A DNA stretch of 64,000 nucleotides from assembly GCA_966210515.1 (NCBI GenBank), contig CBIHLM010000003.1:14215-78214 (forward strand), read 5' to 3'. Below are positions 1 through 64,000 of this stretch, piece after piece (position 1 is the stretch's first letter; each line of letters starts with the position of its first letter). The notes under the pieces were generated by a model. That model ran no database searches and was not told where the DNA came from. It saw only the letters and a program-made list of their open reading frames with translations. Origin of the DNA: an uncultured Pedobacter sp. (GTDB lineage Bacteria > Bacteroidota > Bacteroidia > Sphingobacteriales > Sphingobacteriaceae). The translations under genes were made by a program, and so were the position numbers.

Positions 1-339
1 GTATTTTACAATACCCTCTCCTCCATAACTCGTTCTGATACCTGTAGCATGAAAAATTATATATGACACGAGAAACAGGGATGAAAGAATGAAAGTCGTA
101 ATATTTAGAATCTTATGTGTTTGAATATTGCCGCCTTTAATTTGATACAGAGAAACCAATAACAACACACTACAGGTTCCGTTTATTATTGCATTTAATT
201 TTGGAAGAAAAAACACCCATGCCGGAACTTCTGAGCCTGCCGGAAAAACAGTGATGACATGACTTTGCAGGATCAAAACAACAAGAAATACTATAACTGA
301 AACTGATGATATTAAACGGACAGCAACTTTATCGTTCAT
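1..339 (-). CDS. DUF420 (YozB/CtaM-like) membrane protein, 3' end beyond window edge
   Basis: Not in the ORF track because it has no stop in the window. Translated by hand from ATG 339: MNDKVAVRLISSVSVIVFLVVLIL...LPKLNAIINGTCSVLLLVSLYQIKGGNIQTHK...FLVSYIIFH..., open for 113 codons to base 1. The LNAxIN...H...FLxxYxxxH pattern and the position after SCO fit DUF420. Confidence 0.85.
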   Translation of the reverse strand, partial: MNDKVAVRLISSVSVIVFLVVLILQSHVITVFPAGSEVPAWVFFLPKLNAIINGTCSVLLLVSLYQIKGGNIQTHKILNITTFILSSLFLVSYIIFHATGIRTSYGGEGIVKY

Positions 340-341
340 AC

Positions 342-1055
342 TTATTTTTTAGGTTTTAACGAGGTAACCTTGCGCAGCTCTTCTGTAATCTGAACTTTAA
401 TTTCGTCAATGAGTTTATCAACTTGTTCCTTGCTTGTTGAATTGTAATAACCACGTATTCGTTTATCCGGGTCGACAAGAATCAACATCGGGCTATGAAC
501 AACATTTTCAGAGTGGTTAGTTTCAGAAAATGCGTCTACCAAAAAATCTTTTTTAGCAAGTTCGAAAATAAAATCTTTGTTACCGGTAAGAAAACTCCAT
601 CTGATTGGATTTGCATTTAAAGAGTTAGCATAAGAATTTAGAACGGCTGGTGTATCATGTTCAGGATCGACCGAAATGGAATAAAACTTAAGCATTTTAT
701 TGGCAGGATACTGAGCCACGACACGAGCCATCTGGCGATTCATTTCCTTACAAAAAGTCTTGCAATTTGTATAAAAAAAGTTCACCACTGTAATTTGATT
801 ACTGTCTGTGGGTATCCCGATGCTATCGCCGGTATTACTTAACAATTTAAAGTCACGCACAACATGATAAATTGTGTCTGGGATCTTTTCTCCACGTTTA
901 GAGTGAAAAGTAGAAGCAACTTTTTTAGGTCCGAAGATATCCAGAGGTTTATACCTATTCTGCCCCTTTTCGGTAAGTAAATAATATAAAAATCCTGGCA
1001 CCGCTAACAGGGATACCAGGATTATGATCTTTTTAATAGAAATTTTTTTATTCAT
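342..1055 (-). CDS. SCO1/SenC family copper chaperone
   Basis: N-terminal TM anchor, FFYTNCKTFC (CxxxC), SISVDPEHDTP and a conserved His in VVHS; lies in the oxidase operon. Confidence 0.92.
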   Translation of the reverse strand: MNKKISIKKIIILVSLLAVPGFLYYLLTEKGQNRYKPLDIFGPKKVASTFHSKRGEKIPDTIYHVVRDFKLLSNTGDSIGIPTDSNQITVVNFFYTNCKTFCKEMNRQMARVVAQYPANKMLKFYSISVDPEHDTPAVLNSYANSLNANPIRWSFLTGNKDFIFELAKKDFLVDAFSETNHSENVVHSPMLILVDPDKRIRGYYNSTSKEQVDKLIDEIKVQITEELRKVTSLKPKK

Positions 1056-1408
1056 TAATTCATGTGCACATTCAGGTATGCCCCTTCGGTAAGCATCAGC
1101 ACAATCAAATAAACAATAAAGATTAAGGACAAAACGATACTGGTTATCAATCCGTACTTCTCAAATTTTAAATGCATAAAATATGCTACTATATAGAAGG
1201 CTTTAAGTAAGGTCAATGCGATGTAAATAAAATTTCCAACGCCCTGGCTCATTATACCTTTTGGAATTAAAACCAATGCAATAATAAATTCAAGAGCGGT
1301 AATTCCTAAAAGGTAGAAAAATACTGTCCAAATCTTTTTCTTGGTCATCCCTGCATGCTCGCCATGCGCCTGTCCTTCTGCTGTATGTGTTGTATGTTCT
1401 GACGCCAT
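1055..1408 (-). CDS. Cytochrome c oxidase subunit IV family protein
   Basis: Three TM helices with the LTLLKAFYIVAYFMHLKFE motif; oxidase operon. Confidence 0.88.
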   Translation of the reverse strand: MASEHTTHTAEGQAHGEHAGMTKKKIWTVFFYLLGITALEFIIALVLIPKGIMSQGVGNFIYIALTLLKAFYIVAYFMHLKFEKYGLITSIVLSLIFIVYLIVLMLTEGAYLNVHMN

Positions 1409-1419
1409 ATTAAATTAAA

Positions 1420-2109
1420 TTAAACAAGATAAAAGAAAGTAAATACGAATACCCAAACCAGGTCTACAAAGTGCCAGTAAAGACCAACTTTTTCAACCAT
1501 CAGGTAACTACCTCTCTTGTGAAAAACATTTCCTACCGTCATCAAAAGAATAATGATATTAATGATTACCCCACTGAAAACGTGAAAACCGTGAAATCCA
1601 GTGATGGTAAAAAACAGGTTTGCAAACTGGGTAGCGCCAACCATATCACCCCCTTTGTAAAACTCCGGGATACTTCCCCACCAATACCCTTCATGATGAA
1701 GATGAGACCACTCTGCGGCCTGACATCCTAAGAATGTTGCGCCACCAATAATAGTCCATATCATCCAGGTAATTACTTCTTTCTTTGAATTTCTGTGGCC
1801 TGCTTCAACAGCAAGAACCATCGTTACAGAACTCATAATCAGGATAAAAGTCATTATTCCCACAAATACAAGGGGGGCACCATGATCAGTTATTCCGGGG
1901 ATAGATTGGAAAACTTCATCCGGATCAGGCCAGGTAAGTTTACTAAAGCGTTGTGCGCCGTAATAAACTAAGAATGCGGAAAATGTAAATGCATCCGAAA
2001 CAAGAAAAAACCACATCATTATTTTGCCATACTCGACATCAACTGGTGATTTTCCACCGTCCCAAGCACCGGTTTTTACTTCGTCTAATTGTGAAATAGT
2101 CGTACTCAT
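1420..2109 (-). CDS. Cytochrome c oxidase subunit III (CoxP-type)
   Basis: MWFFLVSDAFTF, FFTITGFHGFHV and GLYWHFVDLVWVFVF motifs of subunit III. Confidence 0.92.
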   Translation of the reverse strand: MSTTISQLDEVKTGAWDGGKSPVDVEYGKIMMWFFLVSDAFTFSAFLVYYGAQRFSKLTWPDPDEVFQSIPGITDHGAPLVFVGIMTFILIMSSVTMVLAVEAGHRNSKKEVITWMIWTIIGGATFLGCQAAEWSHLHHEGYWWGSIPEFYKGGDMVGATQFANLFFTITGFHGFHVFSGVIINIIILLMTVGNVFHKRGSYLMVEKVGLYWHFVDLVWVFVFTFFYLV

Positions 2110-2118
2110 TACGTTATT

Positions 2119-2697
2119 TTATTGGTTCAAAAGTAAGAAAACATATAAATAAATCCATAGTATATCTATAAAATGCCAAAATATAGATGTCACTTCCAAA
2201 CGGAAGGTATTTCGAACCGGAGAAATGCCGGTAAGCTTTCCGGTAATAGCTTTGAAAAGCAAAGCTAATCCAACGACAATGTGCAGCAAATGGGCGGCTG
2301 TAAACACATAGATAAAAGAATGTGATGCGTTTGGATTGACAAAGGTTACACCCTGATTAAAAAGTGTTACCCAAGCCTGAAACTGAAATAAAAGAAAAGC
2401 TATGCCCAGGACAATTGTTATAGCAAGATATAAATTTTGCTTACTAAACTGAAGTTTCTTGCCCGCGCTGTAAGCCAGATGCATAGTTACACTACTTAGA
2501 AGGATCACTAATGTGCTATATTTAAACACTTCCGGAAGAAGAGTCTTTATTCCTCTTGATGGATCACCGGCTGTATAAACTATATAACCGCTGGTAAGTC
2601 CGGCAAAGAAAATAAATGATGAAACCAAAAATAACCACATCATAAACTTGCGTGCTCTCAGGTTTTCTCTGTCCTGATCAATAGGATTCGGAGTCAT
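2119..2697 (-). CDS. Cytochrome c oxidase subunit III (CoxO-type), second paralog
   Basis: MWLFLVSSFIFFAGLTSGY, HLLHIVVG and FWHFIDILWIYLY motifs. Start reassigned to ATG 2697 (MTPNPID) to avoid a long overlap with cyoE. Confidence 0.9.
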   Translation of the reverse strand: MTPNPIDQDRENLRARKFMMWLFLVSSFIFFAGLTSGYIVYTAGDPSRGIKTLLPEVFKYSTLVILLSSVTMHLAYSAGKKLQFSKQNLYLAITIVLGIAFLLFQFQAWVTLFNQGVTFVNPNASHSFIYVFTAAHLLHIVVGLALLFKAITGKLTGISPVRNTFRLEVTSIFWHFIDILWIYLYVFLLLNQ

Positions 2698-2710
2698 AAT
2701 ATCTATAGAA

Positions 2711-3583
2711 TTACTTAACATAATCAAACAATAATACCAATTGTACCAACGGTAGATAGAAGAAAGAACCAAACATTACTTTTCGGGCAGATTCTATATC
2801 TAATTTTTTTAGAAGATTAAAAGCGGACCAACAAAATAGTAAACCTGCTATAAGCGAAACTCCGCCGATTATGTAACCACCAAATCCCATGATGGTTGGC
2901 AATAAACTAACAGGAATCAAAATAATAGTTGAAAGAAAGGTTATCATAGCGCTGGTCCTGTCGCGTTTAGTAGTGGGCAACAGCCTGAAACCGGCCTTTT
3001 TATAATCATCATCTAACACCCAGGCTATAGCCCAAAAGTGAGGAAATTGCCATACAAACTGGATAAGGAAAAGAATAATCGGGACCCAGGAGATTTGTGG
3101 ATGCTCGAATGCAGCAAAGTATCCGATAAGAGGAGGTAAGGCCCCGGGAAAAGCGCCTATAAAAACTGCGATAGGGGTTCTTCTTTTTGAAGGAGTATAG
3201 ACAAATGCATACAGGAAAATCGAGAAAACAGAGAGAACGCCTGTCAAAAAATTCAGCTTTACCAATATCAACGTGCCCGCTATTCCCATAAACAAACTAA
3301 GCACCAGTGCTTGTCCTGTGGTCATCCTTCCCGCGGGAATTGGCCTGTCACTGGTGCGTACCATTAACTTATCAAGATCTTTCTCGATGATTTCATTAAA
3401 CCCATTTGCTGCCCCTGTAACTAAAAAGCCACCAATGGTTAAAATCAGCCAGTTTGTCCAGTTAATAAACTCCTGCTCTTTACTCCCTATCAAAAAGGAA
3501 ACAGAGGCAGAAAACACCACAAGAAAAGTAAGTCTTAACTTAATTAACTTTTTAAAATCTGAAATAAAACTTCCTTCTGTCAC
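2711..3583 (-). CDS. cyoE: Protoheme IX farnesyltransferase (heme O synthase)
   Basis: NEIIEKDLDKLMVRTSDRPIPAGR and WQFPHFWAIAW UbiA/CyoE motifs; GTG start abutting the ctaA stop. Confidence 0.96.
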   Translation of the reverse strand: MTEGSFISDFKKLIKLRLTFLVVFSASVSFLIGSKEQEFINWTNWLILTIGGFLVTGAANGFNEIIEKDLDKLMVRTSDRPIPAGRMTTGQALVLSLFMGIAGTLILVKLNFLTGVLSVFSIFLYAFVYTPSKRRTPIAVFIGAFPGALPPLIGYFAAFEHPQISWVPIILFLIQFVWQFPHFWAIAWVLDDDYKKAGFRLLPTTKRDRTSAMITFLSTIILIPVSLLPTIMGFGGYIIGGVSLIAGLLFCWSAFNLLKKLDIESARKVMFGSFFYLPLVQLVLLFDYVK

Positions 3584-4654
3584 TTATCTTACAATTCTGG
3601 ATTTATATAATTTATTCTGCTTCAATAATAAAAACAGGTAATACTGCGCACCAAATATTAAACTAGCCAGAAACAAATGAACTGTCTGAGCAATAGGTGG
3701 CAAAGCAAGGCGGGAGAGAATGATTCCTGTAACGATTTGGGCAATTATTAACAATGTTATATAGATCATGTACCTAAAATGAAGGGTATTTCCCAAATAT
3801 TTTCTCCTTATTAATACCAGCAAAACCAAATTGAAGATAAAAACAACAATTGCCAGATCGCGGTGCAAATTGAACTGGAAACCGACCTTCTGCATCCATT
3901 CAGGCCGTCCCAAATAATTCATCGATTCTGCAACAGCGTCTATTTCTTCTCTAACTTCTGTACCCAGTGCAATTTGAATGATAGTTAAAAATAATGCGAT
4001 AACAGTTACCACCCGAATTCCGCCAGCATGCTGATTCGACAAGAGGCTTCGATCCCTTAAAATTCTGGCCTGGAAGTATGTATAAATGCTAACAGCAACA
4101 ATCGCCAAGGCCAAGAGCATATGAACGGTAACTACCCATGACAGCAAATTTGTCGAAACAACGATAGATCCTAACCAGGCCTGAAAAACAACCAATATTA
4201 GGTTGAGCCAACTTAAAAAGAATATACGTTTCCGCGACTTTAAATAGGTTAAGGATAGAAGAGCACAGCCCAGCAGAAGAAACCCAGTGAGCGCGCCAAT
4301 CAATCGGTTGACATACTCAGTCCATGTTTTAGCCGCATTGAATTCTTCTGGATGTAAAATAGTTCTATCCTCCCGAATACGAGAAGCCAATTCACCAAAA
4401 CCCAAAACGTCAAGACTGCGTGCAAATCGTTCATTCTTCTTTACACGCTGTTGAACAAATCTCTGCTGATAACCGTGCGGAAGCTGAGATTCATTTGTAG
4501 GAGGAACTATTCTGTCAAAACATTTAGGCCAATCCGGGCATCCCATACCCGATCCGGTACTGCGCACTATGCCGCCTGCAAGAATCAGTACAAAAAGAAA
4601 TACAATGGCGAGGAAATTGGCCGCCAAAAATCTTCTTTCACTTGAGGGATACAT
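3584..4654 (-). CDS. ctaA: Heme A synthase (COX15/CtaA)
   Basis: GGIVRSTGSGMGCPDWPKC, EYVNRLIG, conserved His in VTVHMLLA, NLHRD and TVHLFLA. Confidence 0.93.
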   Translation of the reverse strand: MYPSSERRFLAANFLAIVFLFVLILAGGIVRSTGSGMGCPDWPKCFDRIVPPTNESQLPHGYQQRFVQQRVKKNERFARSLDVLGFGELASRIREDRTILHPEEFNAAKTWTEYVNRLIGALTGFLLLGCALLSLTYLKSRKRIFFLSWLNLILVVFQAWLGSIVVSTNLLSWVVTVHMLLALAIVAVSIYTYFQARILRDRSLLSNQHAGGIRVVTVIALFLTIIQIALGTEVREEIDAVAESMNYLGRPEWMQKVGFQFNLHRDLAIVVFIFNLVLLVLIRRKYLGNTLHFRYMIYITLLIIAQIVTGIILSRLALPPIAQTVHLFLASLIFGAQYYLFLLLKQNKLYKSRIVR

Positions 4655-4660
4655 AGTTTG

Positions 4661-4712
4661 AAAATAAATTGGGGTATCCCAGTAAGCAATGAACTTACAG
4701 CAGATACCCCAA
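4661..4712 (-). terminator. Intrinsic-terminator-like stem-loop inside the respiratory operon (between ctaD and ctaA)
   Basis: Minus strand: TTGGGGTATC..GTAAG-TTCATTG-CTTAC..GATACCCCAA followed by TTTATTTT; perfect 10-bp outer stem. Confidence 0.7.
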
Positions 4713-4730
4713 ACCTTATTTAATATATAA

Positions 4731-6623
4731 TTAAACGCCTTGTTCAGCTTCTGCCTGTTGCTTTTTCTGCCATTCTAATTGTATTCTTTCCGCCTCAGGA
4801 TTTCCTTCAAAGTCGTGAGGCAAGTTTGAACTCATAGTTTGAGAGAAAGGAGTTGTCTGCGGAATAAAGTCCTCCGCGTGACCAGGCTTACTGTAATCGT
4901 ATGGCCAACGGTATACTGTTGGAATCTCGCCAGGCCAGTTCCCGTGAAGGTGCTCCACAGGAGTTGTCCATTCCATTGTATTTGATTCCCACGGATTTTG
5001 AGTAGCCTTTTTACCGTAAAATATTGAATAGAAAAAATTCCAAAGGAAAGCGACCTGCCCTAAAGCTGCGATGATTGCAGCCCATGAAACAAAGGTATTT
5101 ACCGTTAACCATTCTTTCATGAATTCGAATTCGGTGAAAGCATAATAACGACGAGGTACGCCATCAAGTCCCATAAAGTGCATTGGGAAGAATACCAGGT
5201 ATGCTCCAATGAATGTAAACCAGAAGTGTAAATAACCAAGTTTCTCGTCCATTAACCTTCCAAACATCTTAGGATACCAGTGGTACACACCACAAAGCAT
5301 TCCGCAAATTGCTGCAGACCCCATCACAAGGTGAAAGTGTGCGACAACGAAATATGTATCATGTAAAGGAATATCTAAAGCTGCATTACCAAGGAAAATA
5401 CCTGTTAAACCACCAGAGATGAAGAACGAAACCAAACCGATTGCAAACATCATAGCCGGAGTGAAACGGATATTTCCGCGCCAGATAGTAGCCAGCCAGT
5501 TAAATGATTTCACGGCAGAAGGCACCGCAATAATCAAGGTTGTTATCATGAACACCCCGCCTAAAAACGGATTCATCCCGGTAACAAACATATGGTGTCC
5601 CCACACAATAAAGGATAATACACTAATTCCAATTAAAGAGTAAACCATGGCATGATACCCAAAAATTGGTTTACGTGAATTTGTAGCCATTACCTCAGAA
5701 GCTATACCCATTGCAGGCATAATCACGATGTACACTTCGGGGTGGCCAAGGAACCAGAACAAATGCTGAAACAAGATTGGGCTACCACCTTGCTGAGGTA
5801 ATACCTGACCCTGAACAACAATTTCCGATAAATAAAAGCTTGTTCCGAAACTACGATCAAATATCAATAATACAACACCGGCAACGAGTACAGGAAATGA
5901 TAACACACCCAAAATCGCTGTTAAGAAAAATGACCAGATTGTTAATGGCATTTTCCACATATCCATCCCTTTTGTACGCATATTAAGCACTGTACTGATG
6001 TAATTTAGTGCTCCCATTAATGATGATGCAATAAAAAACACCATACTGATCAACCATAAAGTCATACCTGCAGCCGATCCTGATATTGATTGGGGCAACG
6101 CAGACAGAGGAGGATAAATAGTCCAACCAGCACTTGCAGGTCCACTCTCCACAAAGAAAGATGCCATCATTATAACACAAGCTGTAAAGAAGAACCAAAA
6201 TGATAACATATTTACAAACGGAGATGCCATATCGCGGGCACCAATTTGTAAGGGAATTAATAGGTTACTAAAAGTTCCGCTTAATCCGGCAGTAAGTACA
6301 AAGAATACCATAATGGTACCATGTATGGTAACTAAAGCCAAATAAAAATCCGGTTTAATCCTGCCACCCTCTGCCCATTTTCCAAGAAAAGTTTCCAACA
6401 GAGGGAAGCTTTGATCAGGCCATCCAAGCTGGATACGGAAAAGTATAGAAAGAAGCATCCCAATAACCGCCATAATAATACCGGTGATAAGGAATTGCTT
6501 TGCAATCATTTTATGATCCTGACTAAATACATATTTAGTCAGAAAAGTCTCATGGTGATGACCATGATCATCGTGGCTATGTCCAGAATGCTCTAATGTA
6601 TGCTGAATCGCTGTGCTTGCCAT
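4731..6623 (-). CDS. ctaD: Cytochrome c oxidase subunit I (A1-type heme-copper oxidase)
   Basis: TIHGTIMVFF, FWFLGHPEVY (A1-type GHPEV), WGHHMF and AHFHLV metal-ligand motifs. Confidence 0.98.
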   Translation of the reverse strand: MASTAIQHTLEHSGHSHDDHGHHHETFLTKYVFSQDHKMIAKQFLITGIIMAVIGMLLSILFRIQLGWPDQSFPLLETFLGKWAEGGRIKPDFYLALVTIHGTIMVFFVLTAGLSGTFSNLLIPLQIGARDMASPFVNMLSFWFFFTACVIMMASFFVESGPASAGWTIYPPLSALPQSISGSAAGMTLWLISMVFFIASSLMGALNYISTVLNMRTKGMDMWKMPLTIWSFFLTAILGVLSFPVLVAGVVLLIFDRSFGTSFYLSEIVVQGQVLPQQGGSPILFQHLFWFLGHPEVYIVIMPAMGIASEVMATNSRKPIFGYHAMVYSLIGISVLSFIVWGHHMFVTGMNPFLGGVFMITTLIIAVPSAVKSFNWLATIWRGNIRFTPAMMFAIGLVSFFISGGLTGIFLGNAALDIPLHDTYFVVAHFHLVMGSAAICGMLCGVYHWYPKMFGRLMDEKLGYLHFWFTFIGAYLVFFPMHFMGLDGVPRRYYAFTEFEFMKEWLTVNTFVSWAAIIAALGQVAFLWNFFYSIFYGKKATQNPWESNTMEWTTPVEHLHGNWPGEIPTVYRWPYDYSKPGHAEDFIPQTTPFSQTMSSNLPHDFEGNPEAERIQLEWQKKQQAEAEQGV

Positions 6624-6641
6624 ATCTCGCTGTATCTGAAA

Positions 6642-7952
6642 TTATTTGTTTAATGCTAATTTATTATTTGCTGAAGCTTCGATCTTCTCAGCCGCCTGCA
6701 GCTCTTTCTTCATATCATCGTTGAAGAATAAAGGTTGTTTCGCTATCCACTCTGCGTATTCAGACTCACTAACAACTTTAACAACGTATTGCATGTTATA
6801 ATGCCCGGCACCACAAATCTTTGCACATAATAATGTATAATTAAATGCAGCGTTGCCAGTTTTCTCACGCATCTGCTCCGTTGTCAAAATCGGAGTAATT
6901 TGAAAATATGTAGGCATCCCGGGAACTGCGTTGATTTGAGCTCTAAAGTCAGGAAGGTAAAAGCTATGTAAAACGTCTTTCGAACGAATAGTAAATCGTA
7001 CCGGCTTTCCAACAGGCAACACAATCTCGCCACCCAGTTTATCGTCCCAGCTTTTTGGATCTTTAAAATCAATACCCAGAGAGTTTGTCGGGCTGGTAAG
7101 TTTATAATTTCTTAGACCCAATTCATTGTTATCTCCGGCATATCTCACGTTCCATTTAAATTGCTCGCCAGTTACTTCAATACTCAAAGCGCTTTTTATA
7201 TCGGCATCAGATGGACTGGTGATTGTCCTCCAGGTAAAGAATCCGTATAAAACCAAAACAGTAAGGGCAAGAGCAGGGATGATCGTCCAAAGTCGCTCAA
7301 TGAAATTATTGTGAGGGTAGAAGTATGCCTTACGATTATCATTTGCGGAATATCTGAAGGCAAATCCAAATAATAAAATTTGAGTAATAACAAAGACAAT
7401 TGTTGTAATCACAATTGTAGTCATCATCATAGAATCTAAAACCAGACCGTGTTCAGAAGCTGAGGCGCCCGAAGACATGTTTCCCCAAACCTTGTACGAC
7501 CAGTATGTACCGTAAAGACCTAAAACAAGAGTTATAGCGAAAAGAACACCTTGGATTTTGTTCCAGTTAAGATGTTTCTTCTTACCGTGAATCTCGCTGG
7601 TTAACTCGTATACCCTCAATACTTTTCCTATAATGGCAATGAAAACGCACAAAAGGAAAAAGGCTAAGAGATAATAAGATACCGATTTATATAACTCTGT
7701 ATTGTCTTTAACTTCAGCAGTTTCAAGTGTACTTGCATCGTCTTCAGCCGTTTCTGTGATTTCTACCGGAGTATCCCCGATTGAACCGATTGAAGAGTTA
7801 ATTTGCTGTGCTGTATCGGTCGCTGCTGCTGTATCTGCTGCAACCGTCTGTTCTAATGCGCCTTGTGCGTTAGCAAAACCAGAGACAGCCATCAGGCAAA
7901 CAAACATTATGATAGAGAATATTCTGCCTTTTATTGATTTATTAAACCTCAT
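6642..7952 (-). CDS. ctaC: Cytochrome c oxidase subunit II with N-terminal extension
   Basis: DVLHSF and CAKICGAGHYNM CuA ligands; signal peptide ANA|Q, an acidic linker and extra TM helices at the N-terminus. Confidence 0.95.
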   Translation of the reverse strand: MRFNKSIKGRIFSIIMFVCLMAVSGFANAQGALEQTVAADTAAATDTAQQINSSIGSIGDTPVEITETAEDDASTLETAEVKDNTELYKSVSYYLLAFFLLCVFIAIIGKVLRVYELTSEIHGKKKHLNWNKIQGVLFAITLVLGLYGTYWSYKVWGNMSSGASASEHGLVLDSMMMTTIVITTIVFVITQILLFGFAFRYSANDNRKAYFYPHNNFIERLWTIIPALALTVLVLYGFFTWRTITSPSDADIKSALSIEVTGEQFKWNVRYAGDNNELGLRNYKLTSPTNSLGIDFKDPKSWDDKLGGEIVLPVGKPVRFTIRSKDVLHSFYLPDFRAQINAVPGMPTYFQITPILTTEQMREKTGNAAFNYTLLCAKICGAGHYNMQYVVKVVSESEYAEWIAKQPLFFNDDMKKELQAAEKIEASANNKLALNK

Positions 7953-7990
7953 TTTTTTATTTGCAATTCGTTAATAAATAGCTCTGTCTT

Positions 7991-9229
7991 TTAGATCTGA
8001 TGATGTAAGCTCTCCTCCAGTAATGGATGATTCTGCGGCACCAAAGGTTTGCTTGCAAGTTTGGTTAACATGAGGAACGTGAACAGCCCTACAAAACCGA
8101 TTGCAATTCCAATTTCTGTAATACCAAAATCACGATTGCTTTCTAAGCTACCAGGCATAATCATCATATAATAATCCAGCCAATGTCCACACAGCAATAG
8201 AATACAAACAAACATCAGTACGTTAATCTGGCGTTTTGCATCACGTGTCATAAGTATCAGAACCGGAGCCAGGAAATTAATCACGATGTTTAACCAAAAC
8301 CAGAACTGATATTCAGGCTCCCAACGTTTGTAGAAATAAACGGTTTCCTCAGGTATGTTAGCATACCAGATCAACAAAAATTGTGAGAACCAAACATATG
8401 TCCAGAAGATAGAGAACGCGAAGATAAACTTCCCTAGATCGTGTAAGTGATTATGATTAACCCATGTTAAATGACCCGCCTTTTTCAACAAAATAATTGT
8501 CAGAGTAATTGCGCATAATCCACTAACCCACATGGCTGCAAAATTGTACCAGCCGAACATGGTAGAGAACCAGTGAGCCTCTATTGACATGATAGTATCA
8601 AATGACCATATAGGAGTTGTGAAACCAAATATCACCAAAAATATAGTGGACATTTTAATACTCTTATTGTGATTTGACAATCCGCCAACTTTATCTTCAT
8701 TATTAGAGTAGCGTGTTAACAATAAAGCGAAAATGCTGTAAATACCCAAAAACACCACCTGACGTACCAGGAAAAATGGTACGTTCAAAAAGCTTGCCTT
8801 TTCGGCGATTATCGGATCAAAATTCTCATGTCCTTCTACCGTCAAGCCCTCATGATTCCAGTGATGATATAAGTTGTGGGTAAATAAACCAGCAGTTATA
8901 ATTGCGATCAATATTACTGCGGAGATAGGCAATACTTTCGCAAAAGCTTGCGGAATGCGAAGTAAGCCTGCGGACCAACCTGCCTGTGCAACAAATTGAA
9001 GAGCAACGAAAAATGCCCCTGCAGCGCATACGCAGGTAAAGTAATAACCCATTAAAAGAAGATTTGCGAATGTACGCTCCGCCCTGTGTGCTTCATGGGG
9101 ATCTAATAAGAATCCATAAGCTATTGCTAATACACCAATTAATATTGCAATGAGGCTCCAGGTTTTTGCTTTACCCGAGAATTCGAATTGTTCGCTGAAA
9201 TTATGTGTAGTATGATTGTGAGTTCCCAT
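7991..9229 (-). CDS. actF: Alternative complex III membrane subunit F
   Basis: Polytopic NrfD-like protein with WFSTMFGWY, HLHDLGK and WYANIPEET; position in the act cluster. Confidence 0.9.
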   Translation of the reverse strand: MGTHNHTTHNFSEQFEFSGKAKTWSLIAILIGVLAIAYGFLLDPHEAHRAERTFANLLLMGYYFTCVCAAGAFFVALQFVAQAGWSAGLLRIPQAFAKVLPISAVILIAIITAGLFTHNLYHHWNHEGLTVEGHENFDPIIAEKASFLNVPFFLVRQVVFLGIYSIFALLLTRYSNNEDKVGGLSNHNKSIKMSTIFLVIFGFTTPIWSFDTIMSIEAHWFSTMFGWYNFAAMWVSGLCAITLTIILLKKAGHLTWVNHNHLHDLGKFIFAFSIFWTYVWFSQFLLIWYANIPEETVYFYKRWEPEYQFWFWLNIVINFLAPVLILMTRDAKRQINVLMFVCILLLCGHWLDYYMMIMPGSLESNRDFGITEIGIAIGFVGLFTFLMLTKLASKPLVPQNHPLLEESLHHQI

Positions 9230-9243
9230 TTTTTGGCTAAAAC

Positions 9244-9834
9244 TTAAAATTGAGCTTTTTGCAATTCATGAACATACATTACGATTTTCCATCGCTCTGT
9301 AGGAGAAAGTTGTGTACGATGGGGGCCCATAAGGTTTACACCGTAAGTAATTGTGTGGAATATTTTTCCGTCAGTTAAAGCACTCATCGCGCCTCCTCTT
9401 GACGAGTTTCCTGTTGAATACGAAGGTGGCGGAGGAAATTTATCAAGCTTAATAATGCTGCCATCTCCATTTCCTGTTGCACCGTGGCAATGAGAACACA
9501 TATTACGGTAAAGTGCTCTACCCTCTGCTAAAGAAGTCGGTGTTACGGGAACAGGATTTTTCAAACCGGTACTTGCCGCATTATAACCTTCCAATGTATT
9601 TGGATATTCTTCAACAACCCTGTCAAATCCAACCGGAGTGGTTCCTTCAGGAGGTAATTGAGCAGTTTGCTTGTTAGCGAAATTTTCATTTGCCTGATCC
9701 GGATTATAAGCAATCGGATCGTACATATTACGGGCATACTCCCACCCCGGACTTTTGTTATCACCGCATGATGATATAAAAGCCACAGATGCAGCAGTAA
9801 AAAAAGTAAGGCTTAATATCCTGAGCTTATTCAT
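9244..9834 (-). CDS. actE: Alternative complex III monoheme cytochrome c lipoprotein E
   Basis: Lipobox FISS|C and one CSHCH; start reassigned to ATG 9834, which overlaps the actD stop (ATGAATAA). Confidence 0.9.
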   Translation of the reverse strand: MNKLRILSLTFFTAASVAFISSCGDNKSPGWEYARNMYDPIAYNPDQANENFANKQTAQLPPEGTTPVGFDRVVEEYPNTLEGYNAASTGLKNPVPVTPTSLAEGRALYRNMCSHCHGATGNGDGSIIKLDKFPPPPSYSTGNSSRGGAMSALTDGKIFHTITYGVNLMGPHRTQLSPTERWKIVMYVHELQKAQF

Positions 9835-10363
9835 AACTAACATATTTCCTTTCGTTGTGCATAACTTCTACAGCACCAGCTTCATTTAATAAATCGACGA
9901 TTTTATCAGGGTATGGATTTGACTTTGCATCAATTGCAATTATAAACCTGTCATTCGTAGCTCTTAGATCCATAACTCTTGGAGCACGTCCGGGGAAAAA
10001 ATGGTTAGCATAAAAGAAGCATGCCATCATTCCAAAGGATGCAAAAAGCACTGTAAGCTCAAAACAAATCGGAACAAAGTTCGGCATTGCGAACGCAGGC
10101 TTACCCCCGATATTCATTGGCCAGTCATAAACCAGCATATAATAAATCATAGAGAACCCGGTAAGTGTTCCGGTAATACCAAAGCAAAATGCTGCGATGG
10201 GTAAACGAGAACGCTTGTGGCCCAACTTCTGCTCAATACCATGAATAGGTATTGGAGTATAAGCATCGTAAATGCTTATATTATTTTCCTGTAACTTTTC
10301 GATCCCGTGCATCATATCATCAGGATCTTCAAAATGACCTAAAATATATTTCGTGTTGCTCAT
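9827..10363 (-). CDS. actD: Alternative complex III subunit D (DUF3341)
   Basis: YTPIPIHG and WPMNIGGKP..FELTVLFA patterns; located between actC and actE. Confidence 0.9.
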   Translation of the reverse strand: MSNTKYILGHFEDPDDMMHGIEKLQENNISIYDAYTPIPIHGIEQKLGHKRSRLPIAAFCFGITGTLTGFSMIYYMLVYDWPMNIGGKPAFAMPNFVPICFELTVLFASFGMMACFFYANHFFPGRAPRVMDLRATNDRFIIAIDAKSNPYPDKIVDLLNEAGAVEVMHNERKYVSYE

Positions 10364-10365
10364 TG

Positions 10366-11829
10366 TTAAACTTTTAGGTAGTCTACACTATCATATTTAT
10401 CCAAAGACTCCTGATAGAACTCAGCTTCTTCTTTCTTCACATGTCCTTCACGGATCTGTTTCTGCTTCACCTGATCACTCGCACTCTTAAGAATCAATTT
10501 TACCTCAGCTATCGCAATTGCAGGCAAAACCCGTAAGAACAATAAGAATAAAGTAAAGAAGAGTCCGATTGAGCCAAGGAATATACAAACATCAACTACC
10601 GAAGGATAAAACATTGCCCAACTTGAAGGCAGGTAATCGCGGTGAAGTGAAGTAACGATAATAACAAAACGCTCAAACCACATACCGATGTTAACTACAA
10701 TAGATAATATCCACGAAGCAACAATGCTGGTACGAATTTTCTTGAACCAGAAGAGCTGCGGAGATATAACGTTACAAGTCATCATACTCCAGTAAGCCCA
10801 CCAGTATGGCCCGCTTACTCGATTCAAAAACGCATATTGTTCGTATTCAACACCAGAATACCATGCTATGAATAATTCTGTCAAATAAGCAACACCTACA
10901 ATTGAACCTGTCACGATAATGATCTTGTTCATTGACTCAATATGGAACATTGTAATGTAGTTCTCAAAGTTCATTACTTTCCGTACAACCAATAATAAGG
11001 TTTGCACCATGGCGAAACCGGAGAAGATAGCTCCTGCAACGAAGTATGGAGGGAAAATTGTGGTGTGCCAACCCGGCTCCAATGAAGTCGCGAAGTCCAT
11101 AGATACAATAGTATGTACCGAAAGTACCAACGGAGTAGAAACCCCAGCTAGAATCAGGGAAACCGACTCAAAACGTTGCCAGTTTTTCACTGAACCGGCC
11201 CAACCGAAAGAAAGAATAGTATAAATTCTTTTACGGAAGCCACTTGCTCTGTCGCGGATAGTTGCAATATCAGGAAGTAATCCTGTATACCAGAATACTA
11301 ATGAGACAGAGAAATAAGTTGAGATCGCAAATACGTCCCATACTAATGGCGAGTTAAAGTTTACCCACAGCGAGCCAAACTGATTTGGAAGAGGTAAAGG
11401 CCAATATGCTAACCAGGGGCGTCCCATGTGTGATACAACATAAGTAGCCGCACAGATAACTGCAAATATGGTCATCGCCTCTGCAGAACGGTTGATAGAG
11501 TTACGCCAGTTCTGACGGAACAGCAAGAGTACTGCAGAAATAAGTGTTCCCGCGTGACCAATACCTACCCACCAAACGAAGCCAGTGATATCCCATGCCC
11601 AACCTACTGTTTTGTTTAATCCCCATGCACCAATACCTACCCAAAATGTATAACCTACTGATACAACCCACAGCAGAGCAAAAAGTGCCGCTACTGTAAA
11701 GCCTATCCACCAGGCTTTATTAGGTTTATTTTCAACGGGAACCAACACATCTTCGGTAATTTTTGAATACGTAATATTCTCACCCGTGATTAATGGCTCC
11801 CTTAATATTGATTCGTTATGTGCTGACAT
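10366..11829 (-). CDS. actC: Alternative complex III quinol-oxidizing subunit C (NrfD/PsrC family)
   Basis: WDITGFVWWVGIGHAGTLISA, HMGRPW and WHTTIFPPYFVAGAIFSG motifs. Confidence 0.95.
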   Translation of the reverse strand: MSAHNESILREPLITGENITYSKITEDVLVPVENKPNKAWWIGFTVAALFALLWVVSVGYTFWVGIGAWGLNKTVGWAWDITGFVWWVGIGHAGTLISAVLLLFRQNWRNSINRSAEAMTIFAVICAATYVVSHMGRPWLAYWPLPLPNQFGSLWVNFNSPLVWDVFAISTYFSVSLVFWYTGLLPDIATIRDRASGFRKRIYTILSFGWAGSVKNWQRFESVSLILAGVSTPLVLSVHTIVSMDFATSLEPGWHTTIFPPYFVAGAIFSGFAMVQTLLLVVRKVMNFENYITMFHIESMNKIIIVTGSIVGVAYLTELFIAWYSGVEYEQYAFLNRVSGPYWWAYWSMMTCNVISPQLFWFKKIRTSIVASWILSIVVNIGMWFERFVIIVTSLHRDYLPSSWAMFYPSVVDVCIFLGSIGLFFTLFLLFLRVLPAIAIAEVKLILKSASDQVKQKQIREGHVKKEEAEFYQESLDKYDSVDYLKV

Positions 11830-11857
11830 AATCTTGTAAACTCTTAATATTAATCAA

Positions 11858-14800
11858 TTAAGCTTGTGCTTCCGCTGTATTTCTAACTTTTGTTTGGTAA
11901 CCTATTCCCGGCTGAACGTTTAGTTCCTGCAACACATAATAAGTACGTTCGTTGCCCAATGCTTTACTTACTGCTGAGTTCGGATCGTTTTTATCACCGA
12001 ATATTATTGCATTTGTCGGGCAGGTTTGCTGACATGCTGTTTGGATCTCAAGATCCCTTAAAGGACGCTTTTCAATCTTAGCCTGCAGTCTTCCACCCTG
12101 GATACGTTGGATACACATAGTACATTTCTCCATTACCCCGCGAGAACGTGTCGTAACATCAGGATTCAATACTAATTGAGTAAACTCGTTATTCATGTAG
12201 TTATCGAAACGTGAATCGTTCCAATAGTTGAACCAGTTAAATCTACGTACTTTGTAAGGACAGTTGTTAGCACAGTAACGAGTACCAACACAACGGTTAT
12301 AAGCCATATGGTTTAATCCGTCTGATGAGTGCATGGTTGCGATAACAGGGCAAACTGTTTCGCATGGGGCGTGATCACAATGCTGACACAACATTGGCTG
12401 ATTAACAACCGTTACATCTTCAAGATTATTACGCTCTGCAAGCTCTCCAATCTCACCTTCTTCAGTTAGATTTTTTCCATCTTCCTGGAAACTGTAATAA
12501 CGATCTATACGAATCCAGTGCATATCACGACGACGGATAACCTCATCGCGGCCAACAACAGGAATATTATTTTCAACATTACAAGCTACCACACATGCTC
12601 CGCAACCAGTACAAGCATTTAAGTCGATAGCCATTACCCAGCTATGTCCTAATTGTCTGTGCTCAGGCCATAAATCATATGTTTTATGCTCCATTTCATG
12701 TTTTCCGGTTCCTGAGTACGGATCCTGAACATACTTGTCGAAAGTAGTTTCGCGAATAATATTACGCCCCTCGTAAGAGTGATGCGTTTGCGTTTGAGCA
12801 AGTTCATACTTCCCTCCTGCTGCTGTTACTTTAACCGACGCAGTTGTTTGTAATGAACCGTTTGCAAATTTCATGAAAGGGAAAGCATTCTTTCCTTTAC
12901 CATCACCTACTTTACCAACTTTCTCACGACCATAACCTACAGCAATAGAAACTGTACCCATCGCCTGACCCGGCTGGTAAAGAGCAGGAAGAACAACCGA
13001 ATAGCCGTTCTGAGCCTCAACCTTTAATAAATCGAATTCTACAACTTTTAACTCCTCTGCGTATTTAGGGTTAATGGCAACATAGTTATCCCAGGTTACT
13101 TTAGAAACCGGATCGGGCAATTCTTGTAACCAGGCATTGTTTGCATACTGTCCGCCGCGAATAGCTACAGACTCATATACAGTTAATTCGCTGGCACCTT
13201 CTCCGCCTTTTGCTAAGGCAGCAGCTGCGGCAAGAATAGCCTGAGACGAAGTATTTACATTAGCTGCAACAGACGCAGATGCTGAAACCGGAGCAGACCC
13301 CGCAGTGGTACTAACAACGCCTTTTTGTAAAAGCTCTTTCCAGGTAAGACCTGCAGAAGGAAGAAGATTAGTCTCCCAGTTATTTTTTACAAATTGATAA
13401 TAGTTCTTTATAGTGTTATCGGACCACAGAAGCAAACTTTGCTCTGCCTGACGCGTATTGAAAACAGGGTTAATAGTTGGCTGAACGATTGTATAATATC
13501 CTGCAACAGCATTTGAATCTCCCCACGTTTCTAAGAAATGAGGTACTGGTGCTACAACATTACATAAGGCTGCAGTTTCATCCGAGCGATCAGCAAAAGA
13601 CACTTTTAATTTTACCTTGCTTAAGCCCTCAGTAAAATCCTTAGAAAGAGCAGAGCTGTATGCAGGGTTGCTGTCCATAAAGAAAACAGCATCAACTTCA
13701 CCACGCTGCATTTCACCAATTAAGGCAATCAGGTCAGCATCGTTTCCTAAAAATTGATAGGAAGGATTTGCAATATCAATAGTGGTACCGTAACTACCCA
13801 ATAAAGTGTTGATACTGTTTACTATTGTTTGAGTGGCGATATCGTTTGATCCGCTTACTACCAAAGCTCTGCCCTTTGCAGCAAGTAACTCTTTAGAAAC
13901 TAAAGCTAATGCTGTTTCAGCTTTGGCACTGCTTAGTTTTTTAGTTGAACCTCCACCGCCAAGGGCTGCATATAAATTTAATAATGCAATTCCTTCTTCG
14001 GATGGTTTTAAAGCAACACGAACATCGGCGTTAGTACCGGTTAGGCTCATTCCTGCCTCAAATTGTACATGGCGAGACATCTTTTTATTTTTCAAAGATG
14101 CTATGTTACGGTTAACTATATACTGGCGGTTAAACTCAAGAGGAGAAATCCACGTTCCCAGAAAATCCGCACCAAAGCTTACGATCACATCAGCTTTGTC
14201 AAAATGATAATGAGGTAAAACGGCTCTTCCAAAACTCGCTTCGTTCGCCTTTAATATCCCGGTATATGAAACCGCATCAACTTGTATGTGTTTTGTGTTC
14301 GGATATTTCGAAACGAAATCTGCAATAACTCTTTGGGATGAAGGGCTGTTAATAGTAGAAGAAACAATTCTGATTTTCTTACCACCAGCCTGCACCTTGT
14401 TCAATTCGCCTCTTACAAAAGAATCGACGCTACTCCAGGAAGCATCATCTCCGTTTAATTTCGGGCCTTTAAGTTTAGAAACGTCATATAAATCAAGGAT
14501 CGACGCCTGAGTAACTGCATCTAAGCGACCTCCCCCAAGAATACAAGCTGGATTACCTTCTAATTTGATAGGGCGACCTTCGCGGGTTTTTACTAATATG
14601 CCATGGCCCTTGTAGCTTGAAACATAGTAATTCGCCACGCCGGGTGTTACCTCTTCCGGTTTAATTAAATAAGGAATTGATTTGTGTACAGGAGCCGGCT
14701 GACAAGCTGCAAGGGTAACGGCACCTAAACCAAAACCCATCGCTTTTAAAAAATCACGACGTGGAGTTGGAGTTTTCAAACCCGCTTCACTCAATAATTC

Positions 14801-14905
14801 TTCTATTGGTAATGACTCGGCAAATTCGCCTTTATTATTCTCCACAAATTCTGGAGTTGTTTTCAGCTCTTCTAAACCTTTCCAGTATTTTTTATTGCTT
14901 TCCAT
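11858..14905 (-). CDS. actB: Alternative complex III Fe-S subunit B (molybdopterin-oxidoreductase-like plus NrfC-like Fe-S domain)
   Basis: KKYWKGLEEL leader, Tat motif RRDFLK, EGRPIKLEGNP, and Cys clusters CTGCGACVVAC, CQHCDHAPCETVC, CVGTRYCANNC and CTMC..CQQTC. Confidence 0.96.
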   Translation of the reverse strand: MESNKKYWKGLEELKTTPEFVENNKGEFAESLPIEELLSEAGLKTPTPRRDFLKAMGFGLGAVTLAACQPAPVHKSIPYLIKPEEVTPGVANYYVSSYKGHGILVKTREGRPIKLEGNPACILGGGRLDAVTQASILDLYDVSKLKGPKLNGDDASWSSVDSFVRGELNKVQAGGKKIRIVSSTINSPSSQRVIADFVSKYPNTKHIQVDAVSYTGILKANEASFGRAVLPHYHFDKADVIVSFGADFLGTWISPLEFNRQYIVNRNIASLKNKKMSRHVQFEAGMSLTGTNADVRVALKPSEEGIALLNLYAALGGGGSTKKLSSAKAETALALVSKELLAAKGRALVVSGSNDIATQTIVNSINTLLGSYGTTIDIANPSYQFLGNDADLIALIGEMQRGEVDAVFFMDSNPAYSSALSKDFTEGLSKVKLKVSFADRSDETAALCNVVAPVPHFLETWGDSNAVAGYYTIVQPTINPVFNTRQAEQSLLLWSDNTIKNYYQFVKNNWETNLLPSAGLTWKELLQKGVVSTTAGSAPVSASASVAANVNTSSQAILAAAAALAKGGEGASELTVYESVAIRGGQYANNAWLQELPDPVSKVTWDNYVAINPKYAEELKVVEFDLLKVEAQNGYSVVLPALYQPGQAMGTVSIAVGYGREKVGKVGDGKGKNAFPFMKFANGSLQTTASVKVTAAGGKYELAQTQTHHSYEGRNIIRETTFDKYVQDPYSGTGKHEMEHKTYDLWPEHRQLGHSWVMAIDLNACTGCGACVVACNVENNIPVVGRDEVIRRRDMHWIRIDRYYSFQEDGKNLTEEGEIGELAERNNLEDVTVVNQPMLCQHCDHAPCETVCPVIATMHSSDGLNHMAYNRCVGTRYCANNCPYKVRRFNWFNYWNDSRFDNYMNNEFTQLVLNPDVTTRSRGVMEKCTMCIQRIQGGRLQAKIEKRPLRDLEIQTACQQTCPTNAIIFGDKNDPNSAVSKALGNERTYYVLQELNVQPGIGYQTKVRNTAEAQA

Positions 14906-14948
14906 TTAAGCTATATAAACTGTTGCGTAAGTTCTTTTTTCTAATTTA

Positions 14949-16304
14949 TTAATAGTGACATTTACCACATTCGATACCACCCAATAGAGCAGGTGTAATG
15001 TGCTGTCCTTTTTTCAACTGATCGTGAGCGGCAATAATCTTATCGTAGTAAGCATTTCCTTTAAAATTCACGTCTTTAGTCTTGTGACAGTTAATACACC
15101 ATTTCATTGTTAACGGAGAGTACTGATAAACCTCTTGCATTGTCTGAATCGGACCATGACATTCCTGACATTTAATACCAGCCACTTTTACGTGCTGAGA
15201 GTGATTGAAGTAAGCCAGATCCGGTAGGTTATGAATACGAACCCATTGAATCGGCTTCGGATCATCCCCATATGTTTTGGTATCCGGATCGTAATCTAAG
15301 GCCTTATAAATTTTAGCAATCTCAGGAGAAGTTTCGCCGTTGTATTTATCACTTGCCGTTACGTAATTGTGGCAGTTCATACAAACATTTAATGAAGGGA
15401 TTGTAGCATTTTTAGATTTGTACGCACCAAAGTGACAGTACTGACAATCAATTTTCAGGGTGCCTGCGTGTAATTGATGTGAGTACTTAATTGGCTGCTC
15501 TGGTTGATAGCCCTGGTGAACTCCTGTATTCCACATGGTCATCCATCCCAGCGAACCAAGGAAAATAATAATCAGGATTACAGTGAAACCAACAAACTTT
15601 TTGTTTTTTGCTAATCTTCTGAAACGGACTGCGGTACTTTCGCCGGCAACCTCTTCCTCAACAGCAATTCCTTGCTTTTGCATCAATAACCTCTCTAAGG
15701 TTTTGATTACGCGGTTTAAAACAAGGATGATGAATAATGCAACCAGAACTAAAACAATTAAACCTCCTAGAAGGTAATCGCTTACGCCCTCGTCAGCTTT
15801 AGCTTCACCTTCAGCACCTGTTGCCCCTGCAGCTCCTGCCGCCGGTTTATCGCCCTCTGCTTTGATATAAGCTAAGATATTAGTTATATCTGCATCAGAC
15901 AATTCAGGAAAAGGTGTCATCACGACTTTGTTATACTCGTTGAAAACCTTTACAGCTTCAGGATCACCAGAAGCAATTAAAGCCTGTGAATTTTTAATCC
16001 ACTTATTCAACCAGGCAGCGTCGCGCCGATCGGTTATCCCCTTTAAAGCGGGACCTACCACCGCACGTTCTAAACCGTGGCATGCAGTACATTTCTGCTT
16101 AAACAGTGCTCCACCAGCTGCAGCATCCCCCGAAGCAGCGGCAGCAGCAGGAACTTCGGCTGTGGCCGAACCTGCGGTACCTTGTACTGCTGTAGCATTT
16201 GTATCAGTGCTATTTTGCGCATAAGACTGAATACCAATACATAAGGAAGATACTAAGAATAATGATTTTGCAACACTTCTAAAAAACAATGAGATGCTCC
16301 TCAT
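14949..16304 (-). CDS. actA: Alternative complex III multiheme cytochrome c subunit A (1+5 hemes)
   Basis: Six CxxCH motifs (CTACH in the N-terminal domain; CQYCH, CMNCH, CQECH, CINCH, CGKCH). Start reassigned to ATG 16304, giving signal peptide SYA|Q. Confidence 0.95.
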   Translation of the reverse strand: MRSISLFFRSVAKSLFLVSSLCIGIQSYAQNSTDTNATAVQGTAGSATAEVPAAAAASGDAAAGGALFKQKCTACHGLERAVVGPALKGITDRRDAAWLNKWIKNSQALIASGDPEAVKVFNEYNKVVMTPFPELSDADITNILAYIKAEGDKPAAGAAGATGAEGEAKADEGVSDYLLGGLIVLVLVALFIILVLNRVIKTLERLLMQKQGIAVEEEVAGESTAVRFRRLAKNKKFVGFTVILIIIFLGSLGWMTMWNTGVHQGYQPEQPIKYSHQLHAGTLKIDCQYCHFGAYKSKNATIPSLNVCMNCHNYVTASDKYNGETSPEIAKIYKALDYDPDTKTYGDDPKPIQWVRIHNLPDLAYFNHSQHVKVAGIKCQECHGPIQTMQEVYQYSPLTMKWCINCHKTKDVNFKGNAYYDKIIAAHDQLKKGQHITPALLGGIECGKCHY

Positions 16305-16375
16305 ATTATATTTTACACTTAAAATTAGATATGTATTCGAAAGCTGAATGAGATTCCCCCAACATTTTCGGAGGA

Positions 16376-16383
16376 CAAAAGTA
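16376..16383 (-). promoter_or_regulatory. Candidate Bacteroidota -7 promoter box for the act-cta operon
   Basis: Minus strand TACTTTTG matches TAnnTTTG about 70 nt upstream of the actA ATG; no well-spaced -33 TTG found. Confidence 0.5.
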
Positions 16384-16450
16384 TAATTAATTAAGCGATG
16401 CATGACACTACAATGACCTATATTAACAATTTATAATCGTTCTAAATAAA

Positions 16451-16492
16451 TAAAAAAACGCCTCAAACATTTCAATTGAGGCGTTTTTATTT
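16451..16492 (-). terminator. Intrinsic terminator downstream of the DHS-like gene
   Basis: AAAAACGCCTCAA-N9-TTGAGGCGTTTTT, a 13-bp inverted repeat with A/T tails on both sides. Confidence 0.88.
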
Positions 16493-16551
16493 TGAAAAGA
16501 GAAATAGCTGTTTAAACAGATTTTGATTCTTGATTAAAATTTCCCTTCGAC

Positions 16552-16565
16552 ATGACAATTGTCAT
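16552..16565. promoter_or_regulatory. Perfect 14-bp palindrome, candidate transcription factor site
   Basis: ATGACAATTGTCAT (ATGAC-N4-GTCAT) in the DHS-actA intergenic region. Confidence 0.35.
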
Positions 16566-16590
16566 TGATTCCTAGTTAGTTTATTAGATA

Positions 16591-17565
16591 TTACTGTTTT
16601 AATATCCAGGCGAATATCAATGGGACAACTATGGTAGCATCCGACTCGACAATGAATTTAGGCGTGTGAATATCTAACTTTCCCCAGGTTATCTTCTCAT
16701 TGGGCACTGCGCCTGAATATGATCCATAAGAAGTAGTTGAATCAGAAATCTGGCAGAAATAGCTCCAGAAAGGTATTTCATGCATTTCTAAATCCTGATA
16801 TAGCATCGGAACTACACAAATAGGAAAATCGCCTGCAATACCTCCCCCTATTTGGAAAAAGCCAATTCCCTTACCGCTGCTATTCTTTTGATACCAATCA
16901 GCAAGCCACGTCATATATTCAATCCCGCTTTTCATTGTACTGGCTTTCAACTCTCCTTTAATAACATAAGAAGCAAATATATTTCCCATTGTACTGTCTT
17001 CCCAACCAGGCACAATAATCGGAAGGTTCTTCTCAGCAGCGGCGATCATCCAACTGTGCTCTACAGGAATTTCGTAATTCTCTTTCATTACGCCGCTTAA
17101 CAAAAGCTTATACATATACTCATGCGGAAAATATCGTTCACCACTATCCTCAGCATCTTTCCATAACTTATGAATATGCTTTTGAATTCTTCGGAAAGCT
17201 TCTTCTTCCGGAATACATGTGTCGGTCACACGATTGTATCCCTGCTCTAAAAGATCCCATTCTTCCTGCGGACTTAAATCACGATAGTTTGGAACACGCT
17301 TGTAATGCGAATGCGCCACAAGATTCATAATATCTTCTTCAAGATTAGCTCCCGTACAAGAAATAATAGCTACTTTATCCTGGCGTATCATCTCTGCCAA
17401 AGAAATGCCGAGTTCGGCTGTGCTCATCGCTCCTGCCAGAGTAATCATCATTTTACCACCTTCTTCTAAGTGAGTTTCATAACCTTTGGCTGCATCAATC
17501 AGGGCGGCTGCATTAAAGTGCCGGTAATTGTGTTCTATAAATTGAGATATAGGTCCTCTTTCCAT
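16591..17565 (-). CDS. Deoxyhypusine synthase-like protein (probable homospermidine/polyamine synthase)
   Basis: TLAGAMSTAELG, SCTGANLEED, GGGIAGDF and SYSGAVPNEKITWGK, with the catalytic Lys of WGK retained. Confidence 0.9.
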   Translation of the reverse strand: MERGPISQFIEHNYRHFNAAALIDAAKGYETHLEEGGKMMITLAGAMSTAELGISLAEMIRQDKVAIISCTGANLEEDIMNLVAHSHYKRVPNYRDLSPQEEWDLLEQGYNRVTDTCIPEEEAFRRIQKHIHKLWKDAEDSGERYFPHEYMYKLLLSGVMKENYEIPVEHSWMIAAAEKNLPIIVPGWEDSTMGNIFASYVIKGELKASTMKSGIEYMTWLADWYQKNSSGKGIGFFQIGGGIAGDFPICVVPMLYQDLEMHEIPFWSYFCQISDSTTSYGSYSGAVPNEKITWGKLDIHTPKFIVESDATIVVPLIFAWILKQ

Positions 17566-17694
17566 TGTAATTTTTTAATCGCTAAAAATACTATTTTTTG
17601 TTTTGGAGCTTAATTTACTTTTGCAAACATCGGTATTACTTAAAATCTACAGAGAATTGTTTTTCTTTTTTTAACAAGAGTTATCTTCGCAGCG

Positions 17695-18825
17695 ATGAAA
17701 AAGTTCTCTGTTCCGGTTATTCTCATTCTAAACCTCCTTATCACGCCTGCCTTTGGCCAAAGAAAAATACTAGAACGATTTTTCTCAGACGCGAACGACA
17801 CCACACGCAAAGGAAGATTTATAATTCTCCCGGCATTAGGTTATGCGCAAGAAACCGGCTTTGAGTACGGATTAGTTTCCTTAACCTCGTTTTATTCAAA
17901 TAAAGATTCAATTACCAGGAATTCGAGCATTCCCGGACTAATTGCTTTTACCACAAAAAAACAATCAATGCTTACTTTGAAACCGGATGTCTGGTCTAAA
18001 TATAACCGTTATCATTACGTTGGCGACTTAAGATATCGAAACTTCCCCTTTAAATTTTACGGTGTGGGAGCCAATACATTTGAAGCGGATGAACAACGAA
18101 TTACACAGAAACTGACAAGAGTAAGCATAGAGGCAGAGAAATTGATGCGAAGAGGTTCGTATACCGGCATTACGGCGAGTTATGAGAATCATAGATTTTA
18201 TAGCGAAGAACCCGGAGGTATTTATGAAACAAATTCTTTTATTCGCGACAAAGATGGTGGAGATGTACTTTTTGTCGGACTTTCTAAAATATTTGACGCA
18301 AGAAATTCGAATGTCTATACCACAAAAGGATCATACATTAAATTAAATTACGCCTACGCTCCTGATTTATTTGGCGGAGAGAACTTTTCGGGCAGTTCGG
18401 CAAAACTCGATTTCAGAACATTTAAAGGTTATAATATTAAAACTGTGCTTGGTTTTAACATGGCTTATCACACTATCCAGGGAAGCTCAATCCCCTTTTA
18501 TCTTTTACCCCAACTAGGAAACGATCAAATAATGCGCGGATATTATACCGGCCGGTATCGCGACAGAAATTTACTGGCAGCCCAATTAGAATTAAGATAT
18601 CGGGTAATTCCACGTTTAGGATTTGCAGGTTTCGCAGGAGCCGGATCCGTTTATAACTCACGGATTGATCTTGGGAATTTTAAACCAACTTATGGAGCTG
18701 GCCTACGGTATTTCTTTGATACGATAAGAGGACTAAGCTTAAGGATGGATTATGCATTTGGCGAGAAAAGAACCGGAGAAGAAAGGCAAAAAGGCTTTTA
18801 TTTAGCCTTTGGAGAGGCATTTTAA
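17695..18825 (+). CDS. BamA/TamA (Omp85) family outer-membrane beta-barrel without POTRA domains
   Basis: Signal peptide AFG|Q, MRGYYTGRYRDRN (L6 RGY motif), YGAGLRY, and a terminal Phe (GEAF). Confidence 0.82.
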   Translation: MKKFSVPVILILNLLITPAFGQRKILERFFSDANDTTRKGRFIILPALGYAQETGFEYGLVSLTSFYSNKDSITRNSSIPGLIAFTTKKQSMLTLKPDVWSKYNRYHYVGDLRYRNFPFKFYGVGANTFEADEQRITQKLTRVSIEAEKLMRRGSYTGITASYENHRFYSEEPGGIYETNSFIRDKDGGDVLFVGLSKIFDARNSNVYTTKGSYIKLNYAYAPDLFGGENFSGSSAKLDFRTFKGYNIKTVLGFNMAYHTIQGSSIPFYLLPQLGNDQIMRGYYTGRYRDRNLLAAQLELRYRVIPRLGFAGFAGAGSVYNSRIDLGNFKPTYGAGLRYFFDTIRGLSLRMDYAFGEKRTGEERQKGFYLAFGEAF

Positions 18826-18842
18826 ATTAGCCAGAACTATGC

Positions 18843-20222
18843 TTAATCTGTTTTAACAAAGAAAATTTCGACCCTTCTGTTTTTCATTCTGCCTTCATCC
18901 GTATCATTTTTAGCTTCAGGCTTTAAAAAAGCATCTTCAGTAATCTCAATAGGAATATCAATAGTCCGGAGTTTCTGGAAAGCATCTATAACAGATTGGT
19001 TCCGCTTTCTGGATAAGTCCATATTATATTCAAGGTTACCAATGCTATCTGTATGGCCGGCAACACGCATCGTATAATTATTCTTAATGCGATCGTAAAT
19101 AGCAGCAATACCCTTTAACTTACTAATCTCTGAAGGAGGTATATCATACTTATCAAATTCAAAATAAATCTTTGCATTGTCCATATAAACGGTATCCGGC
19201 AACAAATCCTCGAGCTTTTTACCCGCCAGAATTTGCTTAGCATCTATCAATCTGCTTAAATCAGGATAATCTATAAAGTTGGGTTGTGAGGTATCACGTT
19301 TTGCGGTGAAACTTTTATCCTGAACAAATACTCCCGAATCATAAATATTGTCGGCCACGTCGGCAACAATAATTTTAAAATGGTATTTTTTATAGGGGAC
19401 AACATATGTTTGAGCGACGAGTTTTTTAGTTATTCCATCAAATTGAAGAAAACGGTACAGACCAGGTTTTGCCTTTTTGACTAACGCTGGGTCGGTGCGG
19501 ATATGGCCCGACTCGGAATCTTCTTCAGGTCTTGAAGAAAAAATTCTTTTTATGCCCTGCCAGATTGAAAAGAACAAGCCTCGCCTTGTTCTTTCCTGAA
19601 CCAGTGGGGCCTGTCGTTTGGTGACCGCACTTGAAAACACATTATTATCAATAAACAACTCCTGATTGGCTTTGTGATTTACCGTATTTATGCTTACGGG
19701 CTCATTTTTTCCGGGGAGCAGAGCGATATTGCGTGTAGTGCTGTCATCTGACACAAAAAAAGCAAATACATCGTTATAGGTTGAGCCGACATATTCCGGA
19801 TATTCTTCTGAGCCAAATTGATAGTTGAATTGCAAGCTGTTCTGTACTGGCACGAAATCGAACTCAATCATACTCACATCATATAGATTGGGCTTTACAA
19901 GCTTATTCAGATCCTGGTCTCTCTCGGCATCTCCAAAGGCATGGGTTTGGTTGTACTTATTATTTAGGCCGGCAACACTAAATGCAGATCCGGTCGAGAG
20001 AACCAAGCCCTTTTGCAGTTCTAAAACATTGGCAGAACTGGTAAAAGCCCCCATAGATAACACGTTACCGTGAAATTTTACATTTCCAATCACAACCCCC
20101 TGTCCGGAAAAATTATCCCTGATCCACTTATTAACATCTACGCGTGACACCCGTATTTGAGCATTGCCAGTTAACCCGGCTACTAACGTTAATAACAAGA
20201 TACTGAAGAGACGTTTGCCCAT
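18843..20222 (-). CDS. Choice-of-anchor L domain plus C-terminal OmpA-like peptidoglycan-binding domain
   Basis: GLVLSTG, FGSEEYPEY..NDVFAFFVS, NIALLPG, QFDG and KIIVADVADNIYDSGVF (choice-of-anchor L pattern); then IYFEFDK, GHTDSIG, NMDLSRKR and NRRVEI (OmpA-C). Confidence 0.8.
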   Translation of the reverse strand: MGKRLFSILLLTLVAGLTGNAQIRVSRVDVNKWIRDNFSGQGVVIGNVKFHGNVLSMGAFTSSANVLELQKGLVLSTGSAFSVAGLNNKYNQTHAFGDAERDQDLNKLVKPNLYDVSMIEFDFVPVQNSLQFNYQFGSEEYPEYVGSTYNDVFAFFVSDDSTTRNIALLPGKNEPVSINTVNHKANQELFIDNNVFSSAVTKRQAPLVQERTRRGLFFSIWQGIKRIFSSRPEEDSESGHIRTDPALVKKAKPGLYRFLQFDGITKKLVAQTYVVPYKKYHFKIIVADVADNIYDSGVFVQDKSFTAKRDTSQPNFIDYPDLSRLIDAKQILAGKKLEDLLPDTVYMDNAKIYFEFDKYDIPPSEISKLKGIAAIYDRIKNNYTMRVAGHTDSIGNLEYNMDLSRKRNQSVIDAFQKLRTIDIPIEITEDAFLKPEAKNDTDEGRMKNRRVEIFFVKTD

Positions 20223-20266
20223 GTTGTGGTTAGGTTTATGGCTATTTTAAAAATAAATAGAATCCT

Positions 20267-21052
20267 TCAAAATTTAACAAAGAAATGTTCCTTCTCATGA
20301 CCCTTTCTGAAATAAACCAATCCGATCCAAAATAAATCCACTGTAAAACTCACCTGAGGATGGCTTTTAATCTCTTCCCATGCTTCCTCCATCCCTTTAC
20401 TCCAATAAATATCATCGAAAATCAGAATGGTGTTATTATTTACTTTTGGAAGGCACCACCTAAAATAGTCTAATGTTGCCTCTTTCCTATGGTTTCCATC
20501 TACAAACACAAAATCAATCGAATCTGTTTGATTTATAATTGCCGGAAATATCGTATCGAAATTCCCGGACAGCAAATTAACGTTTTCAATTTTTAGCTTC
20601 TTCAAATTTTCGCCTGCAATGGCGCCCGTTTGCGGACATCCTTCAATTGAAACTACCTGGGCTCCGGAAGCCGATTTCGCAAGATATGCGGTAGTAAGTC
20701 CAAGGCAAGTCCCTAACTCTATAATATTCCGGGGGCTGTTATCGTTACAGATTCTGTATATTAACTGAGCAAGTTTTTTAGGCTTAAGAGCATTTTTCGC
20801 CAATTGTCTTACCTGCTTTTTTTTGTTGTTGTTTATATGCGAACCTGCGCCAAGATCAGTGATAGTAATTTCCCGCGCATCTGCTAATAAGCTTTTTCGC
20901 AATTGTTCTATAGATTCATAATCGATTCGTGGTTTATAATCATAAATTACCTTATCAACCAAATTGTAAACAAATGGTGAATGTATTCCATGACGTGTTT
21001 TGGCTTTAAGCCGATGTTTTATGTAAGATTTTAATAACTGAAAATTGATCAT
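20267..21052 (-). CDS. Class I SAM-dependent methyltransferase
   Basis: IIELGTCLG (motif I), VFVDGNH and FDDIYWS. Confidence 0.85.
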   Translation of the reverse strand: MINFQLLKSYIKHRLKAKTRHGIHSPFVYNLVDKVIYDYKPRIDYESIEQLRKSLLADAREITITDLGAGSHINNNKKKQVRQLAKNALKPKKLAQLIYRICNDNSPRNIIELGTCLGLTTAYLAKSASGAQVVSIEGCPQTGAIAGENLKKLKIENVNLLSGNFDTIFPAIINQTDSIDFVFVDGNHRKEATLDYFRWCLPKVNNNTILIFDDIYWSKGMEEAWEEIKSHPQVSFTVDLFWIGLVYFRKGHEKEHFFVKF

Positions 21053-21059
21053 GTGCCGG

Positions 21060-21088
21060 CAAAATTATACAAACCATCCTTATATCAA
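21060..21088 (-). promoter_or_regulatory. Bacteroidota housekeeping promoter (TTG-N18-TAATTTTG) for the methyltransferase
   Basis: TAATTTTG at 21067-21060 and TTG at 21088-21086 on the minus strand; the -7 box lies 7 nt before the ATG. Confidence 0.6.
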
Positions 21089-21167
21089 TGTGATGACTAA
21101 AGTTTAGCTCACAAAAATTATATAATTCATTAAATAAGTGTCACTCATTTTTATATTTTAGTAAAAC

Positions 21168-22034
21168 ATGACGAATGATAAAGAACTAGAATCTTTAATC
21201 AAATTACTTGACGATCCGGATGCAGAAGTTTCACAACATGTGGAAGAACGCCTGCTGTCTTATGGAAATGAAGTAATAGAATACCTGGAAAATGCATGGG
21301 AGCAATCTTTCGATGCGCTTTTACAGGAAAGGATCGAAAATCTGGTACATAAAATCCAATATAATTCTGTTAAAAAAGAACTGGAACTTTGGTATCATGG
21401 CGGAGCTTTTGACTTATTGCAGGGAGTAATTATCATCAATAAGTATCAGTATCCTGATATGGATCCTCTGAAAATCATCAATCAAATTGAGGAGATAAAA
21501 AGGGAGATCTGGCTGCAAATGGTTTACGATATGAGTGCCATTGAAAAGGTAAAGATCATTAATCATGTTCTATACAGTATTTATAACTTTTCAGGAAATA
21601 CCACAAATCATCAGGATCCACAAAACTCATACATTAGTCACGTATTGGAGAGTAAAAAAGGGAATCAGATCTCTTTAGCTATAATCTACTCTGCTATCGC
21701 TCAAAAGCTGGACATTCCGATCTACGGCGTAAACTTGCCCCAGCATTTCATTTTAGCCTATATCGATGAAGCGAAGGAGTATATCTCGGAAGAAGGAGTG
21801 CTGTTTTATATCAATGCATTCAATAAAGGGTTCATTTTCAGCAGGCGGGATGTCGATTCATTCTTAAAGCAGCTAAATTTAACCCCCGCCAAAGAGTTTT
21901 ACGAACCTTGCAGCAACGAGGATATTATCCGAAGAATTTTACGAAACCTGATCTCTGCTTATACAAAATTAGGCTACGAAGACAAAGTTAAAGAGATAGA
22001 AGAACTGCTTTCAGTTGTTGAAGCGGAAAAATAA
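21168..22034 (+). CDS. SirB1 / transglutaminase-like core domain protein
   Basis: LIKLLDDPD N-terminus, NSYISHVLESKKGNQISLAIIY, GVNLPQHF and FYINAFN. Confidence 0.8.
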   Translation: MTNDKELESLIKLLDDPDAEVSQHVEERLLSYGNEVIEYLENAWEQSFDALLQERIENLVHKIQYNSVKKELELWYHGGAFDLLQGVIIINKYQYPDMDPLKIINQIEEIKREIWLQMVYDMSAIEKVKIINHVLYSIYNFSGNTTNHQDPQNSYISHVLESKKGNQISLAIIYSAIAQKLDIPIYGVNLPQHFILAYIDEAKEYISEEGVLFYINAFNKGFIFSRRDVDSFLKQLNLTPAKEFYEPCSNEDIIRRILRNLISAYTKLGYEDKVKEIEELLSVVEAEK

Positions 22035-22095
22035 GTTGGTAGTTTAGAGATGACAGCGGGACATTGCCATCGGTAACATCTATAAACTACACAAC
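22035..22095. terminator. Long imperfect hairpin between convergent genes
   Basis: GTTGGTAGTTTAGAGATG ... CATCTATAAACTACACAAC inverted repeat filling the gap between the two stop codons. Confidence 0.55.
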
Positions 22096-22097
22096 AT

Positions 22098-23172
22098 TTA
22101 AAACTCCATTAAATAAGCTTTTATAAAATTATTCAGGTCGCCATCTAACACCGCTTGAGGGTTCGACGTTTGGTAATTTGTTCGATGATCTTTAACACGC
22201 CGGTCATCTAAAACATAACTTCTGATCTGTGATCCCCATTCAATCTTCTTCTTACTACCTTCTATCGCTGCAGATGCCTCCTGTCGCTTTCGCATCTCTG
22301 CCTCATATAGCTGTGATTTCAGTAAGCGGATCGCATTTTCTTTATTTTGGAGCTGTGATCGTGATTCCTGATTCTTTATAATAATTCCGGACGGCTTATG
22401 ATATAAACGAACAGCTGTTTCAACCTTGTTTACATTCTGCCCGCCGGCACCACCCGAACGGAAAGTTTCAAATTCTATATCTGCCGGATTTACCTCAATC
22501 TCAATAGTGTCATCAACCAGCGGATACACATAAACAGAAGCGAATGAAGTATGACGTTTCGCGTTAGCATCGAAAGGTGAAATACGCACCAGACGATGCA
22601 CACCATTCTCTCCTTTTAAGTATCCATAGGCAAATTCACCTTCTATCTGTAGGGTAACCGATTTTACTCCGGCCACCTCACCCTCCTGAAAATCCTGCTC
22701 GGTTACTTTGTATCCATTTTTTTCAGCCCACATAATGTACATCCGCATCAGCATCTGAGCCCAGTCGCAGCTCTCAGTACCTCCTGCTCCGGCTGTAATT
22801 TGAAGGACAGCATTCAACTGATCCTCTTCAGAACTTAACATGTTTTTAAATTCAAGTTCTTCAAGTTTTGTAAGGGCAATTTGATATTGCTCTTTCAGCT
22901 CTTCTTCGGTAGCATCGCCTGACTGAAAAAACTCATATAGCACCGCAGTATCTTCCACAGCCGAATTAACAGCGACGATTCCGTCGGTCCAGAATTTCTT
23001 TGCTTTAATAGAGTGTAATACCTTTTCGGCGTCTTTGGGACGATCCCAAAAATCAGGTGTAAGTGTTAGTTCTTCTTCAATATGGAGTTCATCAAGTTTC
23101 TTGTCGATGTCAAAGATGCCTCCTCAGGGACGTTACTCTGTCCCTTAAATCCTGTAGCTGTTCTTTAGTCAT
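22098..23172 (-). CDS. prfB: Peptide chain release factor 2 (two frames joined by a +1 programmed frameshift)
   Basis: SPF anticodon-mimic motif and [14 protein letters not shown]1 runs ATG 23172, [20 protein letters not shown], to CTT TGA C (23115-23109); the +1 frame continues [20 protein letters not shown] in frame with ORF 22098..22958. Confidence 0.97.
23109..23124 (-). promoter_or_regulatory. prfB frameshift signal (internal SD AGGAGG plus CTT TGA C)
   Basis: Minus strand AGGAGG-CAT-CTT-TGA-C, the canonical RF2 autoregulatory cassette. Confidence 0.95.
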
Positions 23173-23223
23173 GAGGCAAAAGTAGAACTTTTAATTATTT
23201 TAACTGTTCTTAACAAACAAAAA

Positions 23224-23994
23224 ATGAGAGCACTCTACACCATTATCATTCTATTTGCCATGCTAAGCTGCAACTCAGATAGGCAAATAGAAACAGTTGA
23301 AGATTCTGTTGCTATTGATTCTATGGAATCAAACGGCACCCTAACCGACACTACTGATATAACTCCGCAGTCAGTGCAAAAAGCTGGAGAAGTTAAAATA
23401 TTCAAAGGGCTTTATTCGTTCGGCAACGAAGTGAGCACTTTTCGCGAGTGTGAAAAACCCGGCAAACTTTACTGGCTGGAAGATGAGAGCAATAAACTTT
23501 CTTCAGCATATAAAAAAGCTACTGAATTTTTGTCGTACCCATACGAGAGTGTATATATTGAGGTTAAAGGATATTTAAAAGGCAAGTCGAATATTGGATA
23601 TGCCGAAGAATATGAAAACGTGCTGATTGTAACAGATCTGATCTCTTTAAAACCAAAATCCTACCGAACTGAATGTTTTAATTATGAATTTATTTGCTTA
23701 GGCAACGAGCCTTTTTGGTCGCTTGACATTCTTCCGGATGAAAAGTTGATAGCATTAAAAGATGTGGGAAGTGAAAAAACCTACACCTTTCCCTATAGTG
23801 CTGGTAAAATTGTCGGCAACACGATAACATTTCAGACATCCAATGATAAGAAAGAAACGCTAGAAGCTGTGATTACAAGGGAAAACTGCAGCGATGGCAT
23901 GTCTGACAGAGTCTATATTCACTCTGCCAAAGTAACAATTAATGGTAAAACGCTAAAAGGCTGCGCTATTAAACAAGGTGATAGTCTCAAATGA
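23224..23994 (+). CDS. Hypothetical lipoprotein (NlpE-C OB-fold-like plus COG3650-like domain)
   Basis: Lipobox MLS|C; FKGLYSFGNEVSTFRECE; GNEPFWSL and CSDGMSDRVY..GCA motifs. Confidence 0.7.
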   Translation: MRALYTIIILFAMLSCNSDRQIETVEDSVAIDSMESNGTLTDTTDITPQSVQKAGEVKIFKGLYSFGNEVSTFRECEKPGKLYWLEDESNKLSSAYKKATEFLSYPYESVYIEVKGYLKGKSNIGYAEEYENVLIVTDLISLKPKSYRTECFNYEFICLGNEPFWSLDILPDEKLIALKDVGSEKTYTFPYSAGKIVGNTITFQTSNDKKETLEAVITRENCSDGMSDRVYIHSAKVTINGKTLKGCAIKQGDSLK

Positions 23995-24050
23995 CCCCCA
24001 AGTACTAAGTTTATTCAACAGGATTTTTATCTTCGTCCAAATTTAAGTGT

Positions 24051-25700
24051 ATGCTTCCAAAAATAAATTTCACCCAGACCCAGGCTTATCAATATCTAAC
24101 CGATCATTTTATTGAAATCAACAATCTGCATTTGCGCGGATTATTTGCCGATGATACTGAACGATTTAACAAGTTCTCTCTTGAGTGGAACGATATCCTT
24201 TTAGATTACTCCAAAAACCGGATCACTGATAAAACTATAGCCTTATTAGTCCAATTAGCTAAAGAATGTGGCCTGAAGGATGCGATCGACGCAATGTTTG
24301 GAGCTGAACAAATTAATGAAACTGAATCACGTGCTGTGTTACATATTGCTTTACGGAATCAAGGCAATGAACGAATTGTGGTGGACGGGGTTGATGTGAT
24401 GCCTGATGTAAAGGCGGTTCTTGATAAAATGGAAATGTTTTGCGATTCTGTAATTTCAGGATCATGGAAAGGATATTCAGGAAAAGCTATCACGGATATT
24501 GTAAACATTGGGATCGGTGGTTCTGATCTGGGACCGGTAATGGTTTACGAATCATTAAAGTCGTACCGCAACCATCTTAAGCTTCATTTTGTATCTAATG
24601 TTGATGGAACACACATCGCGGAAGCGTTAAAAGAAGTTAATCCTGAAACAACCCTATTCCTGATAGCCTCCAAAACATTTACCACTCAGGAGACTATGGC
24701 GAACGCTCATAGCGCACGTGATTGGTTTTTAGCAAACGGCGGTTCCGCTGAAGGCGTTGCCAAGCATTTCGCAGCCCTTTCTACCAATGCAAAAGCAGTT
24801 TCAGAATTTGGTATTGACACTAAGAACATGTTTGGTTTTTGGGATTGGGTTGGAGGAAGATATTCTTTGTGGAGCGCAATCGGCACATCAGTTGCCCTGG
24901 GTATTGGCTTTGCCAACTTTAAGGCATTGTTAACCGGAGCGCACGATATGGATAAACATTTCCGCAAATCCGAATTCGACCAAAACATGCCGGTTATACT
25001 CGCCCTTTTAGGAATCTGGTACAATAACTTTTTTGAAGCAGAAAGTCACGCTATTTTGCCTTACGATCAATATATGCATCGCTTTGCGGCATATTTCCAA
25101 CAGGGAGATATGGAGAGCAACGGCAAGAATGTCGACAGAAATGGCGAGCCTGTAAATTATCAAACCGGACCAGTTATCTGGGGCGAGCCGGGCACCAACG
25201 GACAGCATGCGTTTTATCAATTGATTCATCAGGGAACAAAATTAATCCCCTGCGATTTCATTGCACCGGCACAATCTCATAATAAAATCGGATCTCATCA
25301 TACCCTGCTATTATCTAATTTCTTTGCTCAAACCGAGGCGTTGATGAATGGCAAAACCCACGAGGAAGTGGTTGCTGAACTGCAAGCTTCCGGCAAATCT
25401 GAAACCGAAATTGAAAAGCTGGCTCCATTCAAAGTATTTGAAGGCAACCGGCCAACAAATTCAATCCTTGTAAAGAAAATAACTCCGGAAACTTTGGGTG
25501 CGCTTATCGCAATGTATGAGCACAAAATATTTGTTCAGGGCATTATATGGAATATTTTCAGTTTCGACCAATGGGGAGTGGAGCTAGGTAAGCAATTAGC
25601 GAACAAAATTTTACCGGAACTAGAAAGTGATGCGCAAATCAGCACACACGATTCTTCGACAAATGGTTTAATTAATCAGTATAAAGAGTGGCGTAAATAA
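24051..25700 (+). CDS. pgi: Glucose-6-phosphate isomerase
   Basis: [34 protein letters not shown] and [10 protein letters not shown]. Confidence 0.98.
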
Positions 25701-25725
25701 TTAGCAAACACTCAATTCAACATTC

Positions 25726-25755
25726 AGGAGCAGAAAAAAACTGCTCCTTTTTTTT
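25726..25755 (+). terminator. pgi intrinsic terminator
   Basis: AGGAGCAG-AAAAAAA-CTGCTCCT followed by a T run. Confidence 0.9.
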
Positions 25756-25781
25756 ATTCTAAAAATTCCGGTTCGACCGAA

Positions 25782-25808
25782 GCAACCAGAGCTCAAGAAG
25801 TTCCGTAC
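25782..25808 (+). promoter_or_regulatory. Candidate ECF-sigma promoter (GCAACC-N16-CGTAC)
   Basis: -35 AAC-core and -10 CGT-core at 16-nt spacing, just after the pgi terminator and 25 nt before the sigma ATG. Confidence 0.6.
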
Positions 25809-25833
25809 ATGTGGTATATTGAGTTATTATTGA

Positions 25834-26403
25834 ATGAACTCGCCTGATATAAAACATATCTTATCCGGATGTAAATCCCGCGACCGTAAAAGTCAGAAGG
25901 AGCTTTACAAGCAATACTTTGGATTTTCGATGAAGATATGTTTACGCTATGCGGAACACAAAGAGGAGGCTGTAGAAATAGTAAATGACGGTTTTATGCG
26001 CGTGTTTACAAACATCAGCAAATACGACGAAAGCAGGCCGTTTAAATCCTGGCTTAGTACCATAATGATTAATACCTCAATAGACTATTACAGGAGAAGA
26101 ATAAGACGTACGAAGATGGAGGAATTAAACAGCAATCATGAACTGGAAGAGCATGAACATATTTTATCAAGGATAAATTATGAGGATTTAATAAAACTAG
26201 TACAAAAGCTTTCAACCGGCTATCGTACGGTTTTTAATTTGTTTGTTATTGATGGCTACTCGCACGAAGAAATTTCAGCGATGCTTTCAATATCTGTTGG
26301 CGCTTCGAAATCAAACTTATTTAAAGCGAGGCATAAATTAAGAGAGATGTTAAGCTCCATTGAAACTGACACATCAGGGCCCAGGACTTTTGAAATATCA
26401 TGA
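25834..26403 (+). CDS. ECF RNA polymerase sigma factor
   Basis: Sigma2 region (EAVEIVNDGFMRVF, FKSWLSTIMINTSID) and sigma4 region (FNLFVIDGYSHEEIS..VGASKSNLFKAR). Confidence 0.95.
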   Translation: MNSPDIKHILSGCKSRDRKSQKELYKQYFGFSMKICLRYAEHKEEAVEIVNDGFMRVFTNISKYDESRPFKSWLSTIMINTSIDYYRRRIRRTKMEELNSNHELEEHEHILSRINYEDLIKLVQKLSTGYRTVFNLFVIDGYSHEEISAMLSISVGASKSNLFKARHKLREMLSSIETDTSGPRTFEIS

Positions 26404-27614
26404 AAGAATTATCTGACAAAAAGTTTGATGAGCTACTAAAGCAAAAAGCAGAATCTGCGGATTTTTTCTTTGATGAATCTGCATGGGATAAGATGGAGCA
26501 AAAGCTCCGCAGAAGAGACCGTGTGATTTTTATCAGGAACAGCAGTTTTGTTCTGATGCTTCTTTTTCTTTTTGGTGGAGCTTATTGGCTGTTAAATGGA
26601 GATTCTATAAGTGAGAGCAGCAACCAAAATGTACAAAAATCTGAAACTTTAAAGCCCGGGAACGAGACTATTTTACATGGGGACAAGAATAAGTCGCCGA
26701 TTAAAACAAAGGCAGGAGAAAAAGCAATTGCTGAGGCATCTTTAGGTTCTGAGAAACGATCAGCAATTAAAGCTGCTTCAACTAAGAAAACAAATGAAAA
26801 GAGTTTATTGGTCAGGGAGAATGCAATCGACAAACCGTCCAGTTTAAGCATGTCAGACAGCTCTGAGTTTATACCTTTTGTACAACTAGACCGTCTAAAT
26901 GCATCCGATAACAAATTCCCCGAACCAGAAGAAGATTTAATAATTGCCTCAGCTGAATTTGAAAACGACACGATAAAATCCAAGCCTGAAATAAAGAACT
27001 CTCCTAAGAATAGGAAACTGAGCTTTAGTGTAACAGCCTTAGCCGGGCCGGATTTTAGTTCAGTTGAATCAATTGCCGGAAAAAAAGGCAATTTAAATAT
27101 AGGATTACTTCTAAATACGACCATATCAAAAAAGATCACTCTAAGCTCGGGAGTTAAATACGGATTGAAATCTTATGCAGCCAGTGCTTACGATTATAAA
27201 CTAAAGAACCCATCACGAGCAGATAAAATTTCAGGGATTGATGCATCCTGTAATATCCTCGAAATTCCGTTGCAGATTTCCTATTCATTGTTCCAAAACA
27301 AGAACAATCATATAAAATTATCATCGGGTCTGTCATCGTACCTCATGCTAAAAGAAGAATATAATTTCAAATACACGCCTCAATCGGGTTACAAAGATTA
27401 TTTGCTGGTAAAAAACAATGCAAACCAGCATTACTTAAGCGTGTTGAACCTGGCGGCCAGTTATCATATAAAACCCAAATCTGCTAACATTCAATGGGCA
27501 ATAGAACCTTATGTGAAACTACCATTGGGAGGAGTTGGGGAAGGAAATGTGCGTTTAAAATCAAGTGGAATTTCATTGAATATGACTTATGATATCACTA
27601 AGAAAAATAAATAA
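26400..27614 (+). CDS. Putative dual-membrane-spanning anti-sigma factor (cytoplasmic domain, TM helix, low-complexity tether, small outer-membrane beta-barrel)
   Basis: ATGA overlap with the sigma gene; ~40-aa N-terminal domain (FDELLKQK..AWDKMEQKL), one TM helix, ~140-aa K/S/E-rich linker, then amphipathic beta-strands (LEIPLQISY, IEPYVKLPL..GISLNMTY). Confidence 0.75.
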   Translation: MKELSDKKFDELLKQKAESADFFFDESAWDKMEQKLRRRDRVIFIRNSSFVLMLLFLFGGAYWLLNGDSISESSNQNVQKSETLKPGNETILHGDKNKSPIKTKAGEKAIAEASLGSEKRSAIKAASTKKTNEKSLLVRENAIDKPSSLSMSDSSEFIPFVQLDRLNASDNKFPEPEEDLIIASAEFENDTIKSKPEIKNSPKNRKLSFSVTALAGPDFSSVESIAGKKGNLNIGLLLNTTISKKITLSSGVKYGLKSYAASAYDYKLKNPSRADKISGIDASCNILEIPLQISYSLFQNKNNHIKLSSGLSSYLMLKEEYNFKYTPQSGYKDYLLVKNNANQHYLSVLNLAASYHIKPKSANIQWAIEPYVKLPLGGVGEGNVRLKSSGISLNMTYDITKKNK

Positions 27615-28146
27615 TCTGCTTTTGTTAATTCTGCTAACCGGAGGATTAAGTCCATCCGCCCTTGCGCAGAACTTCACCTCAAAGGGGGTAAAGGTGAGAT
27701 TTTTTTCGTCTACCCCTATTGAAGACATCAGAGCAGCATCTGACAAAGGTGTTGCAGTTTTGATCTCAAAAACCGGCAAAATTGCATTTCAGGTGCCCAT
27801 TAAAAGCTTTGAGTTTGCTAAAGGCTTGATGCAGGAACACTTCAATGAAAATTATATGGAAAGTGATAAATATCCGTATGCAAAATTTGATGGTAAGATA
27901 AACCAGGAAATAGATTTCACTAAAGATGGGGAATACAATGTGAGTGCCACAGGTGCACTGTTAATCCATGGAGTCATTAAACAGCGTACCATTCCCGGCA
28001 CAATAAAAGTAAAAGATGGCCAGGTACAGATACTTTCAGGTTTTGACGTAGCATGTGCTGATCACAAAATCAAAATCCCGAAACTCGTTTTCACCAAGAT
28101 AGCTGAAGTTATAAAAGTTAATGTTGATGCCACTCTAAAACCTTAA
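27589..28146 (+). CDS. YceI family protein
   Basis: FFSSTPIEDI, LMQEHFNENYMESDKYP and KIPKLVFTKIAEVI, the Bacteroidota YceI pattern; signal peptide ALA|Q. Confidence 0.85.
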   Translation: MISLRKINNLLLLILLTGGLSPSALAQNFTSKGVKVRFFSSTPIEDIRAASDKGVAVLISKTGKIAFQVPIKSFEFAKGLMQEHFNENYMESDKYPYAKFDGKINQEIDFTKDGEYNVSATGALLIHGVIKQRTIPGTIKVKDGQVQILSGFDVACADHKIKIPKLVFTKIAEVIKVNVDATLKP

Positions 28147-28152
28147 AATAAA

Positions 28153-29082
28153 ATGCAAAAAATCTACACAAGTATAGTCGTACTATTCCTTTTCAATTGC
28201 TGCGTCTTTGCGCAGGATACAGATTCGCTGCTACAGTCGCTTGACTCATCTAAATATGCAGGAGGTAAAACCAGCGCTACGTTTAAGTCGACCAGAATAG
28301 TTTTGTCGCATTCGAGCGAAACTCAAAAAAAACATGATTTGGATTTACGCATCCGTCATCATTTTGGAGATATCGGAGAGGAATTTGGTAGTTCACATAC
28401 ATTGTTTGGACTTGACGGAGCTACAGACCTTTATATTGGCTTGGACTTCGGACTAACAGATAAATTAACCCTGGGTATCGGCAGAAGTAAACGCGAAGAA
28501 CTCTATAATTTTTTCATTAAACAAAAAACGATTCAACAAAGTCAAAGAATTCCACTTACGATCACACTTCTTGGGCAGGCCGGAATTATTGCCAGAGAAG
28601 AAAATTTTAATAATGAATTTAATGGCGACTCGACCAGGAACAGCTACTTACTTCAGGCAATCATAGCGAAAAAGTTTTCAGAACATCTTTCTTTGCAAAT
28701 TTCACCAACCTACCTGCTTCGCTCTGAACATATCGCTTTTGGCGATCAGCAAAATCTTTTCAGTCTGGGCTTTGCAGGTAGATTCAAATTAAGCAAGCGG
28801 CTCTCTTTGATCGGCGACTATCAACTTGTGAATGCTTTCGGCCGCCCGGACAGCTTTTCTGAAAGCTATTTTAACCCGCTTGGCGTCGGATTAGAAATTG
28901 AAACCGGCGGACACGTATTTTCTCTCAACTTCATGAATTCCGAATATATTATTGAAAACAACTTTCTGCCGGAGACAAAAAAGTCGTGGAATGATGGAGG
29001 TGTACGCTTCGGATTCACTATCTCAAGAAATTTCAGTCTCGGAAGATCAAGGAATCCGGATACCCAATCAAAAATCTATTAA
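28153..29082 (+). CDS. DUF5777-like outer-membrane beta-barrel protein
   Basis: TFKSTRIV, IRHHFG..TLFGLD, GVGLEIETGGHVFSLNF and FGFTISRNF; signal peptide VFA|Q. Confidence 0.78.
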   Translation: MQKIYTSIVVLFLFNCCVFAQDTDSLLQSLDSSKYAGGKTSATFKSTRIVLSHSSETQKKHDLDLRIRHHFGDIGEEFGSSHTLFGLDGATDLYIGLDFGLTDKLTLGIGRSKREELYNFFIKQKTIQQSQRIPLTITLLGQAGIIAREENFNNEFNGDSTRNSYLLQAIIAKKFSEHLSLQISPTYLLRSEHIAFGDQQNLFSLGFAGRFKLSKRLSLIGDYQLVNAFGRPDSFSESYFNPLGVGLEIETGGHVFSLNFMNSEYIIENNFLPETKKSWNDGGVRFGFTISRNFSLGRSRNPDTQSKIY

Positions 29083-29092
29083 ACAGCACGTT

Positions 29093-29533
29093 ATGGAAAG
29101 AGACGAATTTTTAAAAACACTGGGAATCAGCTTTGCTCTGGCATGTACAGGCACCTGTTTTCAGGCTTGCAGCAAAAGTGGAGATGACGACGACACTGGA
29201 ACGCCAAACTCCGGCAGCAATACTGTTAATGTGGATATTTCGACAATGGGATCGGTTGGGAGTCAGACCACCGTAAACGGAGTACTATTCTTTAGAATTG
29301 CTTCAGAAAACACAGCATCATCCTTTGTTGCTACAGAATCAGCATGCCCGCATCAGGGCAATCCCCTTACATGGCAACAAAATAATAATAGAATCTTTTG
29401 CAGCCTACATTCTTCAACGTATACATCCGCTGGAGCGGTAACAAATCAGCCAGTTGGCGGAGGGAGCACGAGAGCCCTTAAGATTTATTCTGTGACATTA
29501 GCAGGCACCACTTTAACAGCGACAAAGACTTAA
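29093..29533 (+). CDS. Rieske [2Fe-2S] lipoprotein with Tat-like leader
   Basis: CPHQG and CSLHS ligand motifs; leader MERDEFLK..FQA|C. Start reassigned to ATG 29093. Confidence 0.85.
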   Translation: MERDEFLKTLGISFALACTGTCFQACSKSGDDDDTGTPNSGSNTVNVDISTMGSVGSQTTVNGVLFFRIASENTASSFVATESACPHQGNPLTWQQNNNRIFCSLHSSTYTSAGAVTNQPVGGGSTRALKIYSVTLAGTTLTATKT

Positions 29534-29572
29534 TTTTCGGTAAGTTAATGTAGGGGCGATTTTTAATCATCC

Positions 29573-30628
29573 TTACAATATTTTTATTTCGAAAAGCTTA
29601 TTCCACTTTTTGCCGGTAACAAATAAGCGTTTGCCTTTAGCGTCCCAAGCGATTCCGTTTAACACAAGGCCCGAATCAAATCTGTCTTCATAAGGGGCTA
29701 ATGCCTGCAAATTCAGTTCAGCCTCAACCCCGCCGGTGTAAGGATCAATAATAATTATCCGATCCTGCATATAAACATTGGCGTAGATCTTCCCATTGAT
29801 ATACTCCAGCTCATTCAAATTACTTACAGGTCCTTTGTTATCGTAAACATCGATAGAGCTTTGCACTTGATACGTATCCTTGTTGAGCTTATAAATTGAG
29901 TGAGATCCGTCTGTATTAAGGATGTGAGTACCGTCAAAAGCTAATCCCCACCCTTCCCGGGTGCCTGTTGTGTAGGGAAACTCACCGAGTTTTGTCAAGG
30001 TATTTTTATCAAATACAAAGCCAACTCCTTCTTTCCATGTCAGCATAATAATTTTATCTCCTAACAAGGTTATCCCTTCAGCAAAAAACTGTGACCCCAA
30101 ATCCGTCTTTTGCAAAACCTTGCCCGATTTAAAATCAACTTTCCGTAAGCTTGAGTGACCATACTCACCATCACTTTCGTATAAAACCCCATCGTGATAC
30201 TCTAATCCCTGAGTGTAAGAGCTGGTATCATGCGGATAAGTGTTTACTACTTTGTAGCTATATTTTACCGGAGCATTCGCGGGAAATAGTTGGATATTAG
30301 TATTTATTTCGACAGAATCGCCGGCCGTATAAATAATGGCAGTTACTAATCGTCCGCCGAAAGGCAAACCGGTGGTTGGAAATTTCACCGCTTGAGTATC
30401 GCTGCGGCTGGTTATATATTTTGAATCAACAAAGTATGCAATGGAATCAAATCTCCCAGGTTCTGCGTCGGTTTTTAATGTGATAGTTTCGCCCGAAGTT
30501 ACTCTGCTTCCCTCATCAGGAGAAATGATATAAGTGGATTTATCAAGGGATCTCTTACATGAAAATAAAAACAGAGTTAAAGTTCCGGAAAGAACAACAA
30601 CCTTATATATTTTTTTACCAAAATGCAT
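29573..30628 (-). CDS. Glutaminyl-peptide cyclotransferase (plant/beta-propeller type), lipoprotein with N-terminal Ig-like domain
   Basis: YPHDTSSYTQGL, ESDGEYG, FAEG, EGWGL, NELE, NGIAWD and TGKKW; lipobox LFS|C. Confidence 0.92.
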   Translation of the reverse strand: MHFGKKIYKVVVLSGTLTLFLFSCKRSLDKSTYIISPDEGSRVTSGETITLKTDAEPGRFDSIAYFVDSKYITSRSDTQAVKFPTTGLPFGGRLVTAIIYTAGDSVEINTNIQLFPANAPVKYSYKVVNTYPHDTSSYTQGLEYHDGVLYESDGEYGHSSLRKVDFKSGKVLQKTDLGSQFFAEGITLLGDKIIMLTWKEGVGFVFDKNTLTKLGEFPYTTGTREGWGLAFDGTHILNTDGSHSIYKLNKDTYQVQSSIDVYDNKGPVSNLNELEYINGKIYANVYMQDRIIIIDPYTGGVEAELNLQALAPYEDRFDSGLVLNGIAWDAKGKRLFVTGKKWNKLFEIKIL

Positions 30629-30971
30629 CTTCAATGTGTTTTAATTTATATGCTCCATCATTTGAAAAAAGTATGGATACGATGTCAAATCGAATTTCAC
30701 CTTTGAAATCCATGATGTAAAGATATTCTTCTGCAGCCTTTTGCAAAAGTGTTTGTTTAGCTTCATTTACAAAATCTTCTGGCTGACCAAATCCAGTTGA
30801 TGTACGGGTTTTTACTTCCACGAAAATGATACGCTTATCGCGATAAGCAATCAAATCTACTTCAGCTTTGCCGAAGCACCAGTTCTCATCAAGAATTTCA
30901 TAGGCATTTTCCTCAAGATACTTTTTGGCGATGGATTCGCCCTGCTGGCCTAAAAGATTGTGGGTAGCCAT
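30615..30971 (-). CDS. yraN: YraN family endonuclease-fold protein
   Basis: LGQQGE, EVDLIA, FVEVKTR and IRFDIVSI. Confidence 0.92.
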   Translation of the reverse strand: MATHNLLGQQGESIAKKYLEENAYEILDENWCFGKAEVDLIAYRDKRIIFVEVKTRTSTGFGQPEDFVNEAKQTLLQKAAEEYLYIMDFKGEIRFDIVSILFSNDGAYKLKHIEDAFW

Positions 30972-32899
30972 TACTTCAAAACTACAGATCCTAAAAAGCT
31001 GGAAATACCTTTTTCAACCTCCTTCACACGCAAATAACGTTGCATCAAAATGATTTGATTATCCTCATCGGTTTCCTGCTGAATCTCCAGTCGAATATTT
31101 TTAAGAATACGGTCAACCTTACGTTTCTTCAAGTGAAAAATCCCGCCTAAAATGGTGGCTCGCATATTTTCGGTCTCGTTACGAACATAAATCTTCCGCT
31201 TGTTATACCAGTTTTCACTTAAATTATATTGAGAAGAAATCAGAGAAATTGCAAGCTCGGAAATCCTGGCGTCAGAATGGTTAATAAAATCTTGCACCGT
31301 TGGCAGCTCTCCATTCTCAATGCGCTTATTATATTCTTCTAAAACACTTTTACACTGCGGATTATCAAAAGTCACATCGGCCAGATTGGAAATAACGTAT
31401 GGCGCGATGTAGGTATCCGTAATGCCGTCCCAGTGAACCAGCTCATGTCCATAATTTAAAAGCAAGCGAACAATTTCCTTTTCCTGAAATTCGTCATTGT
31501 CGGTATAGGTCTCCGCATCGAAAAATCCTTCGGGGGGAGGTAACTCCTCAGGTCTTCCGGCAGATGGTTCAGGCCTGTTATTCTCTCTTTTATTTTTATT
31601 GAGCCTTAACTTATTTAATTCGGCAATCAGAACACGCTCTTCAATTTGCAGCAAAGAGCTGCATTCTCGCACAAAGACTGAAGCTTTAATGTCATCGGGA
31701 ATTTTGGCGATGCTATCAACCACATCATGTATAATTCCAGCCTTTTTTATGGGATCATTCCCTGCATCCTTTAGCAGGATAGAGGTTTTATATAAAATAA
31801 AATCTTGCTGGTTTTTTTCGAGGAAAGTTTTGAAAGCGGCGCTTCCAAGCTTTTGAACGTATGAATCGGGGTCATTCCCTTCCGGGAAAAGAACCACTTT
31901 CACATTCAGACCCTCTTCCAAAATCATATCCAAGCCTCTCAGTGAAGCTTTAATTCCGGCGGCATCACCGTCGAAGAGGATCGTTATGTTTTTTGTAAAA
32001 CGAGAAATGAGCCGGATTTGCTCGACCGTAAGTGAAGTTCCCGACGAAGCAACCACGTTTTCTATACCCGCCTGTTGGACAGAAAGCACATCTGCGTATC
32101 CTTCAACCAGGTAACAATTATCTAAATCGCGTATCGCTTTCTTGGCAAAGAAAAGTCCGTAGAGAACGTTTGATTTATGATAGATTTCACTCTCCGGAGA
32201 GTTTACATATTTGGGTACGTTCTTGTCGGTTTTAAGAGTTCGCCCGCCAAAGCCGATGATCCTACCTGTAAAGTTGTGGATCGGAAACATCACCCGTCCG
32301 CGGAAGCGATCGTATAATCCTCCTTTGTCGTTCCGGATTGACAGTCCGGTTTCTTCTAAAAATTCTTCCTTATATCCTTCCCGTACAGCTTTTTCGCCTA
32401 AAGCGCCCCATTCATCCGGCGAATAGCCGAGTTCGAACTTCTTAATAATGTCATCCCGGAAGCCTCTCTCTTTAAAATAACCTAAACCTATGGTTTGCCC
32501 AGCCTGTGTTTCCCACATGTTGTGGCTGAAAAACTTGGCCGCCCATGAAGAGATCACAAAAAGACTTTCCCTGCGGCTATCAGCCACCTGTTGTTCGGGC
32601 GAGGCTTCAATCTCCGCGATCTCAATATTGTATTTATTAGCTAAATACTTTAACGCTTCCGGATAAGAGTACTTCTCGTGATCCATGATAAAGCGGGTAG
32701 AATCACCGCCTTTACCGCAGCCAAAGCATTTATAAATTCCCTTATTTACTGATACGTGAAAGGAAGGAGTTTTCTCATTATGAAAGGGGCAATTCCCAAT
32801 TAAACTAGTACCACGTTTTTTAAGATGCACAAAGTCGCCAACCACCTCTTCAATACGAGCGGTTTCCAGGATTTTATCGACGGTTTCTTTGGCAATCAT
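30971..32899 (-). CDS. dnaG: DNA primase
   Basis: CPFHNEKTPSF..CFGC zinc-binding domain, KYVNSPE, VEGYAD and FDGDAAG Toprim motifs. Confidence 0.98.
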   Translation of the reverse strand: MIAKETVDKILETARIEEVVGDFVHLKKRGTSLIGNCPFHNEKTPSFHVSVNKGIYKCFGCGKGGDSTRFIMDHEKYSYPEALKYLANKYNIEIAEIEASPEQQVADSRRESLFVISSWAAKFFSHNMWETQAGQTIGLGYFKERGFRDDIIKKFELGYSPDEWGALGEKAVREGYKEEFLEETGLSIRNDKGGLYDRFRGRVMFPIHNFTGRIIGFGGRTLKTDKNVPKYVNSPESEIYHKSNVLYGLFFAKKAIRDLDNCYLVEGYADVLSVQQAGIENVVASSGTSLTVEQIRLISRFTKNITILFDGDAAGIKASLRGLDMILEEGLNVKVVLFPEGNDPDSYVQKLGSAAFKTFLEKNQQDFILYKTSILLKDAGNDPIKKAGIIHDVVDSIAKIPDDIKASVFVRECSSLLQIEERVLIAELNKLRLNKNKRENNRPEPSAGRPEELPPPEGFFDAETYTDNDEFQEKEIVRLLLNYGHELVHWDGITDTYIAPYVISNLADVTFDNPQCKSVLEEYNKRIENGELPTVQDFINHSDARISELAISLISSQYNLSENWYNKRKIYVRNETENMRATILGGIFHLKKRKVDRILKNIRLEIQQETDEDNQIILMQRYLRVKEVEKGISSFLGSVVLK

Positions 32900-32950
32900 C
32901 AGGAAAAATAAAAGGATTTAATGTACACAGAATTCCGGACTACATCAAGC

Positions 32951-33898
32951 TTACTTTTTGCCTGGTTTGTAGCCCTTATGCAAGATCAGGAAGCTCGCCT
33001 TTTCTTCCTTTTTTAATGGGATATCCCAATCACCCTGATAACTTATTTTTGTAGGCAACAATACCTCACCATTATCAAAATAACCCAGCTCTATATTCAT
33101 CTGCACATCAAAATCAAACGCAATATTATCGTACTTCATATCCACGTATCGGCCAAGAATCTGGAAGTTTCGCTTATCGAAGATCGTGGTCAGCTCTTTG
33201 ATCATTAGTCCGTCTTCCGTCCACCGGGTTATATCGGGTTTAACTTTAACCGTAAATTTATATACCGGGATGGAATCCAGATATGTGCTGGAAAAAAAAG
33301 TATAGTTATAATACTGACGCATGTTGGCAGTAAAGATTTGAGTTTTTCCGCCAATAATCGGAACCCCTTTAATCGGCCTTCCGGGACTAAAAATCAATGT
33401 TTTTAGCTTATCCTTATAGGATTCATTCGTTCCCCCAGCCTTTCCCGAAGATGGAGCGGCAGACTCAAAATCCGAATTATAAGGGTTCATGAAAATGTAA
33501 TCAAACATCTCAACAGTGTACAATTGAAACTTGCCGTTCTTTTTATAAAGTTTACCACTATCCTGCTTAGCTAAGAACTGCATTTGGTATGGGCCATTGT
33601 TATTATGGTAGATCTTACGAAACACTTTCCCCTCGATCTTATTTTTTTTATCATATGTAAACACCCTGTTTTCAGCTGTGAAACTGTATTTTTTCATGTT
33701 GCTGAAAGCTTCGTAAAAGCTGGTATCTTTTAAGATCTCATTAATAAATGTCTCAACAGTAAGTCTTTTTGCTGTAATATTTATTACCGTATCAAATGTG
33801 ACAGTGAGAACTGTGTCGGGATTATAACGAGGAATTTGCTGCGCCTCGGCAAAAAAAGATATTGTTAAGAAAAAGAAGGCTGTTATTATATTTTTCAT
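32951..33898 (-). CDS. Hypothetical secreted protein
   Basis: Signal peptide AEA|Q from ATG 33898; beta-rich C-terminal half; no family recognised with confidence. Confidence 0.7.
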   Translation of the reverse strand: MKNIITAFFFLTISFFAEAQQIPRYNPDTVLTVTFDTVINITAKRLTVETFINEILKDTSFYEAFSNMKKYSFTAENRVFTYDKKNKIEGKVFRKIYHNNNGPYQMQFLAKQDSGKLYKKNGKFQLYTVEMFDYIFMNPYNSDFESAAPSSGKAGGTNESYKDKLKTLIFSPGRPIKGVPIIGGKTQIFTANMRQYYNYTFFSSTYLDSIPVYKFTVKVKPDITRWTEDGLMIKELTTIFDKRNFQILGRYVDMKYDNIAFDFDVQMNIELGYFDNGEVLLPTKISYQGDWDIPLKKEEKASFLILHKGYKPGKK

Positions 33899-34005
33899 TA
33901 GAATATAATTGTTTTTACGGAGATGAAGCAATCATCTTATTTAAAGCAGGTGAATAAGTTTGCGACAAACCCGGAAGACATTTCAAAAAAACCGCAAAAA
34001 TCCGC

Positions 34006-35190
34006 CTAATTTCCTAACTGTTTCAAAGCAGTGTAAGCCATTAATCCTACGCCTGTTTTTAAAGCGCTTTCATCAATGTTAAATGTCGGTGTATGTACTG
34101 AAGATGTAATTCCCTTCGCCTCGTTCCGAATTCCTAAACGATAAAAACAAGCGTCGGAAACCTGAGAATAATACGCAAAGTCTTCTGCAGCCATCCATAT
34201 ATCGATATCCAGCACGTTTTCCTCTCCAAGATAATCTACCGCGCACTCGCGAACCTTAGCGGTCAGTTTTTCCTCATTTACAAGAAATGGATAACCATTC
34301 ACAATATTAAAATCGCAGCTTCCACCCATGCTTTCAGCGATCCCTTCCGCCATTTTTTTCATGCGCTTATGAGCTTCCGCACGCCATGTTTCATCCATGG
34401 TTCTGAAAGTGCCTTCCAGTTTCACTTCATTAGGTATGATGTTAGTTGCACCGTTTGCAATTACTTTACCAAAAGACAATACTGTAGGGAGCTTTGGATC
34501 GGCGACGCGGCTTACGATTTGCTGCAAAGCGACGATGATGTGCGACGTGATTAAAACGGGATCAATATTTTGCTGAGGCTGTGCACCATGGCCACCTTTT
34601 CCTGTAACAGTGACATACAATTCGTCGGTAGAAGCCATGTATTTCCCCGAGCGGATACCTATTTTACCGGCATCGATCAAAGGCATAACATGCTGGCCGA
34701 TAACAGCCTGGGGTTTCGGATTCTCCAGCACTCCTTCTTTGATCATTACGCTTGCTCCGCCGGGTAGTTTTTCTTCTGCCGGCTGAAAAATAAGTTTTAT
34801 TGTGCCACCAAATTCGGATTTCAGTTCTGTAAGAATCCTCGCCACTCCAAGTAAAGATGAAGTGTGCACGTCGTGTCCGCAGGCATGCATTATGCCTTCA
34901 TTCTTCGATTTATAAGAAACATCGTTAGCCTCTATAATCGGCAGAGCATCCATGTCTGCACGCAAAGCGATGACAGATTCAGAGGGCTTGTCGCCCCTTA
35001 ATAATCCTACAACGCCCGTGTCAGCCATTGGCGACCATTGAATGCCTAAGGCATCAAGCTGAGACTTAACAAATGCGGAGGTTTGATACTCTGCAAATGA
35101 CAATTCAGGATTCTGATGCAAATGCCTGCGAATGTCGATCACATCGGAGTGAATACTTTCTGCTAAGGCCCGGACTTTTTCTTTTAACAT
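34006..35190 (-). CDS. M20D family amidohydrolase
   Basis: HQNPELS, ALRADMDALP, MHACGHD, FQPAEE, GGHGA and EDFAYY. Confidence 0.93.
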   Translation of the reverse strand: MLKEKVRALAESIHSDVIDIRRHLHQNPELSFAEYQTSAFVKSQLDALGIQWSPMADTGVVGLLRGDKPSESVIALRADMDALPIIEANDVSYKSKNEGIMHACGHDVHTSSLLGVARILTELKSEFGGTIKLIFQPAEEKLPGGASVMIKEGVLENPKPQAVIGQHVMPLIDAGKIGIRSGKYMASTDELYVTVTGKGGHGAQPQQNIDPVLITSHIIVALQQIVSRVADPKLPTVLSFGKVIANGATNIIPNEVKLEGTFRTMDETWRAEAHKRMKKMAEGIAESMGGSCDFNIVNGYPFLVNEEKLTAKVRECAVDYLGEENVLDIDIWMAAEDFAYYSQVSDACFYRLGIRNEAKGITSSVHTPTFNIDESALKTGVGLMAYTALKQLGN

Positions 35191-35247
35191 TTAGTGCAAT
35201 TCAAAAATTAAAAAATTAAAAACTGAATGAACTTTATAACACTAACC

Positions 35248-38200
35248 TTATTCCAGACCTGCACCATGGCAGTTCTTATATTTTTTCCCGCTTCCGCAAG
35301 GACAAGGATCGTTTCTTCCAATTTTAACCTCTGCTCGTACCGGCATTGTTTTTTGGATTTCACGAGTATCTTCCATTGGAGCGCCACCAGCACTTGCTAA
35401 TGCAGCAAGCTGTGGTTTAGAAACTTTTAATTTAGACAGATCTTGTTTGGGTTGCGGACGAGCCTCTCTTACCTCTTCCGACTGCTGAGATGGAATTCCG
35501 CCCTTAAATAAGAAGCTAACCACTTCTTTATTCACCGTTACAAGCATTTGTTTAAATAAATTAAACGCTTCCATCTTGTAAATAACCAATGGATCTTTCT
35601 GCTCGTAAACCGCATTCTGAACGGATTGCTTTAACTCATCCATTTCGCGAAGGTGCTCTTTCCATGACTCATCAATCAAGGCAAGAACTACAGTCTTTTC
35701 AAAAGATTTAAATACTTCTGTTCCTTTGCTTTCTACTGCTTTTTTAAGATTTGCAGAAACCTGCATTCCCCTGATTCCATCTGTAAACGGAACAATGATA
35801 TTTTCTATAAACTCTCCACGTTCTTCAAAAACCTGTTTAAGTACCGGGTAAGCTTGCTGAGCAATCACTTCAATTTTACGCTGATAGTAATCAGTTACTT
35901 TAGCAAACATACGCTCGGTTAACTTAGCTATTGACGAGGCAGTGAACTCATCTTCAGTAATTTCAGGATCGATTGAGAATATCCTTATCAACTCTAATTT
36001 AAAGCCTTCAAAGTTTGAGGTTTCCTTGTACTCAGTTATAATATCTTCAACCGTATCAAAAAAGGTATTGTTCAGATCCACTTCAAGGCGTTCGCCGAAA
36101 AGAGCATTTTTACGTTTAGCATAAATAACTGATCGCTGCGAGTTCATCACATCATCATACTCAAGCAAACGCTTACGAATACCAAAGTTGTTTTCTTCGA
36201 CCTTCCGTTGTGCACGTTCAATTGACTTAGTGATCATTGAATGCTGAATTACCTCACCATCTTCAATCCCCATTCTTAACATGATGTTTGAAATCCTTTC
36301 AGAACCAAACAAACGCATTAAATTATCTTCAAGAGACACGAAGAATTGAGAGGATCCAGGGTCTCCCTGACGACCTGCACGACCGCGTAACTGCCTGTCA
36401 ACACGACGGGATTCATGACGCTCAGTACCGACAATGGCTAAACCTCCGGCTTCTTTAACACCTTCACCTAATTTAATATCCGTACCACGACCAGCCATAT
36501 TGGTGGCAATGGTAACTGTTCCGGCTTTACCCGCTTCGGCAACAATATCTGCTTCTTTCTGGTGAAGTTTCGCATTTAACACATTATGCCTAACACCTCT
36601 CAGTTTCAGCATCCGGCTTAATAACTCTGAAATCTCAACGGAAGTTGTACCAACCAAAACTGGCCTTCCAGCCTGAGTTAATGACGCAATCTCATCCACA
36701 ACCGCATTGTATTTCTCGCGCATGGTACGATAAACCTTATCCTCCATGTCTTTACGTTGCATCGGTACGTTAGTTGGGATTTCAACTACATCCAATTTAT
36801 AGATCTGCCATAGCTCGCCTGCTTCTGTAGTGGCCGTACCAGTCATACCGGCTAGCTTATGGTACATTCTGAAATAGTTCTGAAGAGTAATAGTTGCATA
36901 GGTTTGAGATGCGTCCTCAACCTTTACATTCTCTTTAGCTTCAATCGCCTGGTGCAAACCATCAGAATAACGACGACCTTCCATAACACGGCCGGTCTGC
37001 TCATCGACGATTTTGATTTTTCCTTCGTCAATGATGTATTCAACATCATTTTCGAACAAAGTGTATGCCTTTAACAGCTGATTTACAGAGTGAATCCGTT
37101 CTGATTTCACTGAAAAATCACGCATCAAAGAATCCTTTTTAGCAAGTTTCTCTTCTGTGCTCAGAGTCGATTTTTCTATATCGGCTATTTCGGAACCGAC
37201 ATCCGGCATCACAAAGAAACCAGCATCTTCGCCTGAAGCAGTAATTAGCTCAATACCTTTCTCAGTAAGTTCTACCTGGTTATGTTTTTCATCAATAATA
37301 AAAAACAACTCTTCGTCAACCTTTGGCATTTCCTTACCCTGATCCTGCATATAGTAGTTTTCAGTTTTGGTAAGAACCTGTTTGACGCCCGATTCACTCA
37401 AGAATTTGATTAAAGCCTTACTTTTCGGCAATCCGCGATGTGCCCGTAATAAAGCCAGTCCGCCTTCGTTAACACCCGACTTACCATCAGCAATTTGTTT
37501 CTTAGCTTCATTTAAGGCTGTGTTGACAAAACTTTTCTGAGCATTTACCAAGCGCTCGATGCGAGGTTTCAAATCATAAAATTCGTGTTCATCACCTCTC
37601 GGTATCGGACCTGAAATAATTAATGGGGTACGTGCATCATCAATTAAAACTGAATCGACCTCATCCACCATAGCAAAATGCAGTTTCCGCTGTACAAGGC
37701 TTTCTGGCGATTGCGTCATGTTATCACGCAGGTAATCGAAACCAAACTCATTATTGGTACCAAAAGTGATGTCGGCTAAATAAGCATTACGCCTGCCTTC
37801 AGAATTTGGCTGATGCTTATCAATACAATCAACGCTTAACTCATGAAATTCGAATAAAGGACCGTTCCACTCGGAGTCACGGCGGGCAAGATAATCGTTA
37901 ACAGTAACGATATGCACACCCTGACCAGCAAGCGCGTTCAGATATGCAGGTAAGGTTCCAACAAGAGTTTTACCTTCACCTGTAGTCATCTCAGCAATTT
38001 TACCCTGGTGCAATACGATACCACCAATTAGCTGAACATCATAATGAATCATGTTCCACACAACCTCGGTACCTGCTGCTAACCAGGTATTGTGGTGAAT
38101 TGCCTTATCGCCTTTTATCTGTACGTTATTTTTGCGAGCGGCCAATTCGCGGTCGAATTGAGTAGCTGTAACTTCAATAGTTTTATTTTCCGTAAAACGA

Positions 38201-38556
38201 CGGGCAGTTTCTTTCACCACCGCAAATGCCTGAGGAAGAATTTCCAATAAAACAACCTCAAGCTGCTTATCGCGGTCTTTACCTAGTTTATCTACTTTAT
38301 CGTATAGATCCGTTTTATCATGAATGGACAATTCAGAATTTTCAGCTTCTTCTTTCAATTGCTGAATTTCCTGATCTATTGCAGCTAAAGCTTCTTTTAT
38401 TATAGCTTTAAATTCCGCAGTTTTCTGACGCAATTCATCATCGCTTAGCGAAGCCAGTTTTGGATATTCTGCTTTAATCTGTTCAACCAATGGCTGAATT
38501 TGCTTTATATCGCGTTCGGATTTACTTCCGAATAGTTTATTTAAAAAACCTAACAT
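35248..38556 (-). CDS. secA: Preprotein translocase subunit SecA
   Basis: [35 protein letters not shown] and C-terminal [19 protein letters not shown]; start reassigned to ATG 38556. Confidence 0.99.
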
Positions 38557-38901
38557 GTTGTATCGAATGAACTCTGTTTTAATCAATAACTACGCCATCA
38601 ATGGCGATAAGCCAATATGACATAATTGCAAGCAAAATTAATTTTATTTGCTGAATAATTGCTGGGAAAAGCAATCTATTATATAACTGGCAGAGTGAAA
38701 AAAAATTGCTTGATAAAAAGCGGAGAAAATGAGCTTTAATTCGTTGAATTGATAAAATCACCGCGTTATGGAATATAGTACCCAATGCGAGATTTTCTTA
38801 CTGATGTTTTTAAACAAGCAAATTTTCAGCCATCCCTGACCTTATAAGGTTAAATTCCGACGCTAATACATATCTAAATTCCCTTTAACAATATAGAATT
38901 T

Positions 38902-38909
38902 TATCTTTG
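38902..38909 (+). promoter_or_regulatory. -7 box TATCTTTG four nt before the purD ATG
   Basis: TATCTTTG-CGCC-ATG matches the Bacteroidota TAnnTTTG consensus. Confidence 0.6.
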
Positions 38910-38913
38910 CGCC

Positions 38914-40188
38914 ATGAAAATCCTTTTACTTGGTTCTGGCGGAAGAGAAAGCACTTTTGCCTGGAAGATATCGCAAAGTCCATTATGTAAAGAATTGTAT
39001 ATTGCTCCGGGTAATGCCGGAACCGGTACTTATGGAAAAAATATCGATTTATCTGCCACTGATTTTAAAGGCATTCGTCACTTTGTTGTTGATAACGATA
39101 TTAACCTGGTAATTGTAGGGCCTGAGGAACCTCTTGTAAAAGGAATTCATGATTATTTCCTTGCACACGACGAACTTAAAAATATCCCTGTAATAGGACC
39201 TCAACAGGAAGGCGCACAACTTGAAGGAAGTAAAAACTTCTCGAAAGCATTTATGAGGCGTCATAATATCCCAACGGCCGCTTCAGCCTCATTCACGAAA
39301 AATTCTTTAAGCCAGGGACTATCATATTTAGAAACCCATAAATTACCGATAGTACTAAAAGCTGATGGTTTAGCAGCAGGAAAAGGCGTGTTAATTTGCC
39401 AGACTTTAGAAGAAGCTCAGACTGAATTAATAGCGATGCTTCAAGATGCTAAGTTCGGAGAAGCCAGCAGTACAGTAGTTATCGAAGAATTTCTTACCGG
39501 AATCGAACTATCTGTTTTCGTTTTAACAGACGGCATCAGCTATAAAATATTACCAGAAGCAAAAGATTATAAGCGCATCGGAGAAGGAGACACGGGATTA
39601 AACACCGGAGGAATGGGTTCTATTTCGCCCGTTCCGTTCGCGGATGCTGCCTTTATGAAGAAGGTAGAGGAAACGATTGTTATCCCTACCATTCATGGAC
39701 TTAAGGCCGATCACATCCCTTTTAAAGGATTTATTTTCATCGGTTTAATGAATGATAACGGGGAGCCTAATGTTATTGAATATAACGTGCGAATGGGCGA
39801 TCCGGAAACTGAAAGCGTTCTTCCACGCATAGAAAGCGACTTTCTGGATTTATTACTGGGGGTCGCGAATGAAAACCTTGCTGAGAAAGAACTAAAAATT
39901 TCTTCCAAAACGGCCGCAACCGTGATGCTTGTAGCGAGCGGTTATCCGGGCGAATACATGAAAGGAAAAGTAATATCAGGCCTTGAAAACATCCGGGAGT
40001 CGTATGTATTCCATGCCGGAACCCAGCTTGATGATAGTTTAATCAAAACATCAGGGGGACGAGTTCTTGCTATTACCTCTTTACAGGATACGATGTTTGA
40101 CGCCGTGCAACAAGCTGTCGCAGATGCTGGAAGGGTTTATTATGACGGTAGGTATTTCAGAACCGACATCGGTTTCGATCTACTATAA
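38914..40188 (+). CDS. purD: Phosphoribosylamine--glycine ligase
   Basis: GSGGRE, APGNAG, KADGLAAGKGV, GLNTGGMG and EYNVRMGDPE. Confidence 0.98.
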   Translation: MKILLLGSGGRESTFAWKISQSPLCKELYIAPGNAGTGTYGKNIDLSATDFKGIRHFVVDNDINLVIVGPEEPLVKGIHDYFLAHDELKNIPVIGPQQEGAQLEGSKNFSKAFMRRHNIPTAASASFTKNSLSQGLSYLETHKLPIVLKADGLAAGKGVLICQTLEEAQTELIAMLQDAKFGEASSTVVIEEFLTGIELSVFVLTDGISYKILPEAKDYKRIGEGDTGLNTGGMGSISPVPFADAAFMKKVEETIVIPTIHGLKADHIPFKGFIFIGLMNDNGEPNVIEYNVRMGDPETESVLPRIESDFLDLLLGVANENLAEKELKISSKTAATVMLVASGYPGEYMKGKVISGLENIRESYVFHAGTQLDDSLIKTSGGRVLAITSLQDTMFDAVQQAVADAGRVYYDGRYFRTDIGFDLL

Positions 40189-40190
40189 TA

Positions 40191-40224
40191 AGGAGAGCTC
40201 TGCAAATGCGGAGCTTTCCTCTTT
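40191..40224 (+). terminator. purD terminator
   Basis: AGGAGAGCTC-TGCAAATGCG-GAGCTTTCCT-CTTT stem-loop right after the stop. Confidence 0.75.
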
Positions 40225-40348
40225 ATCAACATTTCCCACATCTCTTCGGCTAACGAATTGATACATAGTTTGCTGTCAGATATAAATAGCACAATAAAAA
40301 GGATTTTTAATACTTTTGGCATATATTTATCCAAACGCTCCTTTGAAA

Positions 40349-40945
40349 ATGCACTCGAAAACCCTAATTATTCTACTGCTGCTTGTCGGAGGGGCGATGC
40401 CATCTTTTGCAATTAAGGGCAGAAATAATCTTCAGGATTCTATAAAACGGGTAACTATAAAAATAACTGCTACAGAAAAACCAAGAGTTTTAAATTTTGA
40501 CAGCCTTCTTCAGGATTCTCAAACAGCTAAAACTATCCGAACAGAAAAACCGAAAGGCATCAGAAAATCATTTGCTGGTAACGGCAGTTACTATAAAAAA
40601 GAGGCTTCTACAAATCAAACAAAAACAACACCAGCCGCACTACAAAAATCAGCTGTAAAGCCAATTCTAAAAGCAGGTCAAAACACAATTGCTGGTAAAA
40701 CTCAAGCGGTCGATAACAAACCATCTTTTGCAAAAAATAAACAGCAAATTGAAGAGACGCAGTTGGTTAGTGATCGCACAGAAGTTGATGAATCAACCAT
40801 AAAAACTTCCAGAACCTACCTCTGGGTAGGCTTCATGCTCATTATCGTGGGAATTATTTTGGGAATATTATTTGGGAAAAATGCCCTGCTGATATCTCTC
40901 GCAGGGCTGGTTTTCGTAGCGATCGGCTATTTAATTAACCATTAA
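40349..40945 (+). CDS. Hypothetical protein: signal peptide, K/T/Q-rich low-complexity middle, C-terminal TM hairpin
   Basis: ATG 40349, MHSKTLIILLLLVGGAMPSFA; ends YLWVGFMLIIVGIILGILF..LISLAGLVFVAIGYL. Confidence 0.65.
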   Translation: MHSKTLIILLLLVGGAMPSFAIKGRNNLQDSIKRVTIKITATEKPRVLNFDSLLQDSQTAKTIRTEKPKGIRKSFAGNGSYYKKEASTNQTKTTPAALQKSAVKPILKAGQNTIAGKTQAVDNKPSFAKNKQQIEETQLVSDRTEVDESTIKTSRTYLWVGFMLIIVGIILGILFGKNALLISLAGLVFVAIGYLINH

Positions 40946-42078
40946 TTCTTTCTATTTAAAATCTGATCAAGTGCGGCTTCTAACTGCTCGCCTCGTAAAT
41001 TTTTTGCCACTATTTTCCCTTCAGGATCAAGAAGAAAATTTTGCGGTATACCCGTCACATTATACATTACTGCCACCTCGTTCTTCCAGAAATTTAAGTC
41101 AGAAACGTGTGTCCAGGTTAACTTATCATCTTCAATCGCTTTAAGCCAGGCAGATTTAGCGCCGGGTCTGTCGAGCGAAATTCCCAGTACAGTAAAATTT
41201 TTGTCTTTAAACTGATTGTAAACCTTAACAACGTTTGGATTTTCTTGTCGGCAGGGGCCGCACCACGATGCCCAGAAATCCAGTAAAACGTATTTCCCTC
41301 TAAATTCACTAAGTCTTACCTGCCGGCCATCGACATTAGCCTGAGAAAATTCAGGTGCGACTGCGCCAATAGAAAGAGTTCTTTCTCTTTGAAATTTGTC
41401 GCTGATGATTTTTGCTGAAGGCATCTTTTTGATGTCGCTACCCAACAAGTTATATATAGAATCTATAAGCTTGTAATTCTGAGAGTACTCTGCAATTTCA
41501 GGCAGTAGTAAAAGACTCATAAACGTATTTGGATTTTTTCTGATAAAGTCTAACCTGATATTGTGTGTTTCTTTCTTATAAATCTCGTATGCATTCTGAA
41601 AAACAAGCTGAAGAGAATCACGATTTCCGCCATTCATCGCCTTCCGTTTCATTAATTCATAAAACTCATTGAATTCCTGGGTATTTGGTGCTGTTTTACT
41701 CAAATAAGCTTTAAAATCCTTGTCAGCCTTAGAACCTGTTACCTTAGCAGAAGAAAGTCTATCAGCAATAACAACATTTATGTTTCCCTTGTCAATCAAA
41801 AAGGAAAGGGCTGTTGTATCGGCCTTAGCTTCCTGGGTAAAGGACAAGAATGCCTGTTCTGGTTCTTCAATTTCTCCTTTTATTAAAAAAGTGCCATTTG
41901 CAACGGTTACAGGAACAGATTCCGGCTTCGGAGTACCGTACATTTTTATCCGGGTAAAGTATAATTTTTTACCTTGTAACTTCTGATCAATCGTTCCTTT
42001 TATCTCGAACTTTTGCTTTTGTGCAAATACAACAGAAAAAGACAAACAGAATAAAAGGAATAGAATTTTAAATTTCAT
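40942..42078 (-). CDS. TlpA/ResA-like thiol-disulfide oxidoreductase with DUF4369-like N-terminus
   Basis: VLLDFWASWCGPCRQENP and GIPQNFLLD; signal peptide VFA|Q. Confidence 0.92.
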   Translation of the reverse strand: MKFKILFLLFCLSFSVVFAQKQKFEIKGTIDQKLQGKKLYFTRIKMYGTPKPESVPVTVANGTFLIKGEIEEPEQAFLSFTQEAKADTTALSFLIDKGNINVVIADRLSSAKVTGSKADKDFKAYLSKTAPNTQEFNEFYELMKRKAMNGGNRDSLQLVFQNAYEIYKKETHNIRLDFIRKNPNTFMSLLLLPEIAEYSQNYKLIDSIYNLLGSDIKKMPSAKIISDKFQRERTLSIGAVAPEFSQANVDGRQVRLSEFRGKYVLLDFWASWCGPCRQENPNVVKVYNQFKDKNFTVLGISLDRPGAKSAWLKAIEDDKLTWTHVSDLNFWKNEVAVMYNVTGIPQNFLLDPEGKIVAKNLRGEQLEAALDQILNRKN

Positions 42079-42159
42079 AAGAGAATAAATTACTTAATGG
42101 CGTAAAGCCTGTATGAGCATTTTTTATTATGTTTTGCTGCCGAAGCAGGTTTCACTTTT

Positions 42160-43344
42160 CTAATTCAGCTTTTGATAAGTTCTCCACCACAAGTCAGGCA
42201 TCTCTCCTGAAACGGCAATTTGGTAATCTTCGTATCTGCAGGGCACTAAATGATAGCGTTCATTCTTCGAAGTTCCAACCGGATAAGGCACTTGCATCCA
42301 CCATCGATCAGTTTTTTTACTTTTTACAAATACCAGCTCATGTGTATTATCTTTTAATGATGCCCTATAAATAAGGTATTGCGATTTTGGCTGCAAAGGA
42401 AAATCCTTTTTACGATGATAAACCCCATCCACAAAATACCAGATCATTTGAGCCAGTAGCATCGCCGTTTGCCCGTTGGTATCATACGCAGGATTAAACT
42501 CATAAAAACCTATTGAGGTCAGTTTGTCATTCAGACCAGCATAGCGACAGATCTGACAAGCCTCCTCTCCATAAAAGCCGTTAGGTCCTGCATTGGCGTT
42601 ACCTCCGGCATCTGAAGAACGAATGGCCGCCATATCAAAACTTAAAAGATTGGCATTTCGGATTATAGGTTCGGAAACTGAAATATTACCCGAAAACTCG
42701 CCGAGCCGATGAACATCGAACAATAATTTCTCCATAACTCTTAAACTGTCCTGATTTACATAATAGGTTTGATAACCGATATTGCTGTAGTTAAACAGAT
42801 AGTTAGGCTGATGAAGTAAAATTTTATTGAGATAAGATGTTGAACCTGTTTCTATAGTATTATCGTGTACCGAATCATCCAGATCGAACTTAGGATCAAC
42901 GATAACCAGATCAACTTTCTGCTCTAAAGATTCGTATGCGAGATACTGAGCATAGGTCAGATCCTGCCCACCTCCTATAATCAACGGCACGATATCTTTC
43001 TTAACCAGTTCGGCTACAACCGTTTTTACCGCGAAATAAGTATCGGAAACGGTATTTCCGGCCTTAATATTTCCTAAATCGACCATCCGGATATTATATG
43101 TTCCCTGGTAAAGGGAGTATAGTTTCTCGCGAACATAATCCGGCCCCAGAGCACAACCCTGGTTGTCAATGGAATTTCTATCTTCAAGAACGCCTATGAT
43201 GGCGATATCAAAAGTTTGGGTCTCCAGATCGGGGAATTCATGTATATAAATCTCGACCTGCGATCCAAGTTGACTTGTAAAAAACACCTCACGAACACTT
43301 ACTTTATTTGAATCTACAGGTGAAAAAAAATCGGCTAAAGACAT
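42160..43344 (-). CDS. Arginase/formimidoylglutamase-fold protein with degenerate metal site
   Basis: Ureohydrolase scaffold (VREKLY, DLGNI, GGGQD, PNGFYGEEACQI, EFNP); start reassigned to ATG 43344. Confidence 0.8.
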   Translation of the reverse strand: MSLADFFSPVDSNKVSVREVFFTSQLGSQVEIYIHEFPDLETQTFDIAIIGVLEDRNSIDNQGCALGPDYVREKLYSLYQGTYNIRMVDLGNIKAGNTVSDTYFAVKTVVAELVKKDIVPLIIGGGQDLTYAQYLAYESLEQKVDLVIVDPKFDLDDSVHDNTIETGSTSYLNKILLHQPNYLFNYSNIGYQTYYVNQDSLRVMEKLLFDVHRLGEFSGNISVSEPIIRNANLLSFDMAAIRSSDAGGNANAGPNGFYGEEACQICRYAGLNDKLTSIGFYEFNPAYDTNGQTAMLLAQMIWYFVDGVYHRKKDFPLQPKSQYLIYRASLKDNTHELVFVKSKKTDRWWMQVPYPVGTSKNERYHLVPCRYEDYQIAVSGEMPDLWWRTYQKLN

Positions 43345-43536
43345 TTGATTTATTTGATATGAAACAGGCCAGGACAAATTGATCCCTGAATCAAAGATCA
43401 AATTAAAATGTTAATTTCAGTAATGAAACTTGTTTTTCATGCGATCCACCTACTGTTTATCCAGCCTTATTAATGATTAAACAAACCTTGCTTAAAAATT
43501 ATGTAAGTTTGAATCCAATTTCAAAACCCATCTTGG

Positions 43537-44508
43537 ATGATATTGGTTACGGGTGCTACCGGATTTTTAGGTTCTGAATTAGTTAGACAATTGCTTGATA
43601 AAGGCGAACAGATTCGTGCATTGAAACGGGCATCTTCCGAAATCCCCGCCATCTTACATAATCAGCCTGCGTTGGAATGGTTTGAAGCCGACATTCTCGA
43701 TTATTTTGCGCTTGAACAGGCTTTTGAGAACATTACTCATGTGTATCATGGTGCAGCTTTACTTTCCTTCGCTGCAGAAGACAAAAAAAAACAATTACGA
43801 ATTAACAAAGAGGGCACATACCATATAGTAAATCTGTGTCTGGAAAAAAATATCAAAAAGTTAGTTCACGTAAGTTCGGTTGCAGCGCTTGGGGAATCCA
43901 AAGCCGGGCTTCCTGTCACCGAAAACAATCACTGGGAATTTAACGGCACACAACAGGGATATTCAATTTCAAAGTATGAAAGCGAAATGGAAGTGTGGAG
44001 GGCGATGGCTGAAGGGTTAAATGCCGTTATTGTAAACCCGTCGATAATTATAGGCAAGAATGCCGGAACCTCAGGCAGTGGGCAAATTTTTGAATCCGTC
44101 AGAAAAGGATTAAAGTTTTATACCTGCGGCAGCAACGGATTCGTGGATGTGGAGGATGTGGCCCGGGCGATGATCGCACTTATGGAAAGTGATATCTGCG
44201 GAGAACGTTTTGTAATAAACGCTAAAAACTGGAGTTTAAAAGACGTTTTAACTGAAGCTGCCGAAGCTTTTCATGTTAAGCCTCCGCGCATTGAAGCCAA
44301 ACCATGGATGATGGAACTTGGCTGGCGTGGCGCAGAATTACTTTCGTTGATAAACGGCAAAAAATACGGCCTTACCAAAGATACCGCCCGCAATGCTTTT
44401 AAAAAATCAGCGTACTCTTCCGAGAAATTTCGCGATTTTTTTCCTGATTTTGAATTCAAACCTATTAAAATCAGCATTAAAGAGGCTTGCGATGCACTAA
44501 ACAAATAA
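43537..44508 (+). CDS. NAD-dependent epimerase/dehydratase (extended SDR)
   Basis: ILVTGATGFLG, HVSSVAA and YSISK (YxxxK). Confidence 0.9.
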   Translation: MILVTGATGFLGSELVRQLLDKGEQIRALKRASSEIPAILHNQPALEWFEADILDYFALEQAFENITHVYHGAALLSFAAEDKKKQLRINKEGTYHIVNLCLEKNIKKLVHVSSVAALGESKAGLPVTENNHWEFNGTQQGYSISKYESEMEVWRAMAEGLNAVIVNPSIIIGKNAGTSGSGQIFESVRKGLKFYTCGSNGFVDVEDVARAMIALMESDICGERFVINAKNWSLKDVLTEAAEAFHVKPPRIEAKPWMMELGWRGAELLSLINGKKYGLTKDTARNAFKKSAYSSEKFRDFFPDFEFKPIKISIKEACDALNK

Positions 44509-44554
44509 CAGGTTTACTACCTTTGCAGCAATTTAAGGAACCTTCCCAACAATA

Positions 44555-45847
44555 ATGAAGAATTACTACATCATAGATTTCGATAGTACGTTTACCCAGG
44601 TTGAAGCATTAGATGAGTTGGCTCGAATTTCATTAAAAGATAATCCGAACCGCGAAGCTATTTATAAAGAAATTGAAGATCTTACCAATGCCGCCATGGA
44701 AGGCAGACTGTCTTTCCGCGAAAGCTTAACTCAGCGGGTTAAAGTTCTTCAGGCAAATCGCGATCATTTAAAGTTACTAGTAAGCCGTTTAAAAAAACTT
44801 GTCTCTTCATCATTTTCAAGAAACAGGACCTTTTTTAAAAACCATGCGGATGATGTTTTGATAGTTTCCGGTGGATTCAAAGAGTTTATTACACCCGTAG
44901 TTCTTCCCTATCATATTAAAAAAGAAAATATTTACGCAAATACCTTTTTGTTCGATGTGGACGGCAATATTGTTGGATACGACGACAGCAATCCTCTTTC
45001 TGAAGAAGGCGGAAAAGTTAAGCTCTTAAAACAGCTGAAACTTGAAGGAGATATTTTTGGTATTGGTGATGGTTATTCAGATTTTCAGTTAAAAGAATCG
45101 GGCTTAATTCAGAAGTTTTATGCATTTACTGAAAATATAGCCCGTCAGAGCATCCTTGAAAAAGCAGATCATGTTACTCCGAGCTTTGACGAGTTTTTAT
45201 ACATCAATCAATTACCCCGGGCAATTTCTTACCCTAAAAACAGAATTCTTTGTCTGATTGTGGGAGATGTCCCGGAAGAAACCATGCAAATCTTGAAAAA
45301 AGATGGATTCTCGATCCGTCATAAAACAAGCTTTGAGGAAAAATACGTCGCCGATGTGGGAATGCTTATATTAGCTAATGGTGAAAAAATTGAAGATGAG
45401 CAATTAAAACAAGCTGTTAAGCTGAAAACAATAGGCTATTTAGGAAACAGCAAACAAAAACTTTCGCATAAAATTGCGACTGAGATGGGCATTGTTATTT
45501 TCGACGACCCTAAACACAATCCGAGAAATGCGCAGTTCATTTCAAAGCGCGTAGCGGACTTCATAAACAGAGGTGATACTTATTTAAGTTCAAACTTTCC
45601 AAATCTGCAATTACCGAAAGTGGCACATGCTCATCGCCTTATCCACATTCATAAAAACGTACCCGGAATAATGGCCCAGATAAATCAGATCTTCGCCAAT
45701 CACAAAATAAATATTGTGAGTCAGTTTTTAATGACTAATTCACACATCGGTTATGCAATCACCGATGTGAGCGACCAGTACGATAAACAAGTTTTAAAGG
45801 AGCTGAAAGAGATTTCAAACACGATTAAATTTAGAATATTGTATTAA
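44555..45847 (+). CDS. HAD-IB phosphoserine phosphatase fused to a vestigial SerA substrate-binding lobe and an ACT domain
   Basis: HAD motifs DFDST, VSGG, GGK and GDGYSD; then SYPKNRI..GIVIFDDPKHNPRN joined directly to RVADFINRG..NFPNLQLP..HRLIHIHKNVPG..IKFRILY (SerA C-terminus and ACT). Confidence 0.85.
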   Translation: MKNYYIIDFDSTFTQVEALDELARISLKDNPNREAIYKEIEDLTNAAMEGRLSFRESLTQRVKVLQANRDHLKLLVSRLKKLVSSSFSRNRTFFKNHADDVLIVSGGFKEFITPVVLPYHIKKENIYANTFLFDVDGNIVGYDDSNPLSEEGGKVKLLKQLKLEGDIFGIGDGYSDFQLKESGLIQKFYAFTENIARQSILEKADHVTPSFDEFLYINQLPRAISYPKNRILCLIVGDVPEETMQILKKDGFSIRHKTSFEEKYVADVGMLILANGEKIEDEQLKQAVKLKTIGYLGNSKQKLSHKIATEMGIVIFDDPKHNPRNAQFISKRVADFINRGDTYLSSNFPNLQLPKVAHAHRLIHIHKNVPGIMAQINQIFANHKINIVSQFLMTNSHIGYAITDVSDQYDKQVLKELKEISNTIKFRILY

Positions 45848-45907
45848 AATCCAGAATGGAAGGGTTGAAAATAGCTACGAGTGTAATTCTTTTCAGAAAT
45901 TAATAGG

Positions 45908-47164
45908 ATGTATTCCAGAACTCACCTCCACATCCTTTCATTTACACTGAAATGGTTTTTGTTAGCCGGAGTTGTGGGAATTATATCTGGAAGCGCCTCT
46001 GCATTTTTCCTGATAGCATTAGATTGGGTTACTAACTACAGAGAAACTACATCTTGGATCTATTATCTTTTACCCGTAATAGGCTTGCTGATAGGGCTTT
46101 TGTACCACTACTTCGGTAAAACGGTAGAAAAAGGGAATAATCAGATAATCGACGAAATCACACAGCCTCAAAAACGGCTTCCCTGGCATATGGCGCCGCT
46201 GGTGTTAATCGGTACACTTCTAACACATTTGGGCGGAGGATCGGCAGGACGCGAAGGCACCGCAGTTCAAATGGGAGGCTCTCTCGCTGATCAGCTGAAT
46301 CATATATTTCCCTTTAATGCCCGCGACAGAAAAATACTGCTCATTTGCGGAATCAGCGGAGGCTTCGCATCCGTATTCGGAACACCACTAGCAGGAACAG
46401 TTTTCGCACTCGAGGTTTATATCATCGGAAGGATGCGATATGAAGCCCTGATTCCATCACTATTTGCAGCGATTATTGCCGACATTATTTGCTCAACGTG
46501 GGGAGCAACACATCTTCATTATTCCATTCAATCGGTAACAGACATCTCATTCCAAAACCTTCTGATTGCAGTACTAGCGGGTGTTATGTTTGCCTTTGCA
46601 GGATCGATGTTCAATAAATTGACCCCGTTTCTCAAAGGATTTTTTGATAAAATCCCTTACCCGCCTTTACGTCCTTTTGTGGGAGGAATTATTGTTTTAC
46701 TGTTTCTTTTCGGCCTGAACGACTTCAGACTTGCCGGCCTTGGAATACCGACTATCGTTGAAAGTTTTACCAGCCCACAGCCGGGTTATCTTTTTTTTCT
46801 AAAGATTTTATTGACGGCCATTACTCTTAGTTCAGGCTTTAAGGGTGGCGAGGTGACTCCGCTCTTCTTTATAGGCGCAACATTAGGAAGTGCACTTTCC
46901 ATCCTCCTGCCCTTACCAACAGATCTATTAACAGCCATGGGCTTTGTCGCTGTGTTTGCTGCTGCAGCAAACACTCCGCTGGCCTGCGTTTTCATGGGCA
47001 TTGAGTTGTTTGGAAGTCAGCATGCTCTGTTTATCGCGATTGCATGTTTTATTGCGTATCTGTTTTCCGGACATAGCGGAATCTATAGTTCACAGATTAT
47101 TGGCTCGCCTAAGCATCTTCTTTGGACCCGCCACAAGGGGAAAAATCTAAAAGATGTAAAATAA
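45908..47164 (+). CDS. eriC: CLC family anion transporter, fluoride/H+ antiporter (CLC-F) type
   Basis: GNNQI, GREGT and GEVTP signatures, matching the CLC-F clade consensus GNNLI/GREGT/GEVTP. Confidence 0.85.
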   Translation: MYSRTHLHILSFTLKWFLLAGVVGIISGSASAFFLIALDWVTNYRETTSWIYYLLPVIGLLIGLLYHYFGKTVEKGNNQIIDEITQPQKRLPWHMAPLVLIGTLLTHLGGGSAGREGTAVQMGGSLADQLNHIFPFNARDRKILLICGISGGFASVFGTPLAGTVFALEVYIIGRMRYEALIPSLFAAIIADIICSTWGATHLHYSIQSVTDISFQNLLIAVLAGVMFAFAGSMFNKLTPFLKGFFDKIPYPPLRPFVGGIIVLLFLFGLNDFRLAGLGIPTIVESFTSPQPGYLFFLKILLTAITLSSGFKGGEVTPLFFIGATLGSALSILLPLPTDLLTAMGFVAVFAAAANTPLACVFMGIELFGSQHALFIAIACFIAYLFSGHSGIYSSQIIGSPKHLLWTRHKGKNLKDVK

Positions 47165-47255
47165 CACCATTTATTAACGAGATAATCTAAAAAGCTTTAT
47201 CATTAAATCGCTCAAATTCTGTTTCTTTGTATGATTTTTATTAAAGCCTGGCACC

Positions 47256-48320
47256 GTGTCACATACACTTGATATCAAGATTACCAAAACTTCAGCTTCG
47301 CGCTTAAAAGAAACAGATTTTAACGACCTGCCTTTCGGACGTATATTTTCCGATCATATGTTTGTTGCTGATTACGCAGATGGCAAATGGCAGAATTTTC
47401 AAATCATGCCTTACGGCGATTTATCGCTAAGTCCGGCGATAGCATCTTTACACTACGGGCAAACTTTTTTCGAAGGATTGAAGGCATATAAACACCCTGA
47501 TGGAAAAGTTGTAGTATTTCGTCCGGATAAAAATGCGGAACGTTTTAATCTTTCTGCCCAGCGCATGTGCATGCCGGAATTACCTGCCGAAATCTTCCTT
47601 CAAAGTATTGCATCATTGGTAAATCTAGATAAAGACTGGATTCCGACATCACCTGGTACCTCGCTGTACATTCGCCCATACATGTTTGCTACCGATCCTT
47701 ACCTTGGAGTGCAACCATCAAAGACATACAAATACATCATTTTAACTTGCCCGGTCGGGGCGTATTTCAGTAAGCCCTTAAAAGTTAAAGTCGAAACTAA
47801 ATATTCGCGTGCAAGCGAGGGCGGCTTTGGCTTTGCCAAAACAGGCGGTAATTACGGAGGCTCATTATATCCGGCCCAGGAAGCACTGAAAGAAGGATTC
47901 GACCAAATAATATGGACAGACGGCCGCGACCATGCCTACATTGAAGAACTTGGGGCTGCGAATGTTATGTTTATGATCGATGGAACGCTTATAACGCCGT
48001 CTACACGCGATACTATTTTAAAAGGAGTTACACGCGACACCGTGTTGACTTTGGCCCGTAAATGGAGTATTCCAATAGAAGAACGCCGCGTTTCTGTAGC
48101 AGAAGTTATTGAAGGACTGAAAAACGGGAAGTTAACAGAAGCATTCGGCGCAGGAACAGCTGCTACAATCGCTCCGATTGCGAGTATCGGTTACGAGGGG
48201 TCGGTGTATACACTGCCGGATCAATCAAAAGCAGAATTCTCTAATAAGGTGCTTAAAACATTAAACGATATGCGTTATGGCTTGAGCCCGGATGAGTTTG
48301 GCTGGAACTACGTTATATAA
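47256..48320 (+). CDS. ilvE: Branched-chain amino acid aminotransferase
   Basis: LHYGQTFFEGLKAY, AKTGGNY, EELGAANV and ILKGVTR; GTG start. Confidence 0.95.
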   Translation: MSHTLDIKITKTSASRLKETDFNDLPFGRIFSDHMFVADYADGKWQNFQIMPYGDLSLSPAIASLHYGQTFFEGLKAYKHPDGKVVVFRPDKNAERFNLSAQRMCMPELPAEIFLQSIASLVNLDKDWIPTSPGTSLYIRPYMFATDPYLGVQPSKTYKYIILTCPVGAYFSKPLKVKVETKYSRASEGGFGFAKTGGNYGGSLYPAQEALKEGFDQIIWTDGRDHAYIEELGAANVMFMIDGTLITPSTRDTILKGVTRDTVLTLARKWSIPIEERRVSVAEVIEGLKNGKLTEAFGAGTAATIAPIASIGYEGSVYTLPDQSKAEFSNKVLKTLNDMRYGLSPDEFGWNYVI

Positions 48321-48334
48321 TCCGATTACTTAAA

Positions 48335-48362
48335 CGCAGACAGCAATTAGAAGTTGTCTGCG
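48335..48362. terminator. Hairpin between convergent ilvE and pectinesterase
   Basis: CGCAGACAGC-AATTAGAA-GTTGTCTGCG. Confidence 0.75.
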
Positions 48363-48391
48363 CTCTTTCCCATCCGACTTTATGGTTAGTA

Positions 48392-49357
48392 TCATTCAAA
48401 CGGTTTCCAGCCTCTGAAAATATTTTCTAAAGAATATTCTTTAGCTTCTTCATCACTGAGCTGGTGAGACCAGTCTACACGTTTTTTAGGCTGATAACCT
48501 TTCCCTGTGTTTTTATATTCCGCATAGTAAGCAGTCTGCTTATTCGATTCTCTTCCCCAATGATCCCAACCTTCCGGCTTAATCATATTCCCTAAGTCTG
48601 ACTTTATAAACACTGTTTTAGCGTACGGGCGCCATGGCCTGCCTAAATAAAACGAGCTTTTTGAAGCATCGCCCCGTACTTTACAATTAAGAAAGACGTA
48701 GCCATATTTCGTTGTATCAGGCGTGGAGGCGGCTGTAAGATATCCATCGTTCTTTGCGAAGATTTCACATTCATCAAACACGGCAGTGGAAGACCCAAAA
48801 ATAAAATCGACCGTTCCCTCTATATAGCAATTTCTATAATACTGCCTGCTACCTCTTCCGTATGTGTACAGGGTATCCTGAAAACCTAAGAATCTACAGT
48901 TCCTGAAAGCCGACATATCGCCAGCCACCCAAACAGCAACCGCCTGTCCAACAGGACCTGAAGAATTTTCGAATGTTATATCTTCGGCTGTAAAGCCGTC
49001 TCCATAAATATAAAAGCTGGAAGAACCGGAAGTTCCCTTTTCTTCACCGAAAGAATTCTTTTTCTGAGCGAAATCATCATAAGTCAAAATGGTTTTATTT
49101 ACATCTTCACCTATCAGCGTAACCAATTGCTTAGAACCCGCAAGTACAAGCTTCTCTTTGTAAACTCCCTTTTTAATCAATATTCTTGTTGGCGTCTTCC
49201 GAAAATCAGGTACCGCATTAATTGCTTCCTGTACAGTTTTGAAATTCCCGCTACCGTCCTGTGCAACGACAAAATCATAGACACGAGCTCTGGCAAAGGT
49301 TAAATTTATAACAAGAAAAAATATGGCACAAACTATTAAGGTTGATTTTAAATTCAT
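48392..49357 (-). CDS. Pectinesterase family protein (CE8)
   Basis: DGSGNFKTVQEAI, GQAVA, GFQDTL, GTVDFIFG and YLGRPW; start reassigned to ATG 49357. Confidence 0.92.
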   Translation of the reverse strand: MNLKSTLIVCAIFFLVINLTFARARVYDFVVAQDGSGNFKTVQEAINAVPDFRKTPTRILIKKGVYKEKLVLAGSKQLVTLIGEDVNKTILTYDDFAQKKNSFGEEKGTSGSSSFYIYGDGFTAEDITFENSSGPVGQAVAVWVAGDMSAFRNCRFLGFQDTLYTYGRGSRQYYRNCYIEGTVDFIFGSSTAVFDECEIFAKNDGYLTAASTPDTTKYGYVFLNCKVRGDASKSSFYLGRPWRPYAKTVFIKSDLGNMIKPEGWDHWGRESNKQTAYYAEYKNTGKGYQPKKRVDWSHQLSDEEAKEYSLENIFRGWKPFE

Positions 49358-49426
49358 AAAGGTTAGATCCGTATGAGAAAAGCAGATAAATTTCAAACTA
49401 CGATGACACCGATCAGATGCTTGTCA

Positions 49427-50410
49427 CTAGAACCTTCCTCTGATATTCGGCCGTATTTCGTCAGCATATAACTCATGCAGTTGCCTGTGAGTATCCGCTG
49501 AAAGCGAAGGCAAATCTGATGCTGCCATATTACTTTCGACCTGCCTTACTTTAGTAGCACCGGGAATAACAGTCGTAACTTCGGGATGATCCAAAATCCA
49601 TCGGATAGCCCATTGTGCTGTTCGCAAATCCGGGAGTTTATCAGCAATACGATTGGCAAGAGTTACACCTTTCGAAAATTCGACGCCAGAAAAGGTTTCG
49701 CCCACATTAAACGATTCGCCGTTGGCGTTGTAATTTCTGTGATCATTTTTTGAAAAGGAGCTGCCTAAGTTATACTTTCCGCTCAACAATCCGCTGGCAA
49801 GAGGAACACGTACAATTAACGCGACGTTTTTTTCCTTCGCTTTAGCGAAAAACTCTTCTGAATAATGCTGTCTGAATAAGTTAAAGATAATCTGAAGTGA
49901 AGCAATCCCTTCCTGCTCAAGGCAGATCAATGCTTCCTCAGCGGTTTCAACACTTACGCCCCAGTTTTGAATCAGTCCTTCGTATTGCAGTTTTCGCAGA
50001 TGATTAAAAACATTTCCGGCACGCAATTCTTCTTCCGGAATACAATGTAACTGTTCAAGAAAAAGAGATTGCAGGCCCAGATTTCTAAGCGACGATTCTA
50101 CATGAGCACGCATTCCGTCATAGCTGAAATTTTGCGGCCATCCATTACCCTCATCTCCCCTTCTACCTATTTTGCTTGCAACAATCAGTTCTTTATCAGT
50201 TGTTTTTAGAAATTTGCCAATATAGCGTTCGCTGATTCCCATGCCATAAACATCGGCAGTATCAATGAAATTGCCTCCCAATTCTACAAATCTGTTTAAA
50301 ATCGCAAAAGCTTCATCTTCATTCATGTTTCCCCAATCGGCGCTACCTAATTGCCAGGTACCCAAACCAACTTCCGAAACAAGTACATTTTTAAATTCCC
50401 TATAGTTCAT
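49427..50410 (-). CDS. Aldo/keto reductase
   Basis: GLGTWQLG, IDTADVYG, SK, QLH and VIPG AKR motifs. Confidence 0.92.
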   Translation of the reverse strand: MNYREFKNVLVSEVGLGTWQLGSADWGNMNEDEAFAILNRFVELGGNFIDTADVYGMGISERYIGKFLKTTDKELIVASKIGRRGDEGNGWPQNFSYDGMRAHVESSLRNLGLQSLFLEQLHCIPEEELRAGNVFNHLRKLQYEGLIQNWGVSVETAEEALICLEQEGIASLQIIFNLFRQHYSEEFFAKAKEKNVALIVRVPLASGLLSGKYNLGSSFSKNDHRNYNANGESFNVGETFSGVEFSKGVTLANRIADKLPDLRTAQWAIRWILDHPEVTTVIPGATKVRQVESNMAASDLPSLSADTHRQLHELYADEIRPNIRGRF

Positions 50411-50425
50411 CAGCTTTGAATCCGT

Positions 50426-50875
50426 TTATTTTTTATTTCTGACAGCAGCGACTTCTGCAACAGTAACCGCGCTGGCTTTGTTGCCAAAATTATTACGAAC
50501 ATACGTCAAAACATCAGCTATTTGCTGATTTGTAAGGAAACTGTGAGAGGGCATTACGTTCGAATACGTTTCGCCATCTATTTCAACATCTTGCATCCCT
50601 TTAAGAATAACATCTATAAGCGTATTTTTAGGTCCGAGGACATACGATGTTTTTACAATGGGGGCATTCATACTTGGCACTCCGCCACCATCAGGCTGAT
50701 GGCACGACACGCAGTATAAGTTATAAACTACCTTACCCCGCTCCATAGTAGCTGGAGAAATGGCTGCAGTGCCAGGCTTTTTTACAGGCTTTGAACTTGT
50801 TGCCGGCTTTTTAGTTTGAGCCGTGGCCGACAAACAAACTGAAATAACTAATAGAACTAATGATACTCTCTTCAC
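50426..50875 (-). CDS. Periplasmic monoheme cytochrome c
   Basis: CVSCH plus distal Met (VMPS); start reassigned to GTG 50875, giving signal peptide ATA|Q. Confidence 0.88.
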   Translation of the reverse strand: MKRVSLVLLVISVCLSATAQTKKPATSSKPVKKPGTAAISPATMERGKVVYNLYCVSCHQPDGGGVPSMNAPIVKTSYVLGPKNTLIDVILKGMQDVEIDGETYSNVMPSHSFLTNQQIADVLTYVRNNFGNKASAVTVAEVAAVRNKK

Positions 50876-50885
50876 CTGGATATTA

Positions 50886-52136
50886 TTATTTATTGTAAGA
50901 AATTTTATAAATAGCGCCTTTCGCATCGTCTGTAACATACAGAGAGCCATCGGGTCCCATAGCAAGACCGCATGGCTTATGATCCGCACGGCCTGACGCT
51001 GTTTTTTCGGGTGAGCCAGAAAAGCCATCTGCAAACACTTCCCAATCACCGGATGGTTTGCCATCTTTAAACGGAACAAACGCTACAAGAAACCCTTTTT
51101 GAGGCTCGGGAGAACGATTCCAGGATCCGTGAAAGGCAACAAAAGCTCCGTTTTTGTATCTTTCAGGAAACATCGTTCCGGTATAAAACAAAAGTCCATT
51201 CGGAGCCATATGTGCCGGAAAAGCTACAACAGGGTCAATAAATTTACTATCTCCTTCCTTCTTTCCATCCCCACCATACTCAGGTGCAATAATCTTTTTC
51301 TTTTGAAATGGATCGTAATAAATATATGGCCAGCCGGCATTATCACCTTTTTTAATCATATACATACACTCTGCAGGCAGTTCAGCAGATTGCTTAGTGT
51401 CATACAAATCGGGGAACATTGTTAACTGATCCCTGCCATGCTGCATAACAAATAAGGTGTTGTTTTGATTATTCCAGTCAAGTCCCACTACATTTCTTAA
51501 GCCAGTGGCATATCTTACTCCCTCGGCATAGCTTTGATTAAATTTGTCGGTCTTAAATTGCCATATACCGCCTGCGGTTTCGAGAAGCGGACAATCTGCC
51601 TGGCCGGGAGAGCCTTGCTGACGATCGTTCACCTGGCAAGAGTTCGAAGGAGCTCCGATATTTACATACATATTTCCTTCATTGTCAAGGACAAGTGATT
51701 TGGTTTCGTGCTGTCTTTTATTTACCAAACCTCTGACAAGTGTATCAGGTCTATCCGGGTTGATTACATTCTCGTCAGCATCAAGCTTATATCTAAACAC
51801 CTCTTCGTCCGATGAAGCATAAAGGTATCCATCTTTTAAGTAGATACCGGTTCCGACGTAATTACCAAAGCTAGTTTTAGTTTCGTATTTACCATCCCCA
51901 TCTTTATCCTGAAGCATTAAAATACCTTTATCTTCTACTTTCCTGAAAAGCTTAACGTAAATATCACCTTTCCTAGTAATCGTTATATGCCTGGGCCTTC
52001 CAGTTCCTTCCGCAACAATTCCTGCTTTGAAGCCTGCGGGCAGAGTTAACCCTGCAGTTTGAGCATCTGACTGAAATGCGAAAGCACACAGGCCCAAGCC
52101 CGTTAGTATGCCATAGATTTTTGTTCTGTATTTCAA
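50886..52136 (-). CDS. PQQ-dependent sugar/sorbosone dehydrogenase family beta-propeller
   Basis: GAPSNSC, ATGLRN, HGRD, AGWPY, AHMAPNGLLFY, AFHGSWNR and PCGLAMGPDGSLYVTDD; TTG start, signal peptide SDA|Q. Confidence 0.88.
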   Translation of the reverse strand: MKYRTKIYGILTGLGLCAFAFQSDAQTAGLTLPAGFKAGIVAEGTGRPRHITITRKGDIYVKLFRKVEDKGILMLQDKDGDGKYETKTSFGNYVGTGIYLKDGYLYASSDEEVFRYKLDADENVINPDRPDTLVRGLVNKRQHETKSLVLDNEGNMYVNIGAPSNSCQVNDRQQGSPGQADCPLLETAGGIWQFKTDKFNQSYAEGVRYATGLRNVVGLDWNNQNNTLFVMQHGRDQLTMFPDLYDTKQSAELPAECMYMIKKGDNAGWPYIYYDPFQKKKIIAPEYGGDGKKEGDSKFIDPVVAFPAHMAPNGLLFYTGTMFPERYKNGAFVAFHGSWNRSPEPQKGFLVAFVPFKDGKPSGDWEVFADGFSGSPEKTASGRADHKPCGLAMGPDGSLYVTDDAKGAIYKISYNK

Positions 52137-52253
52137 GTTATGTTAGTTAAATCAATTATTATTCGTTTTAAATTCGTATTTATATAGCGGCCGATTCCTT
52201 CATTTTCGTTAAAACTAAAGTATCTGGTTAGTGATAACGCTCTTTAGTTTTGC

Positions 52254-52280
52254 TAAGTATCCACCCCAGAAGTTGACACC
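52254..52280 (+). mobile_element. Possible solitary IS3-family terminal repeat remnant
   Basis: TAAGTATCCACCCCAGAAGTTGACACC resembles IS3/IS150-type ends (..CACCCC-AAAAGT-TGGACA); no transposase and no partner repeat seen. Confidence 0.25.
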
Positions 52281-52282
52281 TA

Positions 52283-52308
52283 TTGAATTTAATTCAACTT
52301 AGTTGAAT
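52283..52308. repeat. Overlapping perfect palindromes (three alternating TTGAAT/ATTCAA units)
   Basis: TTGAATT-T-AATTCAA (52283-52297) overlaps ATTCAACT-T-AGTTGAAT (52292-52308). Confidence 0.6.
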
Positions 52309-52693
52309 GGCAAATGTATGAGTTCAAAACCTTTATTCCAAAAACCAAGAATAATAAAACTGTGGGGGAAAAGAAAGATATAAAGTTGTTACAATAGAGG
52401 AGCCGCCTTTACTTTGAGCATTTGGATAAAGCCTCAGTCATACGAATCCCCAGCTGTGAAGCTTTGGAGGTGCCAAAATGAATATAATCTTTGGGATGGG
52501 GAGAATGCGGACGTGTTTACTTTGATATCCTCGGAGGAGGATTTTTATGAGATAGCATTGCTTGGTCGCATTAGATGTCCTCATAAAAGATAAACGTCAA
52601 TACTGGTTTCTGCGAACCGAATGTACTGGCCGCCACCAAACCAATAATATTGATGGCAGACAGTACAAATTTTTCATCAATTTATATTTAAAG

Positions 52694-53710
52694 CTAATCA
52701 ACTTCTATCATTGCCTTTATCACTCCGTTTGCAGGATCCAGCCAGCCTTTAAACTCATCTTTTACCTGATCGAAGGTAACGCGGTGAGTTATATATGTCG
52801 CAGGATTTACCAGTCCGTTTTTCATACAGGCAATTACATGTTCAAAATCATCGCGAGTCGCATTTCTGCTGCTCATTAAAGTAGCTTCCCGCTTGTGGAA
52901 CTCGGGGTGACTAATACTTAACTCTCCTTTCTGCAAGCCAACCAAAACATAACGTGCGCCATGCGCCAAATATTGAAAACCGTTATTGATCGCTTTAAGG
53001 CTTCCGGTAGCATCGATTACTACCGTCGGAAAATCACCATTGGTAATCTCTTTTAACTTTGCAATTACATCATCAGACGTTGGATTTATGGTATGATGTA
53101 CGTTCAGTTTTTCCTTACAGAATGTCAGCCGTTGGTCGTTAATATCCATCGCGATCACTTTTCCACCCGCGATTCTGGCGAACTCCATAATACCAAGTCC
53201 GATGGGACCAGCTCCGATAACCAAAACAAATTCGTCTTTTTTAACGTCGGCTCTCCGCACACCATGAGCTCCAATAGCTAAGGGCTCCACAAGGGCTAAT
53301 TCATCATAACTCAAACCTTCGCCATGAATTAATGAGTAGGATGGAACCGAAAGATATTCGGCCATTCCTCCATGCATATGAACGCCGCACACCTTGATAT
53401 TGGCACAGCAATTAGACTTGCCAGACCGACAGGCGATACATTCGCCACAATAGAAATATGGAATAAAAGTTACAGCCTCGCCGGCTTCAAAGCCCTCTGC
53501 ATTATCTCCGTCGACAAATTCACAGGCAAGCTCGTGTCCTAAAATTCTTGGATATTCAAAAAAGGGCTGAGTTCCTTCAAAAGCATGCAGATCTGTTCCG
53601 CAGATACCGATCCGTCTTATTTTCAATATGGAGTGACCTTTTGCTGCCGCAGGATATTCGCCTTGCTGATATTCAAAAGACCCGGGTGTTGTACAAACTA
53701 AAGTTTTCAT
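52694..53710 (-). CDS. Zn-dependent alcohol dehydrogenase family, L-galactonate 5-dehydrogenase-like
   Basis: CGTDLH, GHE, CGECIACRSGKSNCC, GAGPIG and SSRNAT; sugar-acid context. Confidence 0.8.
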   Translation of the reverse strand: MKTLVCTTPGSFEYQQGEYPAAAKGHSILKIRRIGICGTDLHAFEGTQPFFEYPRILGHELACEFVDGDNAEGFEAGEAVTFIPYFYCGECIACRSGKSNCCANIKVCGVHMHGGMAEYLSVPSYSLIHGEGLSYDELALVEPLAIGAHGVRRADVKKDEFVLVIGAGPIGLGIMEFARIAGGKVIAMDINDQRLTFCKEKLNVHHTINPTSDDVIAKLKEITNGDFPTVVIDATGSLKAINNGFQYLAHGARYVLVGLQKGELSISHPEFHKREATLMSSRNATRDDFEHVIACMKNGLVNPATYITHRVTFDQVKDEFKGWLDPANGVIKAMIEVD

Positions 53711-53719
53711 AAATAAATT

Positions 53720-54508
53720 CTAAGCATTCGCTAAAGCGCGATCCAAGTGCACATATCCTCCGTCAACATGAATCAACTGACCAGTAGTATGGCTCGAACA
53801 TGGCGATAACAAAAATGCTGTTGCGTTGCCCAGTTCTTCAGGTGTAGTCATCCTGTTTTCAAAAGGTATTTTATCTGTTATTTCTTTTAATTTCTCTTCC
53901 GGATTTGATAATGTTTTAATCCATTTCTCGTACGCAGGCGTCCAGGACTCGGCCACGATTATAGCGTTTACACGTATGCTGTATTTTAACAATTCGACAG
54001 CCCACTCGCGTGTTAAGGCATTACGACCGCCATTTGCAGCGGCATATGCAGAAGTACCTCCCTGCCCTGTTTCGGCGGTTTTAGAACTTATATTTACAAT
54101 AGCCCCCTTCGATTTTTTCAACTCTGGTAAAGCATAATGGGCCAATAAATAATAGTGTACAACATTGCGGTGAAGAGACTCCATGAATTTCTCATAGGTG
54201 CCATTTTCTAAACCTACGCCATCATTCACCCCTGCATTATTTACCAAGCCTTCAATTCTCCCAAACTTTGCAATCACTTCGTTTATAACCCGGGCACATT
54301 CTTCAGGCTTAGTAAGTTCAGCAGATACCTGAAACCCTTGTCCGCCTGCAGCTTCGATTTCGGCAAGTGTGCTTAGATTATCCTCCTCATTTCTTCCAAC
54401 AATCACGGGGATAGCGCCTTCATGAGCCAGAGTTTTTACAATACCGGCACCGATGCCTTTGGCACCACCGCTTACAATAATTACTTTATTCTTTAGTTGT
54501 AAATCCAT
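53720..54508 (-). CDS. SDR oxidoreductase, L-fucose dehydrogenase-like
   Basis: GGAKGIG, NNAGVNDGVGLE and LTREWAVEL; the catalytic motif reads YAAAN. Confidence 0.8.
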   Translation of the reverse strand: MDLQLKNKVIIVSGGAKGIGAGIVKTLAHEGAIPVIVGRNEEDNLSTLAEIEAAGGQGFQVSAELTKPEECARVINEVIAKFGRIEGLVNNAGVNDGVGLENGTYEKFMESLHRNVVHYYLLAHYALPELKKSKGAIVNISSKTAETGQGGTSAYAAANGGRNALTREWAVELLKYSIRVNAIIVAESWTPAYEKWIKTLSNPEEKLKEITDKIPFENRMTTPEELGNATAFLLSPCSSHTTGQLIHVDGGYVHLDRALANA

Positions 54509-54544
54509 TGATTAAAAAATTATCCGCCACCAACGGGACAGATG

Positions 54545-55381
54545 TTAATTAGTTAAATTGTAAAAATCTATAGCATTTGTTCCCCAGAAAAGCTCCTGCT
54601 CATGCGTGGACAATCTGGAGGTATAATTTTGAACCAAGCCAATCATTTTTTGATAACCTCCGGCAACTTCGCAAACCGGCCAGTCAGACCCGAACATTAC
54701 CCGATGGGCGCTAAATGCCTCAAAAACCACATCCAGATATGGGTTAAAATCCTCTGGTTGCCAGTTTTGCCAATCAGCTTCAGTAACCATGCCGGATACC
54801 TTGCAGCTAACATTCGAATATCGTGCAACAGCTCTGATATCTTTAGCCCACTCGTTGAGGTCTTTCCCTTTTATGTTCGGCTTAGCTATATGATCAATAA
54901 CAAACCGCTGGTGCGGGAAAATCTTAACAAACTCTTCCGTGTATTTTAACTGGTCAGGATAAATAAGAATGTCGTAGGTGAATTCATAATCTTCCAACAA
55001 GGAAATACCTCTCTTAAATTCGTTCCGCAACATTAATGACCGTTCTTCTTCGCCTTGCAACACATGGCGAAAGCCTTTCATCTTATCAAAACCTTTATAA
55101 AAATCCAAGCTGTCTTTTATATTGTCAGCTCTGAGGTCGACCCAGCCAACAACTCCTTTAATAAACGGATTAGCCGCCGCAAGTTCAAGAAGGAAAGCAT
55201 TTTGCGCTTCAGATTGATCCGCCTGAACAGCCACACATCCGTCTATTTTATTTTCTTTCAGGATTGGCGCCAGATCTTCGGGCAAGAAATCACGCTTAAT
55301 AATTTTCATATCCTCGTTTATCCACGAATCTCTTACGGGATCAAAACGCCAGAAATGTTGATGTGAATCAATTTTTTTCAT
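54545..55381 (-). CDS. Amidohydrolase-2 family, L-fuconolactonase-like
   Basis: IDSHQHFW, VAVQAD, GFRH, DHIAKP, CKVSG and MFGSDWP; start reassigned to ATG 55381. Confidence 0.88.
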   Translation of the reverse strand: MKKIDSHQHFWRFDPVRDSWINEDMKIIKRDFLPEDLAPILKENKIDGCVAVQADQSEAQNAFLLELAAANPFIKGVVGWVDLRADNIKDSLDFYKGFDKMKGFRHVLQGEEERSLMLRNEFKRGISLLEDYEFTYDILIYPDQLKYTEEFVKIFPHQRFVIDHIAKPNIKGKDLNEWAKDIRAVARYSNVSCKVSGMVTEADWQNWQPEDFNPYLDVVFEAFSAHRVMFGSDWPVCEVAGGYQKMIGLVQNYTSRLSTHEQELFWGTNAIDFYNLTN

Positions 55382-56225
55382 AAGCAACAACCTTTTGAGT
55401 TGAAGTTCCTAAGCCGTCAATGCCGAGTTCAACAATATCTCCTGCTTTCAAATATACAGGTGGGTCAAAGCCTAAGCCCACGCCTGCCGGAGTTCCTGTT
55501 GAAATTACGTCGCCAGGAAGCAATGTCATAAACTGGCTGAGGTAAGAAATAAGAAAAGGGATTTTGAAAATAAATGTTTTAGTATTTCCATCCTGCATAT
55601 TCTTGCCATTTACATTCAGCCAAAGGCGAAGATTATCGGGATCGCTGATCTCGTCTTTTGTCGCTAAAAATGGACCAATTGGAGCGAATGTATCGCAACC
55701 TTTACCTTTATCCCAGGTTCCGTTGCGCTCAAGCTGAAATGCACGCTCAGAAACGTCGTTATGTAAACAATATCCCGCTACATAATCCATCGCTTCAGAC
55801 TCTTCTACATAACTGGCCTTTTTACCGATTACAACGGCGAGTTCAACCTCCCAATCAGTTTTGACAGAATTTTTAGGGATAACAATGTTATCGAAAGGAC
55901 CAACTAATGCAGTGGTAGCTTTCATAAATACCACTGGCTCTGTCGGTATAGCTGCTCCGGTTTCCTTAGCATGATCTGCGTAATTTAAACCGATACAAAC
56001 AATTTTTGAAGGACGAGCAATCGGAGATCCAATACGACTACCTTCAGGTATTCTTTTAAGGTTACCCTTATTTACTTCAAGAAAACTCTCAAGTCTTGAA
56101 AGGCCATCGCTTTCAAAAAAAGTTTCGTTAAAATCTTCACCCAGGGCAGACACATCATAATACACGTCATCAATCAATAGTCCTGGCTTTTCTTTATTAA
56201 GTTCTCCGAATCTTATAAGTTTCAT
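55368..56225 (-). CDS. Fumarylacetoacetate hydrolase family (2,4-diketo-3-deoxy-L-fuconate hydrolase-like)
   Basis: CIGLNYADH, DWEVEL, HNDVSER, WDKGK and STGTPAGVG. Confidence 0.88.
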   Translation of the reverse strand: MKLIRFGELNKEKPGLLIDDVYYDVSALGEDFNETFFESDGLSRLESFLEVNKGNLKRIPEGSRIGSPIARPSKIVCIGLNYADHAKETGAAIPTEPVVFMKATTALVGPFDNIVIPKNSVKTDWEVELAVVIGKKASYVEESEAMDYVAGYCLHNDVSERAFQLERNGTWDKGKGCDTFAPIGPFLATKDEISDPDNLRLWLNVNGKNMQDGNTKTFIFKIPFLISYLSQFMTLLPGDVISTGTPAGVGLGFDPPVYLKAGDIVELGIDGLGTSTQKVVAYEKN

Positions 56226-56240
56226 ATCGTCTATATCGTC

Positions 56241-57005
56241 TTAATTATTAAGTTTTATAAATCCTCCGTCAATTGCATAATCACTGCCTGTTATAAAACC
56301 TGCTTCATCTGAACACAGAAAAAGGGCTAATGCAGCAACTTCCTCAGGTTTACCCATACGGCCAATTGGCTGGCTTTTGGATAGTTTCTCAAATATTTCT
56401 TCTTCCTTACCGGGATAGTTTTTTGCGATAAAGCCATCCACAAAGGGAGTATGAACTCTTGCCGGTGAAATCGAGTTACTCCTGATTTTATTATCTAAAT
56501 AATCGCGGGCAATCGACATACTCATAGCGTGGATCGCGCCCTTACTCATAGAATAAGCAAAACGATCGGCTATGCCAACAGATGAGGCAATGGATGCCAT
56601 ATTTACGATAGCACCTCCACCCTGTGCTTTCATTAAAGGAACCGCTGCATACAGGCAATTATAAGCTCCCTTAACATTCACGTTATATACTTTATCGAAG
56701 TCCTCTTCCGAGGTACCCTCAACTTTTCCCACATGGGCAATTCCGGCATTATTCACAAGGATATCAATTTTACCGATCTTGTTAAATACGGATATAATTT
56801 GATCTTGTTTACTTACATCGGCGCTATAAGAATGCGCGATCCCGCCAAATTGTTTAATAGTTGTAACGGCTTGCTCTGCGTTGTCGGAATTTAATTCGAT
56901 GATATGAACAACAGCGCCCTGTTGGGCGAAAAGTAAAGAAATTGCTTTCCCAATCCCGCTTCCGCCGCCGGTAATGACGGCATGTTTATTTTGTAAACTG
57001 AACAT
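56241..57005 (-). CDS. SDR oxidoreductase, 2-keto-3-deoxy-L-fuconate dehydrogenase-like
   Basis: TGGGSGIG, NNAG, DRFAYSMSKGA and ISPARVHTPFV. Confidence 0.82.
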   Translation of the reverse strand: MFSLQNKHAVITGGGSGIGKAISLLFAQQGAVVHIIELNSDNAEQAVTTIKQFGGIAHSYSADVSKQDQIISVFNKIGKIDILVNNAGIAHVGKVEGTSEEDFDKVYNVNVKGAYNCLYAAVPLMKAQGGGAIVNMASIASSVGIADRFAYSMSKGAIHAMSMSIARDYLDNKIRSNSISPARVHTPFVDGFIAKNYPGKEEEIFEKLSKSQPIGRMGKPEEVAALALFLCSDEAGFITGSDYAIDGGFIKLNN

Positions 57006-57009
57006 CTTA

Positions 57010-58257
57010 CTATGACTTAGCTTTAATTACTTTATATCCTCTCAATCCAAAAACTGTAATTACAATAAAACAGATTAATGGCACTATATAACCGTTTTGA
57101 ATATTGCCAGTAGAGTCGGCGATCATTCCGAAAGCCCGCGGCAAAATAGCCCCGCCGACTATAGACATGATGATTAAGCTACTTCCAAATTCGGTATCTC
57201 CTCCTAATCCTTTAATGCCCAGGGCAAAGATAGTCGGGAACATAATCGACATAAAGAAACATATTGCGATTACCGTATAAACAGTTATCATTCCGTGCCC
57301 GTAAATAGCAACTAAACATAGGACAGCATTAATAGCCGCGTATATAGCCAACAACTTTTGAGGCTTGATAAAGCGCATTAAAAAGGTTCCGATAAAACGA
57401 CCTATTAAAAACGCTATGCCACAAGCTCCCAAATAATCCGCAGCCGTGATTTCATTTATGTCGGCAGATTTTGTAGCATATAAAATAAAAAGGCTGAAGA
57501 CAGAGACCTGTGCGCCTACGTAGAAAAACTGAGCAGCGACGCCCCAAGACAGATGTTTATGTTTAAACGCATGAAAGATGCTCTTACTCTCAGCCTGCTC
57601 ATCCGTATTTTGTATTTTGGGAAGCTTCGTAAATGCAAACACGATCGCAATTAAAAGCAAAATTGCCCCTAAAATCATATAGGGCATTTTAACCGAGGAC
57701 GCCTCTGCTGCCAGAGCCATTTGCCTTGCACTAGCCGACATCGCGTCTAATTCTGCGTCTGTATAGCCCTTTGTTAATATTATTCTAGCCCCAATAACCG
57801 GTGCCATTGCCGCCGCCAAGCCATTAAAAGATTGGGCCAGATTAAGTCGTTGAGTAGAAGTTTCCGGGTCGCCCAGTGATGAGGCATATGGGTTCGCTGC
57901 TGTTTCTAAAATAGTTAATCCGCAGGCGATAATAAATAATGCAATCAGAAAGAAGTTGTATGATTGGTTATCGGCCGCAGGTACAAAAAGAAATGAACCA
58001 AATGCAAATACTAAAAGGCCTATAATTATACCTGTTTTGTAGCCATATTTTTTCATTAGGATACCAGCCGGTATTGCCATGATAAAATAAGCGATAAAAA
58101 CCGCCGAGTCTACTAAAGTTGCCTGTACAGTTGTTAACGTAAATGATTTTTGTAAATGTGGTATTAAGATAGGATCAAGGTTGTGTGCAAATCCCCACAA
58201 AAAAAACAAGGACGTTACCAGAATGAAAGGAAAAAGATAGGGGTTTTTATTGGCCAT
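57010..58257 (-). CDS. fucP: L-fucose:H+ symporter family MFS permease
   Basis: LFFLWGFA, LETAANPY, RLNLAQSFNGL, QFFYVGAQV and MFPTIF; start reassigned to ATG 58257. Confidence 0.9.
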   Translation of the reverse strand: MANKNPYLFPFILVTSLFFLWGFAHNLDPILIPHLQKSFTLTTVQATLVDSAVFIAYFIMAIPAGILMKKYGYKTGIIIGLLVFAFGSFLFVPAADNQSYNFFLIALFIIACGLTILETAANPYASSLGDPETSTQRLNLAQSFNGLAAAMAPVIGARIILTKGYTDAELDAMSASARQMALAAEASSVKMPYMILGAILLLIAIVFAFTKLPKIQNTDEQAESKSIFHAFKHKHLSWGVAAQFFYVGAQVSVFSLFILYATKSADINEITAADYLGACGIAFLIGRFIGTFLMRFIKPQKLLAIYAAINAVLCLVAIYGHGMITVYTVIAICFFMSIMFPTIFALGIKGLGGDTEFGSSLIIMSIVGGAILPRAFGMIADSTGNIQNGYIVPLICFIVITVFGLRGYKVIKAKS

Positions 58258-58420
58258 GCGCGACGAGCTTAAATAATTTTTAATTGATTTACAATCCAGA
58301 ATATCAGAGCGAATATTGGATTTTATTCTTAAAAATTCTATTTTTTCAAGCAAAAAGGAATATACAGCTGAATACTATGGTAATGTTTTAACCCAGCAAG
58401 CCCGGGGCAGAGAATAATAA

Positions 58421-60892
58421 TTAAAACTGTGGCTCATCCATTGGTTGATTTTGGGGCTCTTTGTCGGTGCGCTTGTTTCGTTGGGGCAAATCCGACTGGC
58501 CGAAGCGGTAGCTAAATGTTAAAGTTGCCTGCCTGCCCTGCATCCGACGCTGGAATTCAGAAATCAACTGATCTGTTTCGGTAACCATCCCCCATCTTCT
58601 CGTATTAAAGACATCGCGCATATTAAATGACAGGCTAGCCTTTTTCTTCATCATATCCAAACGCAATGCTGCATCCATTCCAAACATTTCGTTACCCCGA
58701 CCCTGAGCCATAATCCTAGGCGCCATATAATTCATATTAATCTGACCGGATAAATTTAGAGGAAGCTGAAAAGTAGATGTCAAATTGGAGTTCCAGTTAT
58801 ACCCGTCATTAGGTTTTAAACCGAATTGTGCGTTCCCGAAAAACTTGTTATAAAATATATTCACATTGGCTGTGATGTTAAAACCTTTTGAAATATCCGC
58901 CCTGCTTATTAATTCCAGACCTGATGCTCTGGTTTTACTTAAATTAATAAACTGTGACAGTGTTGTGTCGCCATTTAAAACCGTCCGGTAACTTTGAACC
59001 ACATCATTTACCTGCCGGGTAAATAATGTAGAGGTGAAGGTCAGAACTTTCCAGAACTTCATATAACTAAATTCGACCGAATGGATATCCTCAGGTTTTA
59101 AGTTTGGATTACCCCTGCGAAGGTTGTTAGGATCGGTAACATTCAAGAATGGATTAACCTGCCATCCACGCGGACGATTAACCCGTCGGGTATAGCTTAG
59201 TTGCAACTGATTTTCGCCCTTAAACTTTTGAGTCAAAAAAACACTGGGATAAACCCGAAAATAATCCAGACTCCCTTTTGCGCCGGTTGGCTGCAACGTG
59301 CTTGCGTCAATAGCGGTATATTCTGTATTAAGATAAGCCTGCTCTGCACGTAAGCCTGCCTGAAAGCCAAATCCTTCACTTATCTGATTTTGATAATTGA
59401 CATATAAAGCATGTACAATATCTTCCGAAGAAAAATCATTGGTTAGCTGATAATCATTTTCAAGACTACCCGAAACAGGGTTTAATTTCTCAGAATCCTG
59501 ACCTTCTTCCCGAAGCCCGATGGTGGTGCGATAGCCTGTCTCAAACTTTTGCTTTTCTGTCAACGGCAGAGTATAATCGGCCTGAATATTGTAGTTTGTA
59601 CGTGTTCCGCTGTTTAAATTAACTCTACTGTCAATTGAATCTTTGGTGTCCCTTTGGGGATAAAAAAAGCTTTGATTGAAAATCGACTCCTGATCTTCGG
59701 AACTCTGACCGACGCTAAAATTCGCAACAAATTCCTCGCCTTGTTTTTTCAACTTTCTGCTGAAATCAAACGCCAGATCATAACCTTTATCCTTCTCATT
59801 CTCTTCCGAATTTCTAAGACTGGTTCCGTTAACATAGGTGTTCAAATAATTCTGATAGACATAATTAATATCTTCGGTATCCTCACCATTTCTAAGATTT
59901 ATATTTGCCGAAGCGCCAATTGAGGTTTTCTTATTGATATAATAATCGATTCCCGCTTTTGCATTGTTTCCAACATTATGTCGCTGGCCGCTGGAAGTAT
60001 TAAAGGTCTGTCCGTTATTTATAAAAGAAGTATTATTAAATCCTCCGCCGATGCGTGTACCGTATCTAAAACTATAGTTTCCGTAAACATTGACGTTGCC
60101 GTCGCGATAGCTCAAATTAGTGCTGGCATTGTAATTTTCCTGAGTACCGGCAGACAAAGAAACAGCCCCGTTAACACCCACCTTTTTATTTTTCTTTAAA
60201 ACGATATTGATAATCCCGGTTTGCCCTTCCGGATCATATTTAGAAGAAGGATTGGTAATTAACTCAATACTTTCTATAGAACTTGCGGGTAGGGCCTGCA
60301 AAATAGTCGATATATCACCTCCACCTATAGCCGAAGGTTTACCATCTATTAAAACCCGGACGCTTCCAGAACCCCGTAGATTAATATTTCCGTCAATATC
60401 AACCGAAACCGTCGGCACATTAGCCAGCAAATCAGTTGCAGATCCACCCTCGCTTACTAAACTCTGCTCTACATTAAAAACCTTACGATCTACACCTAAT
60501 TGCATAGAACTCCGTTGTCCCTCAATTGTAACCTGCTTTAACACATTCTCCTTGTTCTGCACTAAGGGAATAATTCCCAGATCTATCTGGTAATTTTCCT
60601 GAGAAATTAAAAGTTGGGTCTTTGAAAAAGGCTGAAAACCAACAAAGCTTATTTTCAGGGTATAGGTACCAAATGGCAGATTTGGTAGAACAAACTTCCC
60701 TGCTAGATCGCTTTGCGCGGCTTTAATTGTTTTTCCCGAGGCCGAATCTATCAATGCTACCGTCGCAAAATCGACAGGATTCTTAGTGCCAGAATCGACA
60801 ACTTTTCCACGGATGTTTCCTACTGAATTTTGCGCAGAAACAACATTAACACTAAGAAGAGAAAACGTAATTAAGATATATAAAAGCCTCAT
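58421..60892 (-). CDS. TonB-dependent receptor (carboxypeptidase-regulatory-like N-domain, plug, OMP_b-brl_3-type barrel)
   Basis: Signal peptide VSA|Q; GGSATDLLANVPTV..LRG..VLIDGKP..IELITNPSSKYDPEG plug; SYTRRVNRP and GNPNLKPE. Confidence 0.9.
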   Translation of the reverse strand: MRLLYILITFSLLSVNVVSAQNSVGNIRGKVVDSGTKNPVDFATVALIDSASGKTIKAAQSDLAGKFVLPNLPFGTYTLKISFVGFQPFSKTQLLISQENYQIDLGIIPLVQNKENVLKQVTIEGQRSSMQLGVDRKVFNVEQSLVSEGGSATDLLANVPTVSVDIDGNINLRGSGSVRVLIDGKPSAIGGGDISTILQALPASSIESIELITNPSSKYDPEGQTGIINIVLKKNKKVGVNGAVSLSAGTQENYNASTNLSYRDGNVNVYGNYSFRYGTRIGGGFNNTSFINNGQTFNTSSGQRHNVGNNAKAGIDYYINKKTSIGASANINLRNGEDTEDINYVYQNYLNTYVNGTSLRNSEENEKDKGYDLAFDFSRKLKKQGEEFVANFSVGQSSEDQESIFNQSFFYPQRDTKDSIDSRVNLNSGTRTNYNIQADYTLPLTEKQKFETGYRTTIGLREEGQDSEKLNPVSGSLENDYQLTNDFSSEDIVHALYVNYQNQISEGFGFQAGLRAEQAYLNTEYTAIDASTLQPTGAKGSLDYFRVYPSVFLTQKFKGENQLQLSYTRRVNRPRGWQVNPFLNVTDPNNLRRGNPNLKPEDIHSVEFSYMKFWKVLTFTSTLFTRQVNDVVQSYRTVLNGDTTLSQFINLSKTRASGLELISRADISKGFNITANVNIFYNKFFGNAQFGLKPNDGYNWNSNLTSTFQLPLNLSGQINMNYMAPRIMAQGRGNEMFGMDAALRLDMMKKKASLSFNMRDVFNTRRWGMVTETDQLISEFQRRMQGRQATLTFSYRFGQSDLPQRNKRTDKEPQNQPMDEPQF

Positions 60893-61020
60893 TTTTACCT
60901 GTTTTTGTTCTATTTAGCAACAAACAACGTGCAAAGAAAGGGCATTAAAGCATGAATATGCAGGCAGTAACTACTTTATTACGATAAAGAAACTCTAATC
61001 AGACTGATTAAGGATGCCGT

Positions 61021-61317
61021 CTAATCGATAGTAACCGTCAGTCCTTCTTGCTGAAGAATTTTCCGGTAGACTTCAAGCTCAGTAAAAGAACCCTCAAGCA
61101 CGGCACATTTGCCATCGTTATGAATAGTCCATGCTATATTTTCGGCTTGATTTTGGTTATAATCGAGATATTTTACCAGACAGTAAATTACGTGCTCAAA
61201 GGTGTTTACATCATCATTCCATAAAATTAAACGATGATTGGCTTTTATACTCGTTAAGATCTCCTCGAGGGTAAAAGTTTCAACTTCGGTCTCTGTTCCG
61301 GCATTAAGAATATTCAT
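61021..61317 (-). CDS. clpS: ATP-dependent Clp protease adaptor ClpS
   Basis: LILWNDDVNTFEHVI, IHNDGKC. Confidence 0.9.
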   Translation of the reverse strand: MNILNAGTETEVETFTLEEILTSIKANHRLILWNDDVNTFEHVIYCLVKYLDYNQNQAENIAWTIHNDGKCAVLEGSFTELEVYRKILQQEGLTVTID

Positions 61318-61356
61318 TCTACAAAATTTTTTATACAGGTTTGATGATATGCAAAT

Positions 61357-62118
61357 TTAGGACTTTTTAAAGTTCTGTATAATAGTTTGTAAAATTGATC
61401 GGTTATAAGGAGCCCACCACTCTTCCAATATCTTTTTTATTACGTCCGGTTGATGAGGCTGAACAGCAAAAACCAAATTCCTTCGAATGTTTTGCTTACT
61501 CTCCTGCCAAATTACTTTATTAAATTGAAGATACTTCTGCATTTGTTTAACTGCTGCACTAATTACAGATCCCCCAGGCACAACCTCGTTGACTAATCCA
61601 CTACCTAAAGCTTCGTCGGGATTCATCAATTTGCCTTCCAGCAAATATTTACTGGCATTTTGCCGGCCAATACATGAGGCATATAACTGAAAGAAACTGT
61701 CGGGAACAATAATTCCTAAGGCAATTTCATTTAACCCTATCGAAAACTCGCCCCGGGCCATGACTCTGTAATCGCAGCAAAGACTAAAAATTGTGCCTGC
61801 GGCCGGTGCGTGGCCATTTATCGCGGCTATTAACGGCTTTTTAAAGGCGGTCAGAGTATGAATAAGCGTAAAATATTGTTCCCAAAACTTTTTAATTTGT
61901 TCTTCCGAATAGTCGAAAAGCTCGATCAGATCAAGTCCGGCGGTGAAATATTCATCTTTGCCTGTCAAAATCACACCAGAAACATTATCGTCTTTCTCAA
62001 TATTCTGAATCATCTCCATTAGCTCCACCAGCATTTCGGCACCTATGGCGTTAGATCGTCCTTTATCAAGAGTTAAAAGAGCTATTTTTTCTTTTATAGT
62101 TATTTTAATAGAATTCAT
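61357..62118 (-). CDS. Enoyl-CoA hydratase/isomerase family (delta3-delta2 isomerase-like)
   Basis: FTAGLDL, AAINGHAPAAG and IGLNE (single catalytic Glu). Confidence 0.88.
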   Translation of the reverse strand: MNSIKITIKEKIALLTLDKGRSNAIGAEMLVELMEMIQNIEKDDNVSGVILTGKDEYFTAGLDLIELFDYSEEQIKKFWEQYFTLIHTLTAFKKPLIAAINGHAPAAGTIFSLCCDYRVMARGEFSIGLNEIALGIIVPDSFFQLYASCIGRQNASKYLLEGKLMNPDEALGSGLVNEVVPGGSVISAAVKQMQKYLQFNKVIWQESKQNIRRNLVFAVQPHQPDVIKKILEEWWAPYNRSILQTIIQNFKKS

Positions 62119-64000
62119 TTCACATTAAATCGATGTACCTGTCGTACCAAAGAACCATTTAAGTCCAGACCCTCAATAACAGCTTTGTAAGCCCCCGGTT
62201 TGTCTGAGGTGAAAAATTCTACGAAGGCTTTACCCTCGGCGGAGGTTAAAACGTTAGGCATCCAAAAAATTGTGGTCCGCAAATCTGGTAACGAAACTGT
62301 CTTGCCGTCATAAGCTGGTGAATAAAACTGCCGACCCAGGTAATAACCCTGCGGAGTATAAGAAGCAATGCCAGGTGCAAAAGAGCGGGCAGACATATTG
62401 CGTTCACCTCTTTTAGTGGTTATTATCATTACGCCTCCGCCACCCCTCATGCCGTAAATAGCAGTATTTCCAATACTTTTTAAGATTTCTATTGTCTCTA
62501 CATCATACGGACTTATAACCGAAAGATAAGAAGGCTCTACATACATTCCATCAATAATAAGCTGCATCGGAACCGGTCCGGAAAATGAACTTGACATACT
62601 TCTGGTTAAATACGGCACACCATTTTGAATCACCAGGCCAGCAACTCTTCCCTGAAGACAGAACGCTAAATCCTGACAGTTCTCCAAATCCGCGGCAACA
62701 AGTATGGCATCTGCATTTCCGGCTCCGTTAAGGTTGCTCGACTCTTTTACCTTTGGCTTTGCCTGGGTAACCTTAACCTCCGCAAGCACAATACTTCGAC
62801 GCATCAGGCCATTTCTGCGCATTTCGGCAAATTGCTCACTACGATTTTTTAAATATGTAATAATCGATTGATTGACATTTATTTCTGCGGCCGAAGCATT
62901 TTTATTCTTAGTGACCTGTTGCGCCGGAATCCTGTCAAGTACAATCTCGACGTTTTTTTTATCCCTGGCATTTCGTGCCTGCACTATAAAGGTGGTACTA
63001 TCATTAAAATTCAGATTTTCAAAATTGAATCTGCCTTCCGCATCGGTTATCGTATCAAGCACCATACCGGTTCCTCCCGAAGAAAGCAAAGTTACTTTAC
63101 TCCCCGGGGAAGACGTCCCGTTCGTATTAAGAACTCTCCCGCTTACGCTGATGTTTGTTTCTGGTCTAAAAGTCATCATAGGATATATACCCGCCGCCAG
63201 ATTTTCCCATTCGAACTTTCTCCATCCCTGCGTCAGCATTAAATTATCCAATTCTTTTTCTTTCTGCGCAGTAACATCAGTAAAATAATAATTTGGAGTT
63301 TCTATGTATCCTTTCAATTCAGAAGTCAACAATAGATTTGACAATATTGTAGTCTCATTAATGTCATCAAAAGGTATCTGAGATTCATTGGTGACGGCTA
63401 TTGAAAATGCTCCTTGTATGGGCTTACCTGCAGAATCAGCCGCATTCAGGCTCATGTTGACTTTCTCACGCAGGCCATAGGTTTCTTTATTTGATTTTAA
63501 CTCTACCGTAAGAGGAGAACGATGACGAATAAACACCAACCGTTCTGCCAGTGGCTTATAGGAAGAATTTAACAAAGTAAATTGAATTATCCCGGAAGGA
63601 AAACGCTTCTTGGACAGCGAAGCTGACAAAAGATTCCCGTCCAATTTATTCTTAGAAACAAAATGCACATTTCCGTTTGACTGACCCACCAGTATAACTT
63701 CCTGGTCCGGCGCTCCGGTAACTGCAGAGACTTTAATGGATAAATTGTCATTATCACTGCCATTTACCGTCAGAATATAGCCTGTATTTGCTGCTTTAGG
63801 CAAGTCCAGCTTTTTCTCCGAGCCGTCTTCAAACCTAACGATGGCAGTATAACGGCTGTCTTTCAAAGGTGTAAATAAGAAGCTTCCCATCCCGGCGTAG
63901 TCGGAGGTAAATTGCACAATTTTGGTTCCGTTTTCGTCCTGAACAAACCCGCTGATATTTCTGCTCACACCATCTGCTGCAACAGCTTTAAAAGCAACCC
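62115..64000 (-). CDS. Alpha-2-macroglobulin-like (MG domain) protein with carboxypeptidase-regulatory-like and TonB plug domains; 5' end beyond window
   Basis: The frame stays open to the edge (..VAFKAVAADGVSRN). It contains AERLVF, KETYGLREKVNM..GAFSIAV, DNLMLTQGWR, a plug (DVETIEILK..AIYG.RG..GV.IITTK) and DLRTTIFWMPNV. Confidence 0.8.
   Translation of the reverse strand, partial: VAFKAVAADGVSRNISGFVQDENGTKIVQFTSDYAGMGSFLFTPLKDSRYTAIVRFEDGSEKKLDLPKAANTGYILTVNGSDNDNLSIKVSAVTGAPDQEVILVGQSNGNVHFVSKNKLDGNLLSASLSKKRFPSGIIQFTLLNSSYKPLAERLVFIRHRSPLTVELKSNKETYGLREKVNMSLNAADSAGKPIQGAFSIAVTNESQIPFDDINETTILSNLLLTSELKGYIETPNYYFTDVTAQKEKELDNLMLTQGWRKFEWENLAAGIYPMMTFRPETNISVSGRVLNTNGTSSPGSKVTLLSSGGTGMVLDTITDAEGRFNFENLNFNDSTTFIVQARNARDKKNVEIVLDRIPAQQVTKNKNASAAEINVNQSIITYLKNRSEQFAEMRRNGLMRRSIVLAEVKVTQAKPKVKESSNLNGAGNADAILVAADLENCQDLAFCLQGRVAGLVIQNGVPYLTRSMSSSFSGPVPMQLIIDGMYVEPSYLSVISPYDVETIEILKSIGNTAIYGMRGGGGVMIITTKRGERNMSARSFAPGIASYTPQGYYLGRQFYSPAYDGKTVSLPDLRTTIFWMPNVLTSAEGKAFVEFFTSDKPGAYKAVIEGLDLNGSLVRQVHRFNVK

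Follow-up and report, generated by a model that had tools for sequence, protein, structure and literature searches.

A probable envelope-spanning Dma-type anti-sigma factor, its ECF sigma factor and a YceI/DUF5777/Rieske operon in a Pedobacter genome

In the window, a 64,000-nt stretch of a contig from an uncultured, Pedobacter-like soil bacterium (Pedobacter sp.), an ECF sigma gene is joined to a gene for a 404-aa protein with the look of an anti-sigma factor, which raises the question of what kind of anti-sigma factor this is and which genes the pair controls. Our analysis makes it likely that the protein is an envelope-spanning anti-sigma factor of the Dma type that controls its sigma factor together with an operon for YceI, DUF5777 and Rieske proteins. 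The unit and its borders comprise the following features.

25726..25748, + strand: intrinsic terminator of pgi, an 8-pair stem (5 GC) followed by TTTTTTTATT
25782..25807, + strand: predicted ECF-type promoter (autoregulated), GCAACC-N16-CGTA, with 26 nt between its 3′ end and the sigma ATG
25834-26403, + strand: ECF sigma gene, 189 aa
26400-27614, + strand: anti-sigma gene, 404 aa
27589..28146, + strand: YceI-family gene, with signal peptide (PF04264, E 1e-10)
28153..29082, + strand: DUF5777 outer-membrane barrel gene (PF19089, E 1e-80)
29093..29533, + strand: gene for a small exported Rieske [2Fe-2S] protein, CPH...CSLH (PF00355, E 1.2e-7)

The terminator of the upstream gene, pgi, sets the 5′ limit of the unit. 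ORF coordinates confirmed the ATGA overlap claimed by an earlier sequence-only reading of the locus, the ATG of the anti-sigma gene (26400-26402) sharing bases with the TGA of the sigma gene (26401-26403). The anti-sigma gene in turn overlaps the YceI gene by 26 nt, an overlap retained in relatives, and the following spacers measure 6 nt (YceI to DUF5777) and 10 nt (DUF5777 to Rieske). The Rieske gene, the position of which is conserved in relatives, is the last of the unit, and the neighbour beyond it is convergent. No convincing terminator was found inside the operon in the window, and the sigma-70-like matches there were weak and no more frequent than expected by chance. YceI and DUF5777 are each encoded by a single copy in the genome.

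The sigma factor matched Pfam Sigma70_r2 (E 6.7e-14), Sigma70_r4_2 (1.1e-13) and Sigma70_ECF, and reached 87.5 bits against the NCBIfam sigma70-ECF superfamily (cut-off 42.9). In the sigma tree it fell into one clade (96/94 support) with all Dma-adjacent sigma factors (17 or 18 of them), the NigD-linked ones of Bacteroidales included, and 7 other ECF factors of the same genome lay outside this clade. Its phylogenetic placement makes it a member of the Dma-associated (Das/ECF21-like) clade. Across species, the sigma gene stood directly 5′ of the anti-sigma gene in 77/77 loci, with stop and start codons often overlapping.

The 404-aa protein is predicted to consist of four parts.

26400..26537, + strand: residues 1-46, short cytoplasmic domain of two helices, presumed to bind the sigma factor (conservation, AlphaFold2)
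26538..26597, + strand: residues 47-66, one helix through the inner membrane (N-in), its mid-helix glycine(s) conserved
26598..27014, + strand: residues 67-205, disordered K/S/E-rich periplasmic tether (AlphaFold2 pLDDT, alignment)
27015..27614, + strand: residues 206-404 plus stop, 8-stranded beta-barrel of the OMP_b-brl_2 type (AlphaFold2, Foldseek, profile homology)

The sequence and an AlphaFold2 model, built with a 45-sequence alignment, bore out the Dma-like architecture proposed in the sequence-only reading, that is, an N-domain, one TM helix, a linker and a barrel, with no cleavable signal peptide. Residues 1-46 are polar, end in KLRRRDR and rank among the best-conserved parts of the protein in the homolog alignment, with F9, D10, W29, M32, E33, K35, L36 and RRRDR as the conserved positions. 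The single hydrophobic stretch, at about 47-66, carries the basic cluster on its N side, and the model showed helices at 6-18 and 26-66. Class I anti-sigma domains often carry an HxxxCxxC zinc motif. The cytoplasmic part described here, with 46 aa and no Cys/His motif, does not have the four-helix, ~80-90-aa form of this class (ZAS/RsrA/RseA-like), and it gave no zf-HC2 or RskA match in Pfam.

Indeed, residues 1-46 matched no domain at all in Pfam or NCBIfam, as might be expected if the 404-aa protein were no anti-sigma factor but an outer-membrane protein that keeps its signal-anchor uncleaved and is co-transcribed with the sigma gene by chance. We regard this explanation as extremely improbable in view of the strong conservation of these residues and the invariable adjacency of the sigma gene, with its frequent stop/start overlap. 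Moreover, the N-domain motif recurred in paralogs and in distant Dma-like proteins, the N-domain profile matching that of the flavobacterial type with E 4.8e-6, and a second, paralogous locus in the same genome encodes the N-domain, TM helix and linker in one gene and the barrel in a separate one, which marks the N-part as a functional unit. By analogy with the Dma1(1-40)-Das1 pull-down (PMC10927553), residues 1-46 of the anti-sigma factor would bind the sigma factor. On contig C11 the paralog has a neighbouring gene for a 149-aa lipoprotein; the idea that this lipoprotein is NigD-like was rejected, as Pfam gave it no support.

The tether (S 15%, K 13%, E 11%) showed pLDDT values below 50 across residues 67-207. 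Its length ranged from 106 to 178 aa (median 136) in 45 homologs, between which its sequence was unalignable; a length that is held while the sequence drifts freely is as expected for a spacer. Beyond it, AlphaFold2 returned an OmpA-like barrel of 8 strands (208-221, 230-241, 246-261, 277-299, 303-325, 334-357, 364-375 and 387-399; pLDDT ~90), so that the barrel and disordered linker anticipated from the sequence were both recovered. The modelled barrel is closed, its strands being joined by short turns on one side and by longer loops on the opposite one, and the strands are alternately hydrophobic. The best Foldseek matches in the PDB were the OmpA TM domain, NspA, Ail, OmpX and OmpW (E 1e-8 to 1e-5, TM(target) 0.56-0.71), the top ones all being integral outer-membrane barrels, and the barrel profile aligned with those of flavobacterial Dma-like proteins at an hhalign probability of 99.4% (E 7e-22). 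The 404-aa protein matched Pfam OMP_b-brl_2 (PF13568) below threshold (23.4 bits against a gathering value of 27, E 6.8e-5), a threshold that many of its homologs exceed.

Outer-membrane barrels usually end in an aromatic residue, the beta-signal. The C-terminus of the 404-aa protein, ...TYDITKKNK, lacks a terminal aromatic residue, whereas the other Dma-type proteins examined have one. This C-terminus and the sub-threshold Pfam score would suit an ordinary single-pass anti-sigma factor. In that case the beta-domain would either remain periplasmic, serving to sense or to bind a partner, or insert only once cleavage has occurred, and both membranes would never be spanned by a single polypeptide. 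The published data on B. thetaiotaomicron bear on both sides, since total membranes contained full-length Dma1 but vesicles held only C-terminal fragments (PMC10927553), and the two-membrane topology of the Pedobacter protein is one that we infer. The single-pass explanation nevertheless appears unlikely, given the confidently modelled closed barrel, the alternating hydrophobicity of its strands, the distribution of its turns and loops, the exclusively integral outer-membrane barrels among the top Foldseek matches and the constancy of tether length despite sequence drift. The preferred topology is that of a protein which would extend from the cytoplasm as far as the outer membrane.

Judged by its architecture, the phylogeny of its sigma factor and the profile homology of its barrel, the pair belongs to the Dma kind, which is already known. 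The Dma/Das design was published for Bacteroides thetaiotaomicron (PNAS 2024, PMC10927553), the Dma class has been defined, with ECF21 sigma factors adjoining Dma proteins only in Bacteroidota, and Dma1 was found in 27/29 Bacteroidota, soil dwellers included (PMC10927553, PMC13088901). The suggestion in the sequence-only reading that the system was undescribed could therefore not be upheld, these papers having defined the class and the family numbering in the thousands (2,695 clusters at 50% identity, E<=1e-30).

The founding pair, Dma1/Das1 (BT_4721/BT_4720), has B. fragilis orthologs, Reo/EcfO, with oxidative-stress tolerance as their output (PMC10927553). For comparison we represented Dma1 by proxies, namely Muribaculaceae proteins encoded in nigD-sigma-dma order, as for BT_4719-4721; an order-level NigD_N (PF12667) search provided two genomes with this order, and the search across the phylum gave a match in 1/201 genomes, there away from any sigma gene. 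Dma1/Das1 and the Pedobacter pair share an ECF sigma factor, in Pedobacter probably co-transcribed with the anti-sigma factor as in Bacteroides, and the ~40-aa cytoplasmic domain, TM helix, disordered linker and 8-stranded OMP_b-brl_2 barrel of the latter. Neither extends beyond Bacteroidota, and the Pedobacter sigma factor lies in the clade of Dma-adjacent ones. They differ in their partners and regulon, which are NigD-like lipoproteins and vesiculation in Bacteroides but YceI, a DUF5777 barrel and a Rieske protein here. Similarity to the Bacteroidales type was not significant in the N-domain (profile of ~50 residues, E 0.074) and distant in the barrel (hhalign 95.3%, E 2e-8, against the Muribaculaceae NigD-sigma-Dma proteins), and the two Muribaculaceae NigD loci had an upstream sequence of their own in common, unlike GCAACC-N16-CGTA. 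Dma2/Das2 (BT_1558/BT_1559) resembles the Pedobacter pair in its four-part anti-sigma factor and in a short operon with gene(s) of unknown function; however, reports of Dma2 are confined to the genus Bacteroides, and its partner BT_1557 is unrelated (PMC13088901).

Which genes the pair controls was addressed through its promoter and its neighbourhood across species. The motif GCAACC-N16-CGT was present 5′ of the sigma gene in 72/80 distinct orthologous upstream regions, compared with a mean of 0.02 and a maximum of 1 in the shuffle control. GCAACC-N16-CGTA is matched exactly at just one place in the window, the predicted promoter, with no second copy found inside the operon; this site presumably acts as the sigma factor's own promoter. 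No published ECF21 promoter consensus was found in the literature searched. The strict motif had 6 matches in the 4.7-Mb genome, which is the chance level, and only two of them were sensibly placed, the sigma promoter and a site before the gene for a 456-aa lipoprotein (C15:71926-73296). We kept the latter site as a candidate because GCAAC[CAT]-N16-CGTA was retained before this gene in 5/6 same-genus orthologs.

The YceI, DUF5777 and Rieske genes directly followed the sigma/anti-sigma pair in 53/80 species loci, among them that of P. africanus, in which the operon occupies a different chromosomal neighbourhood; YceI and DUF5777 lay nearby in another arrangement in 4/80. Genomes L072 and L073 have a divergent YceI operon, and in both of them the motif occurs a second time, directed at that operon and ~42 nt before its first gene. 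The linkage of the pair to the YceI module recurred in a genome of another class (L090), and in L072 and L090 a cytochrome c-like lipoprotein is the redox partner. The three genes were absent within 4 kb in 18/80 loci, indicating that this output is not universal for the Dma subfamily; these loci showed no common alternative partner downstream, and many such pairs were bicistronic with a convergent next gene.

The loci without the trio, the chance-level count of the strict motif and the weak sigma-70-like matches within the operon could all be accommodated if the pair and the trio were mere neighbours, the trio being read through or served by a housekeeping promoter of its own and the true regulon lying elsewhere. 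We judge this to be very unlikely, considering the tight packing of the genes from the anti-sigma/YceI overlap onwards, the retention of the trio behind the pair in 53 species, one different chromosomal context included, the recurrence of the linkage in another class and the copy of the sigma motif at the divergent YceI operon. The sigma factor very probably drives both itself and the YceI/DUF5777/Rieske envelope module, a conclusion drawn from the conservation of the trio behind the pair, the promoter motif and its second copy at the divergent operon. The proposal of the sequence-only reading that the pair drives this module, and not a vesiculation regulon, gained comparative support: the operon is conserved, its copies stay linked even when rearranged, and the promoter motif is duplicated.

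Taken together, these data suggest a mechanism in which, at rest, the 46-residue cytoplasmic domain of the 404-aa protein would hold the ECF sigma factor at the inner membrane. The single helix would cross this membrane, the ~140-residue disordered tether would cross the periplasm and the C-terminal 8-stranded barrel would sit in the outer membrane. A disturbance of the outer membrane or cell surface may then lead to cleavage of the tether followed by intramembrane cleavage, for which an M50 site-2 protease encoded in the genome is a candidate. The freed sigma factor would transcribe from GCAACC-N16-CGTA, so that one promoter would serve the sigma and anti-sigma factors, the YceI lipid/isoprenoid-binding protein, the DUF5777 barrel and the Rieske protein; in this genus the 456-aa lipoprotein encoded elsewhere is probably driven by the sigma factor as well.

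The proposed route resembles FecI/FecR/FecA in that an outer-membrane signal reaches an ECF sigma factor through a single-pass inner-membrane anti-sigma factor. However, the Fec system employs three proteins, including a TonB-dependent transducer and the periplasmic domain of FecR, where here one polypeptide would serve; no FecR or STN domain was detected in the 404-aa protein (Pfam, NCBIfam), and the operon contains no TonB-dependent receptor. The E. coli RseA/sigma-E system likewise offers a parallel, the anti-sigma factor probably being removed by sequential site-1 and site-2 (M50) proteolysis upon outer-membrane trouble, but RseA extends no further than the periplasm and relies on DegS to sense unfolded porins, whereas the sensor here would be an outer-membrane barrel. 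At the level of the output, the module recalls the E. coli yceI-yceJ (cytochrome b561) pair, in which the YceI lipid/isoprenoid binder is also coupled with a small redox protein; its partners here are an exported iron-sulfur protein and the DUF5777 outer-membrane barrel instead of an inner-membrane cytochrome b.

The design itself was thus published in 2024, and what is new is the conserved, unstudied three-gene envelope redox/lipid module behind it; in other respects nothing sets the Pedobacter pair apart within its very large family. The published Dma regulons, made up of NigD lipoproteins, give little functional hint, and the compact output of the YceI-linked subfamily is one that suggests a function, with a protein that binds lipids or isoprenoids, a barrel of the outer membrane and either an iron-sulfur or a cytochrome c protein. 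Since this output is combined with a sharp promoter and the subfamily occurs in many aerobic soil species, a promoter-reporter screen for the inducing signal is practical, and it would open the first functional entry to DUF5777, of which no mention was found in the literature searched. As a tentative reading, which we think rather doubtful, this Dma subfamily could sense oxidative or lipid damage at the cell surface and switch on a dedicated periplasm-to-outer-membrane module for quinone or electron handling, composed of the YceI carrier, the DUF5777 barrel and the Rieske or cytochrome c protein. If true, aerobic Bacteroidota would possess a redox stress response of the envelope for which no counterpart has been described, and there would be a first indication of the signal perceived by any Dma protein. 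The candidate sensing elements would be the only cysteine of the barrel, the invariant C284 on a long outward-facing hairpin, and the highly conserved surface loop PLxGVGEGxVxLKSSG.

The 189-aa ECF sigma factor gene and the 404-aa gene that follows it were described in the sequence-only reading as overlapping, and the stop of the first and the start of the second indeed share an ATGA. The pair and its neighbours are placed as follows.

Gene neighbourhood of the sigma/anti-sigma pair.
25726–25748, strong terminator of the upstream pgi gene
25834–26403, + strand, ECF sigma factor, 189 aa, by ORF reading
26400–27614, + strand, Dma-like protein, 404 aa, by ORF reading
27589–28146, + strand, YceI protein, sharing 26 nt with the 3′ end of the 404-aa gene
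28153–29082, + strand, DUF5777 barrel (E 1e-80)
29093–29533, + strand, small Rieske protein

The gene beyond the Rieske gene is convergent. The 189-aa protein was identified as an ECF sigma factor by Pfam (Sigma70_r2, E 6.7e-14; Sigma70_r4_2, 1.1e-13; Sigma70_ECF) and scored above the NCBIfam cut-off for the sigma70-ECF superfamily. No curated anti-sigma family in Pfam or NCBIfam matched the 404-aa protein, whose sole match was a sub-threshold OMP_b-brl_2 hit at residues 223–352 (23.4 bits vs a cut-off of 27).

Alignment of 45 homologs (32–81% identity) showed a conserved N-terminal domain (residues 1–46) with invariant F9, D10, W29, M32, E33, K35 and L36 and a basic RRRDR cluster, followed by a hydrophobic membrane helix (~47–66) with conserved glycines, a stretch that could not be aligned, and 200 well-conserved C-terminal residues. 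The eight-stranded barrel and disordered linker anticipated earlier were both returned by AlphaFold2 run on this alignment: helices at 6–18 and 26–66, pLDDT <50 at 67–207, and eight strands at pLDDT ~90, with no soluble periplasmic fold. Hydrophobic and polar residues alternate along the strands. Outer-membrane barrels usually have short periplasmic turns and longer surface loops, and from the predicted secondary structure we infer the same pattern here, with short connections at 242–245, 300–302 and 358–363 and longer ones at 222–229, 262–276, 326–333 and 376–386. The top Foldseek matches in the PDB were 8-stranded outer-membrane barrels, namely the OmpA transmembrane domain, NspA, Ail, OmpX and OmpW, with E-values from 1e-8 to 1e-5 and TM-scores, normalised to the target, of 0.56–0.71. 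The linker (15% S, 13% K, 11% E) is 106–178 residues long across homologs (median 136) and unconstrained in sequence, as a spacer would be expected to be. The only cysteine, C284 (27249–27251), is invariant (45/45 aligned homologs) and sits close to the outer end of the 23-residue strand 277–299, and the most conserved stretch of the family comprises the last predicted surface loop and strand 8 (PLxGVGEGxVxLKSSG).

[quoted passage not shown] Membership was assessed by barrel profile, sigma phylogeny and N-domain profile, with Bacteroides thetaiotaomicron Dma1 represented by proxies. The barrel profile matched five flavobacterial-type Dma-like proteins from a scan of the phylum at 99.4% probability (E 7e-22). 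For Bacteroidales, two genomes came out of an order-level NigD search, both arranged nigD-sigma-dma like BT_4719–4721 (PMC10927553) and with Muribaculum and Duncaniella as named relatives; the resulting 29-sequence profile matched the window barrel at 95.3% probability (E 2e-8, 76 columns). In a maximum-likelihood sigma tree, 18/18 Dma-adjacent sigmas, including those of Muribaculaceae, fell into one clade (support 96/94), and the seven further ECF sigmas encoded by the genome of the window lay outside it. The weak point is the N-domain, whose first 50 residues matched the flavobacterial type at E 4.8e-6 and the Bacteroidales type at E 0.074 only, with the conserved Trp in the same register. 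The C-terminus is also slightly anomalous: it reads TYD-x-x-KK-x in the Pedobacter-type group and ends at or near Phe in the other Dma-type proteins examined. As far as sequence and predicted fold reach, the Dma-like architecture proposed for the 404-aa protein is backed, and calling it a Dma protein is right.

The suggestion that the system was undescribed did not survive, as the pair is a new member, of a distinct subfamily, of the published and very large Dma family. Searched against 1.84 billion cluster representatives, the profile matched 2,695 proteins at E≤1e-30 and, at the looser E≤0.001, 8,398, mostly 380–550 aa and aligned full-length, and 52 of 301 sampled genomes of the phylum had a match. 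Named loci came from Pedobacter, other Sphingobacteriaceae, Mucilaginibacter, Chitinophaga and a Prolixibacteraceae MAG, which makes the host of the window a Pedobacter-like organism; the best species-level match was 69% identical. The window's own genome holds two further sigma/Dma-like pairs, both outside the window. On contig C11 (70767–73160), a 188-aa sigma gene overlaps that of a 454-aa Dma-like anti-sigma whose barrel shares 24% identity with the window's; a 149-aa lipoprotein without a family match comes next. On contig C2 (11282–13521), downstream of a sigma sharing 37% identity with the window's, the Dma protein is split in two: a 244-aa protein comprises the N-domain, TM helix and linker and lacks a barrel, and the next gene encodes a 261-aa OMP_b-brl_2 protein (PF13568, E 2.5e-11) that carries a signal peptide of its own.

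Linkage of the subfamily to an unstudied envelope module is well supported. Counting one locus per species (L005–L084), the sigma gene was directly upstream in 77/77 loci with room to see it, and YceI, DUF5777 and Rieske genes lay directly downstream in 53. YceI and DUF5777 alone followed in 1 locus and Rieske alone in 3, YceI and DUF5777 were elsewhere in the locus (upstream, divergent or convergent) in 4, and none of the three was found within 4 kb in 18. In P. africanus the five genes occupy an unrelated neighbourhood, and in L090, a locus from another class of the phylum, genes for the sigma, anti-sigma, a cytochrome c-like protein, YceI and DUF5777 are consecutive. A small cytochrome c-like lipoprotein (CxxCH; L072:2835–3191 and L090:2321–2812) replaces or joins the Rieske protein beside YceI and DUF5777, which makes the module's redox partner interchangeable.

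Of 80 distinct regions upstream of sigma genes of this kind, 72 contained the motif GCAACC-N16-CGT(A), compared to a mean of 0.02 in shuffled sequences. The window copy (25782–25807), the only exact one in 64 kb, ends 26 nt ahead of the sigma ATG; the motif is absent upstream of the C11 pair. The most telling cases for regulation are loci L072 and L073. There the YceI operon runs divergently from the sigma gene, and two motif copies in opposite orientations lie between them, the second ending ~42 nt ahead of the operon's first gene, which codes for a cytochrome c-like lipoprotein in L072 and for a 282-aa lipoprotein in L073. From these comparisons, the sigma factor very probably controls its own gene as well as the YceI/DUF5777/redox-protein module. 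The redox/lipid-type output proposed earlier gains comparative support from the 53 linked loci, the rearranged but still linked ones and this duplicated motif. The worth of the finding lies in the link to an unstudied module and in a sharply defined promoter, with which the system is easy to test. The strict motif occurs 6 times in the genome, about the chance number. Its sole other well-placed copy, GCAACC-N16-CGTA, lies 61 nt ahead of a 456-aa lipoprotein gene (C15:71926–73296; motif and gene within C15:71926–73383, outside the window) without a Pfam match, and GCAAC[CAT]-N16-CGTA is kept at the same place in 5/6 same-genus orthologs. This gene is a fair candidate for a second target, not a finding. 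The Muribaculaceae nigD-sigma-dma loci (L109:5271–5400 and L112:5362–5486) share a different sequence ahead of nigD, TGCAAGA ... CGGATTTA, which hints that the sigmas of the Bacteroidales branch of this clade recognise a distinct kind of promoter.

If the system works like Dma1/Das1 and like other anti-sigma factors subject to regulated proteolysis, as is probable, an outer-membrane change would be registered by the barrel or its surface loops, the tether would be cut first and the membrane helix next, and the sigma would then be set free. A site-2 protease of the M50 family is encoded in the genome, although this enzyme is universal. C284 and the conserved loop/strand 8 stretch may bear on sensing. 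Redox or lipid damage is a reasonable guess at the signal, albeit an improbable one, because the output combines YceI, an outer-membrane barrel and an iron-sulfur or cytochrome c protein, and because EcfO/Reo, the B. fragilis ortholog pair, affects oxidative-stress tolerance (PMC10927553).

A lipoprotein gene at 23224–23994, two genes ahead of the sigma gene, encodes an NlpE C-terminal OB domain (PF17185, E 2.7e-7) and is kept at the same position in Pedobacter superstes and Desertivirga brevis. The Rieske N-terminus (29093–29180), MERDEFLKTLG..., resembles a twin-arginine export signal but has one arginine only, and is followed by several cysteines in a hydrophobic region; its L073 ortholog begins MERNEFIKSLG.

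Follow-up and report, generated by a model that had tools for sequence, protein, structure and literature searches.

What becomes of a dehydrogenase when its coenzyme-binding domain is gone and only its flanks remain attached to a phosphatase? The question is raised by a gene in the 64,000-nucleotide stretch of DNA analysed here (the window), which comes from an uncultured Pedobacter sp. Positions 44555-45847 of the plus strand hold a single uninterrupted ORF of 430 aa with zero internal stops, in which a HAD phosphatase precedes parts of the serine-pathway enzyme SerA. The first-pass annotation, made from the sequence alone, had proposed that an in-frame deletion converted a bifunctional SerB-SerA fusion into a phosphoserine phosphatase under serine feedback.

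Domain layout and the missing NAD-binding domain

The gene is divided into the following segments.

44555..45847, +, whole gene, 430-aa HAD phosphatase plus SerA remnant, stop codon included (ORF; hundreds of full-length 430-aa orthologues)
44555..45199, +, predicted HAD-IB phosphoserine-phosphatase domain, residues 1-215 (profile and structure matches, conserved residues, Foldseek of the AF2 model)
44576..44584, +, codons of catalytic D8/D10
45200..45244, +, linker, residues 216-230, equivalent to the SerA N-terminal tail, with the conserved AISYPKNRI motif
45245..45532, +, remnant of the SerA substrate-binding lobe, residues 231-326 (SerA ~11-112), catalytic motifs eroded
45532..45533, +, deletion junction N326/A327, site of a 192-193 aa NAD-binding domain in long fusions
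45533..45628, +, post-Rossmann helix and connector, residues 327-358 (SerA ~306-337; alignment, AF2 helix 325-339)
45629..45844, +, ACT domain, residues 359-430 (SerA 338-410; PF22629, 50.6 bits)
45650-45652, 45656-45658 and 45710-45712, +, codons of the H366, N368 and N386 triad

The HAD domain is intact, as the first-pass annotation had it, with all HAD and phosphoserine-specific residues kept. HAD-IB/SerB profiles match residues 4-183 (TIGR01488, 62.1 bits against a cut-off of 45) and motifs I-IV are present (D8-F-D10-S-T, S105, K154, G171-D172-G-Y-S-D176), the catalytic D8, D10, S105, K154, D172 and D176 being retained in 49-50 of 50 aligned fusion proteins. The best PDB match of the N-terminal part is Francisella 3kd3 (E 2.5e-26), human PSPH matching at E 2e-20, and Foldseek aligns the HAD part of the AF2 model with both at target-normalised TM scores of 0.76-0.80. 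In the alignment to 6hyy the substrate residues E17 and R61 fall opposite their PSPH counterparts, and both are kept in 49/50 sequences; we take them to be the equivalents of human Glu29 and Arg65, which hold the carboxylate and amine of phosphoserine. Standalone HAD-IB phosphatases (Francisella 3KD3, human PSPH 1NNL/6HYY) share the fold and the catalytic and substrate residues but, unlike the protein studied, are ~220 aa long and carry no appendage.

The rest of the protein derives from SerA. When residues 227-430 were aligned alone, residues 228-326 corresponded to E. coli SerA 8-112 and residues 332-430 to SerA 311-410; what is missing is thus SerA ~113-305, which comprises the nucleotide-binding domain and the first turn beyond it. 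PF00389, the substrate lobe of 2-hydroxyacid dehydrogenases, matches residues 234-324, residues 326-430 align with PRK11790, the profile of E. coli-type SerA, over positions 306-410, and the closest PDB entries for the C-terminal part are the SerA structures 27ws, 3k5p and 1psd. By profile and by alignment to E. coli SerA, residues 327-358 are the C-terminal piece of the substrate-binding domain. At 45532/45533 the lobe runs directly into the post-Rossmann helix, followed by a complete ACT domain, in agreement with the earlier placement of the joint near 45530. The 430-aa protein is devoid of GxGxx[GA] motifs, bearing out the reported lack of GxGxxG, and a profile search of the same protein gave no match to PF02826.

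An AF2 model computed from a 32-sequence alignment has a mean pLDDT of 79.6 and a pTM of 0.51, the arrangement of the domains relative to each other being unreliable. It comprises the HAD domain, a linker predicted to be disordered (218-230, pLDDT < 50), a five-strand alpha/beta domain of five beta-alpha units (residues 231-317, pLDDT 80-93), a long helix (325-339) and an ACT domain of beta-alpha-beta-beta-alpha-beta order. Foldseek comparison with E. coli SerA chains (query-normalised TM ~0.42, rmsd ~4 Å) fits a modelled remnant and ACT domain that superpose as a single unit on SerA.

All three substrate-lobe motifs first described as eroded sit in the right alignment columns, with ILANGE for GIRSKT, GYLGNSKQK for GAFCIGTNQ and FDDPKHNPRN for FNAPFSNTRS, and the catalytic Arg240, Glu269 and His292 of SerA have been deleted. 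The PRK11790 score is 144.5 bits against a cut-off of 404. Since the catalytic residues are deleted, the substrate motifs replaced and the profile score below its cut-off, the name 'D-3-phosphoglycerate dehydrogenase' is wrong for this protein. Its dehydrogenase half is not competent, and the protein descends from the SerB-SerA family while no longer being bifunctional.

Conservation and origin of the short form

The short form is not an accident of one assembly. Protein databases hold 6455 homologues at E <= 1e-5, and the best 120 of the 6455 are all 430-445 aa long, 74-100% identical and from Pedobacter, Arcticibacter, Daejeonella, Hufsiella and other Sphingobacteriaceae. They are entered in the databases as 'HAD-IB family phosphatase', as 'phosphoserine phosphatase' or, in error, as 'D-3-phosphoglycerate dehydrogenase'. 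With each species represented by one genome, a relative was encoded in 530 genomes; the top 80 all have the short form and belong to Sphingobacteriaceae, Pedobacter heparinus among them, and the short form occurs in 20/24 other genomes of the same family, down to 51% identity. The deletion is thus family-wide rather than private to one strain, as the first-pass annotation required. An assembly error or strain-private deletion was rejected because the same 430-aa form and junction recur in hundreds of independent genomes.

Between same-genus orthologues pN/pS ranges over 0.009-0.055 in the HAD domain, 0.023-0.078 in the dehydrogenase remnant and 0.011-0.040 in the ACT domain, most pairs being saturated at silent sites; in the least saturated pair (L016/L017) the values are 0.019, 0.067 and 0.011, respectively. 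Strong purifying selection acts on each of the three segments, and the low ratio in the remnant therefore indicates a constrained domain and not junk. A decaying pseudogene was likewise discarded, the frame being intact and pN/pS lying at 0.01-0.08 in every segment.

In other families of the Bacteroidia the homologous ORFs are ~600-680 aa long and are matched in two pieces that cover query residues 1-326 and 326-430 and are separated by ~192 residues. The intact ones are full SerB-SerA fusions that retain GIRSKT, GAFCIGTNQ, NAPFSNTRS, GYGNIG, SRG (Arg240), E269 and PH292; those in Kordia, Tenacibaculum and Sporocytophaga are annotated 'phosphoglycerate dehydrogenase'. These fusions of the Bacteroidota (~626-669 aa) have the same order of HAD domain, SerA N-terminal tail, lobe, post-Rossmann helix and ACT domain as the protein studied, and the AISYPKNRI linker motif is common to short forms, long forms and standalone SerA. 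The protein studied differs in that the 192-193 aa NAD domain is absent, RSKT, GAFCIGTNQ and NAPxSNTRS are eroded, and R240, E269 and H292 are gone. Alignment to the full-length fusions (626-669 aa) places their 192-193 extra residues exactly at N326/A327, so that the in-frame loss from a SerB-SerA fusion, put at ~200 aa by the first-pass annotation, amounts to ~193 aa. From the known topology of SerA we infer that the deletion was tolerated because the two chain crossings that excision of the NAD domain links lie side by side in the fold. As a separate observation, the Foldseek match PDB 6iuy, a Dunaliella glycerol-3-phosphate dehydrogenase, also has a phosphoserine-phosphatase-like HAD joined to a dehydrogenase and is an independent example of such a fusion.

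Among intact long forms the lobe is the best-conserved segment (64-69% identity, against 44-54% for HAD and 62-68% for ACT), whereas short or degenerate forms share only 20-32% of the lobe with intact ones, together with 48-66% of HAD and 57-65% of ACT. For the short form compared with intact fusions the lobe has fallen to 20-26% while the ACT domain has stayed at 58-64%, and HAD identity between the fusions and the protein studied is 42-55%. Lobe residues still conserved across distant short forms are of the fold type only (Gly, hydrophobic).

The distribution of the forms was assessed in 201 Bacteroidia genomes sampled evenly. In this set the short form was found only in families f1 (6/6) and f11 (3/3, one frameshifted), and long forms occur in 13 other families. 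Some of the long forms keep the NAD domain yet lack Arg240 and/or His292 and have eroded substrate-lobe motifs (P0125, P0126, P0127, P0129, P0133 and P0135, and genome copies in f9, f45, f55 and f62); such degenerate forms lie on many independent contigs. In a maximum-likelihood tree of 50 fusion proteins, from which the NAD-domain columns had been removed, the short forms of Sphingobacteriaceae cluster with degenerate long forms of f9 (support 98/88, starred), and the f11 short forms fall inside another starred long-form clade (100/99), beside degenerate f45/P0135 forms. Long fusions with apparently dead active sites are thus the nearest relatives of the short forms.

At least 3 changes of form are required by the starred branches of this tree. 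The two families also have different junctions, ...PKHNPRN/AQFISKR in f1 and ...FASPTT/LAGK in f11, and the f11 protein has long forms as its best database matches, ahead of Sphingobacteriaceae short forms, once the members of its own small clade are set aside. Monophyly of all short forms is rejected by the AU test (p = 0.020, 31 rows), whereas that of the f1 and f11 short forms alone is not (p = 0.104). At least two independent excisions, each after loss of catalysis, are likely although not proven. That loss of catalysis came before the deletion of the NAD domain is probable because the short forms have dead long fusions retaining this domain as their closest relatives. Of the original proposal that the deletion turned the dehydrogenase into an appendage, the excision stands; the deletion as the converting step does not, since fusions already dead still have their NAD domain. 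The reverse polarity, an ancestral short form into which the NAD domain was later inserted, was rejected, long forms being collinear with standalone type II SerA and short forms nesting inside long-form clades.

Two further sequences depart from the general pattern. P0138, a 426-aa short form from a metagenome, has an intact AIRSKT lobe motif though its NAD domain is gone and may represent a more recent, separate deletion; its placement in the trees is poorly fixed. In one f11 genome (L110, G119:C1:2463100-2465000) a frameshift breaks the short-form gene into two ORFs, 115 and 345 aa long, the first piece being 103 aa when counted from its own start codon. The same genome yields no standalone SerA orthologue at E <= 1e-70, and its serine pathway may be decaying, or a sequencing error may be responsible.

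Serine pathway of the genome and the family

The genome from which the window derives is 99.8% complete and contains no other SerB-like HAD gene, and DUF1015/SerBK, a published alternative to SerB (PMC13759103), was sought in it and is absent. Its 2-hydroxyacid dehydrogenases are four in number, with lengths of 310-343 aa. The one encoded directly after serC, of 316 aa and without an ACT domain, is therefore assigned as a type III SerA lacking ACT, so that SerA is indeed supplied by another gene, as had been supposed. The gene studied is not linked to serC-serA, and its product is the sole carrier of a SerA-type ACT domain in the genome.

SerBK/DUF1015 serves the same pathway step with an unrelated fold, probably that of a kinase run in reverse, and is encoded directly after serC-serA. 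Among 25 genomes of the family, 14 have the short form only, 4 DUF1015 only, 7 both and 0 neither, each Sphingobacteriaceae genome searched thus having at least one. In the four without the short form serC, serA and DUF1015 stand in a row; the naive chance that all four would carry DUF1015 is ~0.03, related genomes not being independent. Co-loss of the gene with serC-serA was considered and rejected, the four genomes retaining serC-serA and having DUF1015 instead.

These occurrences bear on the identity of the phosphatase, which is predicted to be a phosphoserine phosphatase acting at the last step of serine synthesis, with a competent-looking HAD half. The domain could instead act on another phosphate ester, its link to serine being historical only. 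The whole protein scores below the curated cut-off of the TIGR00338 serB equivalog (66.3 against 144.15 bits), the nearest structure, 3kd3, is named merely 'phosphoserine phosphohydrolase-like', and the conserved neighbours, an SDR epimerase gene and ilvE, are not serine genes. Nevertheless, the phosphoserine-holding residues of human PSPH and M. jannaschii PSP align here and are conserved, the nearly complete genome offers no second SerB candidate, and every family genome has the short form, the DUF1015 substitute or both, leaving a different substrate with very little credibility.

Across the 201 Bacteroidia, standalone SerA orthologues are found in 157. Three families lacking them (f2, f13 and f57) have catalytically intact fusions only, and every degenerate or deleted form occurs in a family possessing standalone SerA. 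This is the distribution that redundancy-driven decay predicts, the number of families being small.

One Sphingobacteriaceae genome with the short form has DUF1015/SerBK split into ORFs of 266 and 208 aa (G016:C1:3573817-3574733), which may be a decaying redundant copy. At L021 (G037:C5) and G037:C5:32241-35262 an intact 632-aa SerB-SerA fusion is followed on the same strand by one intervening gene and then serC, standalone serA and DUF1015, so that a single neighbourhood contains two dehydrogenases as well as two candidate enzymes for the phosphatase step.

At 56-60/61 Sphingobacteriaceae loci the SDR epimerase gene, the gene studied and ilvE follow one another in this order. In the window a 418-aa ClC-type chloride-channel-like gene (45908-47164, +) lies between the gene and ilvE; it is present at the same spot in only 16/61 loci while the flanking order is almost always kept, so it looks like a lineage-specific insertion. 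The divergent upstream neighbour (42160-43401, -) encodes an arginase-fold protein and is syntenic in 60/61 loci. The -7 promoter consensus of the Bacteroidota is TAnnTTTG, which is fitted by TACCTTTG at 44518-44525 (+), ~30 nt upstream of the start codon, and judging from this element the gene may have a promoter of its own. Sigma-70 promoter and terminator scans returned nothing above shuffled background.

The ACT domain and possible control by serine

The ACT domain is complete, as first described, with PF22629 well above its cut-off (27 bits) and the serine-binding residues intact. In E. coli SerA L-serine is held by His344, Asn346 and Asn364' (Grant 2018, PMC6300728), and PGDHs that are no longer sensitive to serine have altered ACT residues (PMC6300728). 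By alignment H366, N368 and N386 map to E. coli H344, N346 and N364; alignment A1 shows no variation at these three positions, and they are retained by 47-49/50 proteins, including intact, dead and deleted forms. The Gly336-Gly337 hinge of E. coli is unconserved, even in intact fusions. The protein thus shares with E. coli SerA (type II; PDB 1PSD, 1YBA, 2P9C) the lobe fold, the ACT domain and the His344/Asn346/Asn364 triad, and differs from it in having no nucleotide-binding domain, no catalytic residues and no conserved Gly-Gly hinge, and in being fused behind a phosphatase.

The retained triad and the pathway context suggest that the remnant probably acts as a serine sensor for the phosphatase. 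With moderate confidence, we favour a phosphoserine phosphatase carrying a leftover SerA scaffold, in which L-serine would inhibit the phosphatase through the ACT domain. The ancestor would have been a bifunctional SerB-SerA protein of ~630 aa, whose fused dehydrogenase would have become redundant in lineages also possessing a separate ACT-less serA next to serC. This dehydrogenase would have lost its catalytic residues first, and the NAD-binding domain would then have been excised at two hinge crossings that are neighbours in the fold, producing a compact, non-catalytic substrate-lobe scaffold with an intact ACT domain. Two ACT domains would pair as in SerA, L-serine would bind at their interface through H366/N368/N386, and a changed domain or oligomer arrangement would lower phosphatase activity. 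The standalone SerA has no ACT domain, and serine feedback would therefore fall on the last pathway step; as this step is irreversible, control there would still stop net flux.

A precedent for an ACT-bearing phosphoserine phosphatase is SerB2 of M. tuberculosis, a HAD enzyme that L-serine regulates by way of an oligomeric transition (PMC10564941, PMC4270767). SerB2 is built differently (ACT-ACT-PSP), with a tandem N-terminal ACT pair that is not derived from SerA and with no dehydrogenase remnant, whereas the protein studied has a single C-terminal ACT domain of the SerA type. Chains 5is2 and 3p96 of SerB2 match the HAD part only, and the resemblance is convergent, not homologous.

Several considerations speak against serine control. 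The Gly-Gly hinge of E. coli is not conserved, and the AF2 model shows no route from the ACT domain to the HAD active site. In SerA the ACT signal targets the cleft between the lobe and the NAD domain, which is gone here, so that a new coupling would have had to evolve, and the ACT domain could have been kept for dimerisation alone. The main rival reading accordingly sees in the remnant only a structural or oligomerisation scaffold for folding or dimerisation of the phosphatase, with serine exerting no more than ordinary product inhibition. ACT-ACT contacts form one of the two tetramer interfaces of SerA, the NAD domains making the other contact (PMC6300728). In the AF2 model, the inter-domain arrangement of which is uncertain, no path or contact from the ACT domain to the HAD active site is seen, and the restriction of lobe conservation to fold-type residues would also be expected of a scaffold. 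Dimerisation alone, however, needs no H366/N368/N386 triad, and since standalone ~220-aa phosphatases of the same HAD subfamily are common, the HAD domain needs no appendage; we therefore consider a pure scaffold unlikely, though far from negligible.

The ACT domain might also sense serine or another amino acid and act in trans, for instance by docking on standalone SerA or SerC. Type III PGDH enzymes, to which the ACT-less standalone SerA belongs, are not feedback-regulated (PMC6300728), and the only SerA-type ACT domain of the genome resides on the protein studied. SerA subunits, however, meet via their NAD and ACT domains; the remnant lacks the former and the standalone SerA the latter, so the two have no known interface in common, and the gene is unlinked to serC-serA, which makes action in trans improbable. 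In its most specific version, which is more improbable still, the dead lobe and ACT domain would be a docking module recruiting the ACT-less SerA, perhaps also SerC, into a serine-sensitive complex, and a relic on the last enzyme of the pathway would then regulate the first enzyme in trans.

A full-text literature search for a published description of the short-form architecture or its evolution found none, and the GapMind papers do not discuss this architecture; the sequences are already public, under generic or wrong names. Many entries named D-3-phosphoglycerate dehydrogenase cannot be that enzyme and should be counted as SerB only in pathway reconstruction. The family offers a natural example of one half of an enzyme becoming a probable regulatory appendage, with three stages alive in related bacteria, namely the intact bifunctional fusion, the fusion with a dead dehydrogenase and the NAD-excised form, the last of which probably arose more than once. 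If serine controls the phosphatase, as we favour, Sphingobacteriaceae would regulate serine synthesis at its last, irreversible step and not at its first. In mammals serine synthesis is likewise controlled at the last step, via product inhibition, and in M. tuberculosis the same control point is served by unrelated ACT domains.
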